Of a stretch of DNA of 12,702 bases, positions 1-12,702 are shown one piece after another. The notes under the pieces are model-generated. The model made no database searches and was not told the origin of the DNA. It worked only from the letters and a program-made list of their open reading frames with translations. Where the stretch lies: the IMG/VR virus record IMGVR_UViG_2563366971_000008, one strand, 5' to 3'. The stretch is from a virus. Lineage: Duplodnaviria > Heunggongvirae > Uroviricota > Caudoviricetes. The first letter of the stretch is position 1. The number at the start of each line of letters is the position of its first letter. The position numbers and the translations under genes are program-made.

Positions 1-1698
1 CTATACTTTAAAGAACTTATTTGTCGAAGATAACTCAAGGATCGAGTTACTCATCATCATTTTCATGTCCGCATCTTCTGAAAACTTATCACTTAATATT
101 GACACAATATATTGACCATTTATATTATTTGCTTCAAAAAATATATCTCTAATTTGATTCACATCGACATCTTCAATGCTATCATGAATAACAAAAGTAG
201 GTCTCTTTAATTTAATCTTATCCACAAACTTAATATAAGCCAAATCAAATGCAGTTATTTCACCTTTCTTCTTGCCGCCATTACTGTTTGGTGTAACGCA
301 TGATATATCAAAATTACACTTACCTTTATCAACATCAAAGGAAAGATCAAAAATGTATCTTTCCCCATATATTTCCTTTGTAAGATCACCAAAAAACTCA
401 TTGAAAATCTCGATGTTTTTTTCCAGACCTTGAACTGCTAACTCTATTTCTAAAAGTAATTTCTCTCGACTATCTTCAAGAGATTTTATGAGGGCATTTG
501 TATCATTAATACGCGAAAGATTAGACTCTATGCTAGCAAGATTTTCACGTAATTCAGTAAGCTTATTAAATAATTGATTTATAGACTTTAATGTTTCAGG
601 TTCTTTGATTGTTCTAAATAGGGATGATTCTTGTTCATGAAGATCATTGATTTTTTTATTTACAGTTTCTATTTCTTCTTTTTTCTTTAACAATTCAGAT
701 TCTAAAAAACTGATTTTATTCTTAATAATATCATTATGGAACAATACCATTTCTTCGTAAGTCCTTTTAAGTTCCCCATTAAAATAAATCCCCGCAGAAT
801 TATATATTTCCATTAAATCATTTTCTACAAGTTGTATGATATTATTCTTCAAGGACAAGATCGATTCTTCGATATTTCTTACTCGCATATTTAAGGAGGC
901 ATAGCTCAAAGAATAATCACTGATATTCTTCTGTATTTCTGAAAGCTTTTTTAAGCTTTCATCATGACTATCTTTAAAATCGAAGTTCTTAATATTTCTT
1001 TCCGCCTCTGCAATTTCTTTCTTCAGAGGCTTAATCATTTTTGCTAAAACAGTCTCTCTATTTGGATTCCTGTATGCGGCAAGATATGTCTTTTGTTTTT
1101 TTATCACTTTGTTAAAATCACCTTTTTTCTTTATCAGAGGTAGCCCATTGAACCCAAATAAAAACAAGTATAATAGATCATAGACATCAGGAGTCGTATT
1201 CCCATGTAAGAAATTAAGCGTTTTCTGCATTTTATCATTCGTGTTTCTAATAAATTTATGCGAAACATTCCTCAGTGATGGCTTATCTGTAGTTAACCCA
1301 AACACTGCTTGAGCTATAAATTCAGAATATTGTTTCTTATCTACTTCAACATCATTTAAAAAATATTTTGAATTTTTATCATCAATAGATATTATACGTG
1401 AAATAACTGCCTTTTTATTTTCTACCGTATTGAAATCCAATGAAAATTTCAAAACATTATTATTAATTAACGATACAATTTCAGGTATATCTTTTCCAAA
1501 CTCTGCATCATGATAAATATCATGACCTGATGACATAAATAAATAATCTAAAACACGCGATAATGTGGATTTACCTACACTATTGCCGCTATCTTTGCCT
1601 GATGTTCTTTTATTTACAATTAGATTCAGACCGTCTTTAAACGTCACCTCTCTTACAAGAGAGTCATTTTTTAAAATAATAAGTTTATTGAGCCTCAT
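1..1698 (-). CDS. SMC/ABC-type P-loop ATPase with central coiled coil (565 aa); candidate defence ATPase
   Basis: Complete ORF with ATG at 1698-1696 and stop at 3-1. N-terminus reads like an SMC/RecF head, with Walker A SGNSVGKST around residues 37-45. Residues about 200-440 are K/E/L-rich and heptad-like. C-terminus has a signature-like SNGG and a Walker B-like TFVIHD around residues 501-506. A GGTGGA Shine-Dalgarno sits upstream. Confidence 0.8.
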   Translation of the reverse strand: MRLNKLIILKNDSLVREVTFKDGLNLIVNKRTSGKDSGNSVGKSTLSRVLDYLFMSSGHDIYHDAEFGKDIPEIVSLINNNVLKFSLDFNTVENKKAVISRIISIDDKNSKYFLNDVEVDKKQYSEFIAQAVFGLTTDKPSLRNVSHKFIRNTNDKMQKTLNFLHGNTTPDVYDLLYLFLFGFNGLPLIKKKGDFNKVIKKQKTYLAAYRNPNRETVLAKMIKPLKKEIAEAERNIKNFDFKDSHDESLKKLSEIQKNISDYSLSYASLNMRVRNIEESILSLKNNIIQLVENDLMEIYNSAGIYFNGELKRTYEEMVLFHNDIIKNKISFLESELLKKKEEIETVNKKINDLHEQESSLFRTIKEPETLKSINQLFNKLTELRENLASIESNLSRINDTNALIKSLEDSREKLLLEIELAVQGLEKNIEIFNEFFGDLTKEIYGERYIFDLSFDVDKGKCNFDISCVTPNSNGGKKKGEITAFDLAYIKFVDKIKLKRPTFVIHDSIEDVDVNQIRDIFFEANNINGQYIVSILSDKFSEDADMKMMMSNSILELSSTNKFFKV

Positions 1699-1904
1699 AT
1701 ACTATTCCACCATTTCCATCTAACTCAATTGCGCCGATTATGAAAAGCCAATCTAATTAGTAAAGAAAAAGATCAAACGATAACTCGAAGATAGAATTTA
1801 CTAAATCATACAATCGAGATATTTCAATGACCATTGAATCATTACTTTGAAAGATCCTAAGCACTACACTTCCAATATATACAGGATTTGCTTTTGGATC
1901 CGTA
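1699..1904 (-). promoter_or_regulatory. 206-bp AT-rich spacer inside the cassette with a candidate internal sigma70-like promoter for the ATPase gene
   Basis: On the minus strand, TTTACT, a 17-nt spacer, then ATAATC lies about 30 nt upstream of the ATPase ATG. The gap is unusually long for an operon. This is motif inspection only. Confidence 0.25.
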
Positions 1905-2453
1905 TCAATTGTAATCATTTGGATTCTCCAGCACTATACATTCGATAATAGCATAGCTAACAATCATACGAATGCCATAATCAATATCTTCCTGTAAAAA
2001 CTCTGAATCTAAATTAGAACACGAACTAACTGTTTCTTGAGCAGCTCTAATAACATCATCTATAATATTATCCGAGTTTTTCCTTATGAGTTCAATGTTA
2101 AATGGTTTCTCATAAAGACCATATAATCCCAATGCAGTATTATAATAACCTCTAAACTGTCTTTTCAATTTGACACTACCATTTAAAATTATAGCATCAA
2201 GTGTTTTTATGGATTCATCAACTAGCAGAGCATCTTCTTTATAAAGTTCAGCTACCCATCTGTTTCTTTTAAGATCATTGAATTCTATTTTAACATCAAT
2301 ATTTGATGCTATTCTGTTTAAGTTTTGCTCGCTACCAACTGAATTAGAAATAATTTCAATTAACTTACCAATAACACTGGCTCTTAACATTCTTGGCTGG
2401 TTGTTTATATGCACAGGACCAGTATTATTATTGAAATTAACACCAGAACCCAT
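1905..2453 (-). CDS. hypothetical protein (182 aa), middle gene of the cargo cassette
   Basis: ORF with ATG at 2453-2451, preceded by a GGGGG Shine-Dalgarno formed by the last codons of the upstream gene (stop-TT-ATG coupling). No catalytic motif recognised; few His/Cys. Same strand and AT-rich composition as its neighbours. Confidence 0.7.
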   Translation of the reverse strand: MGSGVNFNNNTGPVHINNQPRMLRASVIGKLIEIISNSVGSEQNLNRIASNIDVKIEFNDLKRNRWVAELYKEDALLVDESIKTLDAIILNGSVKLKRQFRGYYNTALGLYGLYEKPFNIELIRKNSDNIIDDVIRAAQETVSSCSNLDSEFLQEDIDYGIRMIVSYAIIECIVLENPNDYN

Positions 2454-2455
2454 AA

Positions 2456-2728
2456 TTACCCCCGATTATCAATATTCACAGGACCATTATTATCTTGAAA
2501 ATATTGAGAACGCGCTCCTTGATTAATGAAGTTTCTATTAGTTGTAATTTTTACAATCTGGGAATTAAGATCATTTATTGTAATGTTAAGTTGTTTTATC
2601 TCATTATCTTTCTTGGTTACTTGCATAGTCTGATATATTGCTATACATCCAGAGATCACCCCAACAATATATCCAAAGGCACTTACATATTCGTTAGCAA
2701 GTAGTGATGCAATCATTTGGAGCTCCAT
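2456..2728 (-). CDS. small single-pass membrane protein (90 aa; possibly 86 aa from the second ATG at 2716)
   Basis: The ORF carries a hydrophobic stretch VSAFGYIVGVISGCIAIY (about residues 15-32) followed by a charged helical tail. The internal ATG at 2716 has a better Shine-Dalgarno (GGAG, 6-nt spacer) than the first ATG. First gene of the cassette. Confidence 0.6.
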   Translation of the reverse strand: MELQMIASLLANEYVSAFGYIVGVISGCIAIYQTMQVTKKDNEIKQLNITINDLNSQIVKITTNRNFINQGARSQYFQDNNGPVNIDNRG

Positions 2729-2985
2729 TTCAAGCTGAAAGATTTAAAGTCACAACAATCTCATCCTATTAGGGTAGCTAGGATAGCAACTCATGAAGAG
2801 TAAATAAATAGGTATTAATCATTATCGTTTACATGATCTAATTCAACATAGATCCACTCATGGCCTCTATACTTTCTCATAAACACAGTGTTTAGCTATG
2901 TGGGCTTAAGAGGTCTAAATTGATGTACTTACTTTATCAATTGATATAACCCCAAATTATAATCGTTTCATATCATTGACGCGCA

Positions 2986-3004
2986 GTGCTTTCCCCGCCT
3001 CGCC
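2986..3004 (-). other. P2/P4-type cos site (19-nt cohesive-end core)
   Basis: Minus strand reads GGCGAGGCGGGGAAAGCAC, which I recall as the P2/P4 cohesive-end sequence. It lies just downstream of psu, as in P4. Confidence 0.6.
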
Positions 3005-3027
3005 CGCCCGCTTTGTGGGGCGGTTTT
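3004..3027 (+). terminator. GC hairpin plus T-run next to cos
   Basis: CCGCCC, loop GCTTTGTG, GGGCGG, then TTTT. It overlaps the cos-flanking sequence, so the function is uncertain. Confidence 0.3.
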
Positions 3028-3105
3028 AATGCAGTTGTACTGACACGCTCAGACTGCGCCGGGAATGGCGCGGTCTGCAGAAAATGAGGCAGGGAAACGC
3101 ATGCA

Positions 3106-3138
3106 AAGCCATGCACCTTATCGATGCATGGCTTTTTT
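3106..3138 (+). terminator. rho-independent terminator-like hairpin between cos and psu
   Basis: Perfect 10-bp stem AAGCCATGCA / TGCATGGCTT with a 9-nt loop, followed by TTTTTT on the plus strand. An A-run precedes it on the minus strand, so it may act in both directions, including for the psu transcript. Confidence 0.5.
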
Positions 3139-3168
3139 CAGTAAAAACGGGCGGATTTTCGGGGAATT

Positions 3169-3741
3169 TTACACAGACTGACGTGATGCCAGTTGCGCAC
3201 TTTTACGCGAAAAAATCATGTTCTGCGCAGGGGTGAATTTTTCACGGCTGTCATCCACCGAAGCCGCGTCAGGCCTGAATCCGATGGTCGTTAAAATGTC
3301 GCTATCCTGTGCGGAATAATTAATTTTTTCCCCCTTCGCAAGCCAGGACAGAAGGGCTTCACGCAGGGCATCTGTGGCACGCTGTATGGCACAGTTTCGG
3401 GCAATGGCCGTCAGCTCACTGTAGCCCATCAGCTCCGGTGCCAGTGCGGCCGCCAGTGCTGTGCCGTGCTGCTGCATAAAATCATTCAGCCGGTCGCGGA
3501 TGCTGATGTGCTGAACGGCTTCATGCGAACGAATATAACGACCGGCAGCCTGATTCACCTGCCATTTTCTGACTTCGATAATATTGCGTAATTCGTCCAG
3601 GCGACTGACGTTTCTGCCTTCCCCTGACAGAAGCCGCAGATATTCCTGTTCGGCCGCAGCCAGCTCATTTTTGCGTTGCAGCCATGCTGCTTTGTTATTC
3701 TGACAGGTGTCAAAGGCCTGCTGTAAGGCTGTGCTTTCCAT
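3169..3741 (-). CDS. psu: Psu-like polarity suppression / capsid decoration protein (190 aa)
   Basis: 190 aa, the same length as P4 Psu, and last gene of the sid-delta-psu block next to cos. N-terminus MESTALQQAF matches my recollection of P4 Psu. Confidence 0.85.
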   Translation of the reverse strand: MESTALQQAFDTCQNNKAAWLQRKNELAAAEQEYLRLLSGEGRNVSRLDELRNIIEVRKWQVNQAAGRYIRSHEAVQHISIRDRLNDFMQQHGTALAAALAPELMGYSELTAIARNCAIQRATDALREALLSWLAKGEKINYSAQDSDILTTIGFRPDAASVDDSREKFTPAQNMIFSRKSAQLASRQSV

Positions 3742-3814
3742 CGTTATCTCTTTCTCATCATGCTGAAGAATAAAAATACGGTGTGCGGCGACGGCCGGTG
3801 TTAACCGGCAGCCC

Positions 3815-4315
3815 TCATTCCAGACGCAGCGAATATGATTGTGTTTTTAAGCGTACTGGCGGCAGTTCCTGTTTTTCATGCAGGCTTTCTGCCAGTTCGT
3901 CCGGCGTGACCGGGCGGACAATAAAACGGTTGATGGTCTGAAGCGTTTTAAACACCAGACCACATCCCGGATCCGTGCACACATAAAAACGCTCGGTGAC
4001 TTCCTGAGACAGACGCCGCGATGTTCTTGACAGTGCAAGGCCTTTACATCTCCGACAACAATATCCGGTAACAAGCATTCTTTTCGGGCGTTTCATACTG
4101 CCGGAGGCTGACGTCAGTGAATCGCGGTATCTCTGTTTGCCTGAAATGTATTCCATTCCTGAATCTTTACTGTCAGAGAAAAAGCTTTCACTCGCTTCAA
4201 ATGTCGCAGAGCAATAAATATTCCGGCACTGTGCAATCATTATCTTGGTGCCATCGTCCATGAAATGTGCGCGGCGGGTGTGAGCAACATGTCCACACGA
4301 CGGGCAGTAAATCAT
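3815..4315 (-). CDS. delta: Delta-like late transcription activator (166 aa, tandem Ogr-type zinc finger)
   Basis: Two Ogr-like Cys motifs (CPSCGH...CRNIYC and CRRCKG...CTDPGC). 166 aa equals P4 Delta. Its ATG overlaps the sid stop (ATGA), as in P4. Confidence 0.85.
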   Translation of the reverse strand: MIYCPSCGHVAHTRRAHFMDDGTKIMIAQCRNIYCSATFEASESFFSDSKDSGMEYISGKQRYRDSLTSASGSMKRPKRMLVTGYCCRRCKGLALSRTSRRLSQEVTERFYVCTDPGCGLVFKTLQTINRFIVRPVTPDELAESLHEKQELPPVRLKTQSYSLRLE

Positions 4316-5064
4316 GACAGCACTCCTCTGGCCTTAAGCACTGCTCCCTGCTGGTCTATTTTGTCCTGCCACACCTTGCGCTGTGCCGGTGTGCCTGCCA
4401 CCTCATAATCCATGTGAGGAAGTGTTGCCGCTGACAGTCCGGTCAGCCGGAGAACCGGCTCGCCGGTGAGGCTGATTTGCATCTGTTTAATTTTCTGTTC
4501 CAGCGATGATTTCACCTGCTGCATGACAGCCTTTTCCGGTGCGACGTAGCCCTGATGGCCGGTGGTGTTGGCGAGCGGATTTTCCTGTACCAGAATGCTC
4601 AGATGCATTGCCCGGACAAGCGCCTCACAGGTTTCATTCAGGGCGTGTTCCAGCTCATGCTCTGCATACAGACTCAGAAGGTGATGATGTGCCTTCCGGT
4701 AGGCGGTGGCCGTGCTGTCACACGCCCCTTTCAGGCGTTCACGTTCGAAATTCAGCACCACGGCCAGATTGTCATATTCCTGTACCAGCTCCCGGCGTGC
4801 CACGCGCTCAATGTGGCGCTGTTTCAGCTCGTCGCTCAGGACACCACCGGCTGCACGAAAGGCCGTGCGCCAGTCGTCAGCGTCGTTTCCGTCGGCCTGC
4901 GCCAGCGCATTTTTTTCCTGCTCTGCCCGTTCAATGGCCGTGACGGTCTCATCCATCAGGCGGGCGTTCTCAAGATGGGCGGCTCTGGCCTTTTCCAGTT
5001 GTGCCAGCGCGGGTTGCAGATATTCAGGGATGGTGTTGTCAGACATTTTCCGGCTCCTCGTCAC
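4312..5064 (-). CDS. sid: Sid-like external scaffold / capsid size determination protein (250 aa)
   Basis: Position upstream of delta with translational coupling. Size is close to P4 Sid (about 244 aa). Alanine- and glutamate-rich helical protein. Confidence 0.8.
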   Translation of the reverse strand: MTRSRKMSDNTIPEYLQPALAQLEKARAAHLENARLMDETVTAIERAEQEKNALAQADGNDADDWRTAFRAAGGVLSDELKQRHIERVARRELVQEYDNLAVVLNFERERLKGACDSTATAYRKAHHHLLSLYAEHELEHALNETCEALVRAMHLSILVQENPLANTTGHQGYVAPEKAVMQQVKSSLEQKIKQMQISLTGEPVLRLTGLSAATLPHMDYEVAGTPAQRKVWQDKIDQQGAVLKARGVLS

Positions 5065-5080
5065 TTCAGGTTAAGAAAAT

Positions 5081-5136
5081 TGTGACGTACACCGGACAAC
5101 AACACGACGCATTGCAGATGTGCCAGCCCTGACACA
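5081..5136. promoter_or_regulatory. two TGT-N12-ACA dyads upstream of sid (candidate Ogr/Delta activator sites, Psid-like late promoter)
   Basis: TGT-N12-ACA at 5081-5098 and 5119-5136. This is the P2/P4 late-promoter activator dyad architecture, located just upstream of the sid start. Confidence 0.35.
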
Positions 5137-5214
5137 GGAGACTCATCCTCACACCGGCAAGCCAGGAAAAGGTCGCAGGAAAAACCGGCTTACTGTTTGT
5201 TTTTTATATTTTAC

Positions 5215-5318
5215 TGTTCACCTCTGTTCACCTTAATAAAAAAGATAATTAATACAGTAAGTTAAAGGGTGAACAATCGCAGTAATGACTGTTCACCGTC
5301 TGTTCACCACTGTTCACC
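5215..5318. repeat. iteron cluster: five direct and one inverted copy of TGTTCACC (P4 ori-like alpha-binding sites)
   Basis: TGTTCACC at 5215, 5225, 5290, 5301 and 5311, mostly at 10-11 bp spacing, with an inverted copy at 5268-5275. TGTTCACC is the P4 type I iteron bound by alpha. Confidence 0.6.
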
Positions 5319-5422
5319 CGTTCATGGACTTTTTGTGCTGTTTATTACTTTTTATTTTTATTAATTCGCCGGGAATGAATAAGAAAAAACGATTTGTATT
5401 TCACTATAAAAATTACGAATTG

Positions 5423-5452
5423 CTTTAAGTGGCTTTAAATGACTTTAAGTGG
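5423..5452 (+). promoter_or_regulatory. three tandem 10-bp repeats (CTTTAAGTGG / CTTTAAATGA / CTTTAAGTGG) upstream of the alpA-like gene
   Basis: Exact head-to-tail 10-bp periodicity about 145 bp upstream of the early-gene start. Candidate operator or early-promoter element. Confidence 0.4.
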
Positions 5453-5597
5453 AGATGAACAAAAAACACACAAGCATTATAAGACTGCCGGAACAAATCC
5501 CCCCTGTTGCGTCTGCTGAAAATATTCACAAAATAAAGCGCTACCCGAAGCCGGACGGACTTATCCGGTGCTGTATGGACATTAACGAGGTAGCCCG

Positions 5598-5864
5598 ATG
5601 CAAGCTGTTTTTTCTTCCCCGTCTCCCGCCCCTGTGACGCCACTGATGCCGCTGCCGGACATCACGCAGGAGCGTTTTTTACGTCTGCCGGAAGTGATGC
5701 ACCTGTGCGGCCTGTCACGCTCGACCATCTATGAACTCATCCGTAAGGGGGAATTTCCGCCGCAGGTGAGTCTTGGCGGTAAAAATGTGGCCTGGCTGCA
5801 CTCTGAAGTCACTGCATGGATGGCCGGGCGCATTGCCGGACGCAAACGGGGGTACGACGCATGA
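5598..5864 (+). CDS. alpA: AlpA-family (P4 orf88/Vis-like) helix-turn-helix transcriptional regulator (88 aa)
   Basis: 88 aa with the characteristic LRLPEV...[17 protein letters not shown] helix-turn-helix. GAGG Shine-Dalgarno 7 nt upstream of the ATG. Confidence 0.85.
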
Positions 5865-6262
5865 TGATGCCCGCTCTGCAAAAACTCCCTTTTTCTGGCT
5901 TGCCTTTTTCCGGCATTTGCGGATATAGTTTTTCCGCTGCCGCAAAATCGGCAGCCGGGCGTGGAAACCCGAGCAATTCACAGGCGACATATGACGCGCC
6001 ATGCGTCTTTTTTTGTGTCGCAATCAACGCCACAGAGCGCCAGATTATGGTGTGGTGTGTGGTCAGTCGTGCAGATGGCATTCCGTGCATCCTGCCCGCG
6101 TCCGCTCATTATGCCGCAGAGTCAATGGTAGCTCAGGCGGGGCAGCCTCCGGGCTGGCCGGTATCCTGTGAAGCCGGTATTTCCACCCCCGTCTGGGCTA
6201 TCGCCATCGAGCGTGGAAACTCCGGCGATAGCGTTATTTGCTATTCACAGGAGGCTGCCATC

Positions 6263-6460
6263 ATGGCTACAACCCTTACCCCCTCACACCCTGAATTTGT
6301 CTTTGTGTTTGCGGCTGTCCGTCGCACAGACCGTCATCCCCGTATCTGTATGCTTCGCACCGTCGCCGGTGATGAACGCAGTGCCCGCCGTTCCCTTGTC
6401 CGTGACTATGTGCTCTCCCTTGCTGCCCGTCTGCCGGTGGTGGAGGTGTCCCGTGCGTAA
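6263..6460 (+). CDS. hypothetical small protein (65 aa); start uncertain
   Basis: ATG at 6263 with GGAGG 8 nt upstream. The frame stays open upstream to 5816, but that part looks non-coding (low complexity, Cys/Trp-rich). Confidence 0.3.
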
Positions 6461-6740
6461 TAAAAAAGCCCCTCAGACCGTCTCAGCGCGTCATGACGCC
6501 CGTGAACACCTCAGCATTGAGGCTTACCATAAGCTCAACCGCGCCAGCGCCGTATCCCAGTTTGTTGGGGGTGATTTGATTCACCGTGAACTCTCCGGCC
6601 TGCATCAGCTCTACATTCCGCATATTTTCAGTTACCTGAATGAAGATATTGATTTTGTGCTGAATGAGCTGAAAGCCAAAGGCCTGTGCCGCGATTTTCT
6701 CGCCCAGCAGAAAGACCGGGGAGACAGGACGCATGTTTGA
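6453..6740 (+). CDS. small protein (95 aa), positional equivalent of P4 epsilon (derepression protein)
   Basis: GTG start at 6453 with GGAGG 6 nt upstream. It overlaps the previous stop and the next start. Size and position between the orf88-like and orf151-like genes match P4 eps; the sequence itself was not verified. Confidence 0.5.
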
Positions 6741-7188
6741 TTTTCCCCAGCCCGGTGAGATTTACCGTTCTGCCGGTTTTCCCGATGTGGCCGTGGTCGG
6801 CATTCTGGAAGACGGTATTCCGTGGGAAATGCCGTACCGCTGCCCGGACATTGTCTGGAACCCGTACCGCCGTAAATTCAGTATCCTTGTGCGTATCCTC
6901 GCTGACGGGCGCACCACAGACATCCCGCTGGGGCGTTTTCTGCGGGAATTTACCTGTGACCGTCCTGACCTGTTCAGACGCAGCCCCGTAAACCGGCATG
7001 CGGTACTGAAAGAAATGGCCGGAGACCCGGAATTACAGAAATGGCGGGAGAAATATCTGGATATTTACCCGCAGGACCCTGTTCCGGTCAGCCGGGCGGC
7101 ACCGGTGGCGCGGGAATGGCGGGAAATTCCCCGCACGGAGCCTGACCCGGAAATCACACCGGATAACAGTTACCGCAATTATCTGTAA
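6733..7188 (+). CDS. P4 orf151-like protein (151 aa)
   Basis: ATG overlaps the upstream stop (ATGTTTGA). 151 aa, same as P4 orf151, in the conserved position before orf106 and alpha. Confidence 0.7.
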   Translation: MFDFPQPGEIYRSAGFPDVAVVGILEDGIPWEMPYRCPDIVWNPYRRKFSILVRILADGRTTDIPLGRFLREFTCDRPDLFRRSPVNRHAVLKEMAGDPELQKWREKYLDIYPQDPVPVSRAAPVAREWREIPRTEPDPEITPDNSYRNYL

Positions 7189-7323
7189 TTAAAAAACGAC
7201 ACCCGAAAAATTAAATGTGCGTATTCGCGCAGGGATACGCACGTCTTCAGGAGACGCAGATATGCCTTATCAGTTAATGCAACCGGCACGGAATGCAGTC
7301 ATCTGTCACAGGGAGGAAAGCAA

Positions 7324-7644
7324 ATGAAAACACCCTTACCGCCCGTCTTACGCGCTGCCCTTTACCGTCGCGCTGTCGCCTGTGCCTGGCTGACCGTGTG
7401 CGAACGTCAGCACCGCTACCCGCATCTCACCCTTGAATCACTGGAGGCGGCCATCGCCGCTGAGCTGGAAGGCTTTTATCTGCGCCAGCACGGTGAGGAA
7501 AAAGGGCGTCAGATAGCCTGTGCCCTGCTGGAAGATTTAATGGAATCCGGCCCCCTGAAGGCCGCGCCGTCGCTGTCCTTTCTCGGGCTGGTTGTGATGG
7601 ATGAACTCTGTGCCCGTCACATAAAAGCGCCGGTACTGCACTGA
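7324..7644 (+). CDS. P4 orf106-like protein (106 aa)
   Basis: Strong Shine-Dalgarno GGGAGGA upstream of the ATG. 106 aa, immediately upstream of alpha as in P4. Confidence 0.7.
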
Positions 7645-7658
7645 AGGAGAACAACACC

Positions 7659-8624
7659 ATGAAAATGAACGTAACCGCCACCGTCAGCCATGCGCTCGGC
7701 CACTGGCCGCGTATCCTCCCGGCGCTGGGGATTCAGGTGCTGAAAAACCGTCATCAGCCCTGTCCGGTCTGTGGCGGGAGTGACCGCTTCCGTTTTGATG
7801 ACAGGGAGGGGCGCGGCACCTGGTACTGCAATCAGTGTGGTGCCGGTGACGGCCTGAAACTGGTTGAAAAGGTGTTTGGTGTCTCCCCGTCCGACGCGGC
7901 CACAAAGGTGGCTGCCGTGACCGGCAGCCTGCCCCCGGCTGACCCGGCAGTGACGGCCGCCGCCGGTGCTGAAACAGACGCTGCCCGGAAGAACGCCGCC
8001 GCACTGGCACAAACCCTGATGGCGAAAACCCGTCCCGGAACCGGTAACGCCTACCTGACCCGCAAGGGCTTTCCCGGCCGGGAATGCCGGATGCTGACCG
8101 GCACACACAGAGCCGGTGGCGTGAGCTGGCGTGCCGGTGACCTTGTGGTGCCACTGTATGACGACAGCGGCGAACTGGTTAACCTTCAGTTAATCAGTGC
8201 TGACGGCCGTAAGCGCACCCTGAAAGGCGGACAGGTCAGGGGCACCTGTCACACCCTTGAAGGACAGAATCAGGCCGGAAAACGTCTGTGGATAGCGGAG
8301 GGATACGCGACCGCACTTACCGTGCATCACCTGACCGGTGAAACGGTGATGGTGGCGCTTTCTTCCGTGAATCTCCTTTCTCTGGCCAGCCTTGCCCGGC
8401 AGAAGCATCCGGCCTGTCAGATTGTCCTTGCTGCTGACCGTGACCTCAGCGGTGACGGCCAGAAAAAAGCCGCCGCAGCCGCAGATGCGTGTGAAGGTGT
8501 GTTGCCCTGCCGCCGGTCTTCGGTGACTGGAATGATGCCTTCACGCAGTACGGCGGGGAAGCCACCCGTAAGGCCATTTATGATGCCATCCGGCCACCGG
8601 CTGAAAGCCCGTTCGACACCATGA
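7659..8624 (+). CDS. alpha: alpha primase-helicase, N-terminal fragment (zinc-binding primase/TOPRIM part), interrupted by a frameshift
   Basis: AAGGAGA Shine-Dalgarno. CPVCGG...CNQCG zinc motif, then EGYATA and AADRD TOPRIM-like motifs. After about residue 280 the translation becomes Arg/Pro/Ser-rich nonsense, while the protein-like sequence continues in another frame. Confidence 0.8.
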   Translation: MKMNVTATVSHALGHWPRILPALGIQVLKNRHQPCPVCGGSDRFRFDDREGRGTWYCNQCGAGDGLKLVEKVFGVSPSDAATKVAAVTGSLPPADPAVTAAAGAETDAARKNAAALAQTLMAKTRPGTGNAYLTRKGFPGRECRMLTGTHRAGGVSWRAGDLVVPLYDDSGELVNLQLISADGRKRTLKGGQVRGTCHTLEGQNQAGKRLWIAEGYATALTVHHLTGETVMVALSSVNLLSLASLARQKHPACQIVLAADRDLSGDGQKKAAAAADACEGVLPCRRSSVTGMMPSRSTAGKPPVRPFMMPSGHRLKARSTP

Positions 8625-9991
8625 GCGAAGCGGAGTTTTCCGCCATGAGTACCAGCGAAAAGGCCATGCGTATCTATGAGCATTACGGCGAGGCGCTCGC
8701 GGTTGATGCCAACGGCCAGCTTCTGTCCCGTTATGAAAATGGTGTCTGGAAGGTGCTGCCACCACAGGACTTTGCCCGGGATGTGGCCGGGCTGTTTCAG
8801 CGGCTGCGCGCGCCGTTCTCCTCCGGGAAGGTGGCCTCCGTGGTGGACACCCTGAAGCTGATTATTCCGCAGCAGGAAGCCCCCTCCCGCCGCCTGATTG
8901 GCTTTCGTAACGGCGTGCTCGACACGCAGAACGGCACGTTCCACCCGCACAGTCCGTCACACTGGATGCGCACCCTGTGCGATGTGGATTTCACCCCACC
9001 GGTGGAAGGGGAAACGCTGGAAACCCACGCCCCCGCGTTCTGGCGCTGGCTTGACCGTGCCGCCGGTGGCCGTGCGGAAAAACGCGACGTGATTCTGGCC
9101 GCACTGTTTATGGTGCTGGCAAACCGCTATGACTGGCAGCTCTTTCTGGAGGTGACCGGTCCCGGCGGCAGCGGCAAAAGTATCATGGCCGAAATAGCCA
9201 CCCTGCTGGCCGGGGAGGATAACGCCACGTCGGCCACCATTGAGACGCTGGAATCCCCGCGTGAACGTGCCGCGTTAACTGGCTTCTCACTGATACGCCT
9301 GCCGGACCAGGAAAAATGGAGCGGCGACGGTGCCGGACTCAAGGCCATCACCGGCGGCGATGCGGTGTCCGTGGACCCGAAATACCGGGATGCGTACTCC
9401 ACGCATATCCCGGCGGTGATTCTGGCCGTGAACAATAACCCGATGCGCTTCACCGACCGCAGCGGCGGCGTGTCACGCCGGCGGGTGATTATTCACTTCC
9501 CGGAACAGATAGCCCCGCAGGAGCGCGACCCGCAGCTTAAGGACAAAATCACCCGCGAGCTGGCGGTCATCGTGCGTCACCTGATGCAGAAGTTCAGCGA
9601 CCCGATGCTCGCCCGGTCACTGCTTCAGTCCCAGCAGAACTCAGACGAGGCACTGAACATCAAACGGGATGCCGACCCGACGTTTGATTTTATCGGCTAT
9701 CTGGAAACCCTGCCGCAGACCAGCGGCATGTATATGGGGAACGCCAGTATCATCCCGCGTAACTACCGTAAATACCTCTATCACGCCTATCTGGCCTACA
9801 TGGAGGCAAACGGCTACCGGAATGTACTCAGTCTGAAAATGTTCGGGCTGGGGCTGCCGGTGATGCTGAAGGAATACGGGCTGAATTACGAGAAGCGCCA
9901 TACCAAACAGGGGATACAGACCAACCTGACGCTGAAAGAGGAAAGCTACGGCGACTGGCTGCCAAAATGTGACGACCCTGCAACAACCTGA
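8495..9991 (+). CDS. alpha: alpha primase-helicase, C-terminal fragment (helicase with Walker A GPGGSGKS, plus C-terminal DNA-binding part)
   Basis: This frame is open from 8495 (first ATG at 8621) and reads VALPPVFGDWNDAFTQYGGEATRKAIYDAIRPP before the listed ORF. The two fragments sum to 777 aa, the length of P4 alpha. Confidence 0.8.
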   Translation, partial: RCVALPPVFGDWNDAFTQYGGEATRKAIYDAIRPPAESPFDTMSEAEFSAMSTSEKAMRIYEHYGEALAVDANGQLLSRYENGVWKVLPPQDFARDVAGLFQRLRAPFSSGKVASVVDTLKLIIPQQEAPSRRLIGFRNGVLDTQNGTFHPHSPSHWMRTLCDVDFTPPVEGETLETHAPAFWRWLDRAAGGRAEKRDVILAALFMVLANRYDWQLFLEVTGPGGSGKSIMAEIATLLAGEDNATSATIETLESPRERAALTGFSLIRLPDQEKWSGDGAGLKAITGGDAVSVDPKYRDAYSTHIPAVILAVNNNPMRFTDRSGGVSRRRVIIHFPEQIAPQERDPQLKDKITRELAVIVRHLMQKFSDPMLARSLLQSQQNSDEALNIKRDADPTFDFIGYLETLPQTSGMYMGNASIIPRNYRKYLYHAYLAYMEANGYRNVLSLKMFGLGLPVMLKEYGLNYEKRHTKQGIQTNLTLKEESYGDWLPKCDDPATT

Positions 9992-10007
9992 CCATCATGA
10001 CTCATCT

Positions 10008-10032
10008 GACCGGCATCTGCCGGTCTTTTTTT
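10008..10032 (+). terminator. rho-independent terminator after alpha
   Basis: GACCGGCA / TGCCGGTC stem followed by TTTTTTT, 17 nt after the alpha stop. Confidence 0.5.
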
Positions 10033-10050
10033 ATCCCTGAATTCCCCGAA

Positions 10051-10142
10051 GGTGAACAATCCACTGTTCACCCTTCACCCATTATTCACCACCTATCACT
10101 CTGAAATAAAAGGAGAAAATCAAAGAGTGAACAGTGTGAACA
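10051..10142. repeat. crr-like iteron cluster (direct and inverted TGTTCACC-related octamers) downstream of alpha
   Basis: GGTGAACA at 10051, TGTTCACC at 10065, and 7/8 matches at 10083, 10127 and 10135. Placement downstream of alpha matches the P4 cis replication region. Confidence 0.55.
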
Positions 10143-10438
10143 GTTCTTTCGAAAAAAAATTTTTTTCCTGTACGATATAGCATCAATCCAAGTAAAAATG
10201 CGCTTTCATTTCACATTAACTTACAGCCATTGGTATACGATTAGGTATACGCACAAAAACTGAATTAAATAAAATCGTTAAAAATCAAAGCGATACAATA
10301 TTTATTCAAACTCCGCCAGCACGGTGTAAGGACTACACCAACAAAAACAGGAAGTTATAAGTCTCAGAAGGACACCGACCAGACGGTGAGGAGACAAAAA
10401 AGGATACGCAACGGAGTCGCGACTCCCTATGACATTAA

Positions 10439-10462
10439 AGCCCGCTGATGCGGGCTTTTTTA
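10439..10462 (+). terminator. rho-independent terminator in the satellite/host junction region
   Basis: AGCCCGC, loop TGAT, GCGGGCT, then TTTTTTATT. It is preceded by a perfect 14-bp palindrome GGAGTCGCGACTCC at 10413-10426. Confidence 0.5.
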
Positions 10463-10892
10463 TTGGTCCTGACCCGCCCTGAATAGAATTCATCCAATTA
10501 CAGTCCAGACATATACAGTATCCCTCAGCTCAGTATCAGCTTCTCGACAAATGGTCACTGTTATTTACCCGTTGCCAGAAAGAGAATAATTTGCCCCCAT
10601 AGCCAGCCTTCCCGGAATCTGTATATTCATTAATATTGTTATCGATTCCATCAAGTAACATAGGTTGGATGCGATTGATCTTACTCACATTAGTCGACAC
10701 GGAACTCAGTAAGTTGAACTCTGGAAAAGCAGTTTAAATAGCATTTAAACAAATGCCACCAGTTCGAAAAAGAGTATAAGCACACTTAATATATTGTTTT
10801 AATTATTCATTTCCTTTCAACCCAATTCTTATCCCTCACATTATTTGTTATTAATTTGTTGTTTTTGATCACAATAAGAAAACAATATGTAA

Positions 10893-11969
<1,077 letters not shown>

Positions 11970-11988
11970 GCGCAAAGGAATTGAGCGG

Positions 11989-12702
11989 ATGTATGATTTT
12001 GTGATTATTGGCGGCGGCATCATCGGCATGTCGACCGCCATGCAACTGATTGATGTTTATCCGGATGCCCGCATTGCGTTGCTGGAAAAAGAGTCCGGCC
12101 CGGCCTGTCACCAGACGGGCCACAACAGCGGCGTGATCCATGCCGGAGTCTATTACACGCCCGGCAGCCTGAAGGCGCAGTTTTGCCTGGCGGGGAACCG
12201 TGCCACTAAAGTCTTTTGCGATCAAAACGGCATTCGCTACGACAACTGCGGCAAGATGCTGGTCGCCACGTCTGAACTCGAAATGGAACGGATGAATGCG
12301 TTATGGAAACGCACGGCGGCAAACGGAATCGAGCGCGAGTGGTTAAACGCCGAGGAGCTGCGCGAGCGTGAACCGAATATCACCGGGCTTGGCGGCATTT
12401 TTGTGCCGTCCAGCGGCATTGTCAGCTACCGCGAAGTGACGGCGGCGATGGCAAAAATCTTCCAGGCCAGAGGTGGTGAGATTATTTATAACGCCGAAGT
12501 CAGCGCCCTCAGTGAGCATAAAAACGGCGTGGTGATACGTACCCGTCAGGGCGGTGAATATGAAGCATCGACGCTGATTAGCTGTTCCGGGCTGATGGCT
12601 GACCGGCAAGGTGAATACGTACTCTGCGGGCATGGGGCTGATGCCGGGTCATGTTTATCGCGCGCTTTATCCTTGCCCGCTGCACGGCATAAGCGAGGAT
12701 GA
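11989..12702 (+). CDS. lhgO: L-2-hydroxyglutarate oxidase LhgO (YgaF), 5' partial; runs off the window
   Basis: ATG at 11989 with AAGGAA 8 nt upstream. N-terminal FAD-binding motif MYDFVIIGGGIIG. The listed ORF start at 11923 lies inside csiD and is not the real start. Confidence 0.85.
   Translation: MYDFVIIGGGIIGMSTAMQLIDVYPDARIALLEKESGPACHQTGHNSGVIHAGVYYTPGSLKAQFCLAGNRATKVFCDQNGIRYDNCGKMLVATSELEMERMNALWKRTAANGIEREWLNAEELREREPNITGLGGIFVPSSGIVSYREVTAAMAKIFQARGGEIIYNAEVSALSEHKNGVVIRTRQGGEYEASTLISCSGLMADRQGEYVLCGHGADAGSCLSRALSLPAARHKRG

Follow-up and report, generated by a model that had tools for sequence, protein, structure and literature searches.

A four-gene cassette of the short-Lamassu/ABC-3C type in a P4-like satellite, with a candidate membrane effector encoded apart from its LmuA-like protein

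A cassette consisting of four minus-strand genes lies at the left end of the 12,702-nt window, ‘window’ meaning here the whole stretch of DNA that was analysed. These genes encode a small membrane protein, a 182-aa LmuA-like protein, an ‘ABC-3C middle component 6’ (MC6), and a 565-aa ATPase. Together they probably represent an abortive-infection system of the short-Lamassu/ABC-3C type, that is, one in which a membrane effector would be recruited via a pair of matching motifs, with one motif found on that effector and the other on the LmuA-like protein. As far as the literature can be searched, what appears to be novel is the conserved small membrane protein along with the co-evolving motif pair that it forms with the LmuA-like protein. 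About 10-15% of prokaryotic genomes carry a Lamassu system, with enzymes joined to the LmuA docking domain as the effectors known so far. For a published Lamassu clade which seemingly lacks an effector, a separate membrane effector would be a testable answer as to how it could act.

Three of the four genes are covered by curated ABC-3C or Lamassu families, i.e., DUF2326 along with PADLOC PDC-M68B and LmuB for the ATPase, MC6 for the middle component, and CTD10 for the LmuA-like protein. The cassette therefore belongs to the known Lamassu/ABC-3C superfamily. The initial annotation had pointed to a resemblance to Lamassu or ABC three-component systems, which these profile matches bear out. It had also called the system undescribed, which is too strong given that three genes are in curated families and that the literature already has a short-Lamassu clade whose LmuA seems to be without its effector domain (PMC12663957). 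The three open reading frames upon which that annotation was based do exist on the minus strand, but a fourth gene, that of MC6, was overlooked (Table 1). The order is LmuA-like, then MC, then ATPase, with the MC6 gene overlapping each of its neighbours by 14 nt. Judged from sequence, all four are real coding genes: Relative to the Tatumella, Enterobacter, and Kosakonia copies, dN/dS is 0.05-0.22 across the four, the only higher value, 0.56, being one obtained with the short MC6 gene. Apart from the ATPase, none of the cassette's proteins as encoded in the window (182-aa, MC6, and small) matched any PADLOC model at E<=1, and a PDB sequence search gave zero matches both for the ATPase and for the 182-aa family profile.

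Table 1. Features of the cassette and of its right-hand flank (window coordinates).
Feature	Position	Strand	Remark
LmuB-like ABC/SMC-like ATPase, 565 aa, DUF2326	1..1698	-	Pfam, PADLOC, and phrog profiles
Gene for LmuC-like ‘ABC-3C middle component 6’ (77 aa if intact)	1685..1918	-	pseudogene in window
LmuA-like protein reduced to docking domain, 182 aa	1905..2453	-	CTD10-type domain without enzyme domain
Small single-pass membrane protein (predicted), 86/90 aa	2456..2728	-	proposed effector encoded apart from LmuA
Non-coding leader between cos and first cassette gene	2729..2985	-	presumed cassette promoter site
cos, 19-nt cohesive-end sequence GGCGAGGCGGGGAAAGCAC	2986..3004	-	single exact match; chance expectation 0

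The ATPase matches Pfam DUF2326 (E=1.2e-17, exceeding the curated cut-off) and phrog_5467 (E=2.4e-36) as well as, over its full length, PADLOC PDC-M68B (E=1.4e-45) and LmuB (E=2.7e-15). PGAP names it ‘DUF2326 domain-containing protein’. It has the attributes of an LmuB, i.e., those of an SMC/Rad50-like ABC ATPase into which a coiled coil is inserted and which has both the Walker A lysine and a Walker B motif. Its P-loop reads GNSVGKST, with Lys43 encoded at 1570-1572, which confirms the earlier placement of the Walker A lysine at about residue 43. A signature-like SNGG is found at residues 472-475 and a Walker B-like FVIHDS at residues 502-507 (Asp506 at 181-183), while residues 210-430 give coiled-coil-type profile matches. 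The 565-aa protein has no CxxC zinc hook.

The 182-aa protein had been described as a ‘middle gene’. It is not a middle component, however, but instead corresponds to an LmuA-type C-terminal docking domain. Both CTD10 and MC6 reportedly were defined by Krishnan et al. 2020. Residues 25-182 comprise an all-helical CTD10-type domain, the C-terminus of the family, IIECIVLENPND, is nearly invariant, and Pfam CTD10 matches 14 of the family's 31 members. The N-terminal enzymatic domain of an LmuA (Cap4, Mrr, Sir2, lipase, protease, HNH, or others) is missing, with Pfam, NCBIfam, and PADLOC identifying no domain N-terminal to the helical part. Only about 24 residues precede that part, and these are predicted to be disordered (AF2). 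Among them, residues 4-19 (2397-2444) make up the protein's N-terminal motif, GVNFNNNTGPVHINNQ, itself predicted to be disordered. Foldseek with the model of this protein gave as top match YydB (9a6c; prob 1.0, E=0.06, TM 0.53 on query), which is the effector-side component of Bacillus subtilis YydB-YydC-YydD, a DUF2326-type ABC-3C system (PDB 9a6c, an integrative model) that like the cassette has a DUF2326 ATPase. Since YydB is 481 aa in length versus approximately 175 aligned columns, it must hold further sequence, presumably an N-terminal enzyme domain.

The small gene is found directly upstream of the CTD10 gene in all of 26 related loci (18 genome loci plus 8 distant metagenome or genome loci), with the junction to the next gene varying from a 4-nt overlap to a 5-nt gap. 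Translation could start from the ATG at 2716 (86 aa) or instead from that at 2728 (90 aa). The start at 2716 is more likely, as GGAG is present 6 nt upstream and as PGAP uses 2716; residue numbers given here nonetheless are for the 90-aa form. A hydrophobic helix spans residues 14-34, approximately (2627-2689), and is moderately hydrophobic, with a best 19-residue Kyte-Doolittle window of 1.73 (residues 14-32). This helix contains a zipper of small residues, G19-x3-G23-x3-G27. There is as well a coiled-coil spacer whose length differs from species to species. The C-terminal motif (residues 70-90; 2459-2521) is invariant and reads QGxxSQYFQDNxGPVNIDNRG. Within those last 21 residues, N, Q, G, and S together account for 52%. 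The dN/dS of the small gene is 0.10-0.22, indicating purifying selection. Searched exhaustively with an HMM, a set of 1.84 billion representatives contained only 30 clusters of the small-protein family, 29 of which are small proteins of like kind; the other, a 508-aa coiled-coil protein, was taken as spurious. Going by its moderately hydrophobic helix, the small protein may insert into the membrane, oligomerise, and be toxic.

It is the C-terminal motif which would link this small protein to its neighbour. Profile-profile alignment (hhalign, P=5e-5) shows SQYFQDNxGPVNIDN to be homologous to the 182-aa protein's N-terminal motif, the small protein's final 16 residues being aligned to residues 4-19 of its larger neighbour. 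The equivalent control comparisons gave 0.26 upon reversal and, with MC6, 0.56 and 0.086, so that MC6 is rejected as a further protein carrying this motif. In one metagenome contig (P0003/L032) the two genes are naturally fused, in register, across the motif. Because this fusion protein inflated one of the alignments, a first profile-profile comparison was discarded, and the P=5e-5 was computed without the fusion row. AF2 models the fusion with a single long helix at residues 9-59 and with a disordered motif region, and the motif is disordered in AF2 monomer models as well. Local alignment of the two motifs within individual loci stands at z of 2.8-7.3 versus shuffles, with scores of 27-45, these being at least 40 in 8 of 18 loci; the window's own pair has about 13 aligned residues. 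For amyloid-signalling pairs, a published criterion asks that the local alignment score 40 or more (BLOSUM62, gap penalties 14/4) over 15 or more residues. The motif alignment, at 13-16 columns, is short, at the edge of such criteria.

The two motifs also change together. Over 10 divergent lineages, the sum of scores between cognate partners is 340 versus 226 +/- 20 when partners are permuted, with none of 20,000 permutations reaching 340, and in 9 of the 10 columns no other partner matches as well as the cognate one. The residue which follows the conserved glycine, for example, is P in both partners in the main family, V and I in lineage L022, and D in both partners in L025 and L029, while in L027 the G-P has been lost from both. 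Matched residues use the same codon in 63 of 108 cases, and synonymous codons often differ, which argues against a simple, recent gene conversion. Gene conversion as sole cause of the matching is unlikely given these synonymous-site differences, though concerted evolution by way of occasional conversion may contribute to the likeness. Word-indexed as well as exhaustive HMM searches (1.84 billion representatives) for the motif on other types of effectors returned the small-protein family only, in searches for which motif-only matches would score below visibility, and modularity of the motif therefore is unsupported.

In amyloid signalling, for which the comparators are the anti-phage system Bab/Agp (BASS11), the Bell/NLR BASS pairs, and fungal HET-S/NWD2, a small effector likewise ends in a short motif that resembles one at the start of the protein encoded next to it. 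The likeness includes a protein of about 90-110 aa, a hydrophobic helix that is N-terminal, a C-terminal motif rich in N, Q, and G, and an adjacent partner with its motif at the extreme N-terminus, and the cassette's motifs likewise co-vary. In Escherichia coli Bab/Agp, the matching N-terminal motif of an adjacent sensor activates a small helix-plus-motif protein (bioRxiv 10.1101/2024.11.07.622273). By analogy, a separately encoded membrane effector may be recruited through motif pairing here as well. There are differences, however. The cassette's partner is neither an NLR/STAND nor a TPR-type (TPR-PIN) sensor but rather a CTD10, i.e., Lamassu docking-domain, protein that is found in an ABC-3C operon along with an SMC-like ATPase; the small gene comes first; and the motif, with its 13-16 aligned residues, is short and contains a conserved proline.

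In the favoured reading, the DUF2326 (LmuB-like) ATPase and the LmuC-like MC6 would act as a sensor of phage DNA ends or of replication intermediates, a sensor which when resting would retain the LmuA-like protein via the latter's CTD10 domain. I infer these sensing and holding roles from homology to characterised Lamassu. With sensing, the CTD10 protein would be released and would oligomerise, as does LmuA in characterised systems. The now-clustered N-terminal motifs could then pair with the membrane protein's C-terminal motifs, or act as templates for these, gathering together transmembrane helices along with their zippers. The membrane would be permeabilised, and the infected cell would die. 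If so, then the motif-mediated, possibly amyloid-like kind of relay which Bab/Agp and NLR systems use would exist for SMC-type sensors as well, and the rules for Lamassu effectors that are used by DefenseFinder and PADLOC would need revision. A stronger version of this idea is that an SMC-family DNA sensor, i.e., Lamassu, signals to a separate membrane pore-former by prion-like templating of an amyloid-type motif of about 21 residues. That version is tentative and somewhat doubtful. Were it true, this would be the first amyloid-signalling module found beyond receptors of the NLR/TPR type, and prion-like templating would explain killing by the ‘effector-less’ Lamassu clade.

Motif pairing and strict co-occurrence suit tethering equally as well as they suit activation. 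The small protein, that is, might serve not as a killer but instead as a membrane anchor or regulator, one which tethers or restrains the complex of LmuA-like, LmuB, and LmuC proteins at the inner membrane via the motif pair, e.g., near where phage DNA enters, with the ATPase complex defending by acting on DNA ends or replication intermediates, and with no dedicated effector. The helix being only moderately hydrophobic is consistent with such a role, as is the retention of intact LmuB and LmuC by the published short-Lamassu clade which has no effector domain (PMC12663957). Still, in the literature a catalytic effector is required for Lamassu activity wherever this has been tested, small single-pass proteins are the effectors of several abortive-infection systems (PMC9122126), the conserved small-xxx-small zipper suggests helix-helix assembly, and the Bab/Agp precedent is that of an effector. 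An anchoring role is therefore viewed here as unlikely, with that of a membrane effector preferred.

Among known systems, the characterised short Lamassu or ABC-3C examples are Vibrio cholerae DdmABC (equivalently, Lamassu Vc-Cap4) and Salmonella LmuACB (PDB 9nxx, 9hqx). Unlike in these, the LmuA-like protein of the cassette lacks any domain of the nuclease, lipase, Sir2, or protease kinds, possessing a 20-residue motif instead, and there is a fourth gene, that for a membrane protein with a matching motif. More similar is a short-Lamassu clade, without validated function, in which LmuA has ‘seemingly lost the effector domain’ (PMC12663957). In this clade, which the cassette resembles and which is found in many species, LmuB is short, LmuC is not truncated, and of LmuA just the CTD is left. 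Compared by description, the two probably are the same or sister families. The paper describing that clade mentions neither a membrane protein nor a motif, whereas the extra gene is universal in the family studied here. PADLOC PDC-M68 is similar too, through the full-length match of the ATPase to PDC-M68B. PDC-M68A (a profile of about 200 aa), by contrast, gives a weak match (E=6e-4) to a distant relative's CTD10-type partner and matches none of the window's proteins at E<=1. As PDC-M68 is a candidate rather than a validated system, it is treated as a sister group, not as the same entry. The Domainator ‘Lamassu-var’ of E. coli TB182A was rejected as the same system: It has MC2 rather than MC6, a soluble 138-aa protein of PD-(D/E)xK-like appearance, an ATPase split into two ORFs, and no membrane protein.

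The MC6 gene occupies the position of an LmuC, i.e., that of a small middle component between effector-side and ATPase genes. In the window, codon 54 is TAA (1757-1759) in place of TCA (Ser54), leaving an ORF of 53 aa (1757-1918), which in alignment with strain KY175 is due to a single C>A difference. Lost with this truncation is a conserved C-terminal segment, SLDWLF..GA..L..G..Y. With E=2.7e-13, the intact KY175 allele exceeds the cut-off of Pfam MC6, as do the intact alleles taken together (KY175 along with 6 other loci; E=1e-12 to 1e-15), versus 16 bits for the window's 53-aa ORF. Of 28 E. coli genomes bearing the cassette, 6 have the TAA allele and 22 are intact. Because of this premature stop, the window's copy probably is non-functional and its present activity cannot be assumed, a point of relevance to any cloning from this allele, for which intact ones such as those of strains KY175 or cq9 are the better choice.

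Such decay raises the question of whether the cassette might be a remnant Lamassu, having lost its effector domain and, in the window, its MC as well, and so without a present role. Besides the nonsense codon being common to several E. coli genomes, there are other decayed copies, i.e., a Siccibacter locus (L005) in which the small gene is split by a frameshift and a further copy (P0112) with a frameshifted C-terminus. In addition, a P4-borne ‘Lamassu missing a known effector’, which may or may not be this cassette, provided no protection against 28 phages (PMC13586616). Four intact genes nevertheless have been kept from Enterobacterales to Vibrio, Crenothrix, and Methylophilaceae, at dN/dS of about 0.05-0.2, most E. 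coli copies are intact, and the two motifs co-evolve. As a general account, then, decay is quite improbable; it is unlikely for the family as a whole and yet likely for the window copy alone. If instead a membrane effector is in use, then one possible reason why the ‘Lamassu variant’ construct did not protect is a missing small gene or a defective allele.

As to where the cassette resides, GC is about 0.30 across positions 1-2800 versus about 0.53 from 3000 onward, so that the abrupt change in composition at cos which was reported initially is upheld. The 19-nt sequence found there, which I take to be the P2/P4 cos sequence, is the cargo's right boundary, and homology to P4 record X51522 ends at window position 3005, where the end of that record aligns. 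To the right of cos are psu, delta, sid, and alpha, and C4 and isrK RNAs were detected in the element. To the left, the stop codon of the ATPase gene (1-3) lies directly against that of an integrase gene which is outside the window and which, in identical genomes, ends one base before position 1, adjoining ssrA. Much as had been suggested, the cassette thus is AT-rich DNA of foreign origin which a P4-like satellite carries in its cos-proximal hotspot, i.e., between cos/psu and integrase; the satellite itself is integrated at ssrA. The further suggestion that more cassette genes might lie past the left edge is not sustained, as leftward extension in identical genomes leads straight to the abutting integrase. 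A consensus scan of 2729-2985 found no minus-strand promoter-like site, regional counts being about those of shuffles.

This hotspot of P4-like satellites is a known site of defence systems (PMC9122126), and its cargo is mostly anti-phage (PMC9122126, PMC13586616), which speaks against a role in the satellite's own biology. With the latter, the same logic of sensor plus membrane protein would serve not host defence but interference, for example, with the P2-type helper or with competing satellites, superinfection exclusion, or addiction. The carriers do include P4-like satellites of several genera as well as one P2-like prophage, and the cassette directly adjoins cos, but most related loci (e.g., L009, L016, L018, L025, L031) are outside of recognisable P2/P4 elements, making this a very unlikely alternative to host defence. 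In practice, roles in host defence and in satellite biology overlap. The cassette was absent from the plasmid collection and from the phage collection searched. With regard to defence context, one relative is found in a P2-like prophage (L022) and another has SIR2 and Lon-like neighbours (L025).

The cassette belongs to what the literature treats as one superfamily, ABC-3C plus Lamassu, consisting of an LmuA effector with its C-terminal domain (CTD), an LmuC middle component, and an LmuB ATPase. The 565-aa ATPase exceeds the Pfam cut-off for DUF2326 (E=1.2e-17) and, at full length in both cases, matches the PADLOC profiles PDC-M68B (E=1.4e-45) and LmuB (E=2.7e-15). Its P-loop is GNSVGKST, containing Lys43, and its Walker B-like motif is FVIHDS, with CxxC absent. 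This agrees with short LmuB proteins as described in the literature, i.e., with a Walker B of hhhhD[Q/S/T/E] and a variable zinc hook.

The initial annotation recognized three genes, for a small membrane protein, a 182-aa protein, and this ATPase, and all three reading frames do exist. Overlooked, however, was a fourth, located between the latter two, which in other strains PGAP names ‘ABC-three component system middle component 6’ (MC6) and which as an intact allele exceeds the Pfam MC6 cut-off (E=2.7e-13), with six homologues of other genera scoring similarly. It is MC6 which is the middle component in the ABC-3C sense and not the 182-aa protein (the ‘middle gene’ of the initial annotation), which instead is of the CTD10 docking-domain type. 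The match of the 182-aa protein itself to Pfam CTD10 is weak (E=0.004), with CTD10 matching 14 of the 31 members of its family (best 9.2e-7). Its AF2 model (pLDDT 77) consists entirely of helices from residue 25, following a disordered N-terminus, and the top Foldseek match of that model is YydB, as modelled with YydD in PDB 9a6c. Given the CTD10 matches, and as LmuA is described as effector plus CTD, the 182-aa protein is an LmuA of which only the docking domain is left. The profile searches and structure comparisons that had been proposed thus place the ATPase (DUF2326), MC6, and the 182-aa protein (CTD10/YydB) as to family.

The small membrane protein is a universally linked fourth component. 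Eighteen genome loci in which a relative of the 182-aa protein is encoded were taken, the sources being Tatumella, Enterobacter, Siccibacter, Kosakonia, Photorhabdus, Vibrio, Pseudoalteromonas, Colwellia, Microbulbifer, Crenothrix, Methylophilaceae, and others. Operon order is identical in 18/18, running from a small protein of 83-100 aa through a 181-189-aa protein and MC6 to an ATPase of 565-572 aa, though with the small gene split by a frameshift in one of the 18 (from Siccibacter). An exhaustive search with the small-protein profile recovered just 30 clusters in 1.84 billion representatives, and eight of eight far more distant small proteins precede the same three genes. The small gene is linked to the cassette in 26/26 loci, and its junction with the next gene is tight, anywhere between 4 nt of overlap and 5 nt of spacing. 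Purifying selection acts on all four genes (dN/dS 0.05-0.22, with one value of 0.56 for MC6).

In the window, translation of the small protein most likely starts at ATG 2716, giving 86 aa, as GGAG is found 6 nt upstream and PGAP uses the same start. Within its hydrophobic helix, the best Kyte-Doolittle window of which scores 1.73, lies a small-xxx-small zipper, G19-x3-G23-x3-G27 in the numbering of an alternative 90-aa form, seen among homologues as G-x3-(G/S)-x3-(G/A). This pattern is glycine-zipper-like, as is typical of self-associating membrane helices. There follow a coiled-coil spacer, the length of which differs among species, and an invariant C-terminus, QG..SQYFQ(D/E)N.G(P/S)V.IDNRG.

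That C-terminus recurs at the start of the 182-aa family, as GV.F..N.GPV.I.N. In profile-profile alignment the last 16 residues of the small protein correspond to residues 4-19 of the 182-aa protein (P=5e-5, versus 0.26 for a reversed control, and 0.56 and 0.086 for MC6 controls), and inside each locus the alignment stands at z=2.8-7.3 relative to shuffles. The two motifs, judged from their sequences to be homologous, also co-vary. The residue following the conserved Gly is P in both partners of the main family, V and I in a divergent P2-like prophage copy (L022), and D in both partners of two further loci (L025, with a pair of the type GD(I/V)xIKN, and L029), while in yet another (L027) the G-P is gone from both. 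Across 10 divergent lineages the cognate score sum is 340, versus 226 +/- 20 for permuted pairings, with none of 20,000 permutations equaling it, and the cognate partner is the top match in 9/10 columns. Paralogous segments diverging independently would not covary in this manner; either selection for matching or gene conversion is needed. As synonymous codons often differ at matched residues (with the same codon used in 63/108), selection is favored over gene conversion.

In one ENA metagenome contig of 1,398 bp (P0003/L032, 538-1284), known from a single sample, the small gene and the 182-aa gene are fused in frame. This fusion arose when 60 nt lying between the motif-coding repeats of the two genes were deleted, with the junction exactly across the motif, and is followed by the MC6 start. 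The product is a single chain of membrane helix, stalk, motif, and CTD10, which is the canonical LmuA layout, and its AF2 model (pLDDT 83) shows residues 9-59 as one long helix, disorder across the motif region (60-92), and a CTD made of helices.

By analogy with characterized Lamassu, LmuB and LmuC would detect DNA ends or replication intermediates, with LmuA kept by this sensor via its CTD until activation and then oligomerizing. Clustering of the CTD10 protein would bring its N-terminal motifs together, these might then pair with their counterparts at the C-terminus of the membrane protein or act on them as a template, and the transmembrane helices would assemble and breach the membrane, giving rise to abortive infection. 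The nearest mechanistic precedent for such a relay is Bab/Agp of E. coli, in which the adjacent sensor, through amyloid templating from its matching N-terminal motif, activates a 109-aa protein that begins with a hydrophobic helix (bioRxiv 10.1101/2024.11.07.622273). Contact between the motifs here may be amyloid or instead simple beta-strand pairing. Alternatively, the small protein may serve as a membrane anchor or regulator. The relay onto the membrane is, at any rate, a clear and testable hypothesis of some reach, drawn from sequence, and with a window copy that is defective.

To call the system undescribed, as had been done, is an overstatement, since the superfamily is known and the cassette probably falls within a published, uncharacterized ‘effector-less’ clade (clade O of the LmuB tree). 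The paper on that clade (PMC12663957) nowhere mentions a membrane protein, and in the searchable literature no mention was found of the conserved membrane-protein gene with its co-evolving motif pair, nor any paper on amyloid signaling together with Lamassu, nor, for LmuA plus transmembrane, any title on a membrane-protein Lamassu effector. PADLOC lists a related candidate, PDC-M68. A P4-borne Lamassu variant lacking any known effector, possibly this same cassette, was negative when challenged with 28 phages (PMC13586616). Domainator's ‘Lamassu-var’ was considered as the same system and set aside, being of a different ABC-3C type possessing MC2. That locus, experimentally tested there (L033; E. 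coli O55:H7 TB182A, NZ_CP038295 4116517-4120474), has a separate 138-aa PD-(D/E)xK-like ORF and a 205-aa ‘ABC-3C protein’, with the ATPase annotated as ORFs of 394 + 188 aa.

Out of 5,426 E. coli genomes that are complete, 28 have the cassette, with MC6 intact in 22 of the 28 and carrying a nonsense allele in six (N17, N24, N39, N47, N64, MS20657). Strains KY175 and cq9 are examples with the intact allele (TCA at codon 54). The window has this allele as well, a single C>A change turning Ser54 from TCA to TAA and leaving a 53-aa ORF; the missing segment, SLDWLF..GA..L..G..Y, is the best-conserved stretch of the protein. As LmuC is needed in every Lamassu where tested, this stop most likely inactivates the window system. 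That the cassette is a decayed remnant is likely for the window copy, but unlikely for the family. Among relatives, the small gene is frameshift-split in Siccibacter colletis (L005, 4727-4998), and a related protein (P0112) has a frameshifted C-terminus without the motif.

Features of the window, with coordinates
Feature	Position	Remark
MC6 gene	1685-1918	234 nt; 14-nt overlap each with 182-aa gene and ATPase gene
MC6 stop codon	1757-1759	TAA
Small-protein helix	2627-2689	residues 14-34
cos	2986-3004	exact 19-nt sequence
psu	3169-3741	right of cos; delta, sid, and alpha primase also on right side
a1/b1 target element	5923-5975	Rfam
isrK	5936-6013	Rfam
C4 antisense RNA	6121-6208	Rfam
alpha gene	7659-9991	
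1-nt deletion in alpha	8495-8505	
325-aa ORF, then beginning of 259+-aa ORF	10992-12702	right of satellite

The satellite is P4-like, its homology to P4 (X51522) stopping at window position 3005, and the abrupt change in composition noted at cos is borne out, with GC of ~0.30 in the cargo versus ~0.53 in the satellite backbone. Further cassette genes had been envisaged beyond the left edge. In those E. coli genomes that match positions 1-3200 without a difference, however, the integrase CDS, adjoining ssrA, ends at the base preceding position 1, and with integrase on one flank and cos on the other the cargo region (1-2985) is complete. The cassette may alternatively have a satellite-specific function. 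The divergent four-gene copy of L022 (genes 4001-6876 of a 43-kb Logan contig) is found inside a P2-like prophage, near Ogr/Delta, GpD, and GpU, such that the system is found not only in the satellite but also in the lineage of its helper phage.

Within the satellite backbone, the P4 immunity region (5923-6208) is intact at the RNA level. The alpha primase-helicase gene lacks one nucleotide, a T in GGTGTTGTTG, relative to N17 and KY175, which breaks the 777-aa alpha into ORFs of 321 + 456 aa. Of the 1,007 genomes of E. coli that carry this segment, strain N24 alone matches it at 100%, so that the window probably derives from N24. The frameshift may be a sequencing or assembly error, or instead a change private to N24 and a sign of further decay. 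The two ORFs to the right of the satellite are presumably csiD/glaH and lhgO, which they resemble, and on this reading the satellite has ssrA on one side and the csiD region on the other. A distant copy of the cassette (L025/L026, 3001-5736) is flanked by SIR2_2-domain, Lon_C/ChlI-type (BrxL-like), and Endonuclease_1 genes, a neighborhood which looks like a defense island.

Follow-up and report, generated by a model that had tools for sequence, protein, structure and literature searches.

This work concerns a DNA stretch of 12,702 nucleotides, referred to as the window, which carries on the minus strand of positions 1-1698 a complete open reading frame (565 aa, stop codon at 1-3). In the original prediction its product was described as an ATPase with a split SMC/Rad50-like head and no nuclease domain, and was proposed to be a sensor that licenses a partner effector. 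The question raised by the locus is to which family this ATPase belongs and, if it is an immune sensor, which partner would kill the infected cell. Few immune systems are commoner in bacteria than Lamassu, and one of its clades has been described as having lost its effector.

Family Assignment and Active-site Features of the ATPase

The features of the ATPase and its gene are as follows.

1-1698, minus strand: LmuB-type SMC/Rad50-like ABC ATPase of the DUF2326/YydD family, 565 aa (assigned from Pfam, PADLOC, an AF2 model, and Foldseek)
1564-1590, minus strand: Walker A (P-loop) SGNSVGKST, residues 37-45 (column statistics and position in the model)
367-1143, minus strand: helical arm, residues 186-444 (DSSP of the AF2 model; ascending 186-305, descending 314-444)
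265-285, minus strand: signature-like motif SNGGKKK, residues 472-478, located in the model at the N terminus of helix 474-495
172-195, minus strand: Walker B strand and D-loop FVIHDSIE, residues 502-509 (column statistics)

Profile and structure comparisons support the assignment of the 565-residue protein as an LmuB-type sensor ATPase of the DUF2326/YydD family, belonging to short Lamassu (ABC-3C). It matches Pfam DUF2326 (1.2e-17) and, in PADLOC, both PDC-M68B (1.4e-45, residues 11-542) and LmuB (2.7e-15, full length), and a 94%-identical relative carries the JGI label 'YydD (DUF2326 family)'. The best Foldseek match of the AF2 model is the Bacillus subtilis YydD model 9a6c (E 4e-19, TM 0.57, full length); the LmuB chains 9hqu, 9hqx, 9uxh, and 9ux7 are matched with E values of 1e-9 to 6e-9 and TM scores of about 0.5, and the model is also grouped with Smc and Rad50 heads. 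A search of PDB chain sequences with the family profile returned coiled-coil noise only, and a search of the published literature on PDC-M68, YydD, and MC6 found nothing useful. At E<=1e-3, 1129 clusters (50% identity) match the ATPase, and among the 150 clusters listed nearly all are full-length proteins of 555-590 aa, so that the split-head arrangement is not a product of chance. This assignment would allow the DUF2326 proteins of Escherichia coli P4 hotspots to be annotated as LmuB-type sensors.

In the AF2 model (mean pLDDT 94.1, pTM 0.83), an N-lobe (residues 1-185) and a C-lobe (449-565) are separated by long helices, at 186-305 and 314-444, that form the antiparallel coiled coil for which an AlphaFold model had been suggested as a check. 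These lobes, together with the Foldseek grouping, bear out the split head, and an SMC/Rad50-like ABC head divided by an antiparallel arm, in a protein of about 600 aa in total, is the structural arrangement of LmuB. The coiled-coil insert that had been foreseen is thus helical in the model, but its length is about 260 residues and not the 240 or so originally estimated. The arm apex is a short loop (306-313), with conserved residues at Y299 and F320-H321-N322, and no hinge domain is seen there in the model. A CxxC motif is absent from the window ATPase and from the central region of its relatives (0/138), and a Pfam search of the ATPase detected no nuclease, TOPRIM, or HNH domain, in agreement with the earlier statement that these domains and a zinc hook are lacking.

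Conservation was read from the columns of an alignment of 138 family members. As had been proposed, Walker A lies near the N terminus and the SNGG (residues 472-475) and FVIHD (502-506) sequences near the C terminus, and these motifs are strongly conserved: in Walker A, K43 is found in 138/138, N39 in 137/138, and G42 in 136/138 members; in the signature-like motif, G475 is found in 134 and K477 in 129; and in the Walker B region, D506 is found in 135 and E509 in 133. Walker A is preceded by strand 23-29 and followed by helix 45-53 in the model and corresponds to the Gx4GK[ST] pattern expected of LmuB as S37-G-N-S-V-G42-K43-S-T, the first Gly of the strict pattern being Ser (81 members) or Thr (46 members) across the family. 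The residue after D506 is Ser (507) in the window ATPase and not Glu, and in the 138 members Glu is absent among the commonest residues at this position (Lys 46, Ser 26, Gln 25, Arg 16, Gly 9). FVIHD-S conforms to the divergent Walker B pattern of short Lamassu, hhhhD[Q/S/T/E] (PMC12663957), but the Lys and Arg present elsewhere in the family fall outside the published set. The His-switch position is occupied by L535, in a column that contains Leu in 113 and Ile in 24 of the 138 sequences. Because the DUF2326-family ATPases lack both the catalytic Glu and the His switch, their hydrolysis of ATP is probably slow, and the family-wide loss of these residues would mark them as ATP-gated switches, as opposed to motors. 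It should be noted that these losses, the previous cataloguing of the family, and the presence of partners had all been missed in the first reading.

Operon Organization and Genetic Context

The ATPase gene is the last in a minus-strand operon in which the order is membrane protein (90 aa), CTD10-only LmuA-like protein (182 aa), MC6, and ATPase. The remaining genes and the context markers are as follows.

2456-2728, minus strand: small single-pass membrane protein, candidate effector, 90 aa, or 86 aa when translation begins at the start given in RefSeq (2716)
2621-2689, minus strand: hydrophobic helix of the membrane protein, residues ~14-36 (Kyte-Doolittle 19-residue maximum 1.73 at residue 14)
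1905-2453, minus strand: CTD10-only LmuA-like protein, 182 aa, with a disordered N-terminal tail, six helices, and an invariant C-terminal ECIVLENPND
1757-1918, minus strand: MC6 middle component (LmuC-like), 53 aa, truncated; the intact 77-aa gene would span 1685-1918
2980-3059, no strand assigned: segment common to P2-like phages
3169-3741, minus strand: psu of a P4-like satellite, context marker (Pfam Psu 1.3e-88)
E. coli cq9 NZ_CP031546, 3808275-3810990: example of the intact four-gene operon

The stop and start codons of neighboring genes overlap or abut, and the ATPase is translationally coupled to MC6, the CTD10-only LmuA homologue, and the membrane protein; a scan of the intergenic region 2729-3168 gave no convincing minus-strand promoter. 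The four-gene order is retained where the ATPases are 28-50% identical and the mobile elements differ, its carriers including Oleispira and Methylophilaceae chromosomes, a lambdoid prophage, and a Tn7-like transposon. The suggestion that the ATPase licenses a partner effector fits the nature of its upstream partners, a middle component and an LmuA-like CTD10 protein.

The MC6 gene, labeled in RefSeq as 'ABC-three component system middle component 6', is truncated in the window by a TCA to TAA change at 1757-1759, which is the sole difference from E. coli cq9 in the alignment. In E. coli cq9 and relatives, where the gene is intact, the Pfam MC6 score is 50.1 bits (GA 27.2), as compared with 16 bits for the truncated allele; PADLOC has no model for MC6 or for the membrane protein. 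The satellite primase (alpha gene) is also frameshifted in the window. Because of the premature stop in MC6 and the frameshifted primase, the window copy is probably inactive, and its sequence is that of a probably defective or decaying module, in this strain lineage probably a pseudogenised system.

A P4-like satellite, for which Psu, Ogr/Delta, C4 RNA, and isrK are markers, carries the module as cargo in its cos-int hotspot, and the GC content of the cargo is about 30% versus about 55% in the flanks. The segment at 2980-3059 is 89-93% identical to P2, pro147, and Yersinia and Salmonella P2-like phages and, from the P4 map, is presumably cos, at the border of the cargo hotspot. The full cargo was found in only 28/5426 complete E. 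coli genomes.

Two Classes of Locus and the Upstream Membrane Protein

The 182-residue protein is a CTD10/LmuA homologue with a helical CTD of the kind by which LmuA-type proteins dock on LmuB/LmuC; a relative of it matches PADLOC PDC-M68A weakly (E 0.012). It carries no N-terminal effector domain, the CTD being preceded only by some 20 disordered residues. Related loci were sought with a subset of 27 sequences, since the alignment of all 138 proved too diverse for this purpose, and the parsed loci fall into two exclusive classes, 37 with HNH-CTD10 and 38 that are CTD-only. In the sister loci of the former class, an HNH nuclease is fused to CTD10 and the membrane gene is essentially absent, only 2/30 having any small hydrophobic ORF at the corresponding position, whereas the membrane gene lies just upstream of the CTD-only gene in nearly all loci of the latter class for which enough upstream sequence is available.

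The membrane protein consists of one hydrophobic helix and a variable helical linker, which lead to the C-terminal tail considered below. A homology search with the 90-aa protein retrieved close relatives only, and comparison with curated families gave nothing above threshold, the Pfam matches being sub-threshold ones to coiled-coil families and DUF6556; no Bell, Babybell, or HeLo-type pore-forming domain was detected in it by Pfam. This overlooked upstream protein of 65-115 aa may be the effector of the clade, addressed to the CTD adaptor by its tail.

Matching Terminal Tails

The two tails, identified from conservation and from the match between partners, are as follows.

2459-2509, minus strand: C-terminal tail motif of the membrane protein, residues 74-90, SQYFQDNNGPVNIDNRG
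2397-2450, minus strand: N-terminal tail motif of the CTD10 protein, residues 2-19, GSGVNFNNNTGPVHINNQ

In both proteins, conservation is strongest in the tail. In the membrane protein, 14/17 tail positions do not vary among 15 sequences that are 40-90% identical; in the CTD10 protein, where the pLDDT of the tail is about 61, F7 and N10 are invariant and V5 and G12 are at least 90% conserved. They are rich in Asn, Gln, Gly, Ser, and Thr, with alternating Val or Ile, and the motif of the window clade includes Gly-Pro. Within the CTD-only class, the motif varies between lineages but agrees within gene pairs: for 11 non-redundant lineages, the mean Smith-Waterman score was 41.4 within pairs versus 21.2 between pairs, the own partner was top-ranked in 8/11 (permutation p about 2e-4), and 10/11 pairs exceeded composition shuffles, over matched regions of 11-26 aligned residues. 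In one of the other lineages, for instance, the matched pair reads NSQQAMGDITN and NSQQAFGDIVN. The motif is located at the C terminus of the candidate effector and at the N terminus of the adjacent adaptor, which is the layout of amyloid signaling pairs, and in one natural case (P0273) the two proteins are fused in frame through the motif.

Among 102 identical residues in the tails, 53 are specified by the same codon as compared with 50.7 expected, so that codons are shared no more often than by chance and the similarity is preserved in the proteins. This synonymous-codon test ruled out a recent duplication or gene conversion as the origin of the likeness. A programmed frameshift from the membrane gene into the CTD10 gene was also ruled out, since the frame offset is +1 or +2 depending on the lineage.

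Proposed Mechanism and Alternative Explanations

We consider it likely that the product of the open reading frame is the sensor, equivalent to LmuB, in an abortive-infection module of the short-Lamassu (ABC-3C) type in which the membrane protein kills by way of the matching tails. By analogy with solved Lamassu complexes, an LmuB dimer and the middle component would hold one CTD10 protein inactive (PMC12663957), and binding of ATP and of phage DNA ends or replication intermediates, a trigger extrapolated from Vibrio and Salmonella Lamassu, would release it (PMC12663957). The freed CTDs would oligomerise, as in the solved complexes (PMC12663957), which we infer would cluster their N-terminal tails; these could then engage the matching C-terminal tails of the membrane protein, which would assemble and damage the inner membrane, resulting in the death of the infected cell. 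A P4-hotspot variant that may be the same system and that failed to protect against 28 phages (PMC13586616) counts against this reading, as does the decay of the window copy.

How the tails might act is a separate matter. A tentative proposal, which may well be wrong, is that the CTD10 tail, once the adaptor has oligomerised, nucleates a prion- or amyloid-like β-structure and so templates the membrane-protein tail into a membrane-killing assembly, so that the clade would not be effector-less. If true, this would be the first link of an SMC-family sensor to amyloid signaling and would also show that a detachable effector, addressed by a motif, may take the place of a fused nuclease; a literature search for Lamassu together with amyloid found no paper linking both; templated β-assembly would extend amyloid signaling beyond NLR-like and TPR sensors to an SMC-like DNA sensor and would make the tail a small, swappable address tag for engineering. 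A rather unlikely alternative within the same Lamassu module is that the tails are ordinary docking peptides, which occupy the same pocket on two LmuB protomers or MC6, or form a stable 1:1 β-zipper, with no amyloid-like conversion and with the membrane protein as an anchor or a gated component. The homodimeric LmuB would provide two equivalent sites (LmuA1B2C1, PMC12663957), the matched region of 11-26 residues is under the typical length of an amyloid signaling motif, and the Gly-Pro lies inside the motif of the window clade. However, docking on a third partner would not, taken alone, lead one to expect the motif at the effector C terminus and the adaptor N terminus on adjacent genes, a layout that is a hallmark of amyloid signaling pairs (bioRxiv 10.1101/2024.11.07.622273), and the composition of the tails, with their alternating Val and Ile, also argues against simple docking.

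That the CTD-only systems are truly effector-less, as in the short-Lamassu 'Clade O' proposal, is improbable; the ATPase complex would then clamp or exclude invading DNA, or be a decaying remnant, and the membrane gene would be an unrelated neighbor. The nonsense codon in the window MC6 would agree with this, as would a possibly related P4-hotspot variant, a 'Lamassu missing a known effector', that gave no protection against 28 phages (PMC13586616), but an unrelated neighbor would not be expected in nearly all CTD-only loci, with ATPases 28-90% identical and mobile elements that are unrelated, while being essentially absent from HNH-class loci, nor would its codons overlap or abut those of the next gene, its tail co-vary with that of its partner, or a natural in-frame fusion occur. 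It is highly improbable that the protein is a housekeeping ATPase of repair or chromosome maintenance (RecN, SbcC/Rad50, or SMC proper). The fold class is common to Smc and Rad50 heads and there are weak NCBIfam matches to Rad50 and an archaeal SMC-related protein, but these are far under the curated cut-offs (22 bits vs 700 for Rad50), the protein has no hinge, zinc hook, or Mre11/SbcD partner, and its gene is linked to MC6 and CTD10 as low-GC P4-like satellite cargo in 28/5426 complete E. coli genomes. Equally hard to credit is an OLD-, Gabija-, PARIS-, or Septu-type AAA_15/AAA_21 ATPase with a TOPRIM or HNH partner: the Pfam AAA_21 match (E 9e-5) covers the N-lobe only and at 23.1 bits is below the gathering threshold of 27, the operon contains no TOPRIM or DUF4435 gene, and the 260-residue arm and the better matches to LmuB and PDC-M68B uphold the original exclusion of the OLD/Gabija type.

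Comparison with Known Systems

The best structural match of the ATPase, YydD of B. subtilis (which occurs with YydB; integrative model 9A6C), is only 17% identical to it, and its partner YydB is of the phosphoesterase type and does not correspond to the membrane protein. ABC-3C systems, reportedly described by Krishnan, Burroughs, Iyer, and Aravind in 2020, have DUF2326, MC6, and CTD10 as Pfam markers. The window has the gene order expected for them, CTD10 protein, MC6, and DUF2326 ATPase, but in the canonical ABC-3C effector component one protein combines an effector domain and the CTD, whereas the window clade appears to move the effector function to another gene. PDC-M68, to whose B component the ATPase has its best PADLOC match, is a candidate system without a described mechanism.

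Rad50/SbcC, the proposed ancestor of Lamassu (PMC12663957), shares the split ABC head and the antiparallel coiled coil, but the window ATPase has no CxxC zinc hook (0/138), Mre11/SbcD nuclease, catalytic Glu, or His switch, and its arm is far shorter. The Bab/Agp (E. coli Abi) and BASS/Bell-NLR pairs resemble the locus in that the gene of a small protein adjoins that of a sensor or adaptor (bioRxiv 10.1101/2024.11.07.622273; 10.1101/2020.01.06.895854). In Bab/Agp, as here, the small protein (~80-110 aa) begins with a hydrophobic helix and ends in an Asn/Gln/Gly-rich motif that is repeated at the N terminus of the next product, and the genes lie in a prophage or satellite defense hotspot; the motif here is shorter, and the partner is a Lamassu CTD10 adaptor, not an NLR or TPR-PIN protein.

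A further reference set is that of short Lamassu LmuA-LmuB-LmuC, which includes Vibrio cholerae DdmABC/Lamassu Vc-Cap4 (PDB 9NY5, 9NYG, 9NXX) and Salmonella LmuACB (9HQU, 9HQX), although the window ATPase is only 11-17% identical to the solved LmuB chains. Known short Lamassu effector domains include Cap4, Mrr, Sir2, protease, HNH, lipase, and others, in place of which the window has a 20-residue tail, and to the short Lamassu set it adds a separate, upstream single-pass membrane protein with a matching tail.

Organization of the Operon and Structure of the ATPase

A complete minus-strand ORF, 1-1698 with the stop codon at 1-3, encodes the ATPase (565 aa); in RefSeq this gene is one of four co-directional genes that abut or overlap.

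Genes of the operon (RefSeq)
2456-2728, hypothetical protein, 86/90 aa (membrane protein)
1905-2453, hypothetical protein, 182 aa (CTD10 protein)
1685-1918, minus strand, "ABC-three component system middle component 6" (MC6)
1-1698, minus strand, DUF2326 ATPase

This gene order is kept at 28-50% ATPase identity in settings unrelated to one another: in Oleispira and Methylophilaceae chromosomes, in a lambdoid prophage immunity region, and in a Tn7-like transposon. Two loci on metagenome contigs, L009 and L035, have TniB and TniQ genes of a Tn7-like transposon directly upstream of the module; in L008 it stands beside a lambdoid cI/cro immunity region. The module thus travels as cargo with no fewer than three types of mobile element.

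The AlphaFold2 model of the ATPase, for which the input was an alignment of 138 full-length relatives, is confident (mean pLDDT 94.1, pTM 0.83).

Features of the ATPase in the AlphaFold2 model (residues)
1-185, N-terminal lobe, holding the P-loop
37-45, Walker A (SGNSVGKST), between strand 23-29 and helix 45-53
186-305 and 314-444, long helices
449-565, C-terminal lobe, holding the signature motif and Walker B
472-475, signature-like SNGG, capping helix 474-495
502-506, Walker B (FVIHD), on strand 502-506

The original prediction, made from the sequence alone, was of a split SMC/Rad50-like head carrying a coiled-coil insert and no nuclease domain, and its observations and interpretation are judged correct overall, although the family was already catalogued. 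The three motifs lie where it had placed them and are conserved among the 138 relatives (Lys43 in 138, Gly475 in 134, and Asp506 in 135); the split head and helical arm are borne out by the model, but the helical insert is about 260 rather than roughly 240 residues long. A Pfam search finds no nuclease, TOPRIM, or HNH domain in the ATPase, as had been claimed, and the proposed lack of a zinc hook agrees with the absence of CxxC from the protein and from the central region of all 138 relatives. At the arm apex, where Rad50 has its zinc hook, this family has instead a nearly invariant Tyr299 ... Phe320-His321-Asn322 (window about 733-804), which may be a site of hook-independent dimerization or partner binding. 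Across the 138 relatives, the Walker B Asp is followed mostly by K, S, Q, R, or G, with Glu outside the commonest residues there, and the ABC His-switch position is Leu or Ile (Leu535 in the window). The published Walker B of short Lamassu is hhhhD[Q/S/T/E], for which slow hydrolysis has been inferred (PMC12663957).

The ATPase is a member of a catalogued family, DUF2326/ABC-3C/short-Lamassu LmuB; reviews count ABC-3C within the Lamassu superfamily (PMC10586767). Pfam identifies a C-terminal DUF2326 domain (1.2e-17), with AAA_21 and SMC_N matching only below threshold, and PADLOC gives the candidate family PDC-M68B (1.4e-45) and LmuB (2.7e-15, full length). Scores against NCBIfam Rad50 and related models are far under the cut-offs, and a profile search of PDB sequences with the family gave only coiled-coil noise. 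The top Foldseek match is an integrative model of Bacillus subtilis YydD-YydB (9a6c, E 4e-19), followed by Smc and Rad50 heads and then by solved Lamassu LmuB chains (9hqu, 9hqx, 9uxh, and 9ux7; E about 1e-9, TM about 0.5), in keeping with the SMC/Rad50-like reading. The family is large: a search at E<=1e-3 yields 1129 matching clusters (50% identity), of which 200 reach <=1e-30, and among the 150 listed almost every one is 555-590 aa long.

An LmuA Made of the CTD Alone

The 182-aa protein belongs to a family of constant length, whose profile matches the HNH-CTD10 C-terminal domain over residues 21-179 (probability 98.8, E 6e-17); Pfam CTD10 matches 26 of 51 members, and in the AlphaFold2 model (pLDDT 75.9) six helices lie between a disordered N-tail and a C-terminal ENPND that is invariant and also disordered. 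These results together identify it as an LmuA made of the CTD alone. The invariant ECIVLENPND (residues 171-180; window 1914-1943) is predicted to be disordered past the last helix and may be the peptide by which the protein docks on the ATPase/MC6 complex; HNH-CTD10 proteins keep a looser version of it, RCKILEEP.

Parsing of 80 metagenomic loci, together with loci fetched earlier, gave two exclusive classes. In 37 loci an HNH-nuclease-CTD10 fusion of 260-290 aa lies upstream of MC6 and the ATPase, and a small hydrophobic ORF precedes it in only 2 of the 30 whose upstream sequence is long enough. In 38 loci the protein is CTD-only (180-210 aa), and almost every such locus with sufficient sequence upstream has, in front of it, a gene for a protein of 65-115 aa that carries a single, strongly hydrophobic helix near its N terminus. 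The membrane gene thus stands in place of the HNH domain.

Matching Tails of the Two Proteins

In the window, the membrane protein ends in ...SQYFQDNNGPVNIDNRG and the next protein begins with MGSGVNFNNNTGPVHINNQ.... Such tails differ between lineages but match within a pair.

Tail pairs of other lineages (membrane protein / CTD protein)
NSQQAMGDITN / NSQQAFGDIVN
NQQSHTGTGNNINAGNDV / NQQIHSGSGDNIHAERDV
SSQYIEKNDGSINI / SSTYVQENKGKVNI
DRSTYVEQANDITIN / DRSTNIGTAQTVTIN

In 11 non-redundant lineages, the mean local alignment score was 41.4 within pairs versus 21.2 between pairs, and random re-pairing equaled the within-pair mean with p about 2e-4; the protein's own partner ranked top in 8 of the 11, and 10 of the 11 pairs beat composition-preserving shuffles (z 2.4-10.6). 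The tails are the most conserved segments of both proteins. Identical residues share a codon at 53 of 102 positions, close to the 50.7 expected by chance, so that the similarity is kept at the protein level and gene conversion is ruled out as its source. Programmed frameshifting between the two genes is argued against by a frame offset that varies among lineages.

A 248-aa metagenomic protein (P0273, from a 1398-bp ENA contig) has the membrane and CTD10 proteins joined in frame within the shared motif (...QDNNGPVNIDN/QPRVLRAS...; corresponding to window 2397-2509). The window itself contains a 9-nt direct repeat, GGTCCTGTG, at 2412-2420 and 2477-2485; the copies are 65 nt apart, and a deletion between them would join the genes in frame.

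The Satellite and Its Damage

The window is E. coli chromosome with a P4-like satellite, whose other markers include an ogr/delta zinc-finger gene.

Satellite and host features
3169-3741, psu, satellite marker
5923-5975, plus strand, c4-a1b1, P4 immunity RNA (Rfam)
5936-6013, plus strand, isrK, P4 immunity RNA and satellite marker (Rfam)
6121-6208, plus strand, C4 antisense RNA, P4 immunity RNA and satellite marker (Rfam)
7659-9991, alpha primase-helicase, satellite marker
right side of window, glaH (csiD), host gene (RefSeq annotation)

A further host ORF on the right is presumably lhgO. The GC content is about 30% from 1 to about 2900, versus about 55% in the flanks. An integrase gene lies directly beyond position 1 in RefSeq genomes, and 2980-3059, with 89-93% identity to P2-like phages of Escherichia, Yersinia, and Salmonella, is probably the cos site common to P4 and its helper; this setting places the cargo in the P4 defense hotspot. 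The hotspot is a known one (PMC9122126). Within the P2-like segment, a GC-rich hairpin at 3004-3023 is followed by a T-run. Of 5426 complete E. coli genomes, 28 carry the cargo in full; versions at >=90% identity are present in Salmonella, Klebsiella, Citrobacter, Enterobacter, Cronobacter, and Kosakonia. The stretch 9992-10990, which separates alpha from glaH, is low in GC (36-40%), and most of it is present in only 103 of the 5426 genomes. There is no tRNA gene within the window. In cq9, the E. coli strain with an intact operon used as reference, the same satellite type adjoins ypjA, not glaH.

A 401-nt alignment that spans MC6 shows a single difference from cq9, a nonsense change, TCA to TAA, at codon 54 (window 1757-1759), which shortens MC6 from 77 to 53 aa and lowers its Pfam MC6 score from 50.1 bits (GA 27.2) to 16 bits. 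The stop allele appears to be shared by the six E. coli strains that match best (N17, N24, N64, N39, N47, and MS20657), in all of which the MC6 annotation is missing. Relative to cq9, alpha has a 1-nt deletion near 8499 (GGTGTTGTTG to GGTGTGTTG) that splits it into ORFs at 7659-8624 and 8621-9991. The satellite is probably replication-defective, and this copy of the cargo is probably decaying or inactive.

Proposed Mechanism and Relation to Known Systems

In Lamassu, LmuB2-LmuC holds one LmuA through its CTD and detects dsDNA ends or replication structures; freed LmuA tetramerizes by the CTD, switching on its N-terminal effector (PMC12663957). By homology, sensing and release would proceed similarly here, and ATP would serve chiefly as a switch through its binding. 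CTD oligomerization would then gather the N-tails, and their contact with the matching C-tails would cause the membrane protein to assemble into a membrane lesion, aborting infection.

What is new is the way the effector is arranged, with an adaptor made of the CTD alone and a detachable membrane protein whose address is a tail that co-varies; this may explain the "effector-less" Lamassu clade. A possibly related "Lamassu missing a known effector" from the P4 hotspot did not protect against a panel of 28 phages (PMC13586616).

Among the papers covered by a literature search, none connects Lamassu with amyloid. The motif here is short, no Bell-type domain was detected, and a model in which the tails are plain docking peptides is a serious rival to amyloid signaling. 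The layout matches amyloid signaling pairs, amyloid formation itself being hypothetical. As in the Bab/Agp (E. coli) and BASS/Bell-NLR pairs, a hydrophobic helix and a C-terminal N/Q/G-rich motif are combined in one small protein, the N terminus of the neighboring gene product bears the same motif, and the context is a defense hotspot.

Follow-up and report, generated by a model that had tools for sequence, protein, structure and literature searches.

Two copies of the same 13-residue motif were found on either side of a gene junction, one at the C terminus of a small membrane protein and the other at the N terminus of the 182 aa protein encoded immediately downstream. Both genes belong to an ABC-3C/Lamassu-type operon, and the best reading of the arrangement is that the tail and head motifs replace the covalent link between an effector and its CTD, and may act instead as a co-evolving, non-covalent coupler. 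On balance, we favour the interpretation that the motifs are a matched pair of Asn/Gly-rich β-forming peptides, through which a minimal membrane effector would be held non-covalently by the sensor complex of an abortive infection system of the ABC-3C/Lamassu type.

The window, by which we mean the whole 12,702 nt stretch of DNA that was analysed, contains a P4-like satellite hotspot in which the operon lies between int and psu. The operon consists of four genes on the complementary strand, in the order small TM protein, stand-alone CTD10-like protein, MC6 and DUF2326 ABC ATPase. A role in defence against phage or plasmids is presumed from the class of operon and its genomic context.

The first gene (2456..2728, complementary strand) encodes a small single-pass membrane protein of 90 aa, the presumed effector, when read from the ATG at 2728; the RefSeq start is at 2716, giving 86 aa. 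This protein is composed of an N-terminal TM helix, a short coiled-coil-like linker and a conserved tail. Its one hydrophobic segment, at residues 14-32, has a 19-residue Kyte-Doolittle mean of 1.73 and is followed by a Lys-rich stretch, which puts the tail in the cytoplasm. Matches to DivIC/FtsL-like coiled coils were weak, as was the single match in PHROGs, to a family of unknown function.

The 182 aa protein is encoded at 1905..2453 on the complementary strand, and matches PF20275 (CTD10) with 18.1 bits, below the cut-off of 28.1; the same domain was matched by 28 of 47 close relatives and 41 of 50 remote relatives, the best at 1.4e-12. The CTD10-like domain starts at around residue 28, such that the N-terminal extension is only 27 residues long, and the protein is predicted to be the counterpart of the LmuA-type C-terminal docking/oligomerisation domain, without a fused effector domain. 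The third gene (1685..1918, complementary strand) encodes the MC6 middle component. In sister strains its product is 77 aa long and is annotated by RefSeq as 'ABC-three component system middle component 6'; the truncated copy in the window is matched by PF20293 (MC6) at E = 0.012. The truncation results from a TCA to TAA change at 1757-1759, which shortens the product to 53 aa, hence the local copy of the operon may be inactive. The last gene (1..1698, complementary strand) encodes a 565 aa DUF2326 SMC-like ABC ATPase (PF10088, 1.2e-17), equivalent to the sensor LmuB; it matches PADLOC PDC-M68B at 1.4e-45 and LmuB at 2.7e-15, with weak matches to AAA_21/SMC_N.

No model in PADLOC or PHROGs matched the 182 aa protein or MC6, and two of the genes are named 'hypothetical protein' by RefSeq. 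A simple scan of the minus strand upstream of the TM gene revealed no convincing promoter. Searches of phage and plasmid collections found no relative of the 182 aa protein, a comparison of the family profile with the sequences of solved structures gave no meaningful match, and an AlphaFold2 model computed without an alignment was unusable (pLDDT 33.6).

The tail copy of the motif, FQDNNGPVNIDNR, comprises residues 77-89 of the 90 aa protein (2462..2500, complementary strand), and forms part of a conserved tail that is in full 21 aa long, QGARSQYFQDNNGPVNIDNRG, encoded at 2459-2521 on the same strand. The head copy, FNNNTGPVHINNQ, comprises residues 7-19 of the 182 aa protein (2397..2435, complementary strand), N-terminal to the CTD10-like domain. 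The upstream reading frame ends ...SQYFQDNNGPVNIDNRG-TAA, which is followed by TT and then by the ATG of the downstream reading frame, the product of which starts MGSGVNFNNNTGPVHINNQ. The motif is present at both of these termini, exactly where a preliminary description of this DNA had placed it.

Conservation and matching of tail and head

No part of the TM protein is better conserved than its tail, in which the pattern ..QGEKSQYFQ[DE]N[NS]G[PS]VNIDNRG hardly varies among 22 homologues and 17 genome loci. The head pattern, M-x-x-G-V-x-F-x-x-N-x-G-P-V-x-I, is kept by 96 homologues, down to 40% identity, in which F7, N10, G12 and P13 of the 182 aa protein are conserved. Alignment of the homologous cassettes, which the preliminary description had proposed as a check, revealed that split and motif are both conserved: all 17 loci from the genomes of other species (39-91% identity), ranging from Enterobacterales to Vibrio, Crenothrix and Methylophilaceae, have two separate genes and both copies of the motif, and no homologue lacking the repeat was encountered.

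Remote subfamilies, 24-32% identical to the 182 aa protein, were found to have the same TM-CTD10-MC6-DUF2326 operons with very different motif sequences. These loci were retrieved with a narrower subgroup, the broad alignment of 50 sequences being too divergent. Prophage lysis genes and Abi_2 adjoin some of the remote relatives. Within each pair the tail is similar to the head of its own partner, as in IENNGENSGIITGMNNGNINM and LENKGENNGIFIGENHGEINM, NKQSIKGDDNQQAGGDIKN and NKQNIKGNNNQQAGGNITN, or NGSTGYQAQNMTV and NGSNGYQAEKMWV, whilst in one remote pair (L024) the match is weak; at least five or six distinct classes of motif were found. When 12 tails were scored against 12 heads, the own-partner sum was 572, compared with 319 on average over permutations (sd 42), and none of 100,000 permutations reached the observed value. 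This co-variation fits equally well with triggered templating, a constitutive complex, or the joint binding of both peptides to a co-evolving third site. A profile search with the conserved tail, of limited sensitivity, found small TM proteins only and no other class of effector. The preliminary description had suggested a shared interaction motif as one of several readings, and it is this one which is favoured by the co-variation between subfamilies and by the purifying selection acting on both copies at the level of the peptide.

Compared to the rest of the proteins, the motifs are enriched in G (3.4-4.7-fold), N (2.6-3.0-fold) and Q (around twofold), and depleted in L (0.13-0.34-fold) and K (0.56-0.80-fold); no enrichment was found for V or I. 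In published amyloid signalling motifs proline is depleted and the length is about 21-25 residues; the window-type motif keeps a conserved proline (GPV), and the core shared by tail and head is only 12-13 residues. A bias towards N, G and Q has been reported for amyloid signalling motifs from both bacteria and fungi (Dyrka et al. preprint 10.1101/2020.01.06.895854). The location agrees with the criterion used in a published screen for such pairs and with the arrangement in Bab/Agp: the C terminus of a membrane-targeting effector and the N terminus of the sensor-side product of the adjacent, collinear gene, with the genes no more than 10 bp apart or overlapping. All-in-one relatives, in which CTD10 is fused to HNH (P0190, P0210 and P0212, equivalent to PDC-M68A) or to SMEK_N (P0203), are encoded alongside MC6 and DUF2326 in operons of three genes, and have neither the motif nor the TM gene. 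In position, tiny gene spacing and motif-less fusions, and in part in composition, the pairs agree with the signature published for amyloid signalling motifs, as represented by HET-S/NWD2, BASS and Bab/Agp.

Proposed coupling of the membrane peptide to the sensor complex

The operon shares its ATPase family, MC6, CTD10 class and gene order with the Lamassu/ABC-3C/DdmABC (LmuA-LmuC-LmuB) and PADLOC PDC-M68 (HNH-CTD10 with a DUF2326 ATPase) systems. The canonical Lamassu effector is one polypeptide of a three-gene system, in which an enzymatic domain is fused to the CTD; the latter is sequestered by the middle component together with a dimer of the SMC-like ATPase, and oligomerises once liberated. 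Here, in contrast, the presumed effector is a separate TM peptide of 47-122 aa, which would be linked to the remainder of the system only via the matched tail and head motifs. As the CTD10 protein is unfused and the TM gene separate in 17 of 17 loci and in all of the remote loci, these operons represent a four-gene variant.

A comparable arrangement is that of Bab/Agp from E. coli ECOR25, which has the BASS11 amyloid motif: there too the genes are adjacent and collinear, and lie in a defence island of E. coli, with the motif at the C terminus of the effector repeated at the N terminus of the sensor-side protein. Bab/Agp is an abortive infection system with a sensor that is not an NLR, and its small protein, of 109 aa, has an N-terminal hydrophobic helix and a short motif at the C terminus (Ibarlosa et al., bioRxiv 10.1101/2024.11.07.622273). 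However, the motif-bearing partner here is a 182 aa CTD10-like adaptor, one component of an SMC-like ATPase complex with three parts, and the effector has nothing beyond a TM helix and a linker. Amyloid formation is proven for Bab/Agp, whereas here it is proposed, the likeness to BASS11 drawn here being one of architecture. HET-S/NWD2, other fungal FASS and BASS1-10 with Bell-domain effectors share with these operons the genomic signature, the length class of the motif, part of the compositional bias (enrichment in N, G and Q with depletion of L and K), genes that lie very close together or overlap, and the occurrence of two-gene alongside all-in-one architectures (Dyrka et al. 2020). They differ in that the sensor here is not a NACHT/NB-ARC NLR and in that the window-type motif has its conserved proline; the hosts here are unicellular Proteobacteria and Firmicutes-type gut/phage contigs, whilst those of FASS/BASS-type systems are multicellular Actinobacteria and Cyanobacteria.

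By analogy with these systems, the motif probably joins the two proteins in the same way as amyloid signalling motifs, and probably does so through in-register β assembly once the CTD10 protein has oligomerised. On arrival of a trigger at the sensor, the CTD10 proteins would be let go and would then oligomerise; their N-terminal heads, now side by side, would nucleate an in-register parallel β assembly, either cross-β or β-solenoid-like, and this would recruit or template the tails that the TM peptides extend into the cytoplasm. The consequent clustering of TM helices would destroy the integrity of the membrane, leading to the death of the infected cell. Oligomerisation of CTD10 is an extrapolation from a CTD7 LmuA, the C-LmuA oligomerisation domain of which is sequestered by LmuB2-LmuC and forms a cyclic oligomer once liberated (10.1101/2025.03.14.643221). 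Liberation and oligomerisation of this type would provide a clustering step like the one by which such motifs are nucleated in NLR systems, and in-register parallel β stacking would demand that the stacked peptides be similar, rather than merely complementary. A counterpoint to the coupling model is the nature of the effector, a bare TM peptide with no refolding globular domain of the HeLo or Bell type. The more specific proposal, that throughout the CTD10/MC6/DUF2326 Lamassu clade, with members ranging from P4-like satellites in E. coli to contigs of gut phages, the alarm is relayed by prion-like templating, with oligomerised CTD10 adaptors seeding a cross-β fold in the tails of the TM peptides and thereby killing the cell, is advanced as a tentative conjecture that may well fail.

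The main rival to such triggered coupling is a constitutive tether, whereby tail and head are always joined in a hetero-oligomeric β structure and there is no templating step. This would be a small sheet, or an intertwined β-helix like that of the octad repeats in phage T4 gp5C; the TM peptide would then simply serve as an N-terminal 'domain' attached permanently, though not covalently, to the CTD10 protein, with activation occurring as in an ordinary Lamassu system through the whole unit being liberated and oligomerised. A tether fits the same conservation and co-variation data, as well as the 4- or 8-residue periodicity of glycine seen in remote subfamilies, one member of which matches the Gp5_C repeat model (E = 0.0014), and a natural fusion, P0003, in which the link is covalent, a single motif copy is present and the reading frame is open. 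However, stable heteromeric interfaces need complementarity and not sequence similarity between the partners, the long retention of the split would be unexplained were the parts always joined, and the all-in-one relatives carry other effectors, a fusion with the TM peptide being found on one contig only. We regard a permanent tether as rather unlikely, if still worth serious consideration.

The matched motifs might alternatively reflect a common third partner, with the two peptides not binding one another but docking in equivalent sites of something symmetric, such as the protomers of the ATPase dimer, or MC6, and owing their similarity to the pocket they have in common. LmuB of Lamassu is indeed a dimer contacting both the effector CTD and LmuC, and the co-variation between subfamilies could equally follow that of a co-evolving receptor site; nevertheless, a composition that is repetitive, rich in N, G and Q and poor in Leu is typical of self-stacking β motifs rather than of docking peptides, and we consider docking improbable.

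The gene junction and the direct repeat

The two motif copies are encoded by imperfect direct repeats at 2407-2437 and 2472-2502 (forward strand), which are identical at 25 of 31 positions with an offset of 65 nt, and which flank the stop-TT-ATG junction as originally described. In a repeat search this was the top family within 3 kb, and of all 31-mers in bases 1-2900 compared at offsets of 20-300 nt, this pair matches best. The amino acids shared by the two copies use the same codon in 66 of 120 cases, compared with 67.0 expected from codon usage, and in 71 of 164 cases in remote subfamilies, compared with 87.8 expected. As there is no excess identity at synonymous sites, selection acts on the peptide, without homogenisation at the DNA level, and the DNA repeat is a by-product of the same peptide being encoded in an AT-rich gene. 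Recent DNA duplication and gene conversion are both ruled out by these tests. Hence the earlier idea that the repeat is the footprint of a duplication may hold for a remote origin, but does not extend to any signal surviving in the DNA.

A duplication could also have left an evolutionary scar, if an out-of-frame tandem duplication of approximately 65 nt split an ancestral TM-CTD10 fusion and the two copies are functionless leftovers. Canonical ABC-3C effectors are fusions, and a 65 nt deletion between the repeats, when simulated in the window, gives a single in-frame reading frame of the P0003 type. P0003, the one natural case, is a metagenomic ORF of 248 aa on a single 1398 bp ENA contig, and is an exact in-frame fusion at the repeat. 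Against this, strong purifying selection acts on both copies across the Proteobacteria, the motif classes remain matched within pairs despite having diverged far between subfamilies, and no identity is left in the DNA beyond that required by the coding sequence. Such a scar is consequently very unlikely.

The junction itself (2451..2464, complementary strand) consists of CGGGGG (2459-2464), TAA (2456-2458), TT (2454-2455) and ATG (2451-2453). The terminal Arg-Gly codons of the upstream gene, Arg-Asp in two loci, conform to [AC]G[AG]G[GA] in every one of the 18 loci, at a distance of 5-9 nt from the ATG, and are better explained as a putative Shine-Dalgarno-like element of the downstream gene. 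Between stop and ATG there is a spacer of 1-8 nt (1, 2, 4 or 5 nt depending on the lineage) or, in remote lineages, an overlap of 4-14 nt; this variation means that the two reading frames have no conserved frame relation. The G5 run is found only in enterobacterial loci, most lineages having AGAGGC, CGAGGC or AGGGAT.

These features bear on whether the repeat or junction is a genetic switch, toggling between split and fused forms by recombination, slippage or programmed frameshifting. In the window, tRNA-Gly slipping by -1 on CGG GGG TAA, at the stop codon, would enter the downstream frame, and one fused contig is known. However, a programmed -1 frameshift on this sequence is ruled out, as neither the G run nor the frame offset is conserved. 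The 211 nt junction is intact and the genes split in 28 of 28 E. coli genomes, one strain having a 1 nt difference in length, and synonymous sites have not been kept alike, being if anything less alike than expected in remote subfamilies. Hence the suggestion of a slippage or recombination site stands insofar as fusion is physically possible, as P0003 demonstrates, but finds no support as a function, given the split in all of these E. coli genomes and in 17 of 17 species; we give a switch scarcely any credence. Finally, the possibility that two AT-rich coding segments of low complexity match by chance can be dismissed even though the region is Asn-rich with a G+C content of 30%, as none of 200 dinucleotide-preserving shuffles reached 25/31 (the maximum was 24), N.G[PSA][VI].[IV] occurs just twice in the six-frame translation of the 12.7-kb window, both times at the motif sites, and, as the strongest evidence, the motif is conserved in every homologue examined.

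Implications for Lamassu systems

Lamassu systems are present in approximately 10% of prokaryotic genomes, and activation of their effectors is thought to consist of the liberation and oligomerisation of one fused polypeptide. Amyloid-like coupling was not reported for this family in the literature searched. If the coupling model is correct, then the effector link in Lamassu systems can be non-covalent, and amyloid-type signalling, so far associated with NLRs and one TPR-PIN protein, would reach SMC-like sensors and be present in ordinary unicellular bacteria, their phages and their satellites. The model would also assign a putative function to the two genes named by RefSeq as hypothetical. 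The mutually distinct classes of motif would offer a natural set of orthogonal coupling peptides. Should the prion-like reading prove true, this would be the first case of amyloid signalling under the control of an SMC-like ATPase, and the several orthogonal, co-evolving motif classes would represent private 'wires' between sensors and effectors.

The motif pair and its conservation

On the minus strand of the window, the ORF of a 90-aa transmembrane (TM) protein (2456-2728) ends in RSQYFQDNNGPVNIDNRG and a TAA stop codon, and two bases (TT) further on begins that of a 182-aa protein (1905-2453), the N terminus of which reads MGSGVNFNNNTGPVHINNQ. The preliminary description had recognised a duplicated 39-bp segment encoding one 13-aa motif at the C terminus of the former protein (the tail) and the N terminus of the latter (the head), and reading of the ORFs bore out its coordinates, its residues and the stop-TT-ATG junction. 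The corresponding direct repeat (2407-2437 versus 2472-2502 on the plus strand; 25/31 identical, offset 65 nt) was the top-ranked one in a repeat search of the left 3 kb, and when 31-mers were compared across bases 1-2900 at offsets of 20-300 nt, it gave the best match. In a six-frame translation of the whole window, the pattern N.G[PSA][VI].[IV] occurred at two sites only, the tail and the head. The 90-aa protein has a single hydrophobic helix at residues 14-32, with a mean hydropathy of 1.73, and is Lys-rich after it, which points to N-terminal anchoring in the membrane and a cytoplasmic tail.

Comparison of homologous cassettes found the separate ORFs and the motif to be conserved. In 17/17 species-level genomes with a relative (39-91% identity; these include Tatumella, Photorhabdus, Marinobacterium, Pseudoalteromonas, Microbulbifer, Crenothrix, Methylophilaceae and Vibrio), the TM gene ends in a tail, and the head of the downstream gene follows 1-5 nt on. 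All 96 cluster representatives of the 182-aa family, nearly all of them exactly 182 aa long with identity down to 40%, keep an N-terminal M-x-x-G-V-x-F-x-x-N-x-G-P-V-x-I; the most conserved segment of the TM family is ..QGEKSQYFQ[DE]N[NS]G[PS]VNIDNRG. No homologue lacking the repeat was encountered among these 17 genomes. In Siccibacter colletis (L004), the TM gene upstream of position 4001 is broken by a frameshift, but its tail and the gene that follows are intact.

The operon and its all-in-one relatives

The window represents an island of the P4-like satellite type, with Psu, Delta and Sid-like genes on its right side; the immediate left-hand neighbours in sister strains are an integrase gene and ssrA. 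Its AT-rich cargo (30% G+C, versus 55% in the backbone) is a four-gene minus strand operon encoding the TM protein, the 182-aa protein, a middle component (1685-1918; 'ABC-three component system middle component 6', or MC6, in RefSeq) and a 565-aa ATPase (1-1698) that matches DUF2326 (1.2e-17), PADLOC PDC-M68B (1.4e-45) and the Lamassu sensor LmuB (2.7e-15). RefSeq labels the first two genes 'hypothetical protein'. From residue 28 on, the 182-aa protein weakly matches (18.1 bits) Pfam CTD10, a C-terminal domain (CTD) of ABC-three component (ABC-3C) systems; however, 28/47 of its close and 41/50 of its remote relatives match CTD10; 5/50 of the aligned remote proteins also match CTD11, and one of the 50 matches the phage T4 Gp5 C-terminal repeat model (E=0.0014). 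ABC-3C belongs to the same superfamily as Lamassu/DdmABC (PMC10586767). Lamassu/DdmABC systems have an effector, LmuA, in which an enzymatic domain is joined to a CTD; this CTD is sequestered by an LmuB dimer together with LmuC, and forms a cyclic oligomer after liberation (10.1101/2025.03.14.643221). In the 182-aa protein the CTD stands alone after 27 motif-containing residues, and the gene immediately upstream encodes the tiny TM protein.

The operon is found at at least 99% identity in 28/5426 complete E. coli genomes, chromosomally every time. Relative to strain ABW_A19, a single TCA>TAA change (1757-1759, minus strand) shortens the MC6 product of the window from 77 to 53 aa, and MC6 annotation is missing from N17, N24, N39, N64 and N47, strains that are identical to the window. 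This lineage may carry an inactive copy of the defence operon. Elsewhere, the P4 alpha-type primase/helicase region (7659-9991, plus strand) consists of two ORFs, of 321 aa (7659-8624) and 456 aa (8621-9991), and the odd-looking C-terminal end of the former suggests that the satellite has suffered a frameshift and is decaying. Between the right end of the satellite and glaH/lhgO (10992 onward), a stretch of 38% G+C (10301-10990) probably contains the island boundary or an attachment-site remnant.

Four to five relatives are longer. Three of them (P0190, P0210 and P0212) join an HNH nuclease to CTD10 (CTD10 2e-13; PADLOC PDC-M68A 1.3e-29) and a fourth (P0203) joins SMEK_N to a CTD10-like domain; these all-in-one operons run effector-CTD10, MC6, DUF2326, and lack both the TM gene and the N/G motif. 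At locus L055, the upstream 97-aa gene product lacks a hydrophobic segment as well as an N/G motif and, by eye, looks like a small regulator. A single clade thus contains both fused effectors that have no motif and split TM effectors that carry the motif pair.

Co-variation of tails and heads

An exhaustive phmmer search recovered about 90 further stand-alone proteins (170-215 aa, 24-32% identity), the N termini of which carry Asn/Gly-rich motifs of various kinds, in loci with the same four-gene layout as the window. At each remote locus the tail of the small TM protein resembles the head of its own partner, and the motif classes differ greatly between loci. The tail and head of the window (FQDNNGPVNIDN and FNNNTGPVHINN) have as their counterparts IENNGENSGIITGMNNGNINM and LENKGENNGIFIGENHGEINM at L022, NKQSIKGDDNQQAGGDIKN and NKQNIKGNNNQQAGGNITN at L023, ISGDNNRQAGRDI and INGDGNNQAGGDL at L051, NGSTGYQAQNMTV and NGSNGYQAEKMWV at L053, NHGVMNIDN and NYGIVNIGN at L052 and, in a shifted register, NIQNRDIVGD and NQVNIRDIKGN at L054; the L024 pair matches weakly. 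When twelve tails were scored against twelve heads by best ungapped BLOSUM62 score, the own-partner sum was 572, versus 319 (sd 42) for random re-pairings, and was reached by 0/100,000 permutations; hence the pairs are evolving together at the level of the peptide.

On two gut-metagenome contigs (L020, 166-1446; L022, 408-2377) a phage holin/amidase lysis cassette immediately precedes the four-gene systems, which thus appear to ride on prophages or phages; the L022 system also adjoins an Abi_2 gene. In gut-type motifs, glycine recurs at every fourth or eighth residue, which recalls intertwined beta-helix repeats.

In heads and tails, G is over-represented 3.4-4.7x, N 2.6-3.0x and Q about 2x; L is at 0.13-0.34x and K is depleted, and V and I are not enriched. 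This N/G/Q-rich, L/K-poor composition is part of a genomic signature that also includes motifs at the C terminus of a membrane-targeting death effector and the N terminus of the adjacent sensor-side gene product, collinear genes at most 10 bp apart or overlapping, and all-in-one architectures alongside. The same signature was the discovery criterion for fungal and bacterial amyloid signalling motifs (Dyrka et al., 10.1101/2020.01.06.895854), and likewise describes Bab/Agp, an E. coli abortive infection system whose 109-aa protein, which has a hydrophobic helix at its N terminus, is activated when a non-NLR sensor templates its amyloid (10.1101/2024.11.07.622273).

A proposed coupling and its alternatives

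With slightly better than even confidence, we propose that the paired motifs couple a minimal TM effector non-covalently to the CTD10 adaptor of a Lamassu-type sensor. The Lamassu mechanism would supply the nucleating trigger, since liberated CTDs oligomerise (10.1101/2025.03.14.643221) and the heads would end up side by side, much as NLR oligomerisation gathers N-terminal motifs; tails would then contact heads by co-assembling as an in-register beta structure, and clustering of the TM helices would breach the membrane. Partners are alike in sequence beyond mere complementarity, which, we infer, is what in-register parallel beta stacking requires. Against the coupler stand a conserved proline in the window-type motif, a shared core of only 12-13 residues, and a presumed effector that is a bare TM peptide, whereas the HeLo and Bell effectors are domains. 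A constitutive beta-sheet or beta-helix tether between tail and head is a lesser, though appreciable, possibility; docking of each to a common symmetric partner seems improbable.

It is very unlikely that the two copies are a functionless scar of gene fission by tandem duplication. Where they share an amino acid, the codon is the same at 66/120 positions, versus 67.0 expected from the gene's codon usage, and at 71/164 versus 87.8 in the remote subfamilies (L019-L054; roughly z = -2.6, across phylogenetically non-independent loci). Neither comparison gives a sign of recent duplication or gene conversion, and the DNA repeat is a by-product of encoding the same peptide; the remote deficit might, weakly, reflect selection against DNA repeats able to delete the junction.

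Slighter still are the chances of a recombination or frameshift switch, and the earlier suggestion of a slippage or recombination site was not upheld: the junction is intact in 28/28 E. coli genomes. The stop-to-ATG spacer is 1, 2, 4 or 5 nt by lineage, and AGAGGC, CGAGGC and similar stand elsewhere in place of the window's G5 run, so that a conserved frameshift or slippage site was rejected. The one constant feature is that the last two TM codons contain [AC]G[AG]G[GA], 5-9 nt before the ATG (2459-2464 in the window; L002-L018), a Shine-Dalgarno-like element for the downstream gene; the terminal Arg-Gly (Arg-Asp in two loci) may be constrained by this function as well as by the protein. The only fused TM/CTD10-like form seen, P0003 (a 248-aa ORF on one 1398-bp ENA metagenome contig), is an exact in-frame fusion of ...GPVNID to NQPR..., the same product as that of a simulated 65-nt deletion between the repeats in the window; it is either a real deletion or an assembly artefact, and in any case a one-off. 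The 211-nt junction region is one nucleotide longer, at 212 nt, in NZ_CM132655.1 (E. coli mip270_22, hit H43), where a single 'hypothetical protein' is annotated under it; the 1-nt insertion is either real or a sequencing error. A chance match is the least credible explanation; 0/200 dinucleotide-preserving shuffles reached 25/31 identity.

The searched literature contained no link between amyloid signalling and ABC-3C or Lamassu, although the founding ABC-3C paper may mention the split form, and barely mentions DUF2326. We rate as new here a candidate Lamassu-family system with a split effector, and a putative amyloid-signalling-type motif pair on a new sensor class. The comparative signal is strong, and the coupling hypothesis would be directly testable in E. 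coli.

Follow-up and report, generated by a model that had tools for sequence, protein, structure and literature searches.

The stretch of DNA analysed here, called the window below, comprises 12,702 nucleotides (IMG/VR record IMGVR_UViG_2563366971_000008) and is a P4-like satellite carrying psu (3169-3741), delta (3815-4315), sid (4312-5064) and the alpha primase-helicase region (7659-9991); in E. coli genomes the satellite is integrated beside ssrA, with the integrase just past window position 1. Positions 1-2800 have a G+C content of 30%, as against 50-63% in the remaining element, and this block consists of four genes, all on the minus strand, situated in the int-psu interval. In the 5′ to 3′ order of the cassette they encode a small membrane protein, a 182-aa LmuA-like protein, MC6 (LmuC) and a DUF2326 ABC ATPase (LmuB), and by its gene content we identify the cassette as a four-gene short Lamassu/ABC-3C system in which LmuA is reduced to its C-terminal domain. 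The int-psu interval of P4-like satellites is a published hotspot of defence systems, and the proposal of an initial annotation of this DNA that the small gene is the first of a defence-type operon is borne out by a Lamassu/ABC-3C-like cassette in this position.

The satellite itself seems to be decaying, judging from its alpha gene, which is a single 777-aa gene in E. coli DSM 103246, the reference for this comparison, and which in the window is split near position 8500 by a 1-nt deletion into two plus-strand ORFs (7659-8624 and 8621-9991). Between psu and the defence cassette, at 2986-3004 on the minus strand, lies an exact 19-nt match to GGCGAGGCGGGGAAAGCAC, which we take to be the P2/P4 cohesive-end (cos) sequence; no such match arose in 200 shuffles. 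A scan of the minus strand from the cos site to the start of the small gene (2729-2985) found no sigma-70-like promoter match.

The last gene of the cassette (1-1698, minus strand) encodes an SMC/Rad50-like ABC ATPase that matched Pfam DUF2326 (1.2e-17), PADLOC PDC-M68B (1.4e-45) and, over the full length (residues 1-533), PADLOC LmuB (2.7e-15). Its length of 565 aa and its Walker B sequence, FVIHDS, which fits the pattern hhhhD[Q/S/T/E] reported for short Lamassu, agree with a LmuB of the ‘short’ type; a comparison with PDB sequences returned nothing meaningful. Between LmuA and LmuB lies a small middle component, MC6 (1757-1918, minus strand), of which 53 of 77 codons are left in the window, as seen by alignment with E. 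coli DSM 103246, whose four-gene operon (MC6 intact) lies at 1249991-1252706 of NZ_CP019944. The truncation is due to a nonsense change from TCA to TAA at 1757-1759 on the minus strand (altered base 1758). Pfam MC6 matches the gene in related loci, and in 22 of the 28 E. coli copies PGAP labels its 77-aa product ‘ABC-three component system middle component 6’. Six of the 28 complete E. coli genomes with the cassette, all from human isolates, have the truncated allele, and in these MC6 is unannotated. Because MC6 is truncated and tested Lamassu systems, for which the published data concern other subtypes, require all of their components, LmuC and the effector domain included, the window copy of the system is probably inactive.

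The 182-aa protein (1905-2453, minus strand) was assigned to LmuA from Pfam, AF2 and Foldseek. Pfam CTD10 is weak in the window copy (E 0.004) and matches 15 of 25 members of the family, with a best value of 9e-7. The AF2 model (pLDDT 78) is all-helical apart from a disordered stretch over the first 20 residues, and its best fold matches are LmuA and YydB, the latter being the top Foldseek match in the PDB, as part of a YydD-YydB model (probability 1.0, E 0.09, TM 0.52). The CTD10 and fold signals, weak one by one, are mutually consistent and agree on an LmuA C-terminal domain, which places the protein with LmuA proteins bearing an ABC-3C C-terminal domain (CTD1-12). Comparison of its profile with PDB sequences gave nothing meaningful, and neither NCBIfam, whose matches were far below threshold, nor PADLOC returned anything significant for the 182-aa protein or MC6. 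ABC-3C, CTD10 and MC6 were reportedly defined by Krishnan et al. 2020.

The 182-aa protein lacks an effector domain N-terminal to the CTD; beyond the disordered residues 1-20 it consists of the helical CTD alone. Pfam, AF2 and Foldseek matched no enzyme or toxin fold, and nearly all listed members of the family share the length of 182 aa, so that there is no space for an enzyme domain. Among its strongly conserved polar residues are E155, D156 and those of a C-terminal IIECIVLENPND element. The most conserved part of the protein is the C-terminal element SYSIIECIVLENPND (1905-1955), with eleven invariant positions; because this element and the tail of the small protein are the most constrained sequences of the system, SYSIIECIVLENPND is a candidate contact site.

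The small membrane protein gene and its distribution

The initial annotation described a protein of about 90 aa encoded at 2456-2728, with no strand given. The open reading frame is real and lies on the minus strand of the ORF list; its length, in contrast, needs revision. An in-frame upstream ATG at 2728 yields 90 aa and a second ATG, at 2716, yields 86 aa. The second ATG is the probable start, because RefSeq/PGAP begins the protein there (WP_001553315.1), most homologues have 83-86 aa and begin MIAS..., and direct reading of the sequence places a Shine-Dalgarno-like GGAG (2723-2726, minus strand) 6 nt 5′ of it, so that the gene would span 2456-2716 and encode 86 aa plus a stop. The suggested stop-TT-ATG coupling to the 182-aa gene can be read directly from the junction, TAA(2458-2456)-TT-ATG(2453-2451).

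A 182-aa profile search found 18 genome loci, and in all 18 an ORF carrying the tail motif described below lies directly upstream of the 182-aa gene, either with a gap of 1-5 nt or with a 4-nt overlap. The hosts include Tatumella, Enterobacter, Kosakonia, Photorhabdus, Methylophilaceae, Marinobacterium, Pseudidiomarina, Oleispira, Pseudoalteromonas, Colwellia, Microbulbifer, Francisellaceae, Crenothrix, Vibrio and Oceanospirillum, and the presence of MC6 and DUF2326 downstream was confirmed in those loci having gene calls. The four-gene layout also occurs in V. parahaemolyticus and Azotobacter, and it is kept by the most divergent small proteins found (P0243 and P0244), one of them in a P2-like prophage. 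Because none of the related loci examined, which come from many Proteobacteria, lacks it directly upstream, we regard the small gene as an obligate fourth component of the system. The cassette is rare in E. coli (28 of 5,426 complete genomes), and only four loci with the small gene are present in IMG/VR. In Siccibacter colletis (L008, 3765-3998), one of the 18 loci, the half of the small gene that codes for the transmembrane segment is out of frame while the coiled coil and tail are in frame, and this copy may be a pseudogene. A divergent four-gene copy on a Logan contig (SRR6869397; L025, 4001-6876) lies inside a P2-like prophage, with the tail genes gpD/gpU on one side and, on the other, regulatory genes of which one is Peptidase_S24 repressor-like; its small protein was called at 122 aa, with an additional N-terminal hydrophobic segment.

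Relatives of the small protein were recovered in 22 clusters by a word-seeded search, in 189 clusters at 90% identity, all small proteins, by a profile that included distant members, and in 31 clusters at 50% identity, nearly all of 80-140 aa, when 1.84 billion representatives were searched exhaustively with an HMM. Among enterobacterial orthologues dN/dS was 0.05-0.22 (dN 0.04-0.08, dS up to 0.3-0.76), which points to purifying selection. From these cluster counts, the dN/dS values and the constant presence of the ORF upstream of the 182-aa gene, we conclude that it is a real, conserved gene, beyond what chance would give. Two plus-strand ORFs (2278-2526 and 2495-2704), which run antisense to a pair of conserved genes, were rejected as by-products of these. 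The small protein had no significant match in Pfam, NCBIfam or PADLOC, its profile found nothing meaningful among PDB sequences, and the kinship to holins or abortive-infection toxins raised in the initial annotation is accordingly not upheld. Matches in PHROGs were weak only, to families of unknown function.

Anatomy of the small protein and a motif shared with its neighbour

Hydrophobicity, flanking charges, heptads and AF2 together define a transmembrane (TM) segment at residues 8-29 (2630-2695, minus strand), N-E-YVSAFGYIVGVISGCIAIY-Q. Across 20 members the best 19-residue Kyte-Doolittle mean is 1.7-2.8 and the summed Hessa value ranges from -2.6 to +2.7 kcal/mol; the least hydrophobic helix of the family is that of E. 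coli (Kyte-Doolittle 1.73, Hessa sum +2.4), which we counted against an effector role. The N-terminal flank of 9-13 residues is acidic and free of K/R in 19 of the 20 members, whereas the 15 residues past the helix contain 2-5 K/R, and a single TM helix with N-out/C-in topology is therefore predicted. This call, which agrees with the one hydrophobic helix previously noted, was made from hydropathy scales, flank charges and AF2. The AF2 model, which was obtained from a natural fusion of the small and 182-aa proteins (P0025, described below) with an alignment of both families, has one unbroken helix at residues 9-59, with a pLDDT of 75-81 across the TM part, followed by coil at residues 60-90 (pLDDT 44-54).

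Heptads and AF2 also place a cytoplasmic basic stretch and a short coiled coil at residues 30-57 (2546-2629, minus strand), in which about 3.5 heptads follow the K/R-rich stretch, and the C-terminal tail occupies residues 64-86 (2459-2527, minus strand), as judged from conservation in 31 diverse members and from the AF2 coil. What was initially read as one charged helical tail is thus partly so, in its basic stretch and coiled coil, but its end is non-helical and consists of a conserved motif. By these features the small protein is predicted to be a bitopic inner-membrane protein with a short N-terminus outside, a TM helix, and a coiled coil and tail in the cytoplasm.

The TM helix and the coiled coil share one heptad register. 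In the 31-sequence alignment, the a/d positions of the TM segment are N8, G/S12, G15, S/G19, A/S22, A26 and Q29, and these cells are small or Asn/Gln in 98% of cases versus 15% at other TM positions (permutation p 2e-5, to be read in the light of a register picked post hoc, after inspection of the data, from seven possible ones). The same register continues into the cytoplasm, where V/I/L make up 94-97% at positions 40, 43, 47 and 50. The E. coli protein contains a GxxxGxxxG sequence (G15-x3-G19-x3-G23), and a glycine-zipper stripe is present in the family, with G15 at 100%, S/G at 100% at position 19 and A/S/G at 100% at positions 22, 23 and 26. We infer that the protein may form a parallel homo-oligomeric helix bundle spanning from the membrane to the cytoplasm.

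The tail is the best-conserved region of the protein. The consensus of its last 21 residues, QGEKSQYFQ[DE]NxG[PS]VNIDNRG, is nearly unchanged in members that are just 36-45% identical overall. The N-terminal region of the 182-aa protein holds a copy of this tail motif (GSGVNFNNNTGPVHINN, 2400-2450, minus strand), recognised by joint alignment, and the motif F-x-x-N-x-G-[PS]-[VI]-x-[IV]-x-N is common to both proteins in 22 of the 22 pairs listed. The shared core is about 12-17 residues long with a largely conserved proline; in the joint alignment of the two families F and N are invariant and G is nearly so. Even the outliers keep the pair, with NHGVMNIDN and NYGIVNIGN in L025 and STGTINIK and SFGPINF in L024. 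In AF2 monomers the motif is low-confidence coil or disorder in both proteins. When motif copies were compared at positions with an identical amino acid, the third base was the same at just 69 of 121 (57%), by which ongoing gene conversion was ruled out as the source of the shared motif; the similarity is therefore held by protein-level selection.

The two proteins also occur as one. An ENA metagenome contig of 1398 nt encodes P0025, a 248-aa in-frame fusion of the small and 182-aa proteins joined at the motif, which fits a 65-nt deletion between the motif copies or an assembly collapse. In the fusion the small protein precedes the CTD, just as the effector does in canonical LmuA. We rejected a stable TM-CTD fusion as the normal form of the system, since P0025 is seen on one metagenomic contig only and is explained by the 65-nt deletion.

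Likeness to short Lamassu, amyloid-signalling pairs and membrane effectors

A review treats Lamassu and ABC-3C as synonyms, and the present cassette resembles the short Lamassu/ABC-3C systems V. cholerae DdmABC and Salmonella LmuACB in its SMC-like ATPase of about 565 aa, its MC6 and its CTD protein, as well as in gene order, overlapping genes and location in mobile-element defence hotspots. It differs from them in that LmuA is without an N-terminal effector domain and is preceded by a fourth gene, for a membrane protein. Haudiquet et al. described effector-less short Lamassu, with more than 100 sequences from more than 40 species and with LmuC and LmuB intact, in which LmuA has ‘seemingly lost the effector domain’; one such variant was located in P4 hotspots. 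The description of these systems (Clade O and the P4 variant) fits the present family, a likening made by description only. The papers on effector-less Lamassu mention neither a membrane-protein gene upstream nor a shared motif, and no membrane effector appears among Lamassu effectors in the published Lamassu literature examined, a scope that leaves Krishnan et al. 2020 outside.

The arrangement of the motif is that of the amyloid-signalling pairs Bab/Agp, BELL/NLR (BASS) and HET-S/NWD2. As in these, the small protein has a hydrophobic helix near its N-terminus and ends in an N/Q/G-rich motif of about 20 residues that is repeated at the N-terminus of the adjacent gene's product, the neighbouring product would transmit an infection signal, and the setting is a prophage or satellite hotspot. 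In E. coli Bab/Agp, the BASS11 motif is amyloid-forming, the effector side is seeded by the receptor side upon T5 infection, and Bab moves to the membrane; BELL/NLR pairs carry BASS motifs. In the present family, however, a Lamassu CTD protein is the partner in place of an NLR or a TPR-GreAB-PIN protein, and the shared core, at about 12-17 residues, is shorter and includes a mostly conserved proline. The helix of the small protein is hydrophobic enough for constitutive insertion, whereas Bab stays soluble up to its activation. No Bell/HeLo/HELL effector domain was found by Pfam (HeLo, Helo_like and relatives) at E<0.1 or by comparison of the family profile with PDB sequences, and only the N-terminal hydrophobic helix is analogous.

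Small TM proteins that are switched on by a ligand or by oligomerisation serve as effectors in several defence systems, including Cap14 and Cap15 of CBASS, PycTM of Pycsar, Cam1 of type III CRISPR, the Cas13b-associated Csx28, the retron 2TM protein and RexB. The small protein of the cassette would resemble these in being a small TM protein at the end of a sensing pathway, and it differs from them in having one TM helix and no ligand-binding domain and in its partner, an SMC-type sensor complex to which a peptide motif would couple it; it was not found to be related to them in sequence or fold. In the general view stated by Rousset et al., small TM proteins that end sensing pathways abort infection by depolarising the membrane.

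Candidate roles of the small protein in the cassette

In canonical LmuA an N-terminal effector domain is fused to the C-terminal domain. According to the published structures, the C-terminal oligomerisation domain of LmuA is sequestered by LmuB2-LmuC until DNA sensing liberates it, after which liberated LmuA assembles into tetramers and the N-terminal effector is switched on, a principle that, in the view of the authors of these structures, may extend to non-nuclease effectors. Because the LmuA of the present cassette is without an effector domain and the cassette offers no other candidate, the small protein is its sole candidate effector, and its gene occupies the very place of the missing domain. 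We therefore favour, with a probability of about one half, the reading that the small protein is a detached membrane effector of short Lamassu, which would be clustered into a lesion when the LmuA domain oligomerises. Of the earlier idea of a minimal membrane effector, the effector role thus stands as the best available explanation, while kinship to known toxins does not.

As a detached effector module, the small membrane protein would dock non-covalently, through its invariant cytoplasmic tail, to the LmuA-CTD protein that bears the same motif at its N-terminus. Sensing of phage DNA by LmuB would then liberate the CTD, and CTD oligomers would pull the TM-coiled-coil helices together into a parallel bundle with an interior of Gly/Ser/Ala and with rings of Asn and Gln at the two membrane boundaries. 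Such a bundle would breach or depolarise the inner membrane and so abort the infection. Docking via the motif, activation driven by oligomerisation, and membrane damage are all inferred steps. By analogy with the amyloid pairs, the shared motif might instead be a templating, amyloid-like beta-arch signal that is wired to an SMC-type DNA sensor and not to an NLR; the N-terminal motifs of oligomerised LmuA-CTD proteins would then stack and convert many tails, again leading to a membrane lesion. This version is doubtful, and the mostly conserved proline inside the motif disfavours a continuous beta-strand.

The features that suggest an effector may also be read in other ways. The small protein might be harmless and act as a membrane anchor only, with a tail that tethers the LmuB2-LmuC-CTD complex to the inner membrane, for example near the ends of entering phage DNA, while protection or killing would come from something else or from DNA-end binding alone. 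Such a role would suit a tail that is far more conserved than the TM helix or the coiled coil, a single hydrophobic helix, which is the usual form of an anchor, and a positive-inside bias that places the tail in the cytoplasm with the Lamassu proteins. An anchor, however, would have no need for the invariant G15, A26 and Q29 or for a full stripe of small and polar a/d residues in register with the coiled coil, and every tested Lamassu needs an effector activity for which the cassette encodes no other candidate; we consider this role rather unlikely. Still lower in probability is a regulator or inhibitor, antitoxin-like or threshold-setting, that keeps a toxic 182-aa protein inactive at the membrane. 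Here the tail would mimic the N-terminal motif of the 182-aa protein and compete for the same site, as the presence of the motif in both proteins would allow, and the strongly conserved polar residues of the 182-aa protein (E155, D156 and IIECIVLENPND) would fit a toxic activity. Against this, the 182-aa protein is all-helical and CTD-like and matches no enzyme or toxin fold, and both the gene order and the P0025 fusion mimic the order effector-CTD and not a toxin-antitoxin pair.

That the gene is an unrelated neighbour, either a holin-like lysis gene or an FtsL/DivIC-like division gene, is very improbable. Like holins and FtsL/DivIC, the protein is small and has one TM helix with an adjoining coiled coil, and some automatic annotations of its relatives read ‘cell division protein FtsL’. 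The Pfam matches behind this resemblance, however, are weak and below threshold (18.0 bits for DivIC, with a cut-off of 28.9, and 13.7 bits for FtsL_2, with a cut-off of 24.6). FtsL is N-in with a periplasmic coiled coil, and the coiled coil predicted here to be cytoplasmic is the reverse of that topology. Neither Pfam nor PHROGs matched the protein to a holin family, the small gene is flanked by Lamassu genes and P4 psu with no division genes among them, neither an endolysin nor a lysis cassette lies near the small gene in the window ORFs or the E. coli genome context, and the synteny and tight coupling with a CTD10-like gene are obligate across very different genomic settings. Identity as a holin or as FtsL/DivIC was rejected on these grounds of threshold, context and topology. 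The remaining probability belongs to mechanisms beyond those considered here.

Lamassu is present in about 10-15% of genomes and is among the commonest bacterial defence families, and its activation, by liberation and oligomerisation of LmuA, was recently solved for nuclease effectors. The effector-less clade is a loose end of this literature that would be explained if the small protein is the effector. In that case, cloning ‘effector-less’ variants without the small upstream ORF could produce false negatives in defence screens. There would also be a possible link to amyloid-type signalling; if the amyloid version of the proposal were true, the effector-less clade would be a four-component system with a prion-like relay, and amyloid signalling would extend to Lamassu and to common Gammaproteobacteria. 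If the small protein is a detached membrane effector, as we favour, membrane attack would join the Lamassu repertoire, through an effector that is coupled non-covalently via a short shared motif, a simple and portable design.

Follow-up and report, generated by a model that had tools for sequence, protein, structure and literature searches.

The AT-rich DNA at the left end of this sequence is very probably the cargo of a P4-like satellite, meeting the conserved backbone at the cohesive-end site (cos) and carrying a mobile, horizontally acquired Lamassu-like gene cassette that probably has a promoter of its own. The locus is the psu-int defense hotspot described by Rousset et al. 2022 (PMC9122126), and in that sense is already known. 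What is new here is the following: a boundary placed at base level, between positions 2979 and 2980 of the window (the whole 12,702-nucleotide stretch analyzed); a boundary on the int side; steps in sequence identity at cos; a Lamassu-like assignment of the cargo; and a conserved promoter-like block in its leader.

The satellite and its locus

Window positions 1–12607 are 100% identical to the chromosome of Escherichia coli N24 and its sister isolates. According to the RefSeq annotation of that locus, a P4-like satellite prophage lies at ssrA in the E. coli chromosome, reversed relative to the P4 reference. RefSeq gives this gene order:

smpB, ssrA, integrase, DUF2326 protein, two hypothetical proteins
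psu, delta (ogr/Delta), sid, P4 regulatory genes
frameshifted alpha primase-helicase, followed by the host gene glaH

Position 1 is the first base past the int stop codon, and int itself is just outside the window. Pfam matches, identity to P4, and RefSeq annotation together identify a P4-like backbone: psu, delta (Pfam Ogr_Delta was found in the window), sid, the regulatory genes, alpha primase, and int. Positions 3005–10170 have 97.9% DNA identity to phage P4. Cargo (1–2979) thus lies between psu and int, adjoining cos, in the order int, cargo, cos, psu. The landmarks at this end are:

2986–3004, minus strand: 19-nt cohesive end GGCGAGGCGGGGAAAGCAC, an exact match (reverse complement) corresponding to P4 coordinates 1–19; the P4 record ends at window position 3005
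2980–3037: P2/P4 cos core, ~58 bp, 65.5% GC, the only stretch common to P2-like phages (homology search and anchored alignment)
3169–3741, minus strand: psu, the first backbone gene right of cos (Pfam Psu, E = 1.3e-88; 98.6% DNA identity to P4)

Three side observations concern the rest of the window. The alpha primase-helicase gene (plus strand, 7659–9991) is split into overlapping reading frames, 7659–8624 and 8621–9991, and is labeled "frameshifted" by RefSeq; the satellite may have lost the ability to replicate. A second AT-rich stretch, with 28–39% GC and small open reading frames only, occupies positions 10000–10990, between the end of alpha and glaH; minor hotspots near the primase gene are mentioned in PMC13586616. 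Finally, the last 95 bases (12608–12702) depart from N24 and match it again after a gap of ~2.58 kb, passing from lhgO to gabT, which indicates a deletion or join in the source of the window relative to N24.

The junction at cos

Base composition changes abruptly at the junction. A two-segment likelihood fit places the GC change point at 2977–2979. GC content is 0.303 in 1–2979 and 0.319 in 2729–2979, then 0.655 in 2980–3037 and 0.561 in 2980–10000. The abrupt compositional boundary described in an earlier note on this DNA is therefore real, a step from 30% to 56% GC.

Homology stops at the same place. A megablast search with window positions 2400–3800 against 5,426 complete E. coli genomes matched 2,255 of them; outside the 28 that carry the same cargo, matches start at window positions 2966–2986, mostly at 2976 or 2980. 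An alignment anchored on the cohesive end then brought together 15 loci: P4, P2, six E. coli satellites whose cargo differs, and satellites from five other genera (Enterobacter, Tatumella, Citrobacter, Kluyvera, and Photorhabdus). (A Psu-based search of GTDB yielded six loci, which served for the cos alignment; the statistics come from the E. coli collection.) In all 15 anchored loci, similarity vanishes leftwards from 2979. Comparison among P4-like elements, which the earlier note had proposed, thus maps the conserved/variable junction to 2979/2980. Left of the cohesive end the sole sequence in common is CGCGCA (2980–2985), with minor exceptions among the 15 loci.

The boundary is far beyond chance, because the GC step coincides with a homology boundary in thousands of genomes. 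The earlier note had the AT-rich DNA ending within about 40 bp of the P2/P4 cos core. The boundary itself holds, with an exact cos match and a clear GC step; the distance is shorter, for AT-rich DNA stops only 6 bp short of the cohesive end.

Matches to P2-like phages and prophages are confined to window positions 2980–3037. This conserved block, with its exact cohesive end, fits the "55-bp core sequence" described for P2-family cos regions (Ziermann and Calendar 1990, as cited in PMC5694545). The site is a candidate for cleavage and packaging by P2 terminase. The helper terminase would have to recognize the ~58-bp core, and this would keep the core invariant. Variable DNA reaching to within 6 bp of the cohesive end would, moreover, bound the terminase-required sequence on that side. 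(A scan also flagged a terminator-like hairpin at 3004–3023. Its folding is no better than that of shuffled sequences (z = −0.6 on the plus strand and −1.9 on the minus strand), and other cos types do not retain the stem; it is regarded as part of the cos core rather than as a terminator.)

At the other end of the cargo, homology with satellites that have other cargo ends at about −31, counted from window position 1. Over its last ~30 bp, int varies with the cargo: in three IMG/VR satellites of a different cos type (L019, L020, and L021), window positions −30 to 0 are 93.5% identical, and elsewhere in int the identity is 84% in L020 and L021. The stop codons of int and of the ABC ATPase gene lie immediately next to each other. 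The int-side stop, the pattern of identity, and the 2979/2980 boundary jointly define the exchangeable module in these alignments: it begins within int, ~30 bp before the 3′ end of the gene, and extends to position 2979.

A Lamassu-like cassette

The cargo has the features of an ABC-3C/Lamassu-like candidate anti-phage cassette of four genes, lacking a recognizable effector and including an extra small gene. It would be transcribed away from cos, through the following genes:

2456–2716, minus strand: first cassette gene, 86-aa protein, hydrophobic helix at the N-terminus and coiled-coil-like in the middle (RefSeq CDS)
1905–2453, minus strand: 182-aa protein, LmuA-CTD-like, with a weak Pfam CTD10 match
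1685–1918, minus strand: ABC-3C middle component 6 (MC6, LmuC-like), 77 aa in relatives and 53 aa here
1–1698, minus strand: DUF2326 ABC/SMC-like ATPase, LmuB-like, 565 aa, last cassette gene (RefSeq WP_001553312.1)

The 565-aa ATPase matches Pfam DUF2326 (E = 1.2e-17; 64 bits, cut-off 28.7 bits) as well as the PADLOC families PDC-M68B (E = 1.4e-45) and LmuB (E = 2.7e-15). Directly upstream of this LmuB-like gene is the small gene of MC6 type. The intact form is named "ABC-three component system middle component 6" in RefSeq, and homologous loci have Pfam MC6 matches; the intact protein had no NCBIfam match. Here the gene is cut short by a nonsense codon at 1757–1759, S54* when the translation is compared with that from strain cq9. 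Of the 28 E. coli genomes with the cassette, the six most similar to the window have no RefSeq annotation for MC6, and the other 22 do. With MC6 cut short, this copy of the cassette may be inactive; given the frameshifted alpha gene as well, the element may be decaying.

The 182-aa protein is probably an LmuA-type C-terminal domain without a recognizable effector. Its match to Pfam CTD10 (ABC-3C; E = 0.004, 18 bits) falls below the curated cut-off of 28, PF20275 is precomputed on three homologues, and neither Pfam, PADLOC, nor NCBIfam gave an effector domain in it. The 86-aa protein is kept in all 11 cassette copies compared. Pfam returns weak coiled-coil-type matches only, and an NCBIfam scan of the small cassette proteins gave no useful names. 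Its C-terminus (QDNNGPVNIDNRG; 2456–2500, minus strand) resembles the N-terminus of the 182-aa protein (NNNTGPVHINNQ; 2400–2453, minus strand), a likeness that could be a common motif or the trace of an earlier fusion or split. This first gene most likely starts at 2716 rather than 2728, since 2716 is the RefSeq start, a Shine-Dalgarno GGAG lies ~6–7 nt upstream of it, and the upstream ATG (2728) is missing from two homologues, those of Pantoea and Proteus.

ABC-3C systems belong to the Lamassu superfamily, whose components are an LmuA effector with a C-terminal domain (CTD), an LmuC middle component, and LmuB (PMC10586767). The cassette shares with Lamassu, ABC-3C, and DdmABC systems the order CTD protein, small middle component, and SMC/ABC-like ATPase, with overlapping reading frames. 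It differs in three ways: there is no recognizable LmuA effector domain; an extra 86-aa membrane/coiled-coil gene comes first; and MC6 is truncated in this copy. The first of these makes it comparable to the short Lamassu of "clade O," in which the LmuA effector domain has been lost (bioRxiv 10.1101/2025.04.02.646746). Homology to the candidate defense families PDC-M68B and LmuB points to a possible role in defense. A "Lamassu missing a known effector" (NAR 2026), which may or may not be this cassette, gave no protection in its authors' phage panel; the same authors state that a similar system has been shown active elsewhere.

Satellites of Serratia, Citrobacter, Pantoea, and Kosakonia have the same four-gene cassette adjoining cos. 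Outside P4-like satellites, it is present in a lambdoid prophage of Proteus terrae (between the tail and antiterminator-Q genes), an island of Proteus mirabilis, an int-primase island of Photorhabdus, and a Xenorhabdus contig.

The leader and its predicted promoter

Between the first cassette gene and the boundary lies a leader with these features:

2717–2979, minus strand: cassette leader, 263 nt, 32.7% GC, cargo rather than backbone
2780–2808, minus strand: predicted promoter, with a −35-like TTTATT (2808–2803), a 17-nt spacer, and an extended −10 element TGcTATCCT (2788–2780)
2723–2726, minus strand: Shine-Dalgarno GGAG, invariant or nearly so in 11 copies

The leader is absent from elements with other cargo. 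The earlier note had recognized it, with bounds of 2729–2985 that the start at 2716 and the 2979/2980 boundary move to 2717–2979.

An alignment of 11 cassette copies from P4-like satellites, the lambdoid prophage, and genomic islands covered the 125 nt preceding the start codon. Nine of the 15 invariant columns fall within a 29-nt span (2808–2780), and five lie around the Shine-Dalgarno sequence and the start. The consensus of the 29-nt block is TTCAYT-17-TGnTAnnnT on the minus strand (2808–2780) and is present in 11 of 11 copies, spanning four kinds of mobile element; copies outside P4-like elements retain this same proximal upstream block. Because it is kept in elements without a P4 backbone, the block is most likely the cassette's own promoter, of the sigma-70 extended −10 type. 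Transcription would then start near 2773, leaving a 5′ untranslated region of ~57 nt. A cassette with its own leader and promoter could work in any mobile element in which it lands.

A standard sigma-70 scan of 2400–3300 called no minus-strand promoter in the leader. The proposed promoter was missed because its −35 element matches at three of six positions and it depends on the TG extension. An Rfam scan of 2400–3400 gave two sub-threshold matches to eukaryotic snoRNAs and no known RNA element. The earlier note held that the leader "must" contain the cassette promoter: a promoter-like block is indeed there, and the "must" was an inference.

Transcription from the backbone has to be weighed against a resident promoter, and here a further feature matters:

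3105–3138, between psu and cos: hairpin with a 13-bp stem, a T6 run on the plus strand, and a weaker T tract on the minus strand

Here and in all P4-like copies found, the cassette points the same way as sid-delta-psu, as do P4's own gop-beta genes. It could accordingly lack a promoter and be expressed by read-through from the late operon (from Psid through sid-delta-psu and across cos), in which case defense would be on only when a helper phage activates P4. The weakness of the minus-strand T tract in the hairpin after psu would suit such read-through. However, the cassette and its proximal block are found in elements without a psu operon (the Photorhabdus and Proteus mirabilis islands, the Xenorhabdus contig, and the Proteus terrae prophage), where the genes must be expressed independently. 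The stability of the hairpin (−21.5 kcal/mol, z = −3.7, minus strand folded) also argues against transcription passing from psu into the cargo; it is probably a two-way terminator that insulates psu and cargo from each other. Furthermore, hotspot cargo occurs in either orientation, and systems carried on plasmids provided defense from their native promoters (Rousset et al., PMC9122126). Read-through is thus an unlikely source of cassette expression, and a promoter within the leader is preferred.

The palindrome and the distal leader

The distal part of the leader (~2850–2979) has two palindromic features:

2935–2946: perfect 12-bp palindrome TATCAATTGATA, lineage-specific
2956–2963: palindromic ATTATAAT, containing a perfect TATAAT on both strands, with no acceptable −35 on the minus strand

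This distal segment, with both features, is found in the E. coli, IMG/VR, and Kosakonia copies only. The earlier note correctly located the palindrome and suggested that it could be an operator. In a fuller form of that suggestion, the palindrome and the adjacent −10 sequence TATAAT (2961–2956, minus strand) would constitute a regulated promoter/operator for the cassette. The TATAAT is 9 nt upstream of the palindrome on the minus strand, which would set the palindrome over the transcription start. Moreover, palindrome, TATAAT, and flanks (GTTATATCAATTGATAA) are unchanged in L020 and L031 despite ~83% leader identity, although an 18-nt invariant run among three related lineages is weak evidence.

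Several observations make this arrangement quite improbable. Perfect palindromes of at least 12 bp arise in 11% of dinucleotide-preserving shuffles of the leader and in 80% of shuffles of the AT-rich block (mean 1.5). The TATAAT has no usable −35, since that position falls on the GC-rich flank of cos. The palindrome is conserved in L020 and L031 only and missing from eight of the 11 cassette copies, which are without the distal leader; the cos-adjacent copies from Serratia, Citrobacter, and Pantoea have a shorter leader, with neither the palindrome nor ATTATAAT, and retain the proximal promoter block alone. The palindrome is ~130 bp upstream of that block. Finally, searches of the cassette proteins with Pfam, NCBIfam, and PADLOC matched no DNA-binding domain. 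These results therefore do not support the suggested operator, and the palindrome most probably arose by chance in lineage-specific AT-rich filler DNA.

It is more improbable still that the distal leader is another promoter, regulated so as to respond to the state of the cos site. The −35 position of the TATAAT would be on the conserved cos flank (2985–2979), and the palindrome just downstream of the predicted start. Such a promoter would exist only with cos sealed, in the prophage or the circle, and might be occluded by terminase or another cos-binding factor. Cassette expression would then be coupled to the packaging state of the satellite. The one observation in its favor is co-conservation of TATAAT and palindrome in three related lineages. 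The proximal block remains the preferred promoter.

Two other candidates in this region were rejected. On the plus strand, TTATCA-18-TATAAT (2934–2963) matches a promoter at 10 of 12 positions and points into cos; with five such sites against 3.5 ± 2.0 expected, it is treated as chance. A hairpin with a T6 run follows ~140 nt further on along the same strand, and the match could give a short transcript across cos. The second candidate was a binding site for H-NS, whose high-affinity motif is TCGATAAATT. Within the palindrome, TTGATAAAGT matches this motif at 8 of 10 positions, but the window contains 17 such matches, with 15.8 expected.

Exchange of the cargo

By comparison across genomes, the AT-rich block is variable cargo and not backbone. 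The 2,979-bp block is present in 28 of the 5,426 complete E. coli genomes, always at full length and at least 99.6% identical; its DNA had no match in the plasmid collection searched. Of the 2,255 E. coli genomes matching the neighboring cos-psu segment, 2,227 lack this cargo and have unrelated genes in its place. Six other cargo types occur at the same junction, including gop-beta-cII (in P4), a restriction endonuclease, PARIS (DUF4435 and an AAA ATPase), a DEAD-box helicase system, and a HAD hydrolase system.

Relatedness also changes abruptly at cos. The satellite in strain cq9 differs at four positions (0.1%) over the ~4,390 bp made up of the ssrA-int spacer, int, cargo genes, and leader. 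Right of cos, the divergence is 1.4–3.9%, with the first difference at 3016. The satellite in strain 2013C-4974 has the same step in identity at cos, and neither strain differs from the window in the leader. More distantly, the three IMG/VR satellites with a different cos type are 91–96% identical to the window in the cargo genes, 83% in the leader, 81–84% in the cos core, and 70–73% in psu and sid. In this comparison across genera, identity steps at cos from 92% to 72%.

These results uphold two proposals of the earlier note: that the AT-rich cassette is variable cargo placed directly against cos, as its rarity and the other cargo at this junction indicate, and that cargo is exchanged as a module, as the sharp change of identity at cos indicates further. 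The same note had named as contrary evidence the occurrence of these AT-rich genes as conserved backbone in homologous satellites; instead, the cargo is rare and identity steps at cos. The idea that the boundary is ordinary gene-to-gene variation in composition within a conserved backbone, for which further AT-rich backbone patches (5200–5500 and 10100–10900) might be cited, is refuted by the replacement of the cargo with unrelated genes in nearly all genomes that have the cos-psu segment.

Exchange most likely proceeds by recombination, with one crossover at or within the conserved DNA on the cos/psu side and a second in int or flanking chromosomal DNA. Recombination with such crossovers would produce an abrupt change of relatedness at cos. 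The identity step is also compatible with a crossover anywhere in 2552–3015 and does not imply involvement of cos cleavage.

Relation to known systems

The closest known case is the psu-int hotspot itself, and nothing essential differs: the position between int and psu, directly by cos, is the same, and variable cargo adjoins a ~98% conserved backbone. Rousset et al. 2022 (PMC9122126) reported that the hotspot adjoins cos, and their figure marks conserved and variable sequence beside it. They also speculated that cohesive ends serve as a recombination substrate; the abrupt change of relatedness at cos fits the proposal that cos-proximal recombination drives exchange. Table S1A of that study lists WP_001553315, WP_001553312, and WP_000534626, which are this cargo, as "hypothetical + hypothetical + hypothetical."

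In P4 (NC_001609), gop-beta-cII occupies the same slot, with a leader of 227 nt between cos (1–19) and the gop start at 247. Like the cassette, gop-beta is transcribed away from cos and in the same direction as psu. The genes are unrelated, and DNA similarity is confined to the 19-mer and its flank.

The P2 hotspot, in contrast, lies on the opposite side of cos from that of P4, with cos in the same orientation. In phage P2 from strain T22 (around 2501–2567 of its locus, L015), the variable cargo consists of the cdtABC toxin genes on P4's psu side, and the portal and terminase genes are on P4's cargo side. Retrons Ec67 and Ec86 provide another parallel: PMC5694545 cites Dodd and Egan 1996 for a replacement next to cos in 186-related prophages. 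In that account, as with the cassette, foreign DNA replaces the stretch from cos to a nearby terminator in a P2-family element; unlike the cassette, it does so in a helper-type phage rather than a satellite, and the cargo is different.

Together, these results recover a published rule: P4-like satellites and P2-like phages hold exchangeable anti-phage cargo right against cos. The practical value of the observation is modest. Cargo previously catalogued as "hypothetical" can now be assigned, on homology, to an effector-less Lamassu-like cassette of four genes. Moreover, this cassette appears to move between satellites, prophages, and islands together with its own conserved promoter-like block.

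Follow-up and report, generated by a model that had tools for sequence, protein, structure and literature searches.

A 1-nt deletion splits alpha, the primase-helicase gene of an Escherichia coli P4-like satellite prophage

Phage P4 gp-alpha (NP_042036.1, 777 aa) combines primase, SF3 helicase and origin-binding activities in one protein. By contrast, in the P4-like satellite prophage found in our window (the whole 12,702-nt stretch of DNA that was analysed) no unbroken chain of ~777 aa carries all three activities, and two ORFs of 321 and 456 residues stand in its place. Is this split real, and has alpha function been lost with it? The initial annotation had attributed the split either to a sequencing error or to an inactivating mutation and had pictured the satellite, in the latter case, as replication-defective and domesticated, yet in possession of an intact cargo cassette.

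Alignment to P4 alpha, which that annotation had proposed as the way to find an indel, indeed revealed a gene one base short, with 2333 nt here compared to 2334 nt both in P4 and in those E. coli copies that are otherwise the same. The nucleotide identity to P4 alpha is 98.2% across the entire gene, and the repaired allele matches P4 alpha at 769 of 776 amino acids. Global alignment with two intact copies (L003 and L004) contains a single gap, GGTG-T-GTTGCC here and GGTG-TT-GTTGCC in the intact copies, whereby GGTGTTGTTGCC in the latter corresponds to GGTGTGTTGCC in the window. The missing T, which the alignment places after window base 8499/8500 (that is, at 8500/8501), falls inside the range (8492–8505) to which the frameshift had been assigned, and it belonged to a TT pair rather than to any long homopolymer. 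Because codon 281 changes from GTT to GTG, V281 is retained by chance, and the frame is shifted from there on. The split alpha is an ordinary, recent pseudogene, and its frameshift is already flagged in RefSeq, where PGAP labels the identical alpha sequence of E. coli N24 a "frameshifted" pseudogene. The gene and the lesion are located as follows.

7659–9991, plus strand: primase-helicase gene alpha of the P4-like satellite prophage, broken by the loss of one nucleotide
8499–8501, plus strand: deletion site, one T of a TT pair missing by global alignment with intact copies

The deletion leaves the two ORFs and the short signals between them in the following arrangement.

7659–8624, plus strand: ORF1, 321 aa, comprising 281 native residues and then 40 out-of-frame residues up to the TGA at 8622–8624
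8492–8494, plus strand: TGA that closes the native downstream (-1) frame, seen in the codon view
8621–9991, plus strand: ORF2, 456 aa when started at M322 and 448 aa when started at M330 (position 8645)
8621–8624, plus strand: ATGA, in which the ORF1 stop overlaps the start of ORF2, as read off the sequence
8632–8635, plus strand: GGAG, putative Shine-Dalgarno-like motif 9 nt 5' of the ATG at 8645

The N-terminal ORF had been described as turning to nonsense after about residue 280 and the protein-like sequence as resuming in another frame from 8495, and both descriptions hold: ORF1 is native up to V281, and the native (-1) frame, closed upstream by the TGA, is open only from 8495 on. In the ORF listing we found no ATG, GTG or TTG start in the native frame upstream of 8621. 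Since there is no start codon between 8495 and 8620, native residues 282–321 (8495–8620) are encoded in neither ORF1 nor ORF2. Gene callers place the ORF2 start at 8645 or, in Logan, at 8621. The ATGA overlap could permit termination-reinitiation coupling, and the ATG at 8621 has no Shine-Dalgarno sequence ahead of it. The observation that the fragments sum to 777 aa, the size of P4 alpha, is numerically right (321 + 456) but does not indicate a clean split, and we rejected it as such a sign: the two ORFs overlap by 4 nt, so that 2333 + 4 gives 2337 nt, or 779 codons, which less two stops leaves 777, and 40 of these residues are nonsense. The match is an arithmetic coincidence.

To locate the break within the protein, we mapped domains onto the two products. 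ORF1 contains the zinc ribbon (Zn_Ribbon_Prim, PF08273; residues 30–66, E = 6.9e-19), the N-terminal primase subdomain and the TOPRIM domain as far as helix α3, with the TOPRIM motifs EGYATA (E214) and DxD (D260-R-D262) in frame. The Pfam Toprim_3 match, which spans residues 210–299 in the intact protein, is cut at 280 in ORF1 and covers only profile positions 2–69 of 95. As the initial set of homologues was all at least 77% identical and too close to assess motif conservation, we used 109 representatives clustered at 50% identity. Among these, E214 is conserved in 109/109, D260 in 108/109 and D262 in 101/107. Beyond the break, P285 is conserved in 100/109, and a D-[WF]-[ND]-D motif, at D290 (98/99), W/F291 (96/98), N/D292 (93/98) and D293 (96/98), is as well conserved across the family (~98%) as E214 and D260. 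An AF2 model based on 57 diverse sequences (pLDDT 86.9; an earlier run on a shallow alignment of sequences 67–82% identical to the query gave an unusable pLDDT of 43.9) predicts β3 at 254–258, α3 at 266–277, β4 at 281–283 and α4 at 291–311, followed by a low-confidence linker at 311–320, immediately ahead of ORF2. In structural comparison this model matches the cores of the T7 gp4 primase and of DnaG best. When the N-terminal 321 residues were searched against PDB sequences, only zinc-ribbon noise was returned (ribosomal L37Ae, E ≥ 0.058), and no TOPRIM alignment covered the DWND motif. The break thus falls inside a DnaG/T7-type primase domain, between TOPRIM helix α3 and strand β4. The N-terminal product lacks β4, α4 and the family-wide D-[WF]-[ND]-D motif (residues 281–311), and no ORF in the window contains a complete TOPRIM fold with these elements. 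ORF2, on the other hand, carries a complete D5_N domain, SF3 P-loop helicase and C-terminal winged-helix origin-binding domain (Pfam matches D5_N at 15–146, DUF5906 at 179–287 and Pox_D5 at 349–448), and alpha residues 671–770 are identical to the P4 origin-binding domain in PDB 1ka8.

The commonest assembly error is a single-base indel, and just one complete RefSeq genome shows this deletion; it could therefore be asked whether the true genome encodes an intact 777-aa alpha. The distribution of the allele effectively refutes this. Across NCBI, ENA and Logan, 33 contigs (44 index blocks; accessions include E. coli KTE126 and KTE47) encode precisely this 321-aa product, and 172 the intact allele. 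We compared four assemblies, namely two Broad KTE drafts (GCA_000351425.1, to which the window is identical, and GCA_000408685.1), the complete 2025 RefSeq genome N24 and Logan SRR32862262, and all carry the same deletion. These derive from different data and assemblers, including independent SRA runs, and the deletion is thus not confined to one assembly or platform. All four copies can be told apart by other variants; the last three differ from one another elsewhere by a SNP or a 2.6-kb deletion and hence represent distinct isolates. The sister strains N17 and MS20657 encode an intact 777-aa alpha; over ~20 kb the frameshifted copy from a KTE assembly (L005) is set apart from them by the indel together with 2 SNPs (N17) or 6 SNPs (MS20657), and over the 12.6 kb of the element the missing base is the sole difference from N17. 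The allele's occurrence in no fewer than four distinct isolates, and on 33 contigs from collections that range from the KTE assemblies to a far more recent SRA run, means that the host does not strongly select against it. Restoration of full-length alpha by programmed -1 ribosomal frameshifting or transcriptional slippage is very unlikely. From 8495 as far as the ORF1 stop the native frame is open, which would provide a 130-nt window for such a shift, but a slippery-site scan of 8480–8622 found neither an X XXY YYZ heptamer nor a homopolymer run, and ancestrally the gene was one plain ORF. Moreover, the two-frame layout is not conserved: of 1004 complete E. coli genomes having the segment, a single one shows the deletion, which marks it as a lineage marker and not a hotspot or recoding signal.

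The remainder of the element is that of a P4-like satellite, with the replication and packaging sites listed here.

10008–10032, plus strand: alpha terminator, hairpin GACCGGCA..CCGGTC followed by a T run, the same as t-alpha of P4 by alignment with the annotated P4 terminator
10046–10165, no strand assigned: crr, the cis-required replication region bound by alpha, in one 120-bp copy (two copies in P4)
5215–5318, no strand assigned: ori type-I iterons, six copies of TGTTCACC with spacing as in P4
2986–3004, minus strand: cos site, identical to the cohesive-end sequence of P2/P4

Exact matches to the ori iteron number eight in the whole window, where 0.33 would be expected by chance. The P4 record terminates at the cos sequence, and window positions 3005–10167 are collinear with P4 at 98.0% identity. 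The core genes follow the P4 order: Psu, Ogr_Delta, a sid-length ORF, Phage_AlpA, Derepression (epsilon), the disrupted alpha and the integrase. The prophage is integrated at ssrA. An exact-repeat search for the att core between the ssrA and glaH sides yielded only a terminator-like 13-mer match; the core probably exists as a short, imperfect copy around window positions 10330–10345. The cargo, a DUF2326/LmuB-like ATPase with small ORFs, is intact. It resembles candidate defence systems. Apart from the deletion, cos, psu, delta, sid, the ori iterons, the regulatory genes, crr, the integrase and the cargo are all unchanged.

The satellite had been pictured as domesticated yet with this cargo intact, and one could imagine that the frameshift was selected because the host gains from locking in a satellite with defence genes. 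Defence hotspots are carried by P4-like satellites (PMC9122126), and this, the cargo's likeness to candidate defence systems and the 33 contigs bearing the allele, against 172 with the intact one, would fit this idea. However, with no further difference from N17 the lesion is too recent for the intact cargo to be informative on selection. Directed immobilisation also predicts something other than what is seen, as int, the att arm repeats, cos, delta, sid and psu are intact too, and selection is inseparable from hitch-hiking for one mutation in one clone. The label "domesticated" is thus unsupported, and adaptive domestication is improbable; there is no evidence that the frameshift is an adaptation.

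A split yet working gene deserves more weight, though it too appears unlikely. Here, reinitiation at 8621 or 8645 would yield alpha 322–777 or 330–777, which would load at ori and crr while host DnaG supplies the primers. The completeness of the D5_N, P-loop and winged-helix domains in ORF2 is compatible with such a product, as are the ATGA overlap and the GGAG ahead of the second ATG, and the predicted linker would place the ORF2 start at a natural domain boundary. The family includes stand-alone primases of 285–450 aa, and thus primase and helicase modules can be separate genes. The 56-kDa form of T7 gp4 is a helicase-only fragment from an internal start. In work of Ziegelin et al. in 1995, primase-null alpha reportedly supported P4 replication if host DnaG was active, its primase function being essential only without it; if that is right, translated ORF2 could keep some function. 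ORF2 corresponds to the D5_N, SF3 and C-terminal module of the homologous poxvirus D5 residues 323–785, which form, alone, a stable hexameric ATPase with DNA-binding activity (PMC9611036). Yet the D5 and T7 gp4 fragments are laboratory constructs or regulated natural isoforms, while the ORF2 product is putative and would arise only via reinitiation after an accidental frameshift. Reinitiation is usually inefficient, the first candidate start lacks a Shine-Dalgarno sequence, and the split is restricted to one young lineage and absent in 1003 of the 1004 genomes, giving no sign that it was selected. A bolder form of the idea, which we regard as somewhat less likely again, is that stop-start coupling makes the locus a working two-gene module whose alpha 322/330–777 either drives DnaG-primed replication or, sitting on the ori and crr iterons, blocks incoming P4-like satellites trans-dominantly. 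Either role would be a new phenotype for the lineage.

Similar lesions are known among relatives. P4-like variants without alpha are frequent, and core genes with frameshift pseudogenes occur (Moura de Sousa and Rocha, PMC8628076). The present element resembles the Type B#02 and alpA-frameshift satellites of that study in having one core gene frameshifted and its other core components in P4 order. It differs in that its lesion is a very recent single indel in one clone, whereas the alpA pseudogenes are conserved across clades, and in that HMMs would still pick up alpha. Other truncated alpha alleles in Enterobacteria, such as those of 550 aa (95 Salmonella contigs) and 426 aa (34 contigs) and a 558-aa internal deletion, are likewise independent prophage disruptions, but these involve other positions and lesion types and none shares the deletion. 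Compared with P4 gp-alpha itself, the element has the same EGYATA, DxD, DWND and GPGGSGKS motifs, a C-terminal domain identical to PDB 1ka8 and the same ori iterons, terminator and crr; what sets it apart is the T missing at codon 281, by which a 321-aa fragment and a 456/448-aa ORF replace the 777-aa chain.

Taken together, these data make it highly probable that, in one E. coli sub-lineage, alpha of an ssrA-integrated P4-like satellite became a split pseudogene through a vertically inherited 1-nt deletion. The sequencing-error reading gives way to that of an inactivating mutation: a conserved part of the primase domain is lost, and the full-length primase-helicase-origin-binding protein cannot be made. 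Autonomous replication is probably lost as well, and it is reasonable to infer that the element is replication-defective. The primase fragment encoded by ORF1 would be inactive or misfolded, and alpha-dependent replication from ori and crr following induction would be lost or strongly reduced. In that case the prophage would be maintained by chromosomal replication and be poorly mobilisable, with its other genes still expressed. The event appears recent and may most simply have been neutral or slightly deleterious to the satellite. A point against lost function is that ORF2 retains the entire helicase/origin-binding module together with usable start signals.

Beyond correct annotation, the finding has little importance. 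A circulating extra-intestinal E. coli clone genuinely carries the split as an allele, and annotators should enter it as a pseudogene and not "repair" it; HMM-based satellite surveys would still score the element as complete. N24 (frameshifted) and N17 (intact) constitute a natural near-isogenic pair with a single-base difference over the 12.6-kb window. This pair is suited to asking whether a satellite in a wild host requires the primase domain of P4 alpha, and its covalent link to the helicase, to replicate and be mobilised.

The alpha primase-helicase gene of the P4-like satellite prophage (window 7659-9991, forward strand) is present as two overlapping open reading frames:

7659-8624, forward strand: ORF1, 321 aa
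8621-9991, forward strand: ORF2, 456 aa

The ORF1 translation is P4 alpha-like through ...AAADACEGV and thereafter becomes low-quality sequence (LPCRRSSVTGMMPSRS...); the other frame, translated from 8390, meets a TGA at 8492-8494 and then reads RCVALPPVFGDWNDAFTQYGG... on to the alpha end. The alpha stretch aligns end to end with that of phage P4 at 98.2% identity, measuring 2333 nt versus 2334 nt, and global alignment against two otherwise identical E. coli copies places a single gap at window 8499/8500, where the window has GGTGTGTTGCC in place of the GGTGTTGTTGCC of the intact genes. The TT pair in codon V281 is short of one T, so that ORF1 ends in 40 out-of-frame residues. Neither ORF encodes native residues 282-321, whose own frame lacks a start codon. 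Because the translations and alignments put one missing T at V281, the initial annotation, which had placed the split near 8492-8505 with native sequence resuming in another frame, was right in both location and description. The ORF lengths do add up to 777 aa, a coincidence arising from the 4-nt ATGA overlap.

The window is identical over its full length to scaffold KB732636.1 of NCBI assembly GCA_000351425.1. The exact 321-aa product occurs on 33 contigs in NCBI, ENA and Logan, with accessions from E. coli KTE126 and KTE47, and in 44 blocks of the position index. We compared four carriers, namely GCA_000351425.1 (the window), GCA_000408685.1, the complete RefSeq chromosome of the CSF isolate N24, whose alpha PGAP already labels "frameshifted", and the Logan assembly of SRR32862262. 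The same T is absent in all four, which are distinguishable by other variants: the Logan contig by a SNP at L006 position 8246, N24 by a SNP in the gab region, and GCA_000351425.1 by a 2,584-bp lhgO-gabT deletion not in the other three. Different isolates, read sets and assemblers thus share the missing base, which excludes sequencing error for practical purposes. Of the two readings first offered, error or inactivating mutation, it is the mutation that stands: full-length alpha cannot be made, and the primase domain is truncated in its conserved core. The lhgO-gabT deletion (window 12598-12702, junction 12607/12608) fuses the two genes across the 10-bp microhomology GCTGACCGGC, taking out the lhgO 3' end, the whole of gabD and the gabT 5' end; it is not in the intact sister strains either.

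Those sister strains, N17 and MS20657, retain an intact 777-aa alpha; apart from the indel, 2 and 6 SNPs, respectively, separate them from the frameshifted KTE copy L005 across about 20 kb. Among 1004 complete E. coli genomes with this 71-nt segment, the T is missing only in N24. Together, the intact near-identical sisters and this single occurrence indicate that the deletion is a single, recent, clonally inherited event. At a frequency of 1 in 1004 the site is neither a mutational hotspot nor conserved for recoding, and 8480-8622 contains neither an X XXY YYZ slippery heptamer nor a homopolymer run.

The repaired allele is identical to P4 alpha at 769 of 776 residues, so P4 numbering is applicable, and over residues 671-770 it matches the solved P4 origin-binding domain, 1ka8, without a difference. 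Pfam assigns the following domains to the intact protein:

residues 30-66: Zn_Ribbon_Prim
residues 210-299: Toprim_3
residues 336-467: D5_N
residues 500-608: P-loop domain (DUF5906)
residues 670-768: Pox_D5

In ORF1 the Toprim_3 match ends at residue 280, profile position 69 of 95. An AlphaFold2 model (57 diverse sequences; mean pLDDT 86.9; block means >90 over most of residues 11-310), for which structural comparison ranked the T7 gp4 primase fragment and the cores of bacterial DnaG highest, predicts these TOPRIM elements:

209-213: beta1
216-226: alpha1
230-232: beta2
236-249: alpha2
254-258: beta3
266-277: alpha3
281-283: beta4
291-311: alpha4
311-320: low-confidence linker

By these predicted boundaries the frameshift sits precisely at the junction of alpha3 and beta4, so that the TOPRIM domain loses its final strand and helix. 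In an alignment of 109 representatives, from a library clustered at 50% identity, ORF1 is seen to lack a segment with positions conserved to the same degree as the catalytic ones: P285 (100/109), D290 (98/99), W/F291 (96/98), N/D292 (93/98), D293 (96/98) and G299 (89/100), compared with E214 (109/109), D260 (108/109) and D262 (101/107). Metal binding in primases of the DnaG/T7 type also involves a third acidic motif, which follows DxD; DWND is probably this motif. With the conserved segment and the end of TOPRIM missing, the N-terminal fragment is very likely inactive or misfolded. Separately, 51 of 148 representatives from clustering at 50% identity have lengths of 285-450 aa, and for many of them the listed matches span about alpha residues 10-310. 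These look like stand-alone zinc-ribbon and TOPRIM primases; a natural end of the primase module at about residue 300-315, and split primase/helicase layouts within the family, are suggested.

The single-nucleotide deletion, by preventing synthesis of full-length alpha, would probably abolish ori/crr replication by the satellite, as the initial annotation had supposed. There would then be no amplification for packaging by a P2 helper, and the satellite would persist only as a chromosomally replicated prophage, its other genes untouched. It is improbable that the split alpha still works in part, a reading that draws on the second fragment. Primase-null alpha is reportedly defective for P4 replication only with host DnaG inactive, and primase-null and helicase-null alpha proteins are said to complement in trans. 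ORF2 contains the whole helicase and origin-binding module, and its two possible starts, M322 and the M330 chosen by gene callers, both lie directly after the predicted linker; the first ATG overlaps the ORF1 stop (ATGA), and the second, at 8645, has GGAG 9 nt upstream. In poxvirus D5 the homologous fragment, residues 323-785, is by itself a stable hexameric ATPase (PMC9611036). Loss of alpha-dependent replication remains the probable outcome.

The frameshift is the sole visible lesion in the element, which is collinear with P4 over window 3005-10167 at 98.0% identity. Features placed within the window are:

1-2728, reverse strand: variable cargo region beside the integrase, with a 565-aa DUF2326 protein and small ORFs
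2986-3004: cos site, exact
5215-5318: ori iterons, six copies
10046-10165: crr, one 120-bp copy

Also found are psu, delta, sid, the alpA-like gene, the Icd/cI-region gene, the epsilon gene, ORF151, ORF106 and the alpha terminator. P4 has two crr copies 60 bp apart, whereas this element and the intact sister elements have the one copy. Just upstream of the window are ssrA (tmRNA) and a 399-aa integrase (L005 596-958 and 1143-2342), with glaH on the other side; integration is beside ssrA, in contrast to leuX for P4. Arm repeats of the GGTATACG type lie on both sides, the window part of this region being about 10240-10345; near 10330-10345, AACTCCGCCAGC imperfectly repeats the 3' end of ssrA. 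The DUF2326 protein matches PADLOC candidate PDC-M68B (1.4e-45) and LmuB (2.7e-15), and the 182-aa, 90-aa and 53-aa cargo ORFs have no PADLOC match; the cargo, in the P4 hotspot, is probably a candidate defence system built on an SMC/ABC-type ATPase.

The further proposal of a domesticated satellite retaining an intact cargo cassette finds no support, as the missing base is the sole difference from the intact N17 copy over the shared 12.6 kb. The intact cargo, integrase, cos and hijacking genes therefore reflect only the youth of the lesion; with a single mutation in a single clone, selection cannot be separated from hitch-hiking.

Only the interrupted chain and the TOPRIM end, which is not in frame, set the gene apart from P4 alpha, and a pseudogene of the P4 alpha family is its most fitting classification. 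Among P4-like elements, those without alpha form a variant class that is frequent, and core genes are repeatedly found as frameshift pseudogenes (Moura de Sousa and Rocha, PMC8628076). A protein search found other truncated alpha alleles, independent of this lesion and widespread in Enterobacteria, including one cut to 550 aa (95 Salmonella contigs), a frameshifted one of 426 aa (34 contigs), a 558-aa alpha with an internal deletion and a 526-aa fusion. The alpha frameshift is an ordinary kind of event and already annotated, RefSeq marking this very lesion as a frameshift. Its sole practical value lies in N24 and N17, a natural pair suited to testing whether the alpha primase domain is required.
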